A stretch of 64,000 nt of DNA from Histomonas meleagridis 2922-C6/04-290x (taxonomy: Eukaryota > Protista > Parabasalia). The notes under the pieces are model-generated. The model made no database searches and had not been told where the DNA came from. It saw only the letters and a program-made list of their open reading frames with translations. The position numbers and the translations under genes are program-made. Positions 1 to 64,000 of the stretch are shown here, one piece after another (the stretch's first letter is position 1; the number at the start of each line of letters is the position of its first letter). The stretch spans positions 1 through 64,000 of the forward strand of contig JAANOX010000084.1 in NCBI GenBank assembly GCA_020184695.1, in the 5' to 3' direction.

Positions 1-602
1 TTTTTCAAACACTTCAAATTTTTACATATGCCAAAAAGCAGAAGCAAAGAAGGACTTGCTGGTACACGCAAAGCGGAAGTTTCAATTTTCGAAATCATTA
101 CCAATTTTTTTTAATTTTTTGAAATTTTTCAACAGAGTTCACTAAATACCATTCAGATGTAAAATCCATCTCTAACAATATGTATGCGGTTTCAATGATC
201 CATGTTTCAGCCCCCGAGCGAAAACATTTAGAATCAGATTTTTCATACTCTCGAAAAAAACATAATGAAAACATTACATTTGATCAAAATAACCTTCCTC
301 TACAAACCTTGGATAAACATTATGATGATATCTATTTATTACATTGGGAACTACTTATCCTTTGATGCACCTATTTTGAACGAATTGTATTCAGTTGTTT
401 ACTTCACATTAATACAATTTTTTCAATGTTCTAGATTTATATATATATATTTTATTCATTATTAACGGTTTATATCAAATTCCTTCAGAAAAATTCAACT
501 TCTGAATTCAGAAAAAAGTTTATCAAAAAGATGATAAATTGAAAACAAAAGAAAACAAAACGAAAAATGTTTTTGTTTTTGTTCTTTTTTTCATGAATTC
601 TT

Positions 603-1288
603 ATCAAAACATTTGTTGTTTGTGTCAATTTTAGTAATTCAGTAGCAAACATTGAATTATCAGCATTTTCGCAAATGTTATAATAAAATTTGGTACATTT
701 ACAGTTAATGATTATAAAGAAGGAGAATGTACATCATTATTTACTCATTCATTTCCGAATTCAAACACATTCACTAATTCTAACACCTTCAATAGATCAA
801 ATACATTTACGAAATCACTTCAAAGAGATATGACTTTATCTTTTTCTTATATATTAACGATTTCAATATCGTTTACGCATTCATTTGCCATATATGAAAC
901 ACAAACGAAATCATTCTCGTTGTTTATAAGTCATTCAACATTTTCATATATTGAAACTGAATTTATCTTTTATGATTACACATTTGTTATTTACTCGACG
1001 TATTATAATTATTATTCAAATTATTACACATATATAAGTTATAGTATAAATGAATCATCGAATGGAATTACAACTCCAGCTTTAATTGGAATAATTTGTG
1101 GATCAATTGCATTTGTTTTAATAATTATTGGAATTGTTATATTTTTAGTTAAATATAACAATAAAAAAGATAAAACTACTCCAAAATTACATTTCAAAGA
1201 TTCAACAACATCAAGTACAAAACAAAGTGAAAATGTAAATTATTTAGTTGCAGATATTGTTAAAGAAGATGAAGATAATTGGTTATAA
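603..1288 (+). pseudogene. Truncated, frameshifted BspA-like surface protein remnant (S/T-F stalk repeats, transmembrane helix, cytoplasmic tail)
   Basis: The frame of ORF 830-1288 is open back to about 656 (SIFANVIIKFGTF...SNTFTNSNTF). Its TM segment LIGIICGSIAFVLIIIGIVIFLVK closely matches the TM of the BspA at 41582-43897. An LRR-like piece (SVANIELSAF) lies in another frame at about 603-680. Confidence 0.6.
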
Positions 1289-1667
1289 TGCAAATATATA
1301 ATAAAAATTAATTATTTTTATTTTGTGATAATATAAATTTAATATATAAGAATTTGAAATATTTTTATATGTGATTTGGTAATTTTTTAATAATCAATGG
1401 ATGTTATTAAATGCACATACAAAAAAGATATTTAGGGATCAGAAACTGATAATATTTTTATGTCACCAGATCTGCTTTCAACCTCATTAGAGCACTAATA
1501 TTTCTTAATGATTGGCAACCTTATGATTTTGCAATTGCTTTCATATTTATTTATTCATTTTTTGAAATTAACGTACGATTTTCGACCGTTTATTCATCAT
1601 TGTCCTTTTCTATTTTTTTTAAACGTTAATGATTCATTGAACGTTTAATTCTGGAGAAAAAAAACAA

Positions 1668-3446
1668 ATGTTTCAAGATAAAAACAGCAAAAAAAATATA
1701 CAATATGAAGCTGGAAATGAAATAATGGAAAATTTTAGTCCAGAGTTAAAAAATTTTATAAATGATCTTGAAGAAGATTCACGTCTTCTTCTTGATATGA
1801 ATACAAATTCTTTAATTCCAAAGGAAATGTTGTTTAAGTTTGCAATATCAGAATATAAAAATGCTATTGAATATTTTCTTACGAAGAGAATTGATAAATT
1901 CGTACGTTGTTTTTTAAATGAAATAACAGAAGATGAATATGAAACATTGCTTGATAAAATCTCCATTTTTAACCATAAAATTCAATTTTTTAAGAATACC
2001 TATTTTATGTATAACATTTCATTAGATATTCAACAGAAAAGTGATATTATTTCAAAGTTACTCAACACCAAAAATCCATTATCGAATTATCAAGTAAATG
2101 AATTTATTTTATTTTTATATGAAATTCATTTTCTTACAATCGATTCAATTGAACAAATTTCATTTAAAAACAATTTTTTAGATTTAAGGGACTTTTATTC
2201 CTATATAATCTTCATAAAAGAAATGTTTCCATCTGAAATTTATAAAATCATATTCACCAAAATCATTTCTAGCATTGTAATTCCAATTGAAGAATATCTC
2301 AATGAGATTCCAAATTTATTGGAAAGTATTAATATCCTCTTTTATATTTTCAGTATACAAAATAAAGAAAATATATTTTATGAATTTTTAGAAACGTTTC
2401 TTCGGAAATCAGAAAATTTAATTGAAACAATAATAAAAATCCTTTTAATAGACGAATTGCCAACGAAAATAATATATTTTATTCATAGTTATGTCAAAAA
2501 GTTTGATAATCATGAGTTTTCTTCATTGCTTTCATATCATATTAATCATCGCTTTTTAACATTAAAAAATTATATATTACAAAATGAGCTCAACATTTTG
2601 TTAACACTTTTTTATGATGTTCAAACTTCTGATATATTTATCATCTTATATAAAGAATTACTTTTAAGGCGATTAATATTGGGGAAAAAATACACAAAAG
2701 ATGCTGATATACGTTTTCTTAAATTATTAAATAATAATTTATTAAATTCCATTATAAATGATTTTAATTATCAAAATAACTTTGTAACTTCAAATTCAAA
2801 AGATTTATTACGTTTTTGTGTTTTAAATTCTTCTTTTTTCATTACGGAAAATCATCTTTTTAACTTAACATTTCCTTTAAATCTTGTTAATTCAATAAAA
2901 ACTTTCGAAGATAATTATAATAAAATTCATGCAAATGTTGTTTTGTATTGGGATTTTACTTTATCGTTATGTACATTAAAAGTTCATAATATCGGAAATT
3001 TAAATACGATTAAATGTAACGCAGAATTCGGAATTTTATTAATTGCACTTAATACTGCGAACGATAGATATGATATATCGAAGCAAACAAATTTACCAAA
3101 TGATACATTAGAGAAAATGTTAAATTATTTAAATAAGATTCAACTAATAAAATTTAATAAAAGTATCATAAGGTTAAATAAAGGTTTCGCGGAAGAAAAT
3201 TTAATCATTCCAAATTTATCGAATATGATTAATGTTCCTCACGAAAGTTATAATGTTCCACAAATAGATTCATTAATCGTAAGATATTTAAAAATTAATA
3301 AAAAGGTTAAAATTGACCATTTGTATAAAATCGTTGATGATAATTTAAATATACCAAAAAATGTTTTCTACGATAGAATTAATTCTTTGATTAAAAAAGA
3401 ATTTATTAAGAAAGATGAAAATGATTTCGTTGAAATTAATTTTTGA
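1668..3446 (+). CDS. Divergent cullin-family protein (cullin homology domain plus C-terminal winged-helix/neddylation domain)
   Basis: LYKELLLRRLI and LYWDFTLSLCTL cullin-like segments. The C-terminal IDSLIVRYLKINK...RINSLIKKEFIKKD resembles the cullin IDAAIVRIMK...RIESLIEREY motif. Confidence 0.7.
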   Translation: MFQDKNSKKNIQYEAGNEIMENFSPELKNFINDLEEDSRLLLDMNTNSLIPKEMLFKFAISEYKNAIEYFLTKRIDKFVRCFLNEITEDEYETLLDKISIFNHKIQFFKNTYFMYNISLDIQQKSDIISKLLNTKNPLSNYQVNEFILFLYEIHFLTIDSIEQISFKNNFLDLRDFYSYIIFIKEMFPSEIYKIIFTKIISSIVIPIEEYLNEIPNLLESINILFYIFSIQNKENIFYEFLETFLRKSENLIETIIKILLIDELPTKIIYFIHSYVKKFDNHEFSSLLSYHINHRFLTLKNYILQNELNILLTLFYDVQTSDIFIILYKELLLRRLILGKKYTKDADIRFLKLLNNNLLNSIINDFNYQNNFVTSNSKDLLRFCVLNSSFFITENHLFNLTFPLNLVNSIKTFEDNYNKIHANVVLYWDFTLSLCTLKVHNIGNLNTIKCNAEFGILLIALNTANDRYDISKQTNLPNDTLEKMLNYLNKIQLIKFNKSIIRLNKGFAEENLIIPNLSNMINVPHESYNVPQIDSLIVRYLKINKKVKIDHLYKIVDDNLNIPKNVFYDRINSLIKKEFIKKDENDFVEINF

Positions 3447-3845
3447 TTTTTTATAAAAATTAAAGTAAAGTGTTATTAAAACCTAAAAATGATCACTTTA
3501 TATAAATAAAACTTTTGTTGTATTTAAGGGTTGGCACTTTGTTCAGTAGTAAACCAATCTATGAATGATTTGAATAAATTTTTGATTTTGTTGAATTTTT
3601 TTGTTTTCTAAAAGCTGAAACCAAACTTGTTTTTCCCAATAGTTTGTAGATGCATTTCAAGTGTTTGTGATAAATCACAGACAAGAGTAAAAACAAGGTT
3701 TTTGAAATTTTTAATTAATTCGTACTGATATGAAACGGTTTTCCTTCCAAATAAACTATATAAAATTGAGACCGAATGTAAAGTCGTTTATCTGTTGCTG
3801 AATAACACTTTAGTTGTAAATCATTAAATTTATTACTCAATAAAA

Positions 3846-5415
3846 TTGCCAGTAAAACCAGTAAAAAGAATCTTTACATATGTTAAAAACTCTCCAAAAT
3901 ATCACATTAAACATGAACGAAAGACTTCAATATTTATTTTGACTTTTTGCAGGCAATTGAAGCAAAAGAAAAAGAATTATTTAAAATTGATTCCAATATT
4001 TTTGATATTTTTTCACATATTCTTCTTATCAAAACAACCCAAGAATCAGATTATCTTTTAGAAAAGCTCTATGAGAAAATATTATTAGTGATGAAATTCT
4101 TAAGCGCAAAAATTCATTTTATTTTGCACAATACAAAACTTTAGATGAACTCAAAAATAATGAATATGAACCTTTTTCAGAACAATTTTTAGATAATTAT
4201 GAAGAACTTTCAAAGAATGATTGGGAACTCCATAAGAAATACATTACAGAAGGAGTTAATCCGAATGAAATTGCGAAAATAATTCGAAATGATGAAATCG
4301 AAAAGCTTCAAGAAATATCATCACACGAAAATTTTGATTTTAATCAAATTATTGAACCATCACTTTATGAAAGTTGTTCATTTATTAATCAAAGCAATGT
4401 TACATTAATTGAATATGCAGCATTTTTTTCTTCAGTTGAATGTTTTAAATTTTTACTTATGAATAATGCAAAAATAGAAAAAACAGGTAAATATGCAATT
4501 GCAGGTGGAAATGAAGAAATCATTCATTTATGTGAGCAAAATCATTCATCATTTGAAGGAGCATATTCAGCAGCAATTGAATTCCATCGCAGTGATATTA
4601 TGCAATATTTACATGAAAACGAAATTTTAGACGTAAGATATATTGCCGAATTTGGAAGACAATGCATTTATCATAATAACTATGAACTTTTCAGATATTT
4701 CAAAGATGAAGGAATGGAAATCGATGATACTTTCATAAATGAAGCAGCAAAGAATGGAAATATATTTCTTGTTCAATATTTTAATGAAGAAGTTCAAATA
4801 GCAAATGATGTTTTAGTAGCAGCTTCAAAATCGGGTAATTTAGAATTAGTTAAATATCTTATAACACAAAAGAAAATCAATGTAAATGTTAAAGATATTA
4901 AATATTTTTATTAAATGTTAATTTTGTAGAAAATGGATTTCTTTAAAATATTTAATTTTTATTGGTATTGTTTGATACAGCACTTATAGTCGCATCTGAA
5001 TATGGGAATACTGAATTAGTTAAATTTCTTCTCGAACAAGAAGATATTAATGTTAGTTCAAGAAATGTTTTTTAGTTTTGTATAAAATATCTTTCTAAAA
5101 TTTGATATATTTTAATAATATTTGGATTTAATTGAAATCATTTAAAACAGCACTTATAAATGCATCTGAAAATGGTCACATAGAAATAGTTAAATTACTT
5201 ATTAAACAAGATGGAATCAACATCAATGCTAGAGATATGAATTTGAATTGTTTAATATTTATTTGAATAATATAGAATTTCAAAATAATATTTGGAATTT
5301 ATTTATAGTTCGTTATACTGCAATTAAAGCCGCTGCTGATAAAAATATCGAGATATTGCTCCAAAATTTAAAGAAAAGAATGACTCTTCAGCAAAATAAA
5401 CGCTCAAAAAAATGA
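3846..5415 (+). pseudogene. DUF3447-ankyrin family gene copy 1: frameshifted N-terminus, three spacer-interrupted ankyrin repeats
   Basis: Frame 1 from 4075 reads ENIISDEIL...KNDWELHKKYITEGVNPNEIAKIIRNDEIEKLQEISS...YAAFFSSVECFKFLL...GKYAIAGGNEEII. There is a frameshift near 4075-4081. Ankyrin blocks start at 4977, 5147 and 5317, and the stop is TGA at 5413-5415. Confidence 0.75.
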
Positions 5416-5475
5416 AAAAAAAATACATAATAAATCTAGTCATTATCAATAAATAAAAGTTTGCTTTTTTAATAC

Positions 5476-5499
5476 TTTTTTTTTTTTTTTTTTTTTTTT
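5476..5499. repeat. Poly(T)24 tract
   Basis: Uninterrupted run of 24 T. Confidence 0.9.
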
Positions 5500-5850
5500 G
5501 CTGATGAGAGGTAATTAAAGTTAGTGACTATACGAGCATATGATTAAGTTCATATAGTTATGGCAGATCAAGCAGAGTTAGTGCTTAATGTGTTAGTTAT
5601 AAAGTGCCCAGTACTCAATTGATATTCTCAGCAAATATCCAAAGGATTTGAAGAAAAGAGAATTACTTCTAGTGAAACAACTCGGTGTAATTACATTATT
5701 AATCCAATGCAAAATATTTCTAACACTGAAATTGAGTCACATCTCGCAAGAAAATCAATTTCTGAAAAGAAGAAATGAAAATGAACTACAGTAAAAACAC
5801 ACATAAATTTAATCCAACAATTATCATCCGAATTCTATCAAAAAAAAAAA

Positions 5851-6963
5851 TTAGTTATAACATTTATTTAATATAAAAGATACTCCATATTCATCATACT
5901 CATCTTTTTTAACATAAAACTGGTTATATCTTGACAACGATGCAAAAATGCTTGCGCCAATCCAACTTGACATGTATCTCTCCGGAGGGGAATAAACTCT
6001 AAATTTTATGCATTTGTTTTTCATTTTCTTTTTTAGTTCTTTCTCAAATCTTTCCACTAAACCTTCCGCAATCGAAGAGCCGCCCATCACGAAAATTTCA
6101 TGACATATTTTCCCCCTTATTTCTTCGTCTACGCTCATTATCGAATCGTATAAAGTTTCTACAATTCCTTTTTGATTAAATCCATTCGATTGATTTCGGA
6201 ATATTTGCTCATAACAAACAAATCGTTCATATGAAAGTGTTATTTCGTGAGAGTCAACAGTAATTGTTTTATCACATTCATTGGTCGTTTTGGCTTTGAT
6301 TAGTTCGGTATCAAAGTCTTCTGCAACATATGATGATGATCGTTTAATGTGATCAATTGTGTTCTTGGTCGGATCATTAAACGTATATCCTCGTTCAGAA
6401 AGAAGTTCCTCAAGCATTTGCTTGATGTCGACACCAGAAATGCGGAGTTCAGATGATGATGTAATTGATGATCCTTTATATAATGGGACAATTTGTGTAG
6501 TGCCTTCACCAATGTTTATGACTAGACCAGTCACACACCCCTCGGCAAAGAGGTCAAAATGACATTGATTCCCTGAGTAAAAATATTGAAAATTATACTT
6601 TTCAAACATGATCTCAGACATTTTACCTCTGTTAATCTTAGGATTGAGGAGATTATCAACAAGAAGTACGGATCCACCTGAGGATATATGAAAATAAGTT
6701 TCAATTTGTTTAAAAATATCATCCCATATTATTTCCATGTCTTCCCAGTTCTTGATGACACCTCGCTCAATCGGTTTTTTAACTTTACTTGTTTTTTCAC
6801 AATAACCAACATAATACGAATTTTGCTTTTTGGTATCATTTGGATAACAAATCATTGTACAATCACATACTCTGGGATCATCGTCACCTGAAACTCCAGA
6901 CCTTATGTAATATGTTCCAGCATCTATGATTTTTGTAATCAAATCACCATATTCATCATACAT
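5851..6963 (-). CDS. Divergent actin / actin-related protein
   Basis: Actin-fold motifs IIDAGTYYIRSG, IERGVIKNWEDMEIIW, TGLVINIGEGTTQIVP, FVMGGSS, PPERYMSSWIGASIFASL and EYDEYG. Confidence 0.9.
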   Translation of the reverse strand: MYDEYGDLITKIIDAGTYYIRSGVSGDDDPRVCDCTMICYPNDTKKQNSYYVGYCEKTSKVKKPIERGVIKNWEDMEIIWDDIFKQIETYFHISSGGSVLLVDNLLNPKINRGKMSEIMFEKYNFQYFYSGNQCHFDLFAEGCVTGLVINIGEGTTQIVPLYKGSSITSSSELRISGVDIKQMLEELLSERGYTFNDPTKNTIDHIKRSSSYVAEDFDTELIKAKTTNECDKTITVDSHEITLSYERFVCYEQIFRNQSNGFNQKGIVETLYDSIMSVDEEIRGKICHEIFVMGGSSIAEGLVERFEKELKKKMKNKCIKFRVYSPPERYMSSWIGASIFASLSRYNQFYVKKDEYDEYGVSFILNKCYN

Positions 6964-7967
6964 TTAAATGGCAGTATGTCAAAACCGTAAAATAATTTAA
7001 AACAAAAATATATTGGAAAATATTCATTATTATATAGTTATTTCAATAAAATAATTTATACATAAGTTGGTAATTATAATTTTAGATTTGTATTAAAATT
7101 TAAGAAAATCAATAAATATTGATTTTTTTGATTTATTTGTAAAAAAGCAATTTTTTTACATGAGCGATTTAGTATCTCCAATATATTATTCAATTTTTCG
7201 AAAAAATTTCGGAATTATATATATTAGTGTTGATATTAAATAAATATTATTTTTATGACACCAAATTCTGAAAGCAAAAATTGACTACATAATTAGTTGT
7301 TGACTAATAATATACTATGATAACAATTATTTGATATTTTATATGTTTGATTAAAATCGATCCTGACAATTTTCAAAAATTTTTGTTTTTTCATATGAGT
7401 AATTTTCATGTTTTTTTTTACTAAGTCTGTTAGATATTTGAGAAATTTAACGGCCGCTAAATTTTCTCGATAACTTGCCGAAAAATCATTTATATGATAC
7501 GACAATATCTCGTTCTGACAAATGAAAACTACCTAATATGATTAATTAAACAAAAAATTTTTGACAATATGGCGGTAAAATTGTAATCCTTAAAATCTAT
7601 TCATGAATTCAAAATATTAAAATGGAAATATCTTGAAATTATCATGATGATTTTCAAAAATACGAGAATTTTTAGAAAAGAATACTTGGATATGATGTTA
7701 TAGGAAAATAAGTTCACTAACAAAATATCAATAACGGCTTTCTGCAACTTACATTGAAATCGAAGTGACCGTTACAAGAGAGACCGTTATTATTAGTGCA
7801 CCCTATTAATTGAGATAAATTCGGCCGTTTATTTTTGCACAATCCGAAAATTCACATCAGAATGTATTTCATAGCAGAAACTTCTTAAAACAACAAAATT
7901 CTATAACATATTTGCACATACTGTCGCCTTTCTATTGTATACTGGAAATTTTTGGAAAGTTTTTTAT

Positions 7968-9134
7968 TTATGTTAATTCAATGATAACAGCAGTTGATCC
8001 ACCGCCACCATTGCAAAGTGTTGCCAATCCAATTCTCTTTCCCTTTGCTTTAAGGGCAGAAATTAATGTGTTTACAATTCTAAGACCAGAACATCCAAGT
8101 GGATGACCGATTGCAATTGCACCACCGAAGACGTTGACCTTTTCTTCTGGTACTCCTGTTTCCTTCATGAACAACAAAGGTGCCACAGCAAAAGCCTCGT
8201 TAACTTCGAACAAATCGATATCTTCAAATTTCATCTTTGCCTTTTCCAAAACTTTCTTAGCTGCCAACACAGGAGCGCAGATGAACTCTGCTGGATCACA
8301 ACCTACGTCTGTGTAAGCTATAATTTTTGCGATCGGCTTCAATGAGTGTTCCTTAAGATAACTTTCTGAGACTAAAACCATTGCAACGCCACCATCAGAT
8401 ATCGCTGACGCGTTCGCAGCAGTAATTGTTCCGTCTTTGACAAAACACGGCCGTAAAGTCGGCACTTTTTCTACGATGAGTTTCGGAATTATTTCGTCGG
8501 TTTTGACACCGTTAAACTCGATGATGTCCAAAAAACCGCTTGCCCAACCTTCTTTAGCTCTCGCGAAAGATTGGATTGCATAGCGGTCTTGTTCCTCGCG
8601 AGTGATTCCGTATTTAGCTGCAACATGATCTGCTAATGCGCCCATATGAATGTTGTTAAAGGAATCCCATAACCCATCAACAATCATTCCATCTTCCGCT
8701 GTTACTTCGTCTTTGAATTTGATTGTTCCCATTTTTTGGATTTTTCTGGCATTTCGGACAAGATGTGGTGCAAGTGTCATGTTTTCCATACCAACAACAA
8801 CAGCAGTGTTAACTTCACCATACTTGATATCTTGTGCTGCTAATGTTAAAGCTTTTAATGATGAACAACATACTTTGTTGATTGTTGTACATGGAACAGT
8901 ATTTGGTAAACCAGCTTCTAGAGAACATTGTTTGGCTGGGTTTTGACCAATTCCGGCTGATATAACATTCCCTGCATATAGTTCATCTATATCATTTGGT
9001 GAAACACCTGAACGAGCCAAGCATTCTTTTGCTGCAACAGCACCAAGCTTCGGGGCAGGGACTTCAGCAAAACCACCAGAAATAGAAGCGCCAAGTGGCG
9101 TTCTAACCGAACCAACAATGTAAACAGTTGTCAT
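7968..9134 (-). CDS. Acetyl-CoA acetyltransferase (thiolase II)
   Basis: NKVCCSS (catalytic Cys), NEAFA, GHPLGCSG and CNGGG motifs. Start moved to ATG 9134 (MTTVYIVGSVRTP), which is preceded by AAAGTGAC. Confidence 0.95.
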   Translation of the reverse strand: MTTVYIVGSVRTPLGASISGGFAEVPAPKLGAVAAKECLARSGVSPNDIDELYAGNVISAGIGQNPAKQCSLEAGLPNTVPCTTINKVCCSSLKALTLAAQDIKYGEVNTAVVVGMENMTLAPHLVRNARKIQKMGTIKFKDEVTAEDGMIVDGLWDSFNNIHMGALADHVAAKYGITREEQDRYAIQSFARAKEGWASGFLDIIEFNGVKTDEIIPKLIVEKVPTLRPCFVKDGTITAANASAISDGGVAMVLVSESYLKEHSLKPIAKIIAYTDVGCDPAEFICAPVLAAKKVLEKAKMKFEDIDLFEVNEAFAVAPLLFMKETGVPEEKVNVFGGAIAIGHPLGCSGLRIVNTLISALKAKGKRIGLATLCNGGGGSTAVIIELT

Positions 9135-9708
9135 TTTAATGTCACTTTTATTAAGTTTTATTATTTGGGGGTGCCCCATTTGGTTTTCTGCTCCTTTTTG
9201 CGGTATTTTTACATCATTATTATGAACATTTTCTTTTTCTTTGTTTTCTTGTGAAATTTTACATGGGGTGTGTTGTATCGCCAATAATATCTTTGTTATA
9301 GAATTATTTTTTCTTTTTCTGTTTTATTTAAAAATAGATCAGATACAATTATTTGTTATCAATTGATGAAATTGACAATAAATTGTATATAATTATATTG
9401 CATTTTTATTGGCTTCGGTGAAAAAAACATTTGTCTCATACATTCTATATAAATCTATAATACATTTTTGAAAAAATTAAAATCAGATAAATTTTTTCTG
9501 CTGCTAAAAGCCTTTCATTTTGATTTAGTGATGTCGTCCTAAAAATCATCCATTTGTCGCTATTGTAATTTAATTGCAATCTGATTCTTGCCATAATTTT
9601 ATCACCGTTTTCAATATTTGAGTTGGAAAAATGATCACATTGAAAAATTGAATTAAATTCAGGAACAATTCTGTTGTCTCAAATGTTCTGTTGAGGCTCT
9701 GTCATTTT

Positions 9709-10188
9709 ATGTCCAAGCAAATCCCACCTCGAACCAAGTTCACCCAGCTCGAAGACAACAAACTCATCAAAATATTAAACAATATGAGTAAGGTTAACTG
9801 GAAAGCTGTGGCAAAACAAATGGAGGGAAGAACACCACGTCAATGTCGCGAAAGATACAACAACTACCTATCTCCAAACATAAGAAACTCTCCATGGACA
9901 CCCGAAGAAGATGCAATTCTCATCCAAAAATACAGGGAATTTGGTCCGAAATGGTCTTTTTTAGCTCAATTCTTCGACAAAAGAGGTCCTGTTAGCCTCA
10001 AAAACCGACATGCAAAACTCATATACCAATCCTCGAAACAAAAGAACATAGTAACTACTCAGAAAGAACTTGTTTTACCCATTTTCAAAGAAAAGATTTT
10101 TAATGATGATTTCGATTTTGCAAACGATTTCTTCATTGACCCATTCGGAGACGCAGACGATGATTTCACGAGCTTTATAGACTTTTGA
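9709..10188 (+). CDS. R2R3 Myb-like DNA-binding protein
   Basis: FTQLEDNKL...WKAVAKQMEGRTPRQCRERYNNYLSP...WTPEEDAILIQKYREFGPKWS. The ATG at 9709 follows an Inr-like TCATTT. Confidence 0.93.
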   Translation: MSKQIPPRTKFTQLEDNKLIKILNNMSKVNWKAVAKQMEGRTPRQCRERYNNYLSPNIRNSPWTPEEDAILIQKYREFGPKWSFLAQFFDKRGPVSLKNRHAKLIYQSSKQKNIVTTQKELVLPIFKEKIFNDDFDFANDFFIDPFGDADDDFTSFIDF

Positions 10189-10501
10189 ATCGAGAAAGAA
10201 CGACTTTCACCCTTATATGGCCGTTCCCATACATTGAATTCCAATAAACAAAAATTCACCACAATTTTGGAATGACGGATTTAAATTGAATGATGAACAC
10301 CAAACTATATTGAAAAAATTCAGAAAGATATCGTTCGTTCTTTTGAAAAATCTAGTGCCATAAACGTTAGTGACGGTTGTGATTTTATCACCACCGTTCG
10401 AAGTTCCTTGACAAATTCTGTTTTATGAAATTTTATTTTAAGTAAAAAAGTTTTATTTCATTTGAATTGATAAAATTTTAAATAATTTTTGTCAAAATTT
10501 T

Positions 10502-11380
10502 TCAATCGAAATTTATGCTTGTTGGTGGACGTCTCCCGTTTCTTAATGGCCTTCTTCTTACAGCAACAGGAGGGATAATAACTTCCTCTGGTAATTTTTC
10601 TTTTTTATATTTTTTGGATGGAATATTTTTCTTCTTTCTATGGAAAAAGCTAAAGAATTTCCATTTAAATTTCTTTTTAGGCTTTTCTTCTTTCTTTTCT
10701 GGTTTAATTGTTTTAGTCTGAGGAATATTCATATTTGGAGGAATTGGACTTTGATTTATTTTCATTGAATATATTTTCTCGATTCCAGATGCTTTTAATA
10801 ATTCTTTTTTCTCTGTAAATGTAAGTTTGTTTTCCTTTTCTATATTTTGTGTTTGGTTTTCACTATTTGATTTTGATGTTTCACTTTCATCATTAATCTT
10901 TTCATCCGAATTTTGTTCCTCTTCAAATATATTTATAACTTCTTCTTCGTCATCTAGTTTAGGAGGTAAAGGACAAGAAGATGGAATTTGAGGGCATTTA
11001 TGAATTTGTTTTATAGGTTTTATATAAGTATTAGTTCTTACTTTTTGGATAATATGCTTATGTATTATTCGGAGCTTCATGAATGTAAATTGTATCCCCA
11101 TTGCTTTATATGATTTTAAAGCATTAGGACATAAGTCCTTTTCATTAACTTCATTAAGTTCTTGGGAGTTTTCATTGGAGTTTTGATTAACATTTGGTGT
11201 GCTTTCCTCAGATGATTGAATAATATTTGGTGAATCGTCTTCATCATTCGATTTTAAGGTGTCAATAATAATATTTTCAGATTTACTTGAATGACTTGTG
11301 TTAGACATGTTATCTATTTTAATTTGATTATCTAGACATTCACTAGTGTCTTGCATTGCATCTTGATTTTCATTATTCAT
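10502..11380 (-). CDS. Hypothetical low-complexity protein (acidic and Lys-rich)
   Basis: Open frame of about 290 codons from ATG 11380, with no recognisable domain. Confidence 0.6.
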   Translation of the reverse strand: MNNENQDAMQDTSECLDNQIKIDNMSNTSHSSKSENIIIDTLKSNDEDDSPNIIQSSEESTPNVNQNSNENSQELNEVNEKDLCPNALKSYKAMGIQFTFMKLRIIHKHIIQKVRTNTYIKPIKQIHKCPQIPSSCPLPPKLDDEEEVINIFEEEQNSDEKINDESETSKSNSENQTQNIEKENKLTFTEKKELLKASGIEKIYSMKINQSPIPPNMNIPQTKTIKPEKKEEKPKKKFKWKFFSFFHRKKKNIPSKKYKKEKLPEEVIIPPVAVRRRPLRNGRRPPTSINFD

Positions 11381-12612
11381 CTTTTTATTTCTAATTGAAA
11401 GAAGAAGTTTTATCAAGCTAAAAAACTAAACTGATATTTATGAGTACTTTTTTCAAAAACATATTCATTCAATTATAAAGGTTTTGTTTAAACATGTCCA
11501 AAGAAATTTATATATTATGTGAACAAATAAATTGAAATTCGTTTGGTACAATCAAAATATTATTTTTTTTTAAATGGATTTTGTAAAATAGCATTCTGTA
11601 ATTTTATGCATTTTTATAAATATAAATAATTTATTATATTAAGATGATTTCACATTAATAATGTAAAGATCTATATAATTATATATCAAATAATTTTAAT
11701 CTTGTAATTTTTATAAAAAAAGATTAAGATATTTTATAACTCAAGTACAATGTTGAAATATTATTTTATAATTTAATTATTAAATATGGAAGTGGAATTA
11801 ATTTAAGTGAGTGTATGTAAACGATATAATAATTTTTATAGTAATTTTTATTATTTTAAATAACAAATGATATATTGATCAATTTTTTTTAAATTAAATT
11901 TAAAAAAACATATCATATGATAAACAATCACAATTTATTCTAGATACCGCTAATAAGTGATATAAAAAATTGTACTCAAAAAATTGTTATTTTATTTTAA
12001 AAAATTTTTTCCCATTTTAAATCATATTAAAAAAATCCATCAATTCATCTCATTACGCCGCAGATAGTTGAAGTTAAAACAATCAAGCAAAAACAATAGC
12101 AGATTTTTGAAGACTTCACATCAAACATCATAATGATTCATTTTATGATAATTTCCATGATGTGATATGAAAAAATAGATAAAGTTCTTCATTATGAATC
12201 ATATTTTGCAAACATATCACCTCAAAAACGATGTCATTGACAACGTTGTCGTGGTCGAACACAACCTTCAAATTGAGAACTACCAGATTTTTATGACAAT
12301 GGATGAAGTTTTTGAATAAAAATCAATCGGTTACATTTTACACAAAACCTTTCTTTCAAAAAGTTATTTTACAACAAATCGACCATAAATTTACAGTTCG
12401 ACCGTTTTTTTGACTTTGCGTTTACGACACAACATTCCATACGACGATACAACATTATGTACAACGATACAATCCTCTGTATAAAAATACGTTACCAAAC
12501 CTCACATCTTATTCCGACGATTTATAACCAAATTTTGTTGTTTGTCCATAAATAAAACGAGGAAAAGTATTTAAATTCAGTGTTTTATAACACAATAAAA
12601 ATACAATTTGCA

Positions 12613-15204
12613 TCAAAATTCAAAAGTTAAAGTACAGTTTTCCTTCATCTCCAAAATTACGTCTATCACTAACACTCCATTTACATCTTCAAATTGGATT
12701 TCTGTTTCTTCTTTTGAACATTTTATATTTTTCGGCATATTATCAATTCCCACAATTTTCACTTTTTCAATTTTCGTCACAAAATTTCTGAAGAACTCAG
12801 AATTCCTGTTGCACTTTTCGTCAACTTCAAACTTTAACGAATTCCTTTCAAATTCCATTTTCAACAAAACAAATTCGTTATTCTTCTCAAAGTTAAACGT
12901 GTGCCCATCGTCTACGTAAATTTCTCCGATAGCCTCATAATTAACGTCCAACGCAACGATAACTTCGAAAGGATCGTTCATCATTTCAAACGTATTCTTT
13001 CTGACGGCACTTTTCAAACCGAAAATGTGGCCGCCCCAAATGAAAACCGGTGTATACAATTCAATGTTCTTATCGTAGCCAAAGTGATTCAAAGGTTTAT
13101 ATTCTGTCAATGCTCTCAATTCATACCATCGATGGCCCAAAGGCAAACTTACGGGAATGTTGTTGACGTTTTCCTTTGTAATTGGTATCACCATTAAAGT
13201 TTCGTCAATCATAAATTGATTATCGATTTCGTTAACATCATTAAAACTATACCATAATGGTGTAATGATCGGTGATCCTTTAACATATGAATGATACGCT
13301 GCTGTGTACCATAGATACATTAATTGATATCGTTCTTCAATTGCAATTTTAATTGCTTCGAACCATTTGTCATCTGTTACATTATATGGCTCACGTCTTT
13401 CACTTAAGTGATGACAATGGCATCGGAAGAATGGATAACAATATGCTCCAAGTTGATACCAACGTGCTAACAACTCATTATTGGGCGAATCGAAAAATCC
13501 TCCAACATCACAGCCGCATAATGAATATCCGCAAATGTTCAAACTGATTACTTGGGAAATGCTGTTTTCTAAATGTTCCCAATTCGAAGTATTATCACCA
13601 GTCCATACAAACGAATACTTTTGTGTTCCAGAAAAATAACTGCGAGTCAGAATAAACGGTCGCTCATTTTGGTCATTGTTTCGTCGAAGTAATCCGTCAT
13701 ACGTAGATAGTACCATAAAATGCCCGTAGAGGTTATGCACTTCACGATCTTCATGACCATTGTAATGAAGCGTATCACGTGGAATGGTTGAATCAGGCGA
13801 ATTAAATACTGCTGGCTCATTCATGTCATTCCATATAAAGATATTCTCAGAAGAACCTTTGTATTTTTGATACTTGAATTGCTCTGACCACCATTCACGT
13901 GCTAATGGATTTAGAAAATCGACCCATACACTTTTACCAGGCCAACAATCACTGACATAGTCTTTGTTATCTCTGTTCTTAAGTAACAGGTCATTGTTTT
14001 TGGCTTCGGAATAGATTCGATATCTTTCATCAATTTTTAAATGTGGATCAACAAGTGTAATAAGATAACGATGACTTTGTGAAAACTCTTTTGCAAGTTT
14101 ATCTATGTCATTAAAACCATTTGGATCAAATGTAAAAAATTTTTTGTCATCAGTATGATCCAAATCTAACCAAATCGATTCATGTGGAATCATAGCTTTA
14201 TCAAGAGATTTGGTGACAGCACGTACTTCATTTGATGTTGAATATGTCCAACGTGATTGATGATAACCTAATGAAAATAATTGTGGCATCGGAAGTTTAC
14301 CAGTAATAGAAGCATACGAACTAATAACTTCTTTATGTGTACCTGTAAAAACAAAAAAATCGATAAAGCCTGATTCTGATATAAATCGACTTGAATGATC
14401 TTCAGAATCAATGTCTACCCAAGTTTCTGATGGATTGCACCAAAACAAACCAGTGCTAAGTTGCGCTATATGTCCAATAAGAAACGGAATTGAGCCGTAC
14501 ATCGACATAACAGAGTCAACATCAAAGCGGTTTATGTCGGTATTGAAAAAGCGGATCGGATCGGTAACCGCTTTACCGTTTTTAACGGTTGACGGAATGG
14601 CGAGTGAAAGTGTATGTGTTGCAAGACCTGAAAAACAAACATTTTCGTGAAATTTAAATGACATGGCAACAGAAGTTGGTCCATTTTTGAGTGTTTCGGT
14701 GTAATTCTGAAATTCAACAGGGTTAAATAAATCTGGAAATTCTTTTGGACTAACATTCGTCTCAAAGATTGATTTGTCATCATAACTGGCTGTAAGCTTG
14801 AGAGTGTTGTGATCATATATTAAAATAGAGAATGGATCAAATTGTATTTCAACTTTTGTATGAGAATTAATTAAAGTAATATGTGTTTCACTTTTGCGTC
14901 CTTCGATTTCAAGGTGATCTCTTAGGATATCTTGATCAATTATTGTTGGTTCAGATGAACAATCATATCTTTGGAATGATTCAGAAGGTGGAATCACTTT
15001 AAAATGAACAAAACCTGGGTGAAAAGTTACAAGCAGCATTAGCCTATTCTTAAATCGAGTATTTACAATTGGTATTGTGAAAATGTTATTTTCGATTTTG
15101 GATTCCAATGATATTGCTGACCATTTTTGTTCTTCAACGAACCTATTTCTTCCGCAGGATAAGGAATCCTTACATTTACGATATGTTATATGATTAGCAG
15201 TCAT
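12613..15204 (-). CDS. Glycoside hydrolase family 31, glucosidase II alpha subunit-like
   Basis: LGYHQSRW, IWLDLDH, WNDMNEPAVF (catalytic nucleophile), HREVHNLYG, RPFILTRS and WTGDN (acid/base) motifs. The exact start is uncertain; the first in-frame ATG is 15204. Confidence 0.93.
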   Translation of the reverse strand: MTANHITYRKCKDSLSCGRNRFVEEQKWSAISLESKIENNIFTIPIVNTRFKNRLMLLVTFHPGFVHFKVIPPSESFQRYDCSSEPTIIDQDILRDHLEIEGRKSETHITLINSHTKVEIQFDPFSILIYDHNTLKLTASYDDKSIFETNVSPKEFPDLFNPVEFQNYTETLKNGPTSVAMSFKFHENVCFSGLATHTLSLAIPSTVKNGKAVTDPIRFFNTDINRFDVDSVMSMYGSIPFLIGHIAQLSTGLFWCNPSETWVDIDSEDHSSRFISESGFIDFFVFTGTHKEVISSYASITGKLPMPQLFSLGYHQSRWTYSTSNEVRAVTKSLDKAMIPHESIWLDLDHTDDKKFFTFDPNGFNDIDKLAKEFSQSHRYLITLVDPHLKIDERYRIYSEAKNNDLLLKNRDNKDYVSDCWPGKSVWVDFLNPLAREWWSEQFKYQKYKGSSENIFIWNDMNEPAVFNSPDSTIPRDTLHYNGHEDREVHNLYGHFMVLSTYDGLLRRNNDQNERPFILTRSYFSGTQKYSFVWTGDNTSNWEHLENSISQVISLNICGYSLCGCDVGGFFDSPNNELLARWYQLGAYCYPFFRCHCHHLSERREPYNVTDDKWFEAIKIAIEERYQLMYLWYTAAYHSYVKGSPIITPLWYSFNDVNEIDNQFMIDETLMVIPITKENVNNIPVSLPLGHRWYELRALTEYKPLNHFGYDKNIELYTPVFIWGGHIFGLKSAVRKNTFEMMNDPFEVIVALDVNYEAIGEIYVDDGHTFNFEKNNEFVLLKMEFERNSLKFEVDEKCNRNSEFFRNFVTKIEKVKIVGIDNMPKNIKCSKEETEIQFEDVNGVLVIDVILEMKENCTLTFEF

Positions 15205-15676
15205 CTGAAAGACTCTTTTTTGGATGAGAAAAAATTTTACATATGAACGATACAATTACCTATCGTAATATTCACTTTGGCGTAAATTATTGAAATAACC
15301 GCGACAAAAGTGGCTTTAAGGATTTGTTATTTTTAAGCCACTGATTTTGTGTCAGATATGACTTCTATAAATCGTTGTTATTTTTTAATTCTTTCACATT
15401 TTGTTCACAAAATGAAGACAACATTTTATATTTAAGTTACCTAGAAGTAATTCAGACTAAAGAAATAAACAAAAGTGATTTTAAAATCACAAATATTTAT
15501 AGTGATATATAAAACTACCGTATTTTATAATTTACTGCTATATGAGGTTTAAGCAAAAGCAAATTTAAAACAAGTCGTTGTGATTTGTCACTCGATCAAA
15601 ACCATACTTTAAGGTAAAGTTTACAATCAAAACTTTTTGAGCGCAATTGAAATAATTGAATGATTACTCATTCACA

Positions 15677-17672
15677 ATGGAAAAGCAAGAAATGAAGGAG
15701 TGGGAAATATATCAATTAATCAATAGAATTATTTATGATTTAAATGAAGAAAATATTTCTCAATCAGTGCAAAGAATGTTTGATATATTTGATGATAATT
15801 ATCCATATTCTTTTAATATAGTGACAAGTCATGGAATATATACATCATTTGTAGCACAAATAGTTAATTCTAATATAATATTTGATTTTCTTAATGAGCT
15901 TGAAAAAATGTTAAATGAAAACAATAAAATGTTTGATGTTCTATATCATTTTCTTGCAAAAAAATACACAAATGAAGCAAGATATCTCATTAACGAAATT
16001 CTTGAGAATGAATATTTTAAGCCAAAATTTTTCATTTTATTTACTCCTTATTTTGCTCATTATAATTTAAATAAAAATTTATTATATAATCATTATAAAA
16101 ATGATGAACAGTTTAAATATTTTTTCGAAAATTATGAAGTGTTATCAAAGAATGATTGGGAACTTCATAAAAAATTAATTAAAGAAGGACATAATCCGAA
16201 TGAAATTACAAAAATAATTCGAAATGATGAAATCGAAAAACTTCAAGAAATATCATCACAAACAAATTTTGATTATAATCAAACAATAGAACCATCACTT
16301 TATGAAAGATGTTCATTTATTAATAAAAGAGATGTTTCATTAATTGATTATGCAGCATTTTTTGGATCAATTCAATGTTTTAAATATTTACTTATGAATG
16401 GTTCTAAATTAGAAAACACAGGTAAATATGCTGTTGCAAATGGAAATGAAGAAATCATTCATTTATGTGAACAAAATCATTCAACGTTTAAAGATGCTTA
16501 TAAAGCAGCAATTAAATTCCATAAAAATAATATCTCTAAATATCTTTATGATAATCGAAATGAAGATATTAACAATTTAGAAGAGTTAGGAAAGAAATGT
16601 GTTTCATATAATAATTTGGATGTGTTTCTGATATTACACAAAGAAGGAATGAAAATTAATAATGATATTATTAATGAATTCGCAAGAGTCGGAAATATAT
16701 TCCTTATAAAACATTTTCTTCGAGAAAATGAAATTCCAAAAGATATTTTGGTTTTTTCATCAGCATCAGGAAATATTGAACTTGTGAAACATATTTTAAA
16801 ACAAGAAGGAATTGATATTAATGCTAAAAATATTTATTTGTTTTATTTAAAATTTATTTTAATAATTTAGAATTTCAAGATAATATTTGGAAATTATTTA
16901 AAATATTTAATACAGCACTTATGTTTGCATCATTATATGGTAATATAGAAATAGTTAATTTACTTCTTGAACAAGAAGGAATTGATATTAATGCTAAAAA
17001 CACTTATTTGTTTTATTTAATATTTGTTTTAATAAATTTATATTTAAAAATAATATTTGGAAATTATTTAAAATATTTTATACAGCACTTGTATTAGCAG
17101 CTGAAAGTGGTAACATAGAAATCGTTAAATTACTTCTTGAACATGAAGGAATTGATATTAATGCTAAAGGTATTTATTTGTTTTTGTTAAAATTTATTTT
17201 AATAATTTGATGTTTCAAGATAATATTTGGAAATTATTTAAAATATTTAATACAGCACTTATTGTTGCATCTTATAATGGTAATATAGAAATAGTTAAAT
17301 TACTTATTGCACAAAAAGGAATTGATATTAATGCTAAAAATATTTATTTGTTTTATTTAATATCTATTTTAATAATTTTGGATTTCAAAATAATATTTGG
17401 AAATTATTTAAAGTATTTCGTACAGCACTTATGTTTGCATCTTATGTAGGTCATACAGAAATAGTTAAATTACTTCTTAACCAAGAAGGAATTGATATTA
17501 ATGCTAAAAGTATTTATTTGTTATATTTAAAATTTATTTTAATAATTTAATATTTCAAAATAATATTTGGAAATAATTTAAATTATTTGAAACAGCACTT
17601 AATTTAGCATCTAGAGAAGGTCATACAAAAATAGTTAAAATACTCCTTGAACAAGAAGGAATTGATATTTAG
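15677..17672 (+). CDS. DUF3447-ankyrin family gene copy 2, apparently intact apart from five 83-nt spacers. Coding blocks: 15677-16828, 16912-16998, 17082-17168, 17252-17338, 17422-17508, 17592-17672
   Basis: ATG at 15677 follows TCATTC, and the DUF3447-like region is uninterrupted. Each later block reads TAL-x-x-A-x-x-x-G-x-x-E/K-IV-x-LL-x-x-x-GIDINAK with no stop. The last block ends in TAG at 17670-17672. Confidence 0.75.
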
Positions 17673-18289
17673 TAATATAATAATATCATTTAGAAAACAC
17701 TTGGTTTAAAAAATGAACATCATATCTAAAATCAAATTATTTCTTATAATTTATATAATTTTGATTTAAAATTACTATATTAACTTTTCTTACATTTACT
17801 ACATGAAGGAATGGTGAACATTCTCAAAAAAAAAATAAATGTTAGTGAAAATGTTTCTGCACTTTTGATGACGATCATACTCGATTCAAAAAGCGGGAAT
17901 TGACAAAATATTTAAACTATCTGGTAGCCGTTAAAATCAATTTAAACGACCGTTAAATCACCCCCATGTTATATACATTAATTCTTTTTAATCAGAAATT
18001 TGGCTTTTCCAAATATAATAAAAGGTTTTCAATCAAAATATTGCGCATACTATAAAATTAAATCTAAATTTATTTAAATTTAATTTTTACATATTTCCCA
18101 ATATTATATTAAAAATACCAAATAACTTTTAAAAGCAATTGCTTGATCCGGATCATTATAAAAAATATATTAAAAATGAGTTAATCCAGATAAATGATTG
18201 AAATAGGTTTAATTGATGTGAAAAATTTTAGTGAAGTCCCAGAACATTTTAAAAAGCTTTTAAATGATGGAACTGCGTTTCTTAAGGAG

Positions 18290-18520
18290 TTAACTCTGAA
18301 GAAAGAAGTAATCCTAATAAAAATAATTTAAAGTGATGAAATCTAGAAGCTTCAATAAATATCATCATAAATAAATTTTAATTTAAATCAAGCAATTAAA
18401 CTATTCCTTTATGAAAGTTGTTCATTTATTAAATATTGTGTTTAATTAATTGATTATTCAACATTTTCTATATTTATTAAATATTTACTTAAGAATGAAT
18501 CAAATATAAATTAAATTATA
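18290..18520 (+). pseudogene. Heavily decayed DUF3447 remnant (copy 3)
   Basis: Nucleotide similarity to copy 2 (gatgaaatc..gaagcttcaa..aatatcatca; tatgaaagttgttcatttatt; ttaattgattat) with many stops. Confidence 0.55.
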
Positions 18521-18627
18521 AAATTCAGTAACATGTGGAAATCTTTAAATTATTTATTTATCTGAATAATATATTTATTAATATACAATTTCTAAAATCA
18601 AAAATATAGAAGAATTCGAAAAAACAA

Positions 18628-19107
18628 TTCATTAAGAAAACAAATTATTACAAACACTTCATTAAGAAAACAAATTATTACAAACAATTCATTAAGAAAA
18701 CAAATTATTACAAACAATTCATTAAGAAAACAAATTATTACAAACAATTCATTAAGAAAACAAATTATTACAAACACTTCATTAAGAAAACAAATTACTA
18801 CAAACACTTCATTATGAAAACAAATTACTACAAACACTTCATTAAGAAAACAAATTACTACAAACACTTCATTATGAAAACAAATTACTACAAACACTTC
18901 ATTAAGAAAACAAATTACTACAAACACTTCATTATGAAAACAAATTACTACAAACACTTCATTAAGAAAACAAATTATTACAAACACTTCATTATGAAAA
19001 CAAATTATTACAAACACTTCATTATGAAAACAAATTATTACAAACACTTCATTATGAAAACAAATTACGACAAACACTTCATTAAGAAAACAAATTATTA
19101 CAAACTC
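18628..19107. repeat. Minisatellite: 16 tandem copies of a 30-bp unit TTCATTA(A/T)GAAAACAAATTA(T/C)TACAAACA(C/A)
   Basis: Exact 30-bp period read directly from the sequence, with variation confined to a few positions. Confidence 0.97.
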
Positions 19108-19136
19108 AATGAAAACTCAGTGAATGTGGCTTTTAT

Positions 19137-20318
19137 TTAGATCCTTGCGACTCCAGACTTGCGTGCTGCTTCAGCGACTGCTTTGCTGACAGCGTCTTTA
19201 ACGCGTGGGTCGAAGGGCTTAGGTAAGATGTAATCCTTATTAAGTTCTTCTGGGGAAACAAGGTCAGCGATAGCGTTTGCAGCAGCGATGTTCATTTCGT
19301 CATTGATATCCTTCGCACGGACATCGAGTGCGCCACGGAATATTGCTGGGAATGCAAGAACGTTGTTGATTTGGTTGGGGAAATCAGAGCGGCCTGTGCC
19401 AACAACAGCAGCGCCGGCCTCAAGTGCTTCGTTTGGCATGATTTCTGGTGTTGGGTTGGCCATTGGGAAGAGAACTGCATTTGGTGCCATCGATTTAACC
19501 ATTTCCTTAGTGACTGTCTTCGGTGCAGATACACCAATGAAGACATCAGCGCCCTTAAGGACATCGGCAAGTGAACCAGAAAGCTTCTCGGAGTTTGTGA
19601 TCTTGGCGATTTCTTCCTTCTCTGGATTAAGACCTTCACGTCCTTCATAGATGGCGCCCATACGATCGGTCATGATGACATTCTTTGGGTTAAGACCACG
19701 AGCAATCAAAAGTTTGATGATAGCAATGCCTGCTGCACCAGCTCCTGATGTGACAACTTTGATGTCTTCGATCTTCTTGCCAACAATACGAAGGGCATTT
19801 GTAAGGGCAGCAAGTGTAACAACAGCTGTGCCATGTTGGTCATCATGATAGATTGGAATATCGCATGTTTGCTTAAGACGGCGTTCGATTTCGAAGCAAC
19901 GTGGAGCACTGATATCTTCGAGGTTGATACCACCGAAGGAACCAGCAATTAATTCAACGGTGTGGCAAATATCTTCGACATTCTTTGATCGGATGCAAAG
20001 TGGAATAGCATCAACATCGCCAAAAGACTTAAAGAGAACGCATTTACCTTCCATGACTGGCATACCAGCTTCTGGTCCGATATCACCTAAACCAAGAACA
20101 GCTGTACCATCTGTAACAACAGCTACTGTGTTCCACCTTCTTGTAAGTTCATATGAAAGGTCGACGTTCTTTTGAATTTCGAGACATGGTTGTGCGACAC
20201 CTGGGGTATAAGCAAGAGACAATTCTTCTTTGTTAGTAACTGGTGCACGGCACTTAACTTCGAGTTTACCTTTAAGTTGTTGGTGAAGCTTTAATGATTC
20301 TTGAGCGTAGTTTGTCAT
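19137..20318 (-). CDS. Bacterial-type NAD(P)-dependent malic enzyme (short form, 393 aa)
   Basis: LSLAYTPGVA, VTDGTAVLGLGDIG, MEGK, GINLEDI, HDDQHGTA, GAGAAG, FIGVS, ANPTPEI, TGRSDFPNQINNVLAFP. Start moved to ATG 20318, directly after TCACTTCACTTT (Inr). Confidence 0.95.
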   Translation of the reverse strand: MTNYAQESLKLHQQLKGKLEVKCRAPVTNKEELSLAYTPGVAQPCLEIQKNVDLSYELTRRWNTVAVVTDGTAVLGLGDIGPEAGMPVMEGKCVLFKSFGDVDAIPLCIRSKNVEDICHTVELIAGSFGGINLEDISAPRCFEIERRLKQTCDIPIYHDDQHGTAVVTLAALTNALRIVGKKIEDIKVVTSGAGAAGIAIIKLLIARGLNPKNVIMTDRMGAIYEGREGLNPEKEEIAKITNSEKLSGSLADVLKGADVFIGVSAPKTVTKEMVKSMAPNAVLFPMANPTPEIMPNEALEAGAAVVGTGRSDFPNQINNVLAFPAIFRGALDVRAKDINDEMNIAAANAIADLVSPEELNKDYILPKPFDPRVKDAVSKAVAEAARKSGVARI

Positions 20319-20486
20319 AAAAGCAAAGTGAAGTGAACAATTTCCGATAAAATTTGACAAGGCGAAAACGGTTTATGAATGTCAATCGTTCTTAACGTTC
20401 GCTATCACCTGGCACTTTTATTGTGATGTGTTTACAATTTCAATGAGCTGTTATATGAACGATCAAAAGCAGTTCAATAATTTTGG

Positions 20487-20524
20487 GCGGTTTTACAGGG
20501 TTACCTGAATTCCGGTAAAACCGC
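20487..20524. promoter_or_regulatory. Inverted pair of M3-like (Myb-type) core promoter motifs upstream of the malic enzyme gene
   Basis: GCGGTTTTAC (20487-20496) and GTAAAACCGC (20515-20524) form a perfect 10-bp inverted repeat. Each half fits the Trichomonas M3 consensus [AGT][AG]C[GC]GTT[TAG]. Confidence 0.45.
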
Positions 20525-20799
20525 TGATGTTTTTTCAATTCAAAAAGTGAGTAGTAAAATGAAAATATCTCATTAAATAATCGTTAATATCATGCGATTT
20601 GCTTTTTGTATGCAAAACCCATATCAATGTATCTTATATATAAAAAATATTTTTTGATTTTAATAAAGTTTATCCCATTTCATTCAGAAGGAGTTAATGT
20701 TTAATGTAAGTATAGTCATAATTTAAAATTATTGATCACTATTCATCAATATTTATCATGTTATATTAGAAGCCAGTGATACTAGTTTTACACCTCAAA

Positions 20800-21900
20800 A
20801 TTCAAATTTCTTTATTGAACCTAAATTCTTTAGAAAGATTTGTAATGACAAAAAGAAATAAATGGGTAAAACCAAGAACACATTTGCAAGAAACTTGCAA
20901 ATAAATCAGTCAAAAAAGATACAGAAAGCTTGTCAGTTCACTTGTATAACTATTGTTGATACATGTTTAATTGATTTAGCTATCGGAATATGTTTGCAGA
21001 GCTGAAACGTAAGGCATCAAGGAAATTTCCTTGGAAGGAAAAACTCTCATAAATTTAACAACAATGCATTTTACATAAAAAATCATCAAAATATATAAAA
21101 ATTTGGAGAAGAGGTTAATCTGAATGAAATTACAAAAATAATTCGAAATGATGAAATCGAAAAACTTCAAGAAATTTCATCACAAACAAATTTTAATTTT
21201 AATAAAGAAATCGAATTATCAGTTTATGAAAGTTGTGATTTTATTAATCATTTCGTTTCATTAATTGATTATGCAGCATTTTTTGGATAAATTCAATGTT
21301 TTAAATATTTACTTATGAATGGTTCTAAATTAGAAAACACAGGTAAATATGCTGTTGCAAATGGAAATGAAGAAATCATTCATTTATGTGAACAAAATCA
21401 TTCAACATTTAAAGATGCTTATAAAGCAGCAATTAAATTCCATAAAAATAATATCTTAAAATATCTTTAAGATAATCGAAATGAAGATATTAACAATTTA
21501 GAAGAGTTAGGAAAGAAATGTGTTTCATATAATAATTTGGATGTGTTTCTGATATTACACAAAGAAGGAATGAAAACTAATAATGATATTATTAATGAAT
21601 TCGCAAGAATCGGAAATATATTCCTTATAAAGCATTTTCATAAATATTAATGAAAAAAATTTAAAAGATATGCAGTCAAAGCAAACAAACACTTTATTTG
21701 GAATTAAAAACAGAGATAAAATCAATGATTTGGTGTGTGCTTGCATTGATATTGATTATTATGAAATTTTATAATTTTAGGAAGCATGGAAACTAATAAT
21801 TATATTGTTAATGAATCATTGGAAACTGGAAATTTATAACTTGTTAAATACTTTCTTCAAAATAATCAAGTTACAAAGAATGTTTTGCTTTTTGCTTCAT
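20800..21900 (+). pseudogene. DUF3447-ankyrin pseudogene (copy 4)
   Basis: 21120-21640 is near-identical in parts to copy 2 and copy 5. It has nonsense codons (TAA at 21288-21290, another near 21468) and frameshifts. Confidence 0.8.
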
Positions 21901-22415
21901 ATTCAGAGAATGTTGAACATGTGCAATGTTTGTTTTGAAATTTAATGTTTTGAATTTTATCTAAATAAATTTGATCTTATTTTTTTATTTTGAAATTTGT
22001 TATAATATTTTAAAATTTATTTGATTTATTTTAATAATTTGATATTTATATTATAATAAAATACTTCATATCGGTATCACATTTTTGTATCTCATATGAA
22101 CTTCAAAATTAGCTAATTCTTCATAAAACTTAAGCTAAGACAGATTTTATTTTTATGAATTTATTTTGATTGTCCCGTCGTTCGTTTTGTTATAAACTTT
22201 GTACAAAGTTTGAACAAATATTCACAACTTCATTCAATGTAACCGAAAACGATTTATTTTGGTTTAATTCTTCTTATCGAACTTCTCAAATTCAAGCAAT
22301 TATGATGGGACATATGTTGAAAAATTGAATCTGAATTTGCAATCTGATTGGCCTGACATTCGTTCAATTTATTTGACCAAATTGAATTGAACGGATAACA
22401 TTCCATTTTTATATT

Positions 22416-23315
22416 ATGCGTTTTAACAATGTTCTTGAAACAGTTGGTAATACACCAATTATTAGGTTAAATCATCTTATCAAGCGAGGTGACATTGAAG
22501 TATATGCTAAACTCGAAGGATATAATCCAACAGGTTCAGTTAAAGATCGTATTGCACTTAACATGATTATTGAAGCCGAGAAAAGTGGAGAACTTCGAAA
22601 AGATAAAATTATCTTAGAGGCAACATCAGGAAACACTGGAATCGGTTTATCAATGATTGGTAAATTAAAGGGCTACAAAGTTATAACTGTTTTACCTGAA
22701 TCTGTTTCGATTGAAAGAAGGAAAATCCTAAAATCATTTGGAGCCGAAATAATACTTACGCCTGCAAATGAAGGTACTGATGGAGCAATCCGAAAAGCGC
22801 ATGAAATTTATAATTTAAGTCCCGAAAAGTATTTTATGCCAAATCAATTTTCTAATGTAAATAATTATCTGGCACATTATAACCATACTGGAAAAGAACT
22901 ATGGGAACAAACTCAAGGAAAAATTACACATTTTGTTGGTTCCATTGGCACTTCTGGTACATTAATGGGCGTTAGCAGGAGATTAAAAGAATTAAATCCA
23001 AACATTAAAATCATAGAAGCACAACCTGTTAAAGGTCATAAAATCCAAGGATTAAAGAATATGACTGAAGCCATAATACCTGCAATTTATGATGAAGGTA
23101 AAGTAGATGAAATTATTATGATCGAAACTGAAGACGCTTATGATGTCGCAAGAAGGATTACCTTGGAAGAAGGTATATTCGTCGGAATGTCATCAGGTGC
23201 AGCAATGCTTGCAACACTACAACTGGTTGAAAATGTACCTTCTGGAAGTGTAATCGTAGTATTATTCCCTGATCGTGGTGAGAAGTATTTATCTACAGTA
23301 TTATATCAAGAATGA
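22416..23315 (+). CDS. Cysteine synthase (O-acetylserine sulfhydrylase, CysK/CysM family)
   Basis: VGNTPIIRL, KLEGYNPTGSVKDR (PLP Lys), EATSGNTGIG, PNQFSN, GTSGT, GMSSGAA, PDRGEKYLST. Confidence 0.95.
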   Translation: MRFNNVLETVGNTPIIRLNHLIKRGDIEVYAKLEGYNPTGSVKDRIALNMIIEAEKSGELRKDKIILEATSGNTGIGLSMIGKLKGYKVITVLPESVSIERRKILKSFGAEIILTPANEGTDGAIRKAHEIYNLSPEKYFMPNQFSNVNNYLAHYNHTGKELWEQTQGKITHFVGSIGTSGTLMGVSRRLKELNPNIKIIEAQPVKGHKIQGLKNMTEAIIPAIYDEGKVDEIIMIETEDAYDVARRITLEEGIFVGMSSGAAMLATLQLVENVPSGSVIVVLFPDRGEKYLSTVLYQE

Positions 23316-23840
23316 TTGATATAATAATCAGTAAACACATCTCAAAAAAAAATATTTTCAAACTTTCTTGTATTAACTGATTGAGAAACTGCTTTTATTA
23401 TCAGAGATTATTTGAATAATATCGCAATACTAAAACTTTAGATGTGATACAACTTTGATTTTTTTTAAATGTATACATAACAAAACAAGTCATACATTGA
23501 CATAGTAAAAAATTCTTTACCTTGATAAAAATATCATTCATAGAAGCCTTTTTCAACCTGCAAAAAAAGCATATGTATGCATTCCACGTTTAATGAATTA
23601 ATATGAAATAATATCATTGTATCTCACACACAATTTTTTTTTTTAAATTATCGTTTTTAACTACTTCCGATTTGATGCAATTGTAAAAATTTAAATCTTC
23701 TGCAATTTAGTGATCAAATCGTTATATATATATTCCCAATTATACGCAGATGTATTTAAGCAAACAGTTTTTCACTGTGTCTTAAAATATATCAAAACGC
23801 AATAAATTAAAACATTTACACACGAAAACATAAAAATTTC

Positions 23841-25181
23841 TTACAATTTTACTGCAAAAACATTTTGGTCTGGAGACACGTAATTTCTATTCAAATAATT
23901 CAACAATTTCATTGCGCAGACATCTGCCGCAGTTTGCATCGAAGCGAATTTCTTTGTATTATTTGAAGCTATTGAGAACAAATACGACAATTGTCCCTTT
24001 AACTTATTAATGATTTTAATCAAAATTTTATTGTTCCAAAAGAACTGAACAACTTCAACGAATTCTTCGACGTTTGGTAACTCATTAAACAAATCTTCGA
24101 ATTTTATGTTTTTTGTCCATTGGAAAAGCACTAACGAAACGCAACTTAAGTTACCAAATAATTCGATTCCACACTCAGCAAATATCGAATCGATTACTCG
24201 ATATTGTATGTAATATAAATTTAATGCATTCGTAAAACGCGAAAATGAATTCGTTGAATTGTAATTAAATGAAGAAAGTAAATAATACTTCGATTGATTC
24301 GTATGTTCGGATAATGTATCAAGCATTAGACCAAAGTTAGATATGAAATCTGAATCATTACTAACGTTAATTTTGGGTAAGTTCGGAAATTCCGAAATAT
24401 TTTCAGTTAGAATTTTTTTGATGTGTTGCTCAACATTCGAATTTTGATATGTACGTTGGAGCAATAAGATTGGAATGTCACTGCCAACAGCAAACGAGAT
24501 GATAAATGACGCAAATTTGGGATATATTTCATTTTGGTTATGGAAAAAATTAAAAATAAAGGAAAAAGTGCCAAAATTTTGAGTGGCATTTTGGAAAGAG
24601 GCAAAAAGAGTATCTAAGGAGCCACCATTACTTAGGGTTTGAAGAAATAAAAAACAATTTTTGCGTTCTTCATTGAATTGTCGTTCTTGTGAAAATATAT
24701 TATTGAAATTAATCGTTGACATGGGAATTTGATCACCTTCTAAATGTTCTGTTTCATCTGGATAATATTGGAAATCATCTGTTTCTTCTGGAATTGAATC
24801 TGTATCAATCAATGATAAGATTTCTTGAATAAGTGGAATTAAATAAGCAGGAGCTTCTGTTAATGAGCGAAGATTAGATACCGCTTTCTGAAAATCCCAA
24901 ACAGATAAAGGACCATCTAAAGCAAGTGAAAGTATGGAATAATTTACAAAGGCAATTTGATGAGGATGTTCAAGGCTCATCCCGCTCTTACATAGATTAA
25001 GATATTGGAGTGTAGTAAAAACTTGAAGAACTTGAAAATAGTCCATAGAATATTGAATAAAAGTATTTATCACATATCCAGGATCTCCCTGTATTTTGGG
25101 TACTAACTCTCTTCTCATTTTTAGGCGTAGAGCCATGTTATTCTGTGGAGATTGCATGGATAATATTCCCTGCTCCTCCAT
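23841..25181 (-). CDS. Hypothetical protein, 446 aa (probably alpha-helical)
   Basis: Long ATG-started open frame with no recognised motif. Confidence 0.7.
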   Translation of the reverse strand: MEEQGILSMQSPQNNMALRLKMRRELVPKIQGDPGYVINTFIQYSMDYFQVLQVFTTLQYLNLCKSGMSLEHPHQIAFVNYSILSLALDGPLSVWDFQKAVSNLRSLTEAPAYLIPLIQEILSLIDTDSIPEETDDFQYYPDETEHLEGDQIPMSTINFNNIFSQERQFNEERKNCFLFLQTLSNGGSLDTLFASFQNATQNFGTFSFIFNFFHNQNEIYPKFASFIISFAVGSDIPILLLQRTYQNSNVEQHIKKILTENISEFPNLPKINVSNDSDFISNFGLMLDTLSEHTNQSKYYLLSSFNYNSTNSFSRFTNALNLYYIQYRVIDSIFAECGIELFGNLSCVSLVLFQWTKNIKFEDLFNELPNVEEFVEVVQFFWNNKILIKIINKLKGQLSYLFSIASNNTKKFASMQTAADVCAMKLLNYLNRNYVSPDQNVFAVKL

Positions 25182-25382
25182 TTTAATGACATTTTGTTTT
25201 TATCAGAAAATTTAACTTTTTCTACATAAATAATTGACATCAAACAATGTGACATGGCTGAAAAAAAAAATATGAAAAAAAGGAAATTAATCAACATAAA
25301 TTTATGTTTGTTATTACTTGTACCTAGAAAACAAAAAAAAAATTATGACAATCGTTTATTTAAAAAAAATCTAATTTGATTA

Positions 25383-25742
25383 TTAATACTGTGATTGTTT
25401 TAAAAGTTGTGCACGTTTCTCATACAGTAAACGCACTTCTTTTTCTAACTGAATTATGTATTCTGTTTGATTATCTTCTTTTGTCTTTCCTTCATCATTG
25501 TTTTGATCCTGTAATTTTATTTCATAATCACAGAGGTTTTGCAATTCACTTAATGTTTCCTCTTCTTTCCTCAGGTTTTCCTTAAGTTCCTGATTTTTTT
25601 TCTTTGAATGTTCAATTTGAGAATTGACAGACATTTCAATCATTATAATTTCCTCTAGTTCCTTAGCATCTTGAATTAGTTTCCTTTTTAAAGGTTCCAA
25701 TTCTTTATTATCTGGTTTCTTTGGACTTTTATTTTTTTTCAT
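25383..25742 (-). CDS. Hypothetical coiled-coil protein
   Basis: ATG preceded by GTGTCACTTT (Inr). E/K/Q-rich heptads. Confidence 0.65.
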   Translation of the reverse strand: MKKNKSPKKPDNKELEPLKRKLIQDAKELEEIIMIEMSVNSQIEHSKKKNQELKENLRKEEETLSELQNLCDYEIKLQDQNNDEGKTKEDNQTEYIIQLEKEVRLLYEKRAQLLKQSQY

Positions 25743-25793
25743 CTGAAGAAATAATAAAAAGTGACACTTTCGAACGTTAAGAAAAACATTGTT

Positions 25794-26525
25794 TTACTTA
25801 TTATTTACTAAATTTTCTGGTTCTGGAGCTGGTGTTGGGGTCGGCTTTACTTCTGGAGAAGATCTACATCTAGGTTTAAGATCAAAACCACCACAACCAA
25901 TTACAAGTAATAAGTATAAAATAATAAGAACACCAACACCTATCAAAATCCAAAACTTGAATCGGTTCCACCAAAAGTATTTCTTCAATTTGGTTGATTG
26001 TTTGTTGAATTCAGTTGACTTGGTTTCTACTTCTTGTGCATCTTCATCTAATTCTTCAATAACTTCACCGCGAAGGATGGCTTCTCGTAAATTATCCTTC
26101 ATTTTTACAACTGTGTCATCAAGATTTGTTTTGATTTGTGCGATTTTTGCCCTTGTACCTCTTTCGATTTGACGTTGTATTTCTTCTAAGTACGGTTTAA
26201 ATGAATCTTGGAACTGTAAGTGTTCGGCAGTTTTCCATTGTGCTGCGTATTGTGACAAAAATTTTCCACGGATTGATTGTAGGAAATCACCCATAATTTT
26301 TTCGTCCATTTGTCCACCGCTTGTAACCAGCATTATGTTAAAGTCATTGTCATCGTGGAGTATTCCAATAAGCGAGTTATTTGCTTGGCGGAAAATCATT
26401 GGAGATTTAATTCCATTGTTATATATGTTAAGATAAAGTTGGTCATAATTGCCCATCACTGGAGTGTGGACTGCTAATGCCTTTGTTCCGTTATATACAG
26501 CAATAAAAACACAGTTTGTCGACAT
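25794..26525 (-). CDS. Longin-type R-SNARE (VAMP7/synaptobrevin-like)
   Basis: Longin-like N-terminus, SNARE motif with zero-layer Arg (MKDNLREAILRGEVIEEL), WWNRFK followed by a TM helix. Confidence 0.88.
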   Translation of the reverse strand: MSTNCVFIAVYNGTKALAVHTPVMGNYDQLYLNIYNNGIKSPMIFRQANNSLIGILHDDNDFNIMLVTSGGQMDEKIMGDFLQSIRGKFLSQYAAQWKTAEHLQFQDSFKPYLEEIQRQIERGTRAKIAQIKTNLDDTVVKMKDNLREAILRGEVIEELDEDAQEVETKSTEFNKQSTKLKKYFWWNRFKFWILIGVGVLIILYLLLVIGCGGFDLKPRCRSSPEVKPTPTPAPEPENLVNNK

Positions 26526-27130
26526 TGAAAATTGTCTGTAGGATTTCTGAAAATTTCAGTGCTTAAAATTGTGTAAACATCGGAAAACAAATTTAAAACA
26601 TTTTTTCTTTGCGTGCCATAATCTCATCATAATGAAATTGTTGAATGGACGAATCCATTTCTATTTTATCATTTTTTTGATACAAACATACTTTAATGTA
26701 TAACGCTATTATTACGATCTCTGAATATAAATCAGTAAATTTAATATTGAACAAAAAAAGGCATTTAGAGATTGTTTACTTTTTTGCAAAAAAAATATTT
26801 TTGATGAATCATATTTATATAAAATTACAATTTTTCAAAATGATTATTCAAAATAAGTTAATAAGTATTTTTACGGTAAATTTCAATTTCTTAAAAAGGC
26901 CCTTCTAATATAGTGGCGCTTTTTCTTTTTTCCTTAAATACAGATTATTAATGATTTTAAACTATTAAAATAAAAAATCAAAGTTCATCACATTTTGTTA
27001 TCCATTATATTAAAGCTTGTCTAAACATGAATACTTTAATAAAAAAAGATTCATTTTATTCTTTTTTTAACATTTTTTACTTTCATTTGAATAAAGAGAA
27101 AAATAGGCCAAAAGTGACACTCAAATCCTA

Positions 27131-27904
27131 ATGGATGAAATAACTAAAACACTTCCAGAGTTCTATCATTCAATGGAAAGAATACAATGGCCTGAAGAAT
27201 CGATTGTTCGTGTTCAAACAAATGATGGCAATCAAATGGTTCTTCACACACCAATTCTTAAGTGTCGTTGGCAATTATTTGCCGAACATCCAGATGAAGC
27301 GCTTGAAATCATTCAGAATTCCAGCAGTGAAGAACTCCGTGCTATTTTATTATACACTTATTCTGATCTTCCAGCTCGAAGATCTCTTTCACCTATTTTC
27401 CAGAAATGTCAACTTAACCAACCTCAATCATTACAAGAATCCACATTTGTTGAAGACATGCGAAAACTTATGCATGATTCATCCACCACAGATTTCAAAT
27501 TAATAACCGAAGATAATTGCGTTGTTCCTGTACATCGTGCGATTCTTGCTGTACGTTCCCGGTATTTTCGTTCCATGATAATCACCAATTCACTTGAGGT
27601 TATGAATGGGGAATGGAAATCTCCACGCCCAATATCATTGCCAACCATGCAATACTTCGTTGAGTATATGTACACCGGCCAAATAATGTCTCCGCGGACA
27701 TTTGACCTTATTCCACTAGTTTGGTTGGTTAAGTATTTGCGATTGTCGGGCGAAAAAGAAGTCGAAAACATAATAATTTCTGCTTTAACACGCGAATTAA
27801 ATGATGAAACTCAAGAGGAAATGCATGAAGCTGCAAAGCATTGGGGCGCAAAATGTGTAATTGATGTAATCGATAAATATGTATCGACAAGAAAAAAATT
27901 ATAA
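27131..27904 (+). CDS. BTB/POZ domain protein
   Basis: TDFKLITEDNCVVPVHRAILAVRSRYFRSMI...FVEYMYTG, preceded by a second degenerate BTB. AAAAGTGAC lies upstream of the ATG. Confidence 0.88.
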   Translation: MDEITKTLPEFYHSMERIQWPEESIVRVQTNDGNQMVLHTPILKCRWQLFAEHPDEALEIIQNSSSEELRAILLYTYSDLPARRSLSPIFQKCQLNQPQSLQESTFVEDMRKLMHDSSTTDFKLITEDNCVVPVHRAILAVRSRYFRSMIITNSLEVMNGEWKSPRPISLPTMQYFVEYMYTGQIMSPRTFDLIPLVWLVKYLRLSGEKEVENIIISALTRELNDETQEEMHEAAKHWGAKCVIDVIDKYVSTRKKL

Positions 27905-28475
27905 ATATGTAAACTAAAAATATAAATAATTTTGGTGAAAGTTATAAATATTATTGTAATTTTGTATAGAAATTGCTGTCATGGAGTAATATATTATAAT
28001 AAATAATACCAAAATTGATCAGTTGATATTTAGAATGAAGAAATTTGATTTTTGATTTAAATGTTCAACATGTAAATATTGTATGAGAACAACAACCCAT
28101 TGGGTATAAATATTTATATATGTTAGATACGAATTATCGATAACATTCTAAATATGTTTCAATTGGTGTAAACTTTCACTAGTTTTAAAATTTTTTATGT
28201 AATAAGTAAATAATCAAAATTATGATCATCATAGTAAAAGAGATAATGTTATTATTATACATTATTGTTAAATTTGATAGTTTTTTCCCATTTTTTATAC
28301 TGGTATATATTTTGATACCGTATGAAAATAGTTTACACAGTTAAAAATAAAAAAATTTTAAAAATATATTAATATATTTTTACATGATGATAACTTGCAA
28401 TCTCATTTTTTGTTAAAAAATAAAATGGATTAAATCCGTTTTTATTTCTTCAGCTTTTGCTAGAAAATAGTTGTA

Positions 28476-31468
28476 TTAACTTTTTTCAAATTCTGTAGAT
28501 GAATTTTTTTTCAAATCGACTACTTTCATATGACCATTTCTAGCTTCTAATATGATGACTGTATCAAATATTTTATTTAATTTTTAAATTTTGTTATGAA
28601 AAATCAAATCATTAAAATAAACTTGAACCAATAAAAACAAACATCTTTCGCATTAATATCAATTTTTTGTTGTTCAAGTAGAAACTTAACAGTTTCTACA
28701 TGACCATTTTCTGCTGCAAACATAAGAGGTGTTTTAAATAATTTAAATAATTTCTAAATATTATTTAAAAACATAAAATTTATGAAAAAAATTCGAAACA
28801 CAACGAATAAACACCTCTTTCATTAATATTTATCCCTTTGCAAGCAATAAATAGTTTAACTATTCCAACAAAGCCTTTTTCAGATGCAATCATTAGAGAT
28901 GTTTTAAATAATTTGATTAATTTCCAAATATATTTTTAAAACAGAAAGTTAACAAAAGAAGAATTGAATTCAAAAAATGAATATCTTTATTATTTATCTC
29001 AATTTCCTCTTGTTCAAGAAGTCATTTAACAATTTCTGTATGACCATTTTCTGATGCATACATAAGTGCTGTTTTAAATAAATCAAATAATTATCCAATA
29101 CAATTTTGAAACATCAAACAAAACAAATAAATATTTTTGACATTTATTTCAATTCCTTCTTGTTCAAGAAGATATTTAACAATTTCTGTATGGCCATTTT
29201 CAGCTGCATACATAAGTACTGTTTTAAAAATTTGAAATAATTTCCAATTATTGTTTTGATATATTAATTAAAATAAATAAATATTTTTAGCGTTAACATC
29301 AATTCCTTCTTGTTCAAGAAGTAATTTAACAATTTCTGTATGACCTTTCTCACATGCAATCATGAGAACTGTTTTAATATATTTAGTTAAACTCCATACA
29401 TTAATAACTAAACATAAAATCATCGAAACAAAATTGAAATTAAAAAATTAAAAATTTTTTGGATTAACATCAACTCCTTCTTTAAGAAGTAATTTAACAA
29501 TTTCGATGTTATTACATTCACATAGAAAATGAAGAGCAAAATAAAATTTAATGAAGAAATCCCTAATATAAATTTAAAACATTAAAAGGAAAATTTGATT
29601 ATTTTGACAAACAAAGAAATTCTTTTTATATCATTTTTAACTTCATCATGTTCTAGAAGTAATTTAATAATTTCAGAAGAACAATTGCTGTAAGCATAAA
29701 AAAATGCAGTCAAAAATACTTTGATTATAATCCATGTAATATATTGAGACATCAAAATATTATAACATATAATATGTAATATAAATTAATAGAAGCAGTC
29801 AAAACATCTATTCCCTCTTGTTCAAGAAGTAACTTAACAATTTCAACATATTCATATTGAGATGCATAAATTAATGCTGTTTTAAATGATTTAAATAAAT
29901 TCCAAATATTGAATAAGAACAAGAAAATTTAGAAATGAACATCAAAACAAAAAAAAATTACATTTTTAGCATTAATATCTACATTTTGATTGGCGAGAAG
30001 TAATTTAACTATTTCAGTTTTACCACAAAGTGATGCATACATAAGTGCTGTCATATATAATAATATATAACTCCAAATTATACAATGAAATACTAAATTT
30101 TTATTAAAAACATTAAATAAAATCAATAAAAATCTATTTCATTAACATTAACTTCTTTTTGTTGAAGAAGAATTTCAACAATATCTGCATAATCTTTTTC
30201 AGCAGAAATCATTAATGGCGTTTTAAATTATTTAAATAAATTCCAAATAATTTATTAAAATTATAAATCAACAAGATTTACATAATACAAAATTAATAAA
30301 TATTTTTTGGAATCAATTTTCTTATTTTCAATAATGAATTTAATAACATCAAAATTTTCAATTTCTAATAAGGACAATAAAATATCATTCGGATAATTAT
30401 AATTTATAAAATGTTTAACAAGAAACATATTACCAATTTTAGATGATTCAACCAAAAATGAATCATATATTGCCATACCATTTTCTTCTAGAAAAGAAAG
30501 AATTTCAAAGTTATCATATTTTATACATTTTATTCCAAGATCACTCATATTTCCTATTGCAACAATTTGATTTTCATAAAGATATTTAAAAATATCATTT
30601 CGATGGAATCTAATTGCTGCTTTATAAGCATCTTTAAATGTTGAATGATTTTGTTCACATAAATGAATGATTTCTTCATTTCCATTTGCAACTGCATATT
30701 TACCTGTGTTTTCGACATTTGCACCATTCATTAGTAAATATTTAAAACATTGAATTTATCCAAAAAATGCTGCATAATCAATTAATGAAACGAAATGATT
30801 AATAAAATCACAACTTTCATAAAGTGATGGCTCAATTGTTTGATTAAAATTAAAATTTGTTTGTGATGAAATTTCTTGAAGTTTTTCGACTTCATCATTT
30901 CGAATTATTTTTGCAATTACATTTGGATTATGTCCTTCTTTAATGAATTGCTTATGAAGTTCCCAATCGTTATTTTTTATTCGAGCAAGATTTGGTAAAT
31001 TCATGAATATTTTCTTAAACCGAGAGTTTATATATTTTATATCTGCTAGATCCATATAATGAGCAAAGTATAATGTTTTTTTCTTTTTTAAAGTATTATC
31101 ATCAATAATATTTTGTTCGAATAATTTTACCAAAAAATAATTTGTTGTATTTGATTTATAAGAAAATTAATAAAAACTTCTGTAATTGGTTGTTTAACTT
31201 TTCTTATTTCGGCTTCTTTTTCTTCAATAACTTTCAAAAAATTATAATAAAAACTAACATTTTTCATTTGTGAAACATATGATGAATATATTAATCGGCA
31301 AATAACTATATTGAATGAGTTTATATTTTCATCAAGAAAATTCATAATTGAATTAACTGTTTCATTCATGAGATCATCACTTAATTCATATATCATTTTC
31401 TCAATCAAAAGTAATGATTGAATATCATTTTTGTTTGAAGATTGAATACGAGTATTGTTGTTTCCCAT
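28476..31468 (-). pseudogene. DUF3447-ankyrin family gene copy 5 with 11 spacer-interrupted ankyrin repeats; disrupted
   Basis: ATG at 31468, frameshift near 31130, TAA at 30756-30758 and TGA at 29022-29024. Ankyrin blocks are 87 nt (one is 84 nt), with the T codon at 30221, 30051, 29880, 29710, 29372, 29222, 29072, 28902, 28732 and 28562. Confidence 0.75.
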
Positions 31469-31498
31469 TTTTTTATTTATGAAAAAAGTGACAGAAAA
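31469..31498. promoter_or_regulatory. 30-bp divergent intergenic region containing AAAGTGAC (reads GTCACTTT, an Inr, on the minus strand)
   Basis: Lies between the ATG at 31468 (minus) and the ATG at 31499 (plus). Confidence 0.55.
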
Positions 31499-31969
31499 AT
31501 GTCGTTAACAATTCACACCGACGTTGGCGATATTAAAGTCGAATTATTTTGTGATGAAGCACCAGATGCATGCAAAAATTTCCTGGCTTTGTGTGCTAGT
31601 GGATTTTATAATGGTTTGGCTTTTCATCGAATTATTCCAGGATTTCTGATACAAACAGGAGACAACTCAAAAACAGGAATTGGTGGAAGAAGTGCATTAG
31701 GTGAGTCTGTTGAAGTTCAGCCAACAGCAAAATTTAATGAACCAGGGGTTCTTGGATACGCAGAAAAAGAATCTGTTCGTTCTCAATTCTTTATCACTGT
31801 TTCTCCTCAGCCACAGCTAAATGGTGAATACTGTGGGTTTGGACACGTAATATTTGGATTGAATAACGTTGAATCAATTAATCGTATTCCTACTCTAGAA
31901 GACTTTTACCCCATTAAACCAGTACGTATAAAGTCCATAACTATTCATGCAAATCCATTTGCAAAATAA
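31499..31969 (+). CDS. Cyclophilin-type peptidyl-prolyl isomerase (PPIL3-like)
   Basis: MSLTIHTDVGDIKVELFCDEAPDACKNFLALCASGFY..FHRIIPGFLIQTGD; SQFFIT; FGHVIFG. Confidence 0.92.
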   Translation: MSLTIHTDVGDIKVELFCDEAPDACKNFLALCASGFYNGLAFHRIIPGFLIQTGDNSKTGIGGRSALGESVEVQPTAKFNEPGVLGYAEKESVRSQFFITVSPQPQLNGEYCGFGHVIFGLNNVESINRIPTLEDFYPIKPVRIKSITIHANPFAK

Positions 31970-32143
31970 ATATATATGTATCTTTAAAATTTGAAAATAA
32001 ATCATTGCTTTTCTTATAAAATAATTTCATTCTCTTGTGAAGAAACAGTGATTAGTTATACAATGCTTAAATATTAGAAGAAAACACAAAATTTAGTGAA
32101 GAAAAAATAAACGGTATTTCATACGTTAAGTAAAAGATAAAAA

Positions 32144-35100
32144 ATGCATTCAAGACTTCACGAATTCAAATTTTTAGAAAACTATTTCTCGCCACAGTGC
32201 AAATCCTACGAATCCTATATTGTAGTTCAAAAGAAAACGAAAAAAAAATTTTTAATGACCAAATATGATCTTCAAATGATAACAATTCCACAAAAACTAC
32301 TTATTGAAAGAGTTCTTTTCCTTTGCAAAAATTATGAAATGTTTCGTTGTGAAGCAGTTTTCTTTCAAACACATATATCTTCTTTAGATGTAATTCGTTC
32401 TTCAGTTGTTCCAAAATATCTTCATATTTTCTATGTTGTTGAACCTTTACCAATGGTAACTCTTGCTGATTATGGAACAATAAATTCAATTTCTGGAAAT
32501 TTTCTATATCAGCATTTACCAAATATTATTAATGTTTTATCAGCACTTCACTCAGTTAGTTTTTCGTATTTAAATCTTTCACCTTTTTCAATAATTGTTG
32601 ATGATTCACTTTCGTTACGTCCTCCTCCATTAAATCCATTTGCTTCACCAAAATCCTCAATGCCACCACCTCCAAAAGTTTTTAGAAGTTATTTTCGGAC
32701 TATTAATGAACAAGTGTTTTATAGAGCTCCTGAATGGAATTCAATTAAACCATTTTGTTCATCTGATACATGGAGTGTTGGTTGTATACTTGGGGAATTC
32801 TTTTGTTTTGAAGGACCTATGTTTGGTTCTTTAAGTCCTGAAGATCAAATGAGGCGTACTCAAATGATACTTGGCCCTGCACCTCAATTTCTTAAATGGG
32901 TTCCATATAATAGTAATGTAAATAACGATTTACCTGAATTAATTATTGAACTTTTAAATTATGATCCTCATAAAAGACCTGTACTTTGTTCACACTTAAA
33001 TCAAAGAATCATAAAGTTCATGCTAAAATATATAGAAGAAAATACCGATGAAAACGGAAGTAAAATTCATTTATCTGATTCTACTTTAGATGAAGAAGAA
33101 GAAAACACAATTTCTCCATCATTATCATCATTACCAGAATCTCCTATTTTGTTAACATCGAAAGCAGAAGAATTATATCCAACATATGAAATAAGGCAAT
33201 CTCCAATGAATAATCGATCTCAGTTCAACAAAAACTCGATACATATACCTGCTGATAATCAAAATAGCGAAAGTGAAAATAAATTTAGGAGAAATATAAA
33301 TTACTCACAAATGTCAAATTCTAATGTTTCATCAGATGAATCTTCTTATTCACATATTTCACAAATAAGCATCTCATCAAGTAGTGATAAAAGTCCATCG
33401 AATGTATCAACAAGTGCAGCTCATATTCAACAAGCAGCAACATCTCAATCTGAAAGAACAAAAGCATCTAACTCCGAAACAACACCTCAATCGAAAATAT
33501 TTCTATCAAATATGACCAACAAAGAAATAAGACAACAATCAAATTCATCTAGTTCCCCAACATCTAACTTTGAAACAAAACAACAACCAAATATGTTCAG
33601 TTCTAATTCACCCATTAATCAAGAACAACCAAAAATATTTCCACCAAAAGTTCGTAAAATCGAAGAAAAGCAATCGAATTCATTTGGACCAGATATATCT
33701 AACTCTGAAACAAAACAAAAGCCACATTTTAGTTCTAATATATCCAACTCTGAGAAATATCAACAAAATTTGTTTAGTTCTCCAACTTCAAACTCTAGCA
33801 TTTTACGCCAACAACCAAATTCATATAAAACTAAAAGTATAAGCTCAAGCCCTTTAAATACATCTTCAAGATCACCTTCAAGGAATACTATTACATCATA
33901 TAATTCTTCAGAGCCTAATCAAAGTTCTTCTTTCACAACAAGTCCATTAGCTGTTCAATCAAGTTCACCATCGCCTTTATCAGATATTAACCAATCCAAA
34001 ATAAGGATACAAAATTCAGGTACAACAACAAAATCTACACAAGTTATTGCGACAGAATCTATTTCTTCCTTTGACACAAGTTCCCCAACCAGCATTGGTT
34101 CAAAAAGAATCAAATCGGATTTAGAAAAGGCAAATATTGAATATACAACATCTCCAATTCGATCAGATTTAGAGAAAATGAATAACGAATTATCAGTTTC
34201 ACCAAATAATTCAGATATAAATAATGCAAAGGATAATTTTTCAAATCCTATAAACAGAAATAGATCAGATTTAGAGAAAATGAATAACGAATTATCAGTT
34301 TCACCAAATAATTCAGATATAAAGAATGCAAAGGATAATTTTTCAAATCCTATAAATAAAAATAGATCAGATTTAGTGGAAAATAATTATAATTCTTCAA
34401 AATCATCAGTAAATAAAGATTTAGAGAAAATAAATAGTCAATTTTCAACATCACAAAACAAATCAAATATGGATAAAAATATAAGTAATATATCAAAATC
34501 CTCAAGAAACCCAAATTCAGATGATATAAACAATGTGCGTACACTATCTAATAACAAAATAGTTATAGATGTTATTAACAAAAATTTCTCGAAATCATCA
34601 AACAAATATTCAGATAAAAAGGCAACAGATACTTCAGATGCATCAAATAGAAACAGAATAAATATGAGCGAAACGAAAAATGAAGAATTAGAGCCAAAAG
34701 AAAAAGAAATTTCACTTCCATCAAAAAGAAACAGATCAGATTTGGGAAAAATGAACAATGATCTTTCAGTATCTCAAAATTTATCTGATTCGGATAAATC
34801 AGAAAATGAATTTATAATTCCTTCAAAAAGAAACCGATTCGATTTAGAAAAGATGAACAATGATTTTTCAATGCCATTCTCATCTTATAGCTATATAGAA
34901 GATGATGATAAAAACAGTCAAATACAACAAACAGATCAAAATAATTCAGAAACAAAAAGTGCATCACAAAGTTCAGAAGAGATTAAAAGACTCCGCGAAA
35001 GATTAGAAAAATTAGAGAAATCATATTCAGAAAATATCATTAATAGATCAAGTGATCAAACAGAAGGAGATTATGATACTATATCAATGGAAGAAATAGA

Positions 35101-35275
35101 TAATAAAATGTCACAAATCCAATACCTTAAAAAACAATTAACAGAAATTGATAGTAAACTATTAAATGGATGCGATGGATGTGATGGTGCTGATGATATT
35201 CGAGAGAATCTTAAAAATCAGCAAAAAATCATTGAACAGACAATAGATGAACTATCAATATCTTCATTTAAATAA
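32144..35275 (+). CDS. Kinase-fold (probably pseudokinase) protein with a long S/N-rich repetitive tail and C-terminal coiled coil
   Basis: FYRAPEW, SDTWSVGCILGEF and LLNYDPHKRP C-lobe motifs are present. HRD is replaced by YLNLSP and there is no DFG. Confidence 0.75.
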   Translation: MHSRLHEFKFLENYFSPQCKSYESYIVVQKKTKKKFLMTKYDLQMITIPQKLLIERVLFLCKNYEMFRCEAVFFQTHISSLDVIRSSVVPKYLHIFYVVEPLPMVTLADYGTINSISGNFLYQHLPNIINVLSALHSVSFSYLNLSPFSIIVDDSLSLRPPPLNPFASPKSSMPPPPKVFRSYFRTINEQVFYRAPEWNSIKPFCSSDTWSVGCILGEFFCFEGPMFGSLSPEDQMRRTQMILGPAPQFLKWVPYNSNVNNDLPELIIELLNYDPHKRPVLCSHLNQRIIKFMLKYIEENTDENGSKIHLSDSTLDEEEENTISPSLSSLPESPILLTSKAEELYPTYEIRQSPMNNRSQFNKNSIHIPADNQNSESENKFRRNINYSQMSNSNVSSDESSYSHISQISISSSSDKSPSNVSTSAAHIQQAATSQSERTKASNSETTPQSKIFLSNMTNKEIRQQSNSSSSPTSNFETKQQPNMFSSNSPINQEQPKIFPPKVRKIEEKQSNSFGPDISNSETKQKPHFSSNISNSEKYQQNLFSSPTSNSSILRQQPNSYKTKSISSSPLNTSSRSPSRNTITSYNSSEPNQSSSFTTSPLAVQSSSPSPLSDINQSKIRIQNSGTTTKSTQVIATESISSFDTSSPTSIGSKRIKSDLEKANIEYTTSPIRSDLEKMNNELSVSPNNSDINNAKDNFSNPINRNRSDLEKMNNELSVSPNNSDIKNAKDNFSNPINKNRSDLVENNYNSSKSSVNKDLEKINSQFSTSQNKSNMDKNISNISKSSRNPNSDDINNVRTLSNNKIVIDVINKNFSKSSNKYSDKKATDTSDASNRNRINMSETKNEELEPKEKEISLPSKRNRSDLGKMNNDLSVSQNLSDSDKSENEFIIPSKRNRFDLEKMNNDFSMPFSSYSYIEDDDKNSQIQQTDQNNSETKSASQSSEEIKRLRERLEKLEKSYSENIINRSSDQTEGDYDTISMEEIDNKMSQIQYLKKQLTEIDSKLLNGCDGCDGADDIRENLKNQQKIIEQTIDELSISSFK
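34160..34376 (+). repeat. 102-bp (34-aa) intragenic tandem duplication, RSDLEKMNNELSVSPNNSDI.NAKDNFSNPIN.N, about 2.1 copies
   Basis: Units start at 34160, 34262 and 34364 (partial). Confidence 0.9.
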
Positions 35276-35379
35276 ATGTTTATGTACAATTTCAATTTCT
35301 TCTTCTAAAACACTTTTGATTAATCTGTTTAAGAATTTAACGTATTTCGTCACTTTTTAACGTTCTTCTCCATAAACAA

Positions 35380-35634
35380 ATGACTGATACAAAGAGAGAG
35401 AACTTCAGGAAATATCTTGAAGATGGTAATGTCATGGAGGCAATCACTCATGCTCTTGTTTCTTTGTATGAGGAACCTGAACAACCGGCTGATCCACTCA
35501 ATTATATTCGCCAATCCATTGGTGCAGTAGAAGGTGTTGACATTTCTTCTCTTATTCGCCGCAACCAGGAACTCAAAGAACGCATAGCATCTCTTAACCA
35601 TGAAATTGCTACATTAGAATCACAATTGGCTTGA
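35380..35634 (+). CDS. c-Myc-binding protein (MYCBP/AMY-1)-like
   Basis: KRENFRKYLEDGNVMEAITHALVSLYEEPEQPADPLNYIR matches the MYCBP family pattern. Confidence 0.82.
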   Translation: MTDTKRENFRKYLEDGNVMEAITHALVSLYEEPEQPADPLNYIRQSIGAVEGVDISSLIRRNQELKERIASLNHEIATLESQLA

Positions 35635-36269
35635 TGAAACCAAACAAATAGCGATACACTGTGAAAATATTACATCTTTTTGATTATAAATAAAAAATCG
35701 AATTAATTTACAAGTTTATTTGATAAGTTTTTTTAAATCATTTAATTATGAAAGTACATTATTGGAAATATATTGAAAATAAAGGCTTCTAAGGAGGTTA
35801 AAGCAAAAAATTATTTTAAGCAAGGAAAGTCCAATAAATTTGTTCATCGAATGAATTCCTAAAAAACATGAATGCATTAGCACTTGATCTATTATTATGT
35901 CATTTACATAACATTGAAGATGTTAATACAAACCATTTAGTACTTGTTAAAAAGCCTAAATTAGCCTAATCAATTAAATGAAAAAAAAATTTCAAATCTC
36001 TAAGAATAAGATAATTATGCTATTTGATATTCCCCCAATGTCTTCATAGTTTATTCCCAACTAAATCATCCTTCAAAAGATAATTAATAAAATATTAGTG
36101 TTGCATTTGATCTTTAAAAAAAAGATAAAGGCAATTGTATTGATCTTGAAAATACAGTTCAACACATCGATAAAACTTATTTTTAACATAAGTTATCACT
36201 CAAAACGAATTTTATCACCAAAAACATATATTATCGAATTACAGATCAAATTCATCTTTATACTTTTAA

Positions 36270-37178
36270 TCAAAAAGAGCTTTCATCCAAGAAAATCCTT
36301 GTCATTTGTGTCACTCCCTTTTCGGCGAGCTCCTTCGAGTTCTCCTTTATGTATTCCTTCGGGTCTATTTTGCCGACGTGTCTGGACATTAGTTCCTTTT
36401 GGCTCATCGACTCTTCGTCGATGATGCTTCGCCTGTAGTTGTCTGCGGCCTTTGTCATATTTTTTAGTGTTTTTATGTTATCTTGATCGCGCTTGACAAA
36501 GTTGGAGATTTGGAACCCATTGCTCCATGTCGGGTGGTTCAATGACATCAAAACTTGTTGCTCATATTCGCTCATGCGATATGCAACAGGCATCTGATAA
36601 TATAAACGGCCAAGACCACGAACAAGGGCTTTGATGGATGGCTTCTCGAGGCTGCCTATAAAGGATGTGGTTTCACGTGCTTCGTCCATTTGTTGCATTT
36701 GAAGTGGATTATCGCCAATGCATCGAAAGGCACCAATAACAACTTTCCCACGAACACTTTGGACTGGATCAACAACAACGGCTATACAACGTGGATTTAA
36801 CTTCTCCCATAACATTTGTTGATTGATGTCAACATTGGAAAGCCAGACTCCAAAACCTGGATGTGAATGATACCAACCAACAACTTCTTCTTTGCGACCC
36901 GTAAGTTTGAGGTTTTTCTTCATTTGTTCTTGAAAGGCATCATCAATTGATTCAACAGAAGTACCAGTACCGGTTTGTGGAGTAGGAAAAACATCAACAA
37001 CTTGAATGGTATAGTCATCAATAAACTTTCCAAGCATTAATCCAACAACTTCAAGAGGAATGCCAGATTTTCCATGTTTTAGCATTTTGAGAAGAGCCAT
37101 ACCACTGATATGAATTGTTTCTGCTGTGTCAAAGTGTGTATTCCCTTGACGATTGCCGCCAAACATCATTCCATACAT
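36270..37178 (-). CDS. RPN11: 26S proteasome deubiquitinase RPN11/PSMD14 (JAMM)
   Basis: DTAETIHISGMALLKMLKHG..GIPLEVVGLMLG, GWYHSHPGFGVWLSNVD, VVVDPVQSVRGKVVIGAFR. Start set at ATG 37178. Confidence 0.95.
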   Translation of the reverse strand: MYGMMFGGNRQGNTHFDTAETIHISGMALLKMLKHGKSGIPLEVVGLMLGKFIDDYTIQVVDVFPTPQTGTGTSVESIDDAFQEQMKKNLKLTGRKEEVVGWYHSHPGFGVWLSNVDINQQMLWEKLNPRCIAVVVDPVQSVRGKVVIGAFRCIGDNPLQMQQMDEARETTSFIGSLEKPSIKALVRGLGRLYYQMPVAYRMSEYEQQVLMSLNHPTWSNGFQISNFVKRDQDNIKTLKNMTKAADNYRRSIIDEESMSQKELMSRHVGKIDPKEYIKENSKELAEKGVTQMTRIFLDESSF

Positions 37179-37638
37179 GGGAGAGAAAGAAACCAATTAA
37201 AGCAACGATAAAAACGCATTCAAAAAATCGGTCGCTAAATGATGAATAAAATTGGAATTATTTTAGTGTTTGAATTATTAGTCCAAAAAAGTAAAAGAGT
37301 TTTAAAGCAACAAGTCATAAAACATGATATTTTAGATGAAAGATTTTTTTGATAAAGAAGTTTTTTTTGAGATACAAATAATTATTTAAATATTGATCAG
37401 ATACTATTGGTTACAACAAAAATAGAAAACTTGAAGCATATATAAAACAAAGTTTAAATTTAATACTCAACATAAATTTTTAAGATTTAAAATGATTTCA
37501 AAGAAGAAGTGATATTTACTCATAATATTTTTTATGTTACCACAAAAGAAAGGATATTTTTAAGAGAAATATGGAATGATTAATTTTGCCATGATATTAT
37601 GCTTTGAATTAAATAAAGTGAAGTTAACCATAGTAGCT

Positions 37639-37878
37639 TTAAAAGTGATTTTGAGGTACTTGATTCATTTGACCGAATTGTTGTTGTTGTTGAAAATTAG
37701 GTTGAAGATTAAATCCAGTAGGATTATCAATAGTACCTACTGTTTTTCCTATATCAGTAAGTGAAATTTTTGGAGGTGGCTCGTCAAGTAAAGGAGGTGG
37801 AAATCTCATGAAGCCGTTGCTCATTTCTTTCTTGTTGGGAAACCGTTTATCGTAATCGACGGTTTTTTCAATTGACAT
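37639..37878 (-). CDS. Small hypothetical protein (79 aa, Pro/Gln-rich)
   Basis: ATG-started, coding-like composition, divergent from eL22. Confidence 0.55.
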   Translation of the reverse strand: MSIEKTVDYDKRFPNKKEMSNGFMRFPPPLLDEPPPKISLTDIGKTVGTIDNPTGFNLQPNFQQQQQFGQMNQVPQNHF

Positions 37879-37911
37879 GGCCGGCCATGTGTCACTTTTG
37901 AACTCACTTTC

Positions 37912-38232
37912 ATGTCTGCTGTTTACAAGATCGATTGCGCCTCACCAATTTCCGACAAAGTTTTCTCACTCCAAGACTTCGTCGAATATCTTCAAAAGAA
38001 GATGAAGGTCAACAAGCTTGTAAACAATCTTAAGAACAAGATTACAATCGAAGCAGATGCTAAAGAAAACAAAATTGTTATCACATGCAATGTTAAGTAC
38101 TCGAAGCGTGCTGTTCGTTATTATTCACGTAAATTCCTTCAGAAGCAAGGATTCCATGAACGTTATAGGGTTATCTCAACAGCGAAAGATACATATGAAC
38201 TTCGCACATATGGTCCAACATCCAATGAGTGA
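37912..38232 (+). CDS. RPL22: 60S ribosomal protein eL22
   Basis: IDCASP..D.VF...FVEYLQKKMKVN; KYSKRAVRYYSRKFLQK; RVISTAKDTYELR. Double TCACTT Inr upstream. Confidence 0.93.
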   Translation: MSAVYKIDCASPISDKVFSLQDFVEYLQKKMKVNKLVNNLKNKITIEADAKENKIVITCNVKYSKRAVRYYSRKFLQKQGFHERYRVISTAKDTYELRTYGPTSNE

Positions 38233-38406
38233 ACTATCCATACTTTTAGTATAAACCGATATTTTCTTAATCCATTTTTTGAAATTGAAAACAAGGTTTG
38301 CTAAAGGGTAAAAGATCATGTTCAATGATTTCTTGAGTCCAATAGCAACCTTAACTGTGTGTATTTTGAAGAAATATGAAAATGAGATATAATTTATTAC
38401 AAATAT

Positions 38407-40053
38407 TTAGATTTTGGATGGAAAGAATATCTTATTCCCATATCCTCCAAATAGTGTGAGTGTGTTTTGTTGTTGAACAAGCGAAAGATTGAGATTTGAT
38501 TTGACATTTTTGACTTTCTCTGGAATTAGTGAATAAGTTTCCAAAATTGGAGAACTTAAGTAAGGACAAATAAACATGAAGCTGTCATGTGTTGAAGCAT
38601 AGAATAATCTTGTTCCGTCAATCCAATCGCCTTTGATTTTGGGTGACGATTCAAAGGTAATACGACTTAGAATAGAATCTGGTTGACGAAAGTCAAATAC
38701 CGCAATCTCACCCCTGGCAACTAACACACCAATATCACCTATTGGTGACGGATGAAAAGATTTGAGATTTGATAAATGAGTTGGTGGAAACCCGAGTTGA
38801 TTAAAACACCTCATATCAACCAAGTAGAAATTACTTTCAGTACAACATCCAATATTAAGTGAACTTCTGTCAATTTGGATTGAAACAAGTGTGTCTCCAA
38901 TACCAAGCGCCGACACTTTTTGCCCGTTTGCGTAAAACAAAAGTGACTCATCTTCGCATACAAAAAGTCTATCGTTGAAAATTTGAAAGTCGCCAAATGA
39001 CGAGCTTTCATCAGATAGAGAAATGTATTGCGTTACATCATTGTTTCCATAAGCTATCTTTGACCGGTCATAGTTTATAGCTGCAAACGTTTGCTTGGGT
39101 CCTGCTGACATTTTGAAATCTAAGATGTTTATATCAGTTTGTAATTCAGTTATATTGGAATACCTCCCATTCTGTTGTGAAACCCTTGTAACCTTGCCAC
39201 CCCTAGAAGCGCACACAAAATCGCCAATAGGAAGTGAGCATATTTTGACAATATCTTTTATTTGATGAACATCTTTGATTTTTTGCTCAGTGTTAATTAT
39301 TTTCAGATCTTCTTTGGAAGAAATGGCGACAGTTTTATCAAAAATTGCTGTTTTTCTGTTGTTGCAATTTTCAAATTGATTAATTTGAACTTGGATTTTT
39401 GTCATTTTCGTTTTGTGCTCAACCTCTTGACCTAAAGGTACAGACAACAAAGCATAATTATCCTCTTTAAAATTGAATTTATTGCTAATGATTTCTTTGA
39501 GGATTCTGGCTTCATCCAAACCTGTCCTTGAGACAACACAATTTGATGCCTTCCTCAGCGCAAATGAAACAAATTCGTCCGGAATTTGTCCTTTGAAGCC
39601 AGAATTTAAAAAGATCGTATATAAAATTTTGAACTCATCAATTGACATGGGATAATGAAGACATCTGATTAATGTATCTTCTTGTGGAAAAAGTTCTACT
39701 CTGAGGTTTTCAAGGAAAAATCGCATTTTCTCTGTCATAAAAGGATGATGAAAATCTGAATGAATATGAGCAGCTGCATCTTCTAATGAAAATAAATTGT
39801 TTTCAAAATGGCCTTTATAAGTTCTAGGATTTAAGTTTTTTGCATTTCTTATGAACCAAGCACAAGAATGAGTGAATTCTGTTGCAGGAGCTTCTGTTTC
39901 AATTACATCATCTTCAATTTCAGAAGAAAATAAAGACCCAAATGTTTCACGTAACTTCTGGCTAAAATCAGGATTTGAACTACTTTGGGAAAGAATCGAA
40001 ACCATTTTTGGTTTCCAAAAATCACAGACATTGTCAAAAAAATGACTAAACAT
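38407..40053 (-). CDS. Hypothetical protein, C-terminal half possibly a WD40-like beta-propeller
   Basis: 548-aa open frame with beta-rich repeats containing VDMR/FDFR-type endings. Confidence 0.65.
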   Translation of the reverse strand: MFSHFFDNVCDFWKPKMVSILSQSSSNPDFSQKLRETFGSLFSSEIEDDVIETEAPATEFTHSCAWFIRNAKNLNPRTYKGHFENNLFSLEDAAAHIHSDFHHPFMTEKMRFFLENLRVELFPQEDTLIRCLHYPMSIDEFKILYTIFLNSGFKGQIPDEFVSFALRKASNCVVSRTGLDEARILKEIISNKFNFKEDNYALLSVPLGQEVEHKTKMTKIQVQINQFENCNNRKTAIFDKTVAISSKEDLKIINTEQKIKDVHQIKDIVKICSLPIGDFVCASRGGKVTRVSQQNGRYSNITELQTDINILDFKMSAGPKQTFAAINYDRSKIAYGNNDVTQYISLSDESSSFGDFQIFNDRLFVCEDESLLFYANGQKVSALGIGDTLVSIQIDRSSLNIGCCTESNFYLVDMRCFNQLGFPPTHLSNLKSFHPSPIGDIGVLVARGEIAVFDFRQPDSILSRITFESSPKIKGDWIDGTRLFYASTHDSFMFICPYLSSPILETYSLIPEKVKNVKSNLNLSLVQQQNTLTLFGGYGNKIFFPSKI

Positions 40054-40087
40054 TGAATTACCACTTTTTGATAATCATAGAGAAATA

Positions 40088-40855
40088 TTGGGGCGCCCTG
40101 AACGCAAAAAATTGAAATCTCAAAACTCGAAACCAAGTTTTTTCGAAAGATTTGCAATTAAAGATCTTATTACTGCAATAATCCTTTGTCTAATTTGGTG
40201 TGGTCTTTATTTTGTACATAGTCACAGATTATTTATTCCACATAATGATTCACTTTCAAGTTATCCATATAACAACACTCCATTTTTATCTTCATACTTA
40301 ACTATTGCGATTTCTATTCCTGTAATGTGGGTTCTTTTACCATTTCTTTACTTCCTTCAAAAAAGAATCAAATCTTACGCAAATGGATTTCATTTATTTT
40401 CTGCCATTTGGATACACATATGTGCAGTGATGACATCATCTGTTATTTCTTTGTCTATTTCTCTTTTTGTTGGACGTGCTCGACCAGATTTCTTTTCTCG
40501 ATGTGGAACATTTTCTACTCAAGACACTTGTACAATGCTTACAAGTAGTGAACTTGATGATGAGTTCCGTTCATTTCCATCAGGCGGATGTACCCTTGCA
40601 TCATCATCAATGATTTTCCTTTCACTTTTCCTCCAAAAATATTCCAAAACTGATGGGATTTGGCTACACTGTATTTTTCTCATTCCATGCTTCCTTGGTA
40701 TGTTTACTGGTTCACTTTCCATTCGTTTTTATAAAAATCATCCAGATGATGCAATCGCAGGTTTCTTTGTTGGGTCTGTGTGTTCATATATCATATGGAG
40801 GGGATCGTATAAAAGAATTTTTGGTAATGAAAATCAAGAAGATATTGTTAATTAA
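40088..40855 (+). CDS. PAP2-family multi-pass membrane protein (degenerate lipid phosphate phosphatase motifs); start codon anomalous
   Basis: GRARPDF, SFPSG and YKNHPDD motifs with several TM helices. There is no in-frame ATG before 40325; the frame opens at TTG 40088. Confidence 0.75.
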   Translation: MGRPERKKLKSQNSKPSFFERFAIKDLITAIILCLIWCGLYFVHSHRLFIPHNDSLSSYPYNNTPFLSSYLTIAISIPVMWVLLPFLYFLQKRIKSYANGFHLFSAIWIHICAVMTSSVISLSISLFVGRARPDFFSRCGTFSTQDTCTMLTSSELDDEFRSFPSGGCTLASSSMIFLSLFLQKYSKTDGIWLHCIFLIPCFLGMFTGSLSIRFYKNHPDDAIAGFFVGSVCSYIIWRGSYKRIFGNENQEDIVN

Positions 40856-41581
40856 ATATATTGACTTAAAATAAATTAAATTTTATTTCTCATAAAACTG
40901 AGACTGTGTTGCTATCATTTGGAAAGCCAAGAAATCTTATCCACATAATCGAAAATCAACTTCGACTTTGCATTTTTAACGTTCGATTTCAGAAAATATT
41001 GAACAGTTTACATGGTATGAAATGAACATGAATATCTTTAAAATAGCCACCAATTTTTCTTACATATAAGTAAAAAAGATCATTTATTTCATCAGTTCAT
41101 TATAAATTTTAAATATAAAGAAAATGGCACAAAGAAATCCTCTTTTGTGTCTTTTTTTTATACAAATGTTGACATTTTTTTGCCCGATTTGAATGCATAT
41201 AGAAAAATTCTAATGAAAATCAATTGTTTTGAATAGGGGGTAAAATTCATGTTGGCAATGCTTTTGCCTTATTTTCTAAGAAATTCACTTCAAAACTATC
41301 TAAGAGACAAATGTTTACAGACAACAAAAGTGCATATCCAGTATTTCCCTATTGAAAATAACAAAACTCCAATTATGAATAGTTTTACAAATACTCTTAA
41401 TCCATGGAATGTTGACTCACTAAAACGCACTAGCATTACAGGCGCATTTGGGTTTGAAATCAAATCCATTAATGATACTATTTTATTTTTAATTATAACT
41501 ATTTACATAATCATATATTTTTTAACTAAACGTCTTAAAAATGGCCTCACATTGATTGGAAGTAAGAGTTATCATTTTGTC

Positions 41582-43897
41582 ATGTTTCTTTTTTTGATTG
41601 AGCATTCTTTTCAATCTTTTGATGAAACATCTGGGAAACTTACTATCGAATCCGATGAGGACTTTAGTGACAGCTACATGAATCTGACTCAATATGTTGT
41701 AATTTCAGATCAAATAACCAGCATCCCAAACTTTGCTTTTGATGAATGGCCTTTACTAACTATAGTTGAAATAAAAGCATGTACCTCAATTGGAATTTAT
41801 GCTTTTGACAGCTGCTTAAACTTAACTAATGTTATATTTGGTTCTAGCTTGGAATCAATTTCTAATAATGCATTTTCATATTGTAGTAAATTAGATAATA
41901 TTTCATTTCCAGATACATTAACATCCATTGGAAATTCTGCATTCCAATATTGTACTTCATTAAAGAATATCAGTATTTCAAGCTCAGTTACTTCAATTGG
42001 AATATACGCATTTGCATATTGCTATAATTTAACATTAATTCCATTTGATAAAATCGAAAAACTTGAAGATTATTTATTTGCACATTGCTCTTCATTTGTA
42101 ACCATTATGATTCCTGACTCAGTTAAAATCATTGGAATTCGTGCATTTGATTCATGTGAAAAATTGGAATCAGTAACATTTGGCGAAGGTGTGACCACAA
42201 TTGATTATTTAGCATTTTATTATTGCGATTCATTGTATAATATTACAATTACAGCATCTGTAACTACTATTGGAGTTAATCCATTTTGTTCATGTAGAAG
42301 TCTTCAATATATTAATGTTTCCGAAGTTAATACTAATTTTTTTTCATTAAATGGTGTTCTTTATGATCATGAAATAACGAAAATTATATGTTATCCAGCA
42401 GGAATTGAAAATGGATCATTTGTATTTCCTGAAACAATTTTATCAATTGAAGATAAAGCATTTCAAGGAAATTATCATATATCTGAAATAACATTTCCTT
42501 CAACACTTAAATCAATTGGAACAGAAGCATTTTATTATTGTCATGGTATAAATTCTATAGAAATTCCAAGTTCAGTAGAATATATTGGTGATAATCCTTT
42601 TGCTGTTTGTAACAATCTTTCATATATTAATGTAATAATGGGTAATGAAAATAAATATTTTTCATATGATGGCGTTCTTTGTGATTTCATAAGTAATTCC
42701 ATAACTTCTTATCCAATTGCAAAAACAGATAAAACCTATTCCGTTCCTGAATTTATTACATCAATTGGTCCAAAAGCATTTGAAAATTCTAAATTAACAG
42801 ATGTTGATATTGCTAAAGTAGAATCAATTGGAAATGAAGCGTTTTATAACTGTGATCAATTACAATATATAATAATTCCAAGTCAAGTAGAATCAATTGG
42901 AGATGCAGCATTTAGTGAGTGTTCTGCATTGGAATCAATTTCTATTGGAGAAAATGTAAATTTTATTGGTGATTATGCATTTTATCAATGCAATAGCCTT
43001 AATTGTATTTATTTTTATGGTGAAACTTCACCAACATTTGGCGGAGAACATGTTTTTTCAGCATCACCAAATGTTCTGGTGACAAACGGATATCAAGATA
43101 ATACATTCGGTCAGTTAGGTATTTTTGCTTCATCAGTAGAAGGATGTGCCCCTCTATCAACATTAAAATTTACAGGGTCGAATACCTTTTCTCCATCACC
43201 TACATTTTCTCCATCACCTACATTTACTGCAACACCTACATTTTCTTTAACATCTACATTTAATCCGTCGAATACATTTGATCCAAAACATACATTTCCT
43301 GCGACAAGTACATTCACTTCTTCAGACACATTTACTCCTGCTCAAATATCATCACATAATATTTCTGATGGTGTCACTGTAAGTCAAAGTTATTCCCAAA
43401 CATTAATTTATGTTATGACAGTCACACAAACAATAATTTCGAATTCTTATTTAACTATTTCAGATACAATTTCTTTTAGCGTTACCACATACATACATTT
43501 TGTTTCGTTGTTTGTATTTTATGATTATAAAGTTATTACATACACTTCATTCTATAGTTATTATTCAGATTTCTTTACTGTTTTTTATTTAAATGAGAAT
43601 AATGATTCAAATAATAGTAAAATTTCAGCAGATTTATTAATTGGAATCATTTGTGGTTCAATTGCTATAGTTTTAATAATTGTTGGAATTGTCATTTGGA
43701 TTGTTAAACATGGTAATGATAAAAGTTCGTCATCGATTTTATATGAATATGAAAAAACTCAAGTGGACAAAAATAAAAAGAATGCTACGAATGAAGAACC
43801 GGAAACAATAATCGACTTTGCTGGTGTGCAAACTTCACATATCGAAGAAGATCCGTTTGGAACAGATTTCTCAGATGAAGGATTTGTAAAAATATAA
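41582..43897 (+). CDS. BspA-like TpLRR leucine-rich-repeat surface protein with signal peptide, S/T-F stalk and TM anchor
   Basis: Repeats of IPDSVxxIGxxAFxxCxxL. The likely start is MFLFLIEHSFQS at ATG 41582 after TCATTT. TM is LLIGIICGSIAIVLIIVGIVIWIV, followed by an acidic tail. Confidence 0.92.
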   Translation: MFLFLIEHSFQSFDETSGKLTIESDEDFSDSYMNLTQYVVISDQITSIPNFAFDEWPLLTIVEIKACTSIGIYAFDSCLNLTNVIFGSSLESISNNAFSYCSKLDNISFPDTLTSIGNSAFQYCTSLKNISISSSVTSIGIYAFAYCYNLTLIPFDKIEKLEDYLFAHCSSFVTIMIPDSVKIIGIRAFDSCEKLESVTFGEGVTTIDYLAFYYCDSLYNITITASVTTIGVNPFCSCRSLQYINVSEVNTNFFSLNGVLYDHEITKIICYPAGIENGSFVFPETILSIEDKAFQGNYHISEITFPSTLKSIGTEAFYYCHGINSIEIPSSVEYIGDNPFAVCNNLSYINVIMGNENKYFSYDGVLCDFISNSITSYPIAKTDKTYSVPEFITSIGPKAFENSKLTDVDIAKVESIGNEAFYNCDQLQYIIIPSQVESIGDAAFSECSALESISIGENVNFIGDYAFYQCNSLNCIYFYGETSPTFGGEHVFSASPNVLVTNGYQDNTFGQLGIFASSVEGCAPLSTLKFTGSNTFSPSPTFSPSPTFTATPTFSLTSTFNPSNTFDPKHTFPATSTFTSSDTFTPAQISSHNISDGVTVSQSYSQTLIYVMTVTQTIISNSYLTISDTISFSVTTYIHFVSLFVFYDYKVITYTSFYSYYSDFFTVFYLNENNDSNNSKISADLLIGIICGSIAIVLIIVGIVIWIVKHGNDKSSSSILYEYEKTQVDKNKKNATNEEPETIIDFAGVQTSHIEEDPFGTDFSDEGFVKI

Positions 43898-43954
43898 TTT
43901 TTATTGAATTAAAATTAATGTGTAATGCAATTAATAAAAATTAAAATTATACGG

Positions 43955-43983
43955 ACACTTTTTGAGCGAAGCTCAAAAAGTGT
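43955..43983. repeat. Perfect 13-bp-stem hairpin/dyad ACACTTTTTGAGC-GAA-GCTCAAAAAGTGT
   Basis: Perfect inverted repeat read directly. Confidence 0.92.
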
Positions 43984-43994
43984 AGGTATAATTG

Positions 43995-45073
43995 AATTCT
44001 CAGAAAACTTTTTGATAATAATTTTGTGTAACAACTTTTTCAATAGACCAGTGGTCCATGAGCTACCACATGGATTTTAATAGTTTATTTCAAGCTACTG
44101 TATCTGTTGAACAACAAAGGATTGCTGAAAACACACAAAGAACATATAATTCTTTGTTGCGTTCATATGAAAATACAATGAATCAAATCCCTAATGCACC
44201 CGAATCATATCCCATTACTGAGAATAAATTACGTGCTTTTTTGGAATTCTATAGAAGTCAACACCCTCAAACAACCTATTCCTACCTTATATCATTCGTC
44301 TCAGCTGTTGTATCTTATTTAAAAAAAATAACTTAGATGATTTTACGAAAACAAATAATTTTAAGTCGTACATGCTTGGCTTGAAAAGAATAATGAAGGG
44401 GGATACATTCCCAAATGCGAAAAAGTATGTCACAATACAACTTATGATAAGACTTGCAGAAAGTACTAATCAAAATGTAAAAAATGAAATAGAACTTATG
44501 ACAATAGAAAGTTTGTGCTTTTATGGCTTTTTACGAATTTCTGAGGCGTGCAGATTAATGTGGAAAGAAATAACATATGATCAGGACGGACGTTTGGTAT
44601 TACTCATTCCTTATTCTAAAACAGATCAAACAGGGATAAGAGTCAATGTGTAAATTTGTCGTTCAAACACAATATATTCCCCTTTTCTATGGTTACCAAA
44701 ATGGAAAGAATTAAGTTATATAAATGAAGAATCGAATGTCTTTACATTATGTGATAGAACAGTTAGGAGAAAGTTTAAATTGCAACTTAAAAAAATTGGA
44801 GTGAATCCAGAGAGTTATTCAACACATTCTTTTCGTAAAGGGGCCGCTCATGAAGCATCATTGGCTGGAATTGCTGATTGCAAAATTAAAGCCCAAGGAA
44901 GATGGATTTCTTCATGCTATCAGCGTTATACTTCTATCCAAATGGTTGAGGCTGGAGATGCAATTACAGTAAAAATTTAATTAAAACTCAATTTGAATTT
45001 GTCCATATAATTTTTTATATGAGATTGAAAAAGTTGTTACACAAAATTGTTATCAAAAAGTTTTCTGAGAATT
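43995..45073 (+). mobile_element. Tyrosine-recombinase DNA element bounded by 50-bp terminal inverted repeats (Crypton-like content)
   Basis: Left TIR 43995-44044 and right TIR 45024-45073 are reverse complements with one mismatch. They enclose a single YR gene. Confidence 0.85.
44058..44980 (+). pseudogene. Tyrosine recombinase/phage-integrase family gene (about 307 aa if repaired), with one frameshift and one in-frame stop
   Basis: Catalytic set is intact: GFLRISEA (R), SKTDQ (K), HSFR (H-x-x-R), QGRW (W), CYQRY (Y). Frameshift at A8 44321-44328. TAA at 44651-44653 is in frame with the downstream part. Confidence 0.88.
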
Positions 45074-45384
45074 TTTTAATATGACAAAATTTAACGTTTT
45101 CTTATATGGAATTAAATGTATTTTTCTAAGTGAAAACTCTAAAGAAAATAATTCTAATTAAGTTGAACATATTCAATGAAATGTTTAAATTTGCTAACAG
45201 ATGATTTATACCTTAACCATAAAATAAAAATTTTGAAATTCTAAAATTTGCAATGATGATTTTTTAAGTTAAAACAAACAAAGTAAATTTGCGCATGGTT
45301 ATGTTTACACTCTGTTTGTACATATTTGTAACAAAATTGTAAAAGATGAAAATATTATTGAAAGTTAAAAATGTGTAATCATCT

Positions 45385-45852
45385 TTATTTATGCTTGCAG
45401 TAAAGAGCCATGTACTCTTGAGCCTTTTGCTTGAATGCAGCAATATTGGTAGAGTATTGTTCCGCAGCTTCTTTATTTAATGGAGAATTAGGATTTGGTT
45501 CAGAAAACAAAAATTGTAGGCCTAAAACAAGTTGATCAATTGACATAGCCGCAGTGTAATTATCACGCAAAATGTTAAGACAAACAGCTCCCGTTTCTTC
45601 AATATTTGGATGCCAAATTCTTGTCTGGCAAATAATAGATGGTCGCTGAAATGGAAAATCATCAGGAATTGTAAAATGAAAATCAAACACTCCGCCTTGC
45701 CAGATACCTTCAACAGGTGTGATTTCGATGATAAAATCTTGAATATTATTTGGGTCTGGAATTATTAACTTTGCTCCGTAGAGTGAGTCAAGGTTTTCTA
45801 GATCCTTTTGTAGCCTGATTTGACAGGCTGTCATTTTCTTCCTCCTTGACAT
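45385..45852 (-). CDS. UBC12: NEDD8-conjugating enzyme Ubc12-like E2
   Basis: QIRLQKDL; WHPNIEETGAVCLNILRD; GLQFLFSEPNPNSPLNKEAA. Confidence 0.85.
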   Translation of the reverse strand: MSRRKKMTACQIRLQKDLENLDSLYGAKLIIPDPNNIQDFIIEITPVEGIWQGGVFDFHFTIPDDFPFQRPSIICQTRIWHPNIEETGAVCLNILRDNYTAAMSIDQLVLGLQFLFSEPNPNSPLNKEAAEQYSTNIAAFKQKAQEYMALYCKHK

Positions 45853-46187
45853 TTTTGGATTATGATTTCAGAAACTTTGTTTGATATTCACATACCCTAA
45901 AAAATAAACACTTATAACAAGAATGCATTCACTTTATGCAGATACATGAAAATTTGATCAATTATATTATTACTGCCAGATATCTTTTGTTTCATTCTAT
46001 TTTTTTCTCGAAATGATTTTTTTATGATTGATTCAATAGGTAAAAAAACAAATTTCTTCACATAGTGTTATTGAGCATAATTTAAAAAAAAGTAAAATAA
46101 ATACAAAAACAATCTTAATATTATTTTTACACAGTTTATAATATGCTTACGTATGTAATATCAAACTTATATTCAGAAAGAAATAAT

Positions 46188-46480
46188 GGGTGGATTGGTG
46201 TAATCCCAGTCTGTAAAGTGTACGCTACCCTTAGAATTCAGGCGTTGTAACTGCTGTGGTGATAGGTAATTAGCTTTGTGTTGAGTGCCCTCCCACCAGG
46301 TAAATCTGATGTATCATGTACTCTTGCGAAGGCAAGCTAGGGAGAGATACGATTAAAGCAAATCGCAATGCGTGAGGCCGGTAAACGGAACAGCGAATAG
46401 ATTTCCAGATTCTACGGTGCGTGGATTCTGGGCGTGAGCAAACTGTTACTTCCCTCCTGCAGCAGGATTGCAGCCACTGT
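46188..46480 (+). ncRNA. Signal recognition particle (SRP/7SL) RNA
   Basis: A roughly 293-nt GC-richer island ending at a T8 Pol III terminator. It has an Alu-like UGUAAUCCCAG, helix 6 CUUGC-GAAG-GCAAG and helix 8 AGGCCG-GUAAA-CGGAACAG. The 5' GGCGUUGUAACUGCUGUGG can pair with the 3' CCUGCAGCAGGAUUGCAGCC. Confidence 0.85.
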
Positions 46481-47208
46481 TTTTTTTCTATGGAATTAAT
46501 AACCGTCGGGTTTTGTAATTTTCGTGTCACTTTTTACTCTGTACATTTTTTTATCTTTGTATTTCTCTTCTTTTTTCCTAACAACAATTTTAAATTATTT
46601 CTAATTAGTTTCAAACAGTACCTTTAACTTGAATTTTACCTAGTTTCATTTTTATGAACTTGGAAAATTATTTTTTTATTATCAATAAATCTAAAAATTG
46701 TTTTAAAATCATAAGTTGAAACTAAAAGCCAAACTTAAATACGGAATTGCATTGATAATATCGAACTTAAGAGGTTTAGGTTTCAACTTTTATTACAAAA
46801 TAAAACTTCTATCAAAAATATTTTAATTTTGGAATATTTTGCCCACTAAAAAACAGCCCATTTTATTTTGCTACATATTTGTCATCTTTAACATTAAAAT
46901 TCTTTTTTAAATCATAATGATTTTTTAAAGTTTATATTTTTCATATGCTTTTGTTTAAAAATTTTTCGAATTAGAATTTAACATTTTTTATTTTTTTTTT
47001 TTTTTGGAAGTAGGCATGATGATATAAAGATTTTAATGTTTTTCAAGATATTTTGTTTAAAATATTAATGATTGTGGATAATTTTATAAATTGCCCATTT
47101 GGAAAATTTTATTCTTTCTAGAAATTTGTCACAATTTTATATATTGAATTCAGAAATTTTATGATTAAATCGAACTCAAAAATTTGTCAGATCAGGCATT
47201 TTTTAAAA

Positions 47209-49754
47209 ATGATTCCTGAAGATTATTTTAACATCCTTAACATTCTTTTCTCTCCATCACCTGTACCTAACCTACCTGAAATCAGAGAGAAGTTTTATAA
47301 ACAGTACCTTATTTTGAGTGTACATTATTGATTCTTGAAAAACAAGAATACAGACAAAACCAATAATGGATGGTTGCATCCTCTTTGTTGTGCAATTTTA
47401 TTCAATATTTTGATTCTAACGGCAGGCAGAAATCTATCGTGAAAAATCATGAATTTTTACCACACATTGATAGTTTTATAAATCGAATCCTAAACATTAT
47501 TTTTTATAGTGCTCCATCTGATCTGAGCCCAATGATGGATGACTTTGCTAAAATTCTTGGAATTTTAATCATTTATTCACCTAACAATTTTTTTGCACCA
47601 CAAATTTCCGATCAACTGTTTCAAATATTTCAACAGCAAAATATTAATATAGTTTATCTTGAAAATATTTCAAAACTTTTTGATCCAATTATCATAAAAT
47701 TTTTCTTCAATACGAACCATCATACAGATGATGCGTTAATATTTTCGAACAAATTTATTGATTTTATTGATAAAATTACTGTTAAAGAAATAATTACTAA
47801 TTCAAAAAATACAACTCTTCTTATAAATTTACTTTCAGCGTTTATTCGGTTTGCTAATGTTTCTGATGTAACAAAATATTTCTTATCGAAAGAATCAAAT
47901 ATCCTTCAACATTTGGTCGGATTTTTATTTGAATTTGTGGGGAAAATGGATGATAACTTGTTTCCATTGGCTTCTACAATAATGTCACTCCTATCTAATT
48001 TTAGGATTTTAGATTCAGCTCCTCGTTTTCCAGATTTTGCAGAAAAATTAAATTGGTTTAGTTCAAATATCCAATTAGTTTTGGTAAAACTTCTAACCCA
48101 AACCCCAAGGTGTGAATCAGAAACAGGTGTATCCTTTACCTTTGAAAATTACTCTTTAAAAATACTTTCTTTTTTGAGCAATGCGATTAACGAATACCCC
48201 ATTTTCAGAGCACTTTTTGAAATCGCCGTAAAGTATTCAAATTCCACACAATATTTGATCAGTCAAAAAGAAATTAATGTACAACTATATTATGATACAG
48301 CATTTTGTTATCTCCCAGGGGATAAGTGCATTGCTGAATATTGAATGAAAATAATTTCGAACTTAGCACAACAAAATTTTTCAATGTTATTGCAATGTAT
48401 TTTAACCACCCAAAATTTCACAGAAGGATTTATTAAAGTATGCACATTAACATCATATTTAATGTCTCAAAAAGGGCTTAAACCCCCGGATGAATATATC
48501 CAATTTTTAAGCAATTTCCCATTAGACATAAATACAGAACCAATAATATTATTATTATTTTCTGAATCTTTATCATTTTTACCAGAAATTATATATCACA
48601 AATTATCAGAAATATCATTTATTTTTATCAGTAATAAAGAAAACGCGCAAAATCCAACTGCAAATGATATCTTACGCTTTACATTAGGATGCCAAATCAT
48701 GTCAATAATGATGGATAATAAGAATTATTGTATTCCATCACAATATATTTCAACTATATTTGAGAATAACATATGTATAAAGAACTTTGCTTTTATTGTT
48801 TTACGTAAATTTGTGTTTTATACTCAAGAAGAAGAGTTTTTACTTGGCTTATATAATAATTATTTGAGTATACAACTAATTAAATATTGTGAACGTATTA
48901 ATGAGAATTTTGAAAGTCAATTTGATGATTTAAATTATGTAAGTACATTATTATGTTGTATTAATTCGATAATTGAACGATTTAAAAATAACATTGATGT
49001 TTCACCTATAATATATTGTATTCAACAATTTTTCAAATTACCTGATTTAGATGATTCACTTATATTGGATGATGTTTTAGAATTAATAATTACAATTATA
49101 AGATATTCATTACCAAATTATGAAATAATTATTAATTCATATTGGAATTTCTTTTTAACGACAATTAATGATTACATTGGTATTTATATTAAGCCTTTTA
49201 TAGTGTTAATCGAATATCAAACAGAAAGTTTCATGAAATGGAACCATAATGCAGCCTTTATAGATGTCATTGATCAATTAATGAAAAATGAAACTGTTCT
49301 TTGGGATGAAGAACTGATGTTTTCGATTGTTACTGTCTATACAAGGTTAGTGCAATTAAAGATTTTGAATAATGAAACATCGTCAAATTTATATGAATTC
49401 GTTTTAAATCATTTAATCGAAAATTTTGATAATCAATTATATGGTCTAATAGATCTTGAATTATTATGTTCTATTATTATAACAAATGAAAATGTTCAAA
49501 AATTCGATGATGTAGTAAATCCAATTTTAATTTGCGTCGATAATGATAGAGTTTATAGAGAAATAGATAAAATACTTTATGTAATGGTATTAAATAGATT
49601 ACCAAAATCAGATGAAAGAGATGCAAAAATTAATCAAATAATTGGATTCGATTTGGCAAAAAATAATGAAATATTAAATTCCGATGACTTCATATGGTTA
49701 CGCGAATACGATTATGAGTATCCGTTCCAAAGGATGATGAAAAATTCTCAATAA
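47209..49754 (+). pseudogene. Large alpha-solenoid (HEAT/importin-beta-like) gene broken by a frameshift near 47300, TAA at 47364-47366 and TGA at 48342-48344
   Basis: ORFs 47370-48344 and 48345-49754 are in the same frame and abut (TAT TGA ATG). An upstream ATG at 47209 is in another frame. The family assignment is tentative. Confidence 0.5.
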
Positions 49755-50011
49755 AATAAATTTTTTTGACCTTTTTTAATTTTTAATTTATGTGAAATGC
49801 ATTTAAGATATCTTATAAACAGAAAGCAAAAAATAATAAATATTTTTATTAACAACTATTCTTCTTTAGATTTAAAAATCTAATCCTATTATAAATATAT
49901 TTACTCTTGTGCCTTAAAATGATAATGAAATTTGTTAAAGATAAATATACTTTAAGACGTTTAAAGACGTTAAATCACTTCATTTTTTGAAAATAAACGT
50001 TCGCTAAAAAA

Positions 50012-51043
50012 ATGAATACACAGCAAAATGATTTGACATACACAATTGTTATTCCAGAATTTAAATATTCAACACAACAATTCAAACAAGAAGATAAGGT
50101 TGAAACAAGAAACTTTGGATATCCTGGCGAAAATCTGAAATTTTGGCTTGTTATTTTTTGGGGAGATGGAACAACTTCAAATACCAAAGCAAGTGATTGG
50201 GATCCTTGTTGTTTCACTTGTGAAATATCAAAAATTGAATATACAGATTGGAGTACACATATTTCGACATCACAAATTCAAACGTTAACTGATGAAAGAA
50301 AAACATTTATTTCTGAAGCATCTATTGCTGTTCCTCTTTCTGTTCAACTTCCACATCGACCTGCTACAGCTGAACTTACCATATGGAAATCAGATTATTC
50401 AACTAAAGTTACATCCTCAGATCTTACAATTGAACTTCCCCTAAAGTACAACTGTATTTTTAATCCATCTAGTGACAAACTCAGCTTTGATTTTGAATTT
50501 TTAGATACAAATCATGAGATCAACAATCTTGATTTACACTTTTCACCCAATCCATCACATTCTCTCTCTGAGTATGAGTCAGCTTTTATCCTTCAACGAG
50601 TTCCCGACACATATTTATATTATTTATCATTTGCATCAAACTCATCACTTAAACTCCTTAATGATATGGCCTTAGGACTCAGCGTCGTCTGGTCTAACTC
50701 GACCATGCTGTCTTGTTTCGAAATAAAGATTCCTCTTCCGCCTGGTCCGTTGGGGCTCATTTGGTCAGTTCCTCCTTTAAAGCGCTTAAAACAGTGCACA
50801 CTTTCGCTAGAGATAACAAACATAAGCCAGGAGCCAATATCGGGTAAGGTGGAACTTGATGAAACAAATTTGATACCGTTTGAGAAGTCGATGCATTTCA
50901 AAAATTTGTTGCCCGATCAAAAGCAAACATTAGTATTTATATGTCTTCCAAGAACGTGCGGAACATATGAGCTGGAATATACGATCGAGGTGGGGAATGA
51001 AAGATATAAACCTTTGTTTAAGACAATAATAAGAATTGAATAA
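50012..51043 (+). CDS. TRAPPC13-like (trafficking particle subunit) protein
   Basis: N-terminal NFGYPGENLKFWLVI and a C-terminal Ig-like segment LEITNIS...L.P.Q....ICLP...G. The assignment is from remembered family pattern only. Confidence 0.5.
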   Translation: MNTQQNDLTYTIVIPEFKYSTQQFKQEDKVETRNFGYPGENLKFWLVIFWGDGTTSNTKASDWDPCCFTCEISKIEYTDWSTHISTSQIQTLTDERKTFISEASIAVPLSVQLPHRPATAELTIWKSDYSTKVTSSDLTIELPLKYNCIFNPSSDKLSFDFEFLDTNHEINNLDLHFSPNPSHSLSEYESAFILQRVPDTYLYYLSFASNSSLKLLNDMALGLSVVWSNSTMLSCFEIKIPLPPGPLGLIWSVPPLKRLKQCTLSLEITNISQEPISGKVELDETNLIPFEKSMHFKNLLPDQKQTLVFICLPRTCGTYELEYTIEVGNERYKPLFKTIIRIE

Positions 51044-51923
51044 AAAAGTGGTATTTTTTGTTTATTAAAAAAAATAAAAATAAACTTCATGTCAAATTCC
51101 GAATACATTATTTGATGCTTGAGCTGAATCAAATCAAAAATTCATACATGAATTAATTCTGATGCAAAATTTATCATGATATTGTTGTGTCATTTGACTT
51201 GTAAAATTATTTTGTTATATTTTCAAAAGTGGATTTACTAATAAACTAGCAAGTTATCTATTGGTTTCTTAACAAAAATGAAAGAATTCTTTTTGATGTT
51301 GTATGTTACACGTATAAACAAAATTGATTTTTATCAAATTGCTGTGTTGGATGTGTTCGTTGTGAAGGAATATTCAAAACTTGCATCCCATGAACCAGAA
51401 AATATTACATCATAATAATTAATCAAACTCGAATTTGCCGAATCATTGGATCTTTTATTAATAAAGATATGATTAACATTTATAAGTTTCTTGCCAGTGT
51501 CTGGATCAACGCCATATGCTTCAAATTTAGTTTTTTTATCATCTTCATATATAATAATTTGATTTTTAATATTGGTTCAAATAAGATATAATCCAACTCT
51601 ATATTTATATATAAACATTAGTGAACAAGCACATTCTAAAGTCCTTGAACATAAAGGAAACAAATAATGTTCATTTCAAAACTAAGGAAATATTGAGGTG
51701 ATAAAAATGTCTAAAACCAAGCCTTATCCAATCATTTATTTAAAAAATCTTTAAGATTGGAATTTTTCTAAATCAAATCTTATCGAATTCTTTTTAAGTA
51801 AACTATTGAAACAGATTTTGTGTGCGTAATCAGCCGGCCAAATGTGATAATCCGATTATTTTCAACTCAAAATAGGACTTTTTCAGAGATGGAACATCAA
51901 TTATTTAATCCTTAAAATAGATT

Positions 51924-53000
51924 TTATTCATAATTTGACACGAGGTAATCAATGGCAAGATACAAGTCACCATTCGACTCTGTAAGTGCCTTAATATTTC
52001 TGTCTTTGTTTCTAAATCCCATACCCTCTAATTGCATTAGCTCATTTTTATATTTAGCCTCGGGAGAAAGTTCACCATATAATTCTTTGAGCAGTTCCAT
52101 TCCAGGCAATTCAATGATATTAAATCTGTTTTCAATACACTTTGAAATGCCGCTTACGACCAAATCAGCTGAGCTATCATTTGGGGGTGTTTCTTCGAGT
52201 TTTTTAGGTGGGAGTTGAGGTTGGAGAGGCCGTGGTAATCCAAATAGATCAAGACCTTTACCAAATAACATATTTGGATTTTGAAAATTATTATTGTTAC
52301 CCATCGAAATGCTGGGAAGTGGGTCTTCAGATGGTTTGTCTGGCTTTTCTTTGGTTAATTTTGTCGGTATTTTTGGTGATAAGCTAAGTTGATTTTGAAG
52401 CCCATCAAGAACAGGATCAAACTCATTGATTGTATGGTTAAGGGCTTGAAATCCACCTGGGAGAGATTCAACAAGATCCATCATCCTATCAAATGTGTGC
52501 GCATTTTCATTCCCAGCATCTGGATTTAATAATGAACCTAGTTGTTCTTTTAACATGTCTGGATCATTTAAGGCATGCTGAATCTGAGGGTTAGATTCAG
52601 CAATTTTTTGAAATTCTGGATTAGATTTCAAAATGTCCATGTATATCTGTGGATTATTTTGAAAATACTCAATCATAGATTTCATCATAGGAGAGTTTTT
52701 AAGTTCTCCGAAAATCCCCTGTGGGGATGCTTTTAAATCCGTTTTTTTGTGATTATCTTTTGTTGGTTTATCTTCTTTTTGTTTATATGTGACATAAAGT
52801 GTAGAATTTGTTTGAATGTTGTAAGATTGGAGAGTACGAACATCAACCAATATTGCTCCTTGATATATAAGTATGCAATCATCAGGTGACTTCTTCGTCA
52901 ACCGTGATATTTCCTCTTTCAAATTAAAAATAGTGCTTATAGATTGAATATCAACATCACCAACGATTCCTTGGGAATCTTTTATGAGGAGGTGGAGCAT
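51924..53000 (-). CDS. Ubiquilin/Dsk2-like UBL-STI1-UBA protein
   Basis: UBL (LIYQGAILVDVRTLQSYNI), STI1-like (SNPQIQHALNDPDML; VESLPGGFQAL) and UBA (ELMQLEGMGF....NIKALTESNGDL..AIDYL). Start set at ATG 53000. Confidence 0.88.
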   Translation of the reverse strand: MLHLLIKDSQGIVGDVDIQSISTIFNLKEEISRLTKKSPDDCILIYQGAILVDVRTLQSYNIQTNSTLYVTYKQKEDKPTKDNHKKTDLKASPQGIFGELKNSPMMKSMIEYFQNNPQIYMDILKSNPEFQKIAESNPQIQHALNDPDMLKEQLGSLLNPDAGNENAHTFDRMMDLVESLPGGFQALNHTINEFDPVLDGLQNQLSLSPKIPTKLTKEKPDKPSEDPLPSISMGNNNNFQNPNMLFGKGLDLFGLPRPLQPQLPPKKLEETPPNDSSADLVVSGISKCIENRFNIIELPGMELLKELYGELSPEAKYKNELMQLEGMGFRNKDRNIKALTESNGDLYLAIDYLVSNYE

Positions 53001-53289
53001 AAAAAGAATATTGACAAGCTTTGTCTGAACAACGAATTTTCGAAAACGCGTAAAATTAATTTGGATTTTGTGAGAGCTCATAGAATATTTTCAAATAGTT
53101 AATCCATTGAAATAAGATTCCGTTCCGATCGGAAAACTAGAGTTGATTTGAGTTTCATTTATTTACATTTTTTTCGCTCATGGGGATGCGTTGAGTGATC
53201 AAGACTGATTTATTAAATATAATCTGTATGATTTTTGGCAGACGTTGTAAAATTCTGTGTTCAATATAACCGTTTACATTGATTTTACA

Positions 53290-53430
53290 ACCCGTGTTGA
53301 TTCATTTCCAGTTGAATTTCAAATTTCTGAACAAGCAAAAGATTTAATATTGCAAATGATGAACATTAATCCAAAACAAAGGATAACAACATGTGAAGCT
53401 CTCTAGTATAAATGGATCAAAAATATGAAA
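53290..53430 (+). pseudogene. Protein kinase C-lobe remnant
   Basis: Translates ISEQAKDLILQMMNINPKQRITTCEAL*YKWIK. Confidence 0.6.
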
Positions 53431-53589
53431 CTTTTCCAATATTGCAATATAATTTTGGATTTGGTATGTCTTTTACTAAAAAAATCGATACTAAAAATCT
53501 AATAAAAGTATTAACGTTTCATTATGCACAATTTAAATATTAAAATTTTTAGGATTTGGATTTTTGTTGGTACTTTTTTTGAAGTAATT

Positions 53590-54200
53590 TGTTTACAATA
53601 AAATATATTAATGAGAAGTAATTTAACGATTTCTATATGACCTTTTTCTGATGCTAAAATTTGTGCTGCATCAAATAATTTAAATAATTTCCTAATATAT
53701 ATTTCCTAATTATTTTGAGAACAAGTTCAGAATTTCCTGAATCTATATCAAATGTTAATATTTTACTTGGAATTGAATTATTTTGAAGAAAATGTTTAAT
53801 AAGATATAGGTTACCAATTCTAGCTGCTTCATTGATTGTAGATTCTTTAATTTTCATTCCTTTTTCAAGTAAATATAAAAAAATTTCATAATTACCGCTT
53901 ATGATACATATGTTTCCCAAATCATTAATATCATTTTGTTAGATTTTTCTAAATAAAAACGAAAAACTACTTGAAGATTCGGATGATTCAGGCGTTTGTG
54001 GATATTGATTTCCAAATGTTTGTGAAATTCAATTGCTTTTTTATATACATCTTCAAAATGAATAAAAATGGAAAGCAATAGAGAACGATAGAATAAACAC
54101 AAACAGCAAATCAATAAAAATAAGACAAAATAACAAAAAAAAAATATGTCAAGCAGACAGTTTTTGCTCATTTTATTTTGATGATCCGTTTCATGTTGCC
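53590..54200 (-). pseudogene. DUF3447-ankyrin remnant (copy 6) with part of one spacer and one ankyrin block
   Basis: INEAARIGNLYLIKHFL, then a spacer tail (atatattaggaaattatttaaattatttgat) and AAQILASEKGHIEIVKLLL in a shifted frame. Confidence 0.65.
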
Positions 54201-54610
54201 ACCCAGAAGAAGATTTGATCAATGTTGGCTTTTTGAATACTTTTGATCGGTAAGTGAGCGTAAACATACACAAATATCTTGGAAAAAAATCGGAGTTCAA
54301 TAATAAAACATCGTTTTTTAATTTGATAATGTCCATTAATATTTAAAAAGATATCTTGGAATGAAAATATTAACCTAAAAAATATCATCTACATAACTGC
54401 AACACAATGATTAACTTAGTGCCTTCATTTAGTATTGACATAAAAAATTCATGTTTATTAATTAAATTCCAATAATTATAATTAAATCGCAAACCAAATT
54501 TCGTTCTTGACATCATCGGAACTTTGAAAGTTATAACTTTTTGAGTTCAATTTTTTGTCAGTTTTCGTTCTTACCAATTTTTTCTGGCACGTTTGGGAAA
54601 TAAATTGGAG

Positions 54611-57600
54611 ATGTCAAAGGATAATGATTTAACAGAAACAATTTGCGATACAATTACAATACTTTTAGAAGAATCAAAAAACGTAGATAATGATTCCAAA
54701 ATCGCATTGATATTCCAAACAAAACCATTTTTTTCAGAAATCTTATCAGAAATTAATATTGAAAGTGATCATTTTCCAAGTGTGCTAAAAGAAGTGCGCC
54801 TTTTATTTCAATCATTTGGAGAGTCTCTTCAAATTTTTTTTGAATCATCAGAAACGGCAAAACAATTTTCTTCATTCATTTCTGTTTTTATTTCATCTAA
54901 AATTTCATTATATTTTGGACAAGAAATATCAAATCTAATAATATCATATTTGCTTGATGACATTCCAAATAATCAATCTTTTTTTAATGATTCACTTTGT
55001 TTATTTTTTGAAGATTCAACTTTTCCACCATTTTTTGAAGCTTCTGGTGGACTCCTTTCTTTATGGGACATCTTACTTGATCTTAAAAAGTCTGATCTTA
55101 GTTTTTTTATTTTTGGCCATATAAGTCGGACAATAAATTGTTATTTCCAAGGTGATTCACCAGATAATGCGATTAGTTTTCTATCACATGTTTCAAACAC
55201 GATTCCAAATCTTCCAAAATCCAACGCGCCCATCGGCTTCCAATTTCTATATGATTTGATCAACGCCAATTCAAAATTGAATTTATTGAATACTTTCATT
55301 GAATTAAACGGCTTCGCCGCTATCAATGATTATTTAGTCAAAAACGATGATCCACAATTAATGATTGTATATCAAATGTTTCGAAGTCAATGTGTGATTA
55401 ACACTAATGATACTTCTATAATATTAGGTCAACTTATAAATTTAATTTTACATCCGAACATTTCTAATGAAATGAAATTAGCTTCGATAACCAATTTATA
55501 TATTACTATAAAACAAATCACTGAAAAAGAAACGCCAATTCAACCGCATGTTTTATATCAATTAGCAATTTGTTTAAATGATCAATCATCAGTAATATTT
55601 TTTGATTTATGTTATTTTCTTGTTACACATTTCGACATTGAAATTCGTTCAATTTTACCAGCGATTAATAAGATGCCATTAAATGAATTCATTAAAACAG
55701 TTGATATAAGTACATTATTTAAATTGTTTTATTTAGCAGGCGATTCATTTGAACCATTTTCATTATTATTTTATGAAAACATATGTAAAGATATTGAGCC
55801 AAAAGATTTTATTGAAATTGTTAATAAATATAAAGATTTCTTACATTTCCTTCCAATGGTTTTCCAAGAAATTGATTCGGAACGACTTAAAATATTTCAT
55901 TTACTTATAAAAAGTTGTTCTTTTATTAAAGACATTGAACAATTAGATATAATATTATCGGAAATCCTTAAAAAAGATCAAATGATACAAGATTTACTTG
56001 ATCAATTATATGAACTTCGATCAGATTCGAAATTATCAAGTTCGATATTAAGTGTTTTAACACGATTAGCGAATAATTCGAATCATTTACGGAAATCTTT
56101 GATAAGTTATGGTATCGTTAATACCATTAAAATATTAAATGATTATAATGAAATTGATCCACTTTTAATCTTTGATATATTCGCTGCGATTTCAGGGCAT
56201 CATTTTGATATAACATTTGATGCAACTGTTGGAAGTTATTTGAAATCTGTTGAATATTTCCATCAAAGCGAAGAAAATATACGTAAATTAGCATTTGGAT
56301 TAATGCAAAATGATAATGATTCTATTAGTTGTTTATGTTTTCCTTCATTATTACATAAATGTGGTGATTTTGTGATTAATACATATTATGATATGTGGAT
56401 ATGTGGTCAATATGGTATAGATAATTGGATGAAAGAAACTAATAAATCAATAAATGAATTCCCTTCCATATTACAAGTATCACAACGATTTTTGTTGCCA
56501 CATCATATTCCTTTAATCTTTGAACATTCGAAATTATTTTCTGATTCTTGTGATGATATTTTTGGATTAATTCCATTATTTGAATTTATTAAATCACAAG
56601 GAAATTCCGCAATTACAATAAATTTACCATTTAATATACCATTTGATTCATCGATTTCTTTTTGGTTCTTCTTTAAAGATTATCCTGCTTCATCACAAAT
56701 GATTTGTACGATTCATACGTTATCATTATTTACTTCATGTGATGAAATTTATGTGAATGATCGTATGATTGGTAATTATTCATTAAATAGATGGTATAAT
56801 ATAATAATTACTAATGATAATAAAGGCAAAACTACTTTTTATATAAATGGAACTCAAAAATATCAATTAATTGGTTCTTTAACTGATAATGTTATTTTTG
56901 GTTCTAAACAAAATAATGTTTCGAATTGGTATATCGGTGGAATAATTCGAATTTTTAATAATATAATTAAAGATGATAAAATTCAAGAGATTTTAAATAA
57001 TGGTGTAAATGATAATATTTCAAATGAAACTTTATCTATAACACCTTTAAAGTTTATTGAGTTATTCGATGGTTATAAAAACACTGATTGTTTAATGGAG
57101 AATTCAAGACCTGTAATCTCATTTCCTTTATATAAACATATTAGAACTGCTTATAATGGTAATTATGGGTTATTTAATAAAATTCTTCAAACAATAGAAA
57201 ACGATAAATTCGAAGATTCGTATAATTTCTTAAATGCTTTAATTAGTTTACAACTTAATAATTGTTCTAAATGGAATAATATCGAATTTGCTTTACATAT
57301 TTCAATTTTAATTAATATTAAGCCGAATTTAATTGATCAACAAATTTTAGATAATATATTAAAATGTTTTTGTATTAATGATACATTTGATTGGGATTCA
57401 TTTTATGTTTTATTATTTGATTATGGAATTTTTAATTCTGATTTTAAGTCGAATTTAATATCGAAATTATTTGGTTTAATAGTACAATATCCACCTAATA
57501 ATTATAAATCAAAAATTATAACTTTCATTTTAGATCTTTTAAGAATTTGTGAGTTCGATGTTAATGATTCCACTGCATTAATTGCATTATTACCACGTTT

Positions 57601-60600
57601 TAATCCTAAACTTGATTTAATAATTCAATCGATAATATCATTATCCGATTTTAAAGAAACATATCAAACAAATGACTTAAAATATATAACAAATGATGAA
57701 AATATTTTATTTTATCCTTTAATTGAAATGGTAACGAATAAAATAAATCATCAATTTAATAAATGTTATTTCTTTTATTTAATTCCACCTAAAATATCAT
57801 TAGATATATTATATTCATTAATTACTTCTGGTTATAAGTTATTAATAGATATTAAATTCATTATGCGATTTTGTATCCAAAATTGTTATATAGCTAAATC
57901 TTGGTCATGTGCATTATCATTATTATTTGGAACACCAATTGAAGTTGAATTATCTGATGATTTCCAACCAATTAATACTTTTAATATAACAATTTTACCC
58001 GAATTTTTAATAATGGTCAGTTTCTTATTTTCTTCATCGAATAATTTCCCTAAACATTCATTTTGGTCAATGTTTTGTATAAAAATATCAGAAATCCTTA
58101 AAACGATTTCCGAAAACATTCAAATAATTAATGATGAACTTAAATTTTCATTAATTAATTTGTTGTCATTTGGTTATTTCCCAAATACTTTATCAATATT
58201 TCCATTTGCTCCTAAAATTACAGAAGCGTCGGAAATTGTTGAATATTCGATTAAAGAATCACAACCATTTCCTATTGAAGAACCACATTCATCGACTTTT
58301 CCAATATTTCATTTGAATTTCTCGATGCAAAAATTAAACAATTTTGTAACATCTGATATACCTACTGAATATAAATTATTTATTAAATCGAAAGTTAAAG
58401 TTAATGATTATAATGATGAAGAATATTTGAAAAAAGTTTATTCAGCTAATAATGATATTAAATGGAAAGATTGGCCAACATTTATTAAATCGATAAATGA
58501 CATGTTAAGTAATGAACAAAATAATTTTAATGTCGAAACAATTATTAATTCGGAATATTTCCCGACTGTTATTAATTTCATTGTTAATATTTTATTAAAA
58601 TTCTTAAACGATAATAATTTTAAGGATTTATTAAATGAATTATTATTAACTAATTCTTCATTTAATCCAATGTATTCACAAATTATATTAAAAAATATTT
58701 TGATTTCTTTTTTAAGTGAATTAAATAAAAGAAATTTATACTCATTAAATATAATTAATTTCGTTTGTGATCGAATTAAAGAAGGTTGGTTAACGAATCA
58801 TATAATAACATTAATATCAATGATTTTTACTTTATGTAAAAACACTAAAAAGAATTTACCAAAATGTTTTATCGATTTATTAATATTTTTAATCGATATA
58901 ATACCTAAAAAAGATTTTCAAGTTTTTATGAGTTTCTTCGGATTATATTCACAACAAATATTTATAAAAAATAATATTGAAAAGCCAAAGTTTTGTATTT
59001 TAATAATTGGAAAATTACTAAAACATTTCGATGAAAGACCTAAAGCTATTAAAACCATTTTTAATACATTAATAAATGAAATGAAATCGAATGAAGAATT
59101 AACATCGATATGGAACAAGAAATTTGTTAATTATTCCGAATTTACAATAAATTATTTAATTGATTTTCTTAATGAAATTATTAATGATGCAAATAATGAA
59201 AATAATGAATTTAATAAAATATTTAATGATATAAATGAAAAACATTTGAACGAAGAAAAAACAAAAATTTTGACCTCGTTAAATAAATTAAAAACATTTC
59301 GAAATGTACAAAATTCAACATTTTATAGTTTAGCAAATCAATTATTAAATGATTTTCATAATGATATTATTTTATCTAAATCAATGGGTTCTATAATTCG
59401 TGACTTTGAACAAAAAAGAATTATGGTCCAATTAAATTATTTCATTCATATTAGAGAACAACATATCTCTAAAAGATATAACTTCGATGAGAAAAGATCT
59501 CATGTTTATACACAATCGATTTTAAGTGATCCAATTTTCCCAACTAAAAGAATTGATAAATCTCCTTTATTATATAAAATGCCTAGTTTCCCTTGTAAGA
59601 AGATTACTTCAGTAATGTTACCTACACCTAATATTAATGATTTATTAATTCTTTTACCTGATGTTTTAAAGAGTTTTATCTCAATTCCATTTGAACAATT
59701 TAAAGATTTAATTCAACACTTAAACGGTCAAGAGAAGTTAACGTTTTCTGTCGTTTTGCCAATGTCAGATTCCGTTAGGCTGTCACTTTTGCAGCTTTTA
59801 TTAAATCATGGAAAACCTTTTGAATCGATTTATAGTGTATCATTATTTTATGGTGTAGATCCATTACCAGGGTTATTATTTAGGACGTCAAGTCATTTCT
59901 TCTTCATTGAAGGAATGCAATTAACTGAAGAAGGGGTTAAAGTCTCAACGATTTCTACATCACGAATATTATATACATTTTATATTTGTTATATTATTTC
60001 AGGATATTTTGGGCCAAGTTCATTATTTGAATCGCATCCAATCATTGGATGGCCGATTAATGGATTAATTAATTATATTTTACATTATTATTTACATAAG
60101 CCATCCGCAATTGAACTTAATTTTGTTTACGGATGGAATTTCATATTAATACCAAAATTCGAAGAACGAAAATCATTTTTAAACTTATTTAAGAAAGATG
60201 TTGATGAATCATTATCACATTTACCTAAACCTAATTTTAATACATTTTCACCGTTATCTTCGACGTATTTATTACGCCGTAAAGATTTAACAAAACTTTG
60301 GACTGATGGAGTCATTGATAACTTTTCATATTTATGTATTCTTAATCGATTATCATTACGATCATTATGTGATTACACGCAATATTATGTTTTCCCATGG
60401 ATTATTGGCGATTATAATACGCAAGATTTAGAAGATGCTCCAATTGAATCATATCGAAACTTGAGTTTACCAATGGGACAAATTGGAGAAACACGTGCGC
60501 CACGATTTGATACAATATTTGAAGATTCAGGTAAACAATATTTCTATGGAACACATTACATGCATTTAGGGGTTGTGTTATATTTTATGTTTCGTATTGA

Positions 60601-62254
60601 TCCGTTTTGTTTGTTCTCCATCCATTTACATCGTGGTTGGGATCATCAAAATCGACTCTTTTATGACGTCACTGAGTCATGGCTATCTGCAGCTTATATG
60701 TCTCCAGCAGATGTAAAAGAACTTATTCCACAATTCTTTTGTTTACCTGATTTCCTTACTAATATAAGTCAATTACCTTTAACAACTACAACTGAAGGTA
60801 ATGATGTTAGAGATGTACGAATCGGTAAATGGAGTAATAATCCACGCGACTTCATACATAAAATGATACACTTCTTACAAAGCGATAAAGTATCAATGCA
60901 TTTATCCAATTGGATCGATTTAATATTCGGTTATAAATCACGTGGTGAAGCAGCAATCGAAGCGAAAAACTTATTCCATCCATTATGTTATGTGAATGAA
61001 GAAGATGATAGCGCGATTGAGAGTGAGGATGAAATCGAAAGAGATGCCGCGATCACGTGTATTGTTAATTTTGGGCAATGTTGTATGCAAATATTTAAGC
61101 AGCCGCATCCAAAACCAACAAAAATATTTACGAAATTACATTTGATGTCAAATCCGAACGATATAATTTATCAGAAATTAAATAGTAACGTGTTTAATTT
61201 CCCAATTATCGATTTACAAATATTACAAAACGAAATTATGTTTTGTGGTCAAAATTCCATTTTAATTCCGCCGTTTTATAATCAAATTATTAATATCGAT
61301 AATGATAAATTAGTAATTAATAATAATAAAAATAAAATATTGATTAAGGATGACTTCATATTAAGCAATTCTTGCTTATGCTGCTCTAAAGATGGAGTGT
61401 TCTTATGTTTAGGTCAAAAAGAAGGTGGAATTAATTTGTATACATTAAAATATATCGGAGGTGAAGTGACAGAAGCGGTTTTTATCGGATTTTATAACAC
61501 AAACGGTTCCGTCTCAAATTGTGCGGTTTCTTCACCTCACTTTTTGGCATTTGCAATTTCAAATAATGTAATAAATAGAATAGATATAGGTACAATGAGA
61601 TTAATTGAACCTATTACAACTGATTTTAAGATCAATTGTATATGTATTGATGATCACGCAGGGATAATAATAATTGGCGGATATTCAATTATTTCAATTT
61701 GGAGTGTTTCTGCAATGAAAATAATGGAACAAAACATTAAATCATCCGTTTTAACTATATCAGTAGCGAATTTACCAGAATCAGTAACTAATCGATTCTT
61801 CATTACAGGACATGCTAATGGCACAGTAATGTTTTGGACCATCGACTATTCGAATAACAAGTTGATTTTACTTAAGGAAATCAAAATTTCGAATTATCCG
61901 ATAATCAAAATATCAATTGATGAAACGTCATCACGTGCTATAGTTATCTCAGACAAAACTGTTTACTGTATTGATTTCATTGGTAGTAATGTTCCTGACC
62001 TAAAGAAGAAATATGCGTTCGAATGTAGTAATTGTAAAACACAAATTTCGATCGAAAACACAAATTTGACGCTGATGAATCAGAACATTAAAATATGCGA
62101 AAACTGTCATCGATTCTTTTGCCAGAAATGTTTGCCAAGAGATAAAATGATAAACATAAGTATCGAATTTAAAGGACCGGCTGTGCAACAAAAGAAAAAT
62201 TGTTTATGTCAACAATGTATTGAACTATTAGAGAACGACGAACTTAAAAAATAA
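54611..62254 (+). CDS. BEACH-domain protein (PH-BEACH-WD40 plus C-terminal FYVE-like Cys finger)
   Basis: W..G.IDNFSYLCILNRLSLRSLCDYTQYYVFPWII, YGTHY, DHQNRLF, DVKELIPQFF, WIDLIFGYK, FGQC..QIFKQPHP and a terminal CxxC cluster. Start set at ATG 54611. Confidence 0.93.
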   Translation: MSKDNDLTETICDTITILLEESKNVDNDSKIALIFQTKPFFSEILSEINIESDHFPSVLKEVRLLFQSFGESLQIFFESSETAKQFSSFISVFISSKISLYFGQEISNLIISYLLDDIPNNQSFFNDSLCLFFEDSTFPPFFEASGGLLSLWDILLDLKKSDLSFFIFGHISRTINCYFQGDSPDNAISFLSHVSNTIPNLPKSNAPIGFQFLYDLINANSKLNLLNTFIELNGFAAINDYLVKNDDPQLMIVYQMFRSQCVINTNDTSIILGQLINLILHPNISNEMKLASITNLYITIKQITEKETPIQPHVLYQLAICLNDQSSVIFFDLCYFLVTHFDIEIRSILPAINKMPLNEFIKTVDISTLFKLFYLAGDSFEPFSLLFYENICKDIEPKDFIEIVNKYKDFLHFLPMVFQEIDSERLKIFHLLIKSCSFIKDIEQLDIILSEILKKDQMIQDLLDQLYELRSDSKLSSSILSVLTRLANNSNHLRKSLISYGIVNTIKILNDYNEIDPLLIFDIFAAISGHHFDITFDATVGSYLKSVEYFHQSEENIRKLAFGLMQNDNDSISCLCFPSLLHKCGDFVINTYYDMWICGQYGIDNWMKETNKSINEFPSILQVSQRFLLPHHIPLIFEHSKLFSDSCDDIFGLIPLFEFIKSQGNSAITINLPFNIPFDSSISFWFFFKDYPASSQMICTIHTLSLFTSCDEIYVNDRMIGNYSLNRWYNIIITNDNKGKTTFYINGTQKYQLIGSLTDNVIFGSKQNNVSNWYIGGIIRIFNNIIKDDKIQEILNNGVNDNISNETLSITPLKFIELFDGYKNTDCLMENSRPVISFPLYKHIRTAYNGNYGLFNKILQTIENDKFEDSYNFLNALISLQLNNCSKWNNIEFALHISILINIKPNLIDQQILDNILKCFCINDTFDWDSFYVLLFDYGIFNSDFKSNLISKLFGLIVQYPPNNYKSKIITFILDLLRICEFDVNDSTALIALLPRFNPKLDLIIQSIISLSDFKETYQTNDLKYITNDENILFYPLIEMVTNKINHQFNKCYFFYLIPPKISLDILYSLITSGYKLLIDIKFIMRFCIQNCYIAKSWSCALSLLFGTPIEVELSDDFQPINTFNITILPEFLIMVSFLFSSSNNFPKHSFWSMFCIKISEILKTISENIQIINDELKFSLINLLSFGYFPNTLSIFPFAPKITEASEIVEYSIKESQPFPIEEPHSSTFPIFHLNFSMQKLNNFVTSDIPTEYKLFIKSKVKVNDYNDEEYLKKVYSANNDIKWKDWPTFIKSINDMLSNEQNNFNVETIINSEYFPTVINFIVNILLKFLNDNNFKDLLNELLLTNSSFNPMYSQIILKNILISFLSELNKRNLYSLNIINFVCDRIKEGWLTNHIITLISMIFTLCKNTKKNLPKCFIDLLIFLIDIIPKKDFQVFMSFFGLYSQQIFIKNNIEKPKFCILIIGKLLKHFDERPKAIKTIFNTLINEMKSNEELTSIWNKKFVNYSEFTINYLIDFLNEIINDANNENNEFNKIFNDINEKHLNEEKTKILTSLNKLKTFRNVQNSTFYSLANQLLNDFHNDIILSKSMGSIIRDFEQKRIMVQLNYFIHIREQHISKRYNFDEKRSHVYTQSILSDPIFPTKRIDKSPLLYKMPSFPCKKITSVMLPTPNINDLLILLPDVLKSFISIPFEQFKDLIQHLNGQEKLTFSVVLPMSDSVRLSLLQLLLNHGKPFESIYSVSLFYGVDPLPGLLFRTSSHFFFIEGMQLTEEGVKVSTISTSRILYTFYICYIISGYFGPSSLFESHPIIGWPINGLINYILHYYLHKPSAIELNFVYGWNFILIPKFEERKSFLNLFKKDVDESLSHLPKPNFNTFSPLSSTYLLRRKDLTKLWTDGVIDNFSYLCILNRLSLRSLCDYTQYYVFPWIIGDYNTQDLEDAPIESYRNLSLPMGQIGETRAPRFDTIFEDSGKQYFYGTHYMHLGVVLYFMFRIDPFCLFSIHLHRGWDHQNRLFYDVTESWLSAAYMSPADVKELIPQFFCLPDFLTNISQLPLTTTTEGNDVRDVRIGKWSNNPRDFIHKMIHFLQSDKVSMHLSNWIDLIFGYKSRGEAAIEAKNLFHPLCYVNEEDDSAIESEDEIERDAAITCIVNFGQCCMQIFKQPHPKPTKIFTKLHLMSNPNDIIYQKLNSNVFNFPIIDLQILQNEIMFCGQNSILIPPFYNQIINIDNDKLVINNNKNKILIKDDFILSNSCLCCSKDGVFLCLGQKEGGINLYTLKYIGGEVTEAVFIGFYNTNGSVSNCAVSSPHFLAFAISNNVINRIDIGTMRLIEPITTDFKINCICIDDHAGIIIIGGYSIISIWSVSAMKIMEQNIKSSVLTISVANLPESVTNRFFITGHANGTVMFWTIDYSNNKLILLKEIKISNYPIIKISIDETSSRAIVISDKTVYCIDFIGSNVPDLKKKYAFECSNCKTQISIENTNLTLMNQNIKICENCHRFFCQKCLPRDKMINISIEFKGPAVQQKKNCLCQQCIELLENDELKK

Positions 62255-62569
62255 AAAATATTTTTATTTAAAAAAATGATGGAACAACAAATATCGTTTG
62301 CGTTTCGACGTTTTTAAGTGTTTCGTGTTGGAAATTAACAAAAAGTTGTTGTTTTAATGTGCTAATTTGTTCTTGTAGAATAGATATTGTTTGCTCATTT
62401 GCATTTATTTTCGTTTTATTCGACATTGTGAGAAACATACGATGATATTAAATAGTTTTTCATTATATATATATATATAATGAAGGCACAACAATATTTC
62501 CAATAGTAGACAGTTTTTCGCTGCTTCAATAATAATTATTATTCAAGTTTCTTTACATCAATTTCGAAT

Positions 62570-63100
62570 GTGCCTGATCTTATCGTTTTGAATGGTGATC
62601 AAGTTGCAGTTAAACTTCCAGGGGGACATTTTGAAAGATCTGTCAATAAATTTCTTGAAGTAATTGATTCCAGTAACGTGCCATATGCACTAACATTTGG
62701 CAATCATGATCCTGAAATTTCATATCCTATATCGCAGCAGCTTTCTTACTATCAGAAGTATCCTCGATGTCTTGCAATTTCTGGCCCAGAAGAAATCACA
62801 GGTATTGGAAATTATAATTTACTTATTAAAGATTCTAAACAAGAACATAACATATTCAACCTTTGGTTTGTTGACTCAGGACCTGATAGTTCAAGTTTCT
62901 TTACAGCTCCTGACCAAGTTTCGTGGTACACATCAAAATCGAGGGAACTTAACTCCCAAAATAATGGCCGCCCACTTCCATCTATGGTTTCAACATCGTC
63001 CTATTCCAGAGGTATATCAAACCATGCTTATTAATAGCGATTTTCCTCATACGACCACATCAATAAGCAAAGGAAATTATTTTGGAAGCTTTTTATCATT
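62570..63100 (+). pseudogene. Calcineurin-like metallophosphoesterase fragment (DCR2/PAP-like), truncated and frameshifted
   Basis: PDLIVLNGD, FGNHD and LWFVDSG are present. The H-x-P motif (FQHRPIPEVY) is in a second frame after about 62990. No convincing start. Confidence 0.6.
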
Positions 63101-63519
63101 AAATCTAGAGTTAAAGTATGATCCAACCGGACTTTTCGATTGTACTTCGTTGAAACCATCGTTGGAAATAGTTGAAGATGCAGAGATTGGATTTTTAAAT
63201 AAGGTTGGGACTTATGGTGGATTTAATAGTGCATTAGCATTCTTAAGGAAATGTTTGTTCCCGAGTTGCTTGCAGAAAAAATTGGGAAATAAATTTATGG
63301 TGTTTTTGAAATAAAGTTTGGACCTAGAAATTAAAATGTTTGTAGTTTTTATTTTATGTAATGTTTTAAATAAAAATATTTAAAATGAATAAATTTTATT
63401 GAAATTATGTGAAGCAGAAGTATGTAAATTTGGAAAATTAATATATCATGAGAAATTTGCATTTATACAAAGATTTCAATATAAACATTGTATCATATAT
63501 AGAAAAAAGAAATTCCAAA

Positions 63520-63591
63520 GTCTCCGTAGTCTAATGGTTAGAATAGGAGTTTAACACGCTCTTGACGGCAGTTCGATCCTGCCCGGAGACA
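63520..63591 (+). tRNA. tRNA-Val (anticodon AAC)
   Basis: Acceptor GTCTCCG/CGGAGAC, D-loop GG, anticodon loop TTAACAC, T-arm GGCAG-TTCGATC-CTGCC, followed by a T-run. Confidence 0.92.
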
Positions 63592-64000
63592 ATTTTTTGT
63601 TTTTTCGATTCATTATAATAGAATCTATTATTATAATAATATAATAATATAATATATACTCAATGAAAATTCTACATATATTTTCAACAATTAATGCCTC
63701 AAATGATTCCATATAAGCATTTTATAAAATATTTTATAAAAAATGTAATTAAAGATATATTATTATTCATTAAATACAATTTTATTTTATTGCATTAGAT
63801 ATTTATATTCGAACTCTATTTCTCGTTTATTCTATTAATGATGTGGCTATGATCCAAATGAGATAATGTTCAATATGTGAATTCAGAAAATTTGATTTAG
63901 TTGTTTTGGCCTTTACTCATGTTGTTTACATATTTTACTGCACCTGTAACAAACACCAACACAGGATCAACATTGCAATGTACAATCTTTTCGAAAAAGA

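Follow-up and report, generated by a model that had tools for sequence, protein, structure and literature searches.

A probable DNA transposon family with a tyrosine recombinase gene and terminal inverted repeats in the parabasalid Histomonas meleagridis

Genomic Setting and Structure of the Element

Histomonas meleagridis is a parasite of poultry. The window, i.e., the whole stretch of DNA analysed here, comprises positions 1 to 64,000 of contig JAANOX010000084.1 (64,000 nt). It contains a compact element in the 3'-3' intergenic space between two convergent host genes, namely the gene of a BspA-type LRR surface protein (41249-43897, plus strand), which lies outside the element, and the gene of a ubiquitin-conjugating enzyme (UBC; 45385-45852, minus strand). 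In the BspA-type gene, eight units of an 18-nt tandem repeat (43164-43336) encode TFSPSP-like repeats. In addition, a poly(A)-type loose end was found in RNA-like runs at 45365, near the ubiquitin-conjugating enzyme gene.

The element had been noticed in a preliminary description of the sequence as a single tyrosine recombinase (YR) gene between 50-bp terminal inverted repeats (TIRs) with one mismatch, bounded by positions 43995 and 45073. The repeats were confirmed: the 5' TIR (43995-44044, plus strand) and the 3' TIR (45024-45073, minus strand) form an inverted repeat of 50 nt in which 49 of the 50 positions are complementary (98%). The left boundary was found to have been set too far in. 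Immediately outside the 5' TIR there is a left-end module (43941-43994, plus strand) that consists of a conserved TTAA followed by a 49-nt palindrome (43945-43993) with arms at 43945-43967 and 43971-43993. The palindrome has a perfect 12-bp stem CACTTTTTGAGC and a GAA loop, and its DNA fold was estimated at -18.8 kcal/mol (z = -9.7). Together with the four bases that precede it, it was kept in seven of eight copies of the same family, which is designated family A, while the outer flanks of these copies were unrelated. Short-read unitigs derived from different family-A copies also part leftwards at 43938-43941. The conservation of the palindrome amid unrelated flanks and the divergence of the unitigs place the unit at about 43941-45073 (1,133 bp). 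The GC content of the element is 31%, compared with 28% in the window.

Both arms of the palindrome can be recognised as diverged versions of the outermost 21 nt of the TIR (AATTnTnnGnAnACTTTTTGA). Counting the arms together with the two TIRs, the element thus has four units of this kind, of which three lie at the left end and one lies at the right end. The motif ACTTTTTSA was found six times in the element ends (~150 nt), with two copies in the palindrome (43957, plus; 43973, minus), two direct copies in the 5' TIR (44007 and 44034, both plus) and two in the 3' TIR (45026 and 45053, both minus); in the whole 64-kb window it occurs 16 times, with 5.9 occurrences expected. The right end, ...GAGAATT (element terminus ...CTGAGAATT at 45073), and the left end, TTAAAATTATAC..., are common to about ten copies in unrelated flanks.

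A short palindrome, GACCAGTGGTC, was also observed at 44044-44075, right after the 5' TIR and ~7 nt before the start codon; a family with 50% identity (C238) has GACCATGGTC at the position equivalent to that of GACCAGTGGTC. The left junction of the element was covered by contigs in both of the runs X1 and X2 (X2 being the second sample, from a 2021 study). The right junction (45072-45135) was covered by a contig in X1 (45022-45218) and by none in X2, which may be a filter gap or a strain difference.

The Tyrosine Recombinase Pseudogene

The sole gene between the TIRs is a YR pseudogene (44058-44980, plus strand; ATG at 44058, TAA at 44978-44980) of ~307 codons if read through, which is broken into three open pieces. 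It encodes an N-terminal SAM-like core-binding domain and a Cre-like catalytic domain. The catalytic residues span 44534-44929 on the plus strand, namely Arg 44534, Lys 44618, His 44825, Arg 44834, Trp 44903 and Tyr 44927 (first bases of the codons). When a profile of the YR family was compared with the PDB, Cre was the best match among the solved structures (E = 8e-12, residues 15-298, both domains), and R, K, H, R and W of the YR coincided with R173, K201, H289, R292 and W315 of Cre. The complete R-K-HxxR-W-Y set proposed from the sequence was borne out by this profile alignment and by the alignment of the family.

Among the Pfam families, only PF02899 and PF00589 matched the YR, both weakly. 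The YR proteins gave no match to the DUF3504 or GCR1_C domains at E <= 0.01, and the best score against the NCBIfam Xer and integron models was 39 bits at a cut-off of 220. No other ORF of at least 40 aa with RT, RNase H or DDE domains was found in the 1,133-bp element, so that the ORF and Pfam searches agreed with the initial description of a YR gene without RT or DDE transposase.

Two lesions had been proposed in the gene. The first is a deletion of one nucleotide (G) at 44321-44328 (plus strand) that leaves a run of eight A and shifts the reading frame, the other copies having AAGAAAAAA at this site. The second is an in-frame TAA (44651-44653, plus strand) where the other copies have TAT (Tyr). 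Because the assembly is Nanopore-based, the lesions were checked against short-read unitigs. The first lesion is shared by the copy on contig C4 and is thus inherited rather than a sequencing error; both the G-containing and the G-less variants of the site were found among the unitigs. Support for the second comes from a single-copy-depth unitig that matches 44589-44682 with 0 differences. Comparison with the other copies and with the unitigs verified both lesions.

Copies of the Element in the Genome

Further copies were searched for in the attenuated-strain H. meleagridis assembly (281 contigs, 43,133,364 bp; Nanopore-based; PMC8529796). The search, which had been suggested at the outset, revealed a multicopy element with shared termini and not a single-copy one. 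Family A consists of about ten copies in this assembly, which are 90-98% identical and all defective: six are full-length (93-100% identical to the window copy), two are truncated and two form a rearranged pair. Stops or frameshifts were found in every copy, and most of them are private to one copy. The least damaged gene, with a single stop, belongs to the copy on C149, which is one of the six full-length copies and is interrupted by an insertion. The identity of 90-98% and the mostly private lesions imply that a master copy was intact until recently. The recent activity that had been proposed for the element is supported by these close copies and private lesions, and what speaks against it is that the assembly holds no intact family-A gene.

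Target-site duplications (TSDs) were absent from eight family-A and seven family-B insertions (family B is described below), which extends to these eight family-A copies the earlier statement on the window copy. In the copy on C149, a 1.4-kb element (C149 ~70686-72096; L004:2527-3937) has inserted at nt 55-70 of the YR element. This insert has ~55-nt TIRs, a frameshifted rve-type DDE integrase and a clean 16-bp TSD, CAGTGGTCCATGAGCT. An integrase and a TSD of this kind have been described as the hallmark of IS481EU of H. meleagridis (PMC10045372). The insert fits an element of the IS481EU type and serves as an internal TSD control for the TSD-less YR element.

The rearranged pair (C70:287853-288712, L008; C275:64684-65543, L009) shares a complex internal rearrangement. 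The order of the segments is nt 1-562, then 739>681 and 826>740 in inverted orientation, then 917-1079, with overlaps of 3-5 nt at the joints. The 826/681 joint was found at low depth in DNA contigs and in RNA-like runs.

Sister Families and Relatives in Other Organisms

A translated search of the genome revealed 53 further YR matches at 27-50% amino-acid identity. Twelve sister loci were inspected, and in nine of them a gene of ~300 codons lies within inverted repeats of 38-68 nt, with unit lengths of 0.7-1.2 kb. The termini of the sister families share AATTCT(C/T).., and most families have a palindrome directly outside the 5' repeat, the sequence of which varies between families while its position is constant. 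TIRs of 30-68 nt were present in every relative inspected.

Family B has two intact genes of 301 aa (C245:37300-38202 and C275:179932-180834), the first of which belongs to an element at C245:37099-38499. It comprises at least seven long copies and at least nine internally deleted, non-autonomous copies with the same breakpoints (C83:465980, C259:50836, C135:14136, C135:24894, C82:131018, C81:72487, C273:331639, C99:271533 and C87:323778). The non-autonomous copies are ~560 bp long and 94-99% identical, with a deletion at query position 545/1148, and they retain the palindrome and both TIRs. The start of all family-B copies lies ~80 nt ahead of the 5' TIR, which places the 73-nt palindrome inside the mobile unit in this family too.

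Outside H. meleagridis, intact relatives of 294-304 aa were found on short contigs from gut metagenomes and from Logan, and two proteins of Tritrichomonas foetus, namely TRFO_11718 and TRFO_04238, are also related. T. foetus was the only species named among the 30 closest protein clusters, none of which came from Trichomonas vaginalis. More distant matches include a cnidarian "Integrase/Recombinase" of ~334 aa. Where flanks were available for the T. foetus and metagenome relatives, their TIRs contained CACTTTTT(G/C)A, i.e., the ACTTTTTSA motif recurs, and on scaffold L078 a perfect palindrome with 25-nt arms lies just upstream of the TIR. In five Logan contigs, the sequence breaks off within the TIRs. 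Logan contigs of 1,053-1,075 bp were considered as circles and rejected, their exact 30-nt terminal inverted repeats being a k-1 assembly-graph artefact inside the TIRs.

Insertion Sites and Proposed Transposition Mechanism

Four non-autonomous family-B copies are located in the AT-rich spacer of a tandem ankyrin array, and several copies occupy the same point of the spacer in such arrays. Empty ankyrin monomers read ..AATAATTTGATATT(T/C)CAAAATAATATTTGG.. and occupied ones ..AATAATTTGATATTT|CACAAATAAT...GATGAGAATT|CAAAATAATATTTGG..; at the junction bases, ..GATATTT|CACAAAT...GAGAATT|CAAAATAAT.. corresponds to the empty ..GATATT(T/C)CAAAATAAT.. The comparison of empty and occupied spacers indicates exact insertion, with nothing duplicated and nothing lost. 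This outcome is expected of a conservative recombinase and not of a DDE transposase. The search for empty sites recommended in the preliminary description has thus yielded paralogous ones for family B.

The YR element is multicopy and free of TSDs, it has fixed ends that are identical in unrelated flanks, and it is accompanied by intact sister genes, by non-autonomous derivatives and by empty paralogous sites that show exact insertion; these are the properties by which a transposable element is recognised. The interval 43941-45073 of the window is very probably a decayed DNA transposon of 1.13 kb with a YR as its only gene, which would have moved by conservative recombination.

The following course of transposition can be proposed. 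The recombinase would bind the terminal repeats through the conserved GAGAATT terminus and the repeated ACTTTTTSA motifs, join both ends and excise a circle. The circle junction would consist of the abutted TIRs, which form a palindromic lox-like site, and the circle would go on to recombine with AT-rich sites in the genome that are similar to this junction. Under this scheme, each TIR would be a half-site, and the complete site at each end of an inserted element would be composed of half element and half flank. The complete sites at the two ends would then have direct orientation and give excision rather than inversion; with TIRs as half-sites, inverted ends need not mean inversion. Our best guess for the palindrome is that it provides extra recombinase-binding sites that would make the two ends unequal.

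Several features of the ends are relevant to this scheme. AATT was found at both termini of families A and B and of the relative L057, which is a weak signal for an AT-only 4-mer in a genome of 28% GC. The deduced joined ends, GAATT·CACAAAT, resemble the target TATTT·CAAAAT. In a permutation analysis of the similarity between each flank and the opposite terminus, family A gave P ~0.001 in one of three alignments, and family B gave 0.03 with a control value of 0.02. With this weak result, target mimicry is treated only as suggestive, and the resemblance of the right flank to the left terminus, which is not clearly above the control, was not accepted as proof of att-type homology. For the locus in the window, neither a circle junction nor an empty allele nor an excision joint was found among the assembled contigs, which hide rare forms.

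Alternative Explanations

The element could possibly be an ordinary Crypton (Goodwin et al. 2003; Kojima & Jurka 2011, PMC3212892) and thus belong to a class of YR-only DNA transposons that is already known, with TIRs that would simply be half-sites of unusual length, although we consider this the less likely interpretation. The two share a YR gene without RT or DDE, the absence of TSDs and a presumed circular intermediate; the terminal AATT might recall the terminal direct repeats of Cryptons, and the cnidarian protein is among the distant matches. However, according to reviews, Cryptons have no TIRs and only direct repeats of 4-6 bp. Here, the TIRs are 47-68 nt long, a conserved subterminal palindrome is present at the 5' end, the size is ~1.1 kb without introns, the named hosts, H. 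meleagridis and T. foetus, are parabasalids, and the Pfam search gave only the weak PF00589 and PF02899 matches in place of DUF3504 or GCR1_C. In our reading, gene content makes this an element of the Crypton type, Crypton-like in principle, and the superfamily seems to represent a variant architecture among YR-only DNA transposons that is not described in the literature searched; the published descriptions and the domain searches set it apart from Cryptons.

It is very unlikely that the TIRs serve a DDE transposase encoded elsewhere, with the YR as cargo or resolvase, as in Tec1/Tec2 or MarCry-1_FO. TIRs are a hallmark of DDE cut-and-paste elements, and the genome does contain DDE elements such as IS481EU. 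Nevertheless, none of ~15 independent insertions has a TSD, one empty site shows exact insertion, and no DDE gene was found in any element. Moreover, the TIRs diverge along with the YR families yet keep the terminal GAGAATT and ACTTTTTSA. The Tec elements of Euplotes (Tec1, Tec2 and Tec3) are likewise protist elements with TIRs and a YR gene, but Tec1 and Tec2 also encode a DDE transposase, are several kb in size with long TIRs, and occur only in ciliates; assignment of the window element to this group was rejected, since it has no DDE gene and its host, H. meleagridis, is not a ciliate.

The preliminary description had also considered a self-inverting cassette. This would be comparable to FLP on the 2-micron plasmid or to Fim-type switches. 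A YR acting on inverted full sites inverts the intervening DNA, and the TIRs are 49/50 identical, but such a cassette is extremely unlikely here, and this part of the description is not supported. About ten copies are dispersed in unrelated flanks, all of them pseudogenes, and non-autonomous derivatives have spread. Since the palindrome is found on one side only, beyond the TIRs, it serves as a marker of orientation: the gene runs away from it in every family-A copy, in all ten family-B copies examined, in three other families and in L078, and this constancy means that there is no flipped copy. No strand-switch joint was found in the DNA or RNA-like contigs, although contigs may miss rare flips; the one aberrant joint they contain, a back-step of 141 nt, can be traced to the rearranged pair on C70 and C275.

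Derivation from an integrated virus or plasmid, for instance from the integrase module of a Polinton-like virus, in which YR integrases do occur, can practically be dismissed, given that the sharp ends of the copies are only 1.13 kb apart, host genes (BspA LRR, UBC) flank the element and no viral genes adjoin any inspected copy. Bacterial origin or contamination was rejected on account of the eukaryotic neighbours, the GC content (31% versus 28%) and Xer scores far under the cut-offs.

Possible Role and Origin of the Palindrome

The palindrome travels with the element, and the spacing of its pair of ACTTTTTSA motifs differs between families: 7 nt in family A and the C238 family, 23 nt in family B and 17 nt in L078. 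As the spacing varies, the palindrome is unlikely to be the crossover site, and a conserved lox-like core was rejected as a general rule. In L057, the 41 nt of available flank before the TIR contain no palindrome, and the left end of this relative resembles the outer arm of the window palindrome. A comparison with L057 suggests that the palindrome may have arisen by an inverted duplication of the left terminus.

The 29-nt palindrome core was searched for in the genome, and only family-A copies and ~19 loci of another context were found. The latter are located upstream of ankyrin-like gene families and at one end of 2.5-kb non-coding repeats (C50:100236, C50:105000, C26:38827, C99:380724, C233:63977, C245:155650 and ~13 more; L031-L043). 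At these loci, the core ACACTTTTTGAGC-RAA-GCTCAAAAAGTG is part of a shared module of ~85-110 nt, and its 3-nt loop occurs in both orientations relative to the flanks (GAA/AAA/AGA or TTC/TTT/TCT). No solo family-A palindrome was present among the loci with the core, and the palindrome was rejected as a target site or solo footprint. In family B, the copy C227:124366-125556 (L075) has a flipped 7-nt centre in its 29-7-29 palindrome, CCAGAGT versus ACTTTGG in nine others.

It is conceivable, though improbable, that the palindrome is processed during transposition as folded (hairpin or cruciform) DNA, which would make this a superfamily with a structure-specific substrate. The constant position of the palindrome with a changing sequence, the flipped centre on C227 and the loops in both orientations are hints in this direction. 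Arm-to-arm exchange is generic to hairpins, and flipped centres and loops are for this reason regarded as a lead that does not amount to evidence of function. If the folded-palindrome reading were true, a eukaryotic YR transposon would parallel the integron attC and CTX-phage attP sites of bacteria.

Comparison with Known Tyrosine Recombinase Systems

The recombinase resembles Cre of phage P1 in its R-K-H-R-W-Y set, in which Trp replaces the third His, and the deduced circle junction is like loxP in that two inverted binding arms would surround a short centre. However, the similarity to Cre is at the profile level only, there are several binding-type motifs per end, and the system is a dispersed eukaryotic transposon and does not serve plasmid resolution.

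With the DIRS elements, the family shares a eukaryotic YR, inverted terminal repeats and extra copies of the terminal sequence placed internally, which recall the internal complementary region of DIRS1. In contrast to DIRS, there is no ORF for RT, RNase H or methyltransferase, nor room for one in 1.13 kb; DIRS, Ngaro and VIPER were excluded by gene content, no RT and RNase H being present.

Bacterial RIT elements are YR systems with TIRs and three recombinases. The substrates of integron attC recombination and of the CTX phage are folded palindromic DNA, and in attC the structure is conserved rather than the sequence. The parabasalid element is similar to RIT in its TIRs and to attC in its palindrome, which differs in sequence between families and keeps its position, but it encodes one recombinase and not three, and its scores against the NCBIfam Xer and integron models are far under the cut-offs.

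In the searchable literature, no description of YR elements with TIRs in parabasalids was found, and the layout of TIRs plus palindrome was not found described there for any eukaryotic transposon. The proposal of an undescribed parabasalid YR transposon family was supported as regards its YR-only gene content, its multicopy nature and its shared termini, and a wider superfamily came to light; its novelty stands for the literature searched.

Significance

The window copy itself is dead and of interest only as a member of its family. To our knowledge, YR-only DNA transposons of eukaryotes have so far been represented by Cryptons, the ends of which are poorly defined and the mechanism of which has never been shown. 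Within 1.1 kb, the parabasalid superfamily combines sharp ends and repeated candidate motifs for binding with intact genes, non-autonomous partners and empty sites, and these features together make it a compact system for reconstituting and testing eukaryotic YR transposition. It also adds an unannotated class of repeats to the genomes of Histomonas and Tritrichomonas, in which the copies are now labelled as hypothetical proteins.
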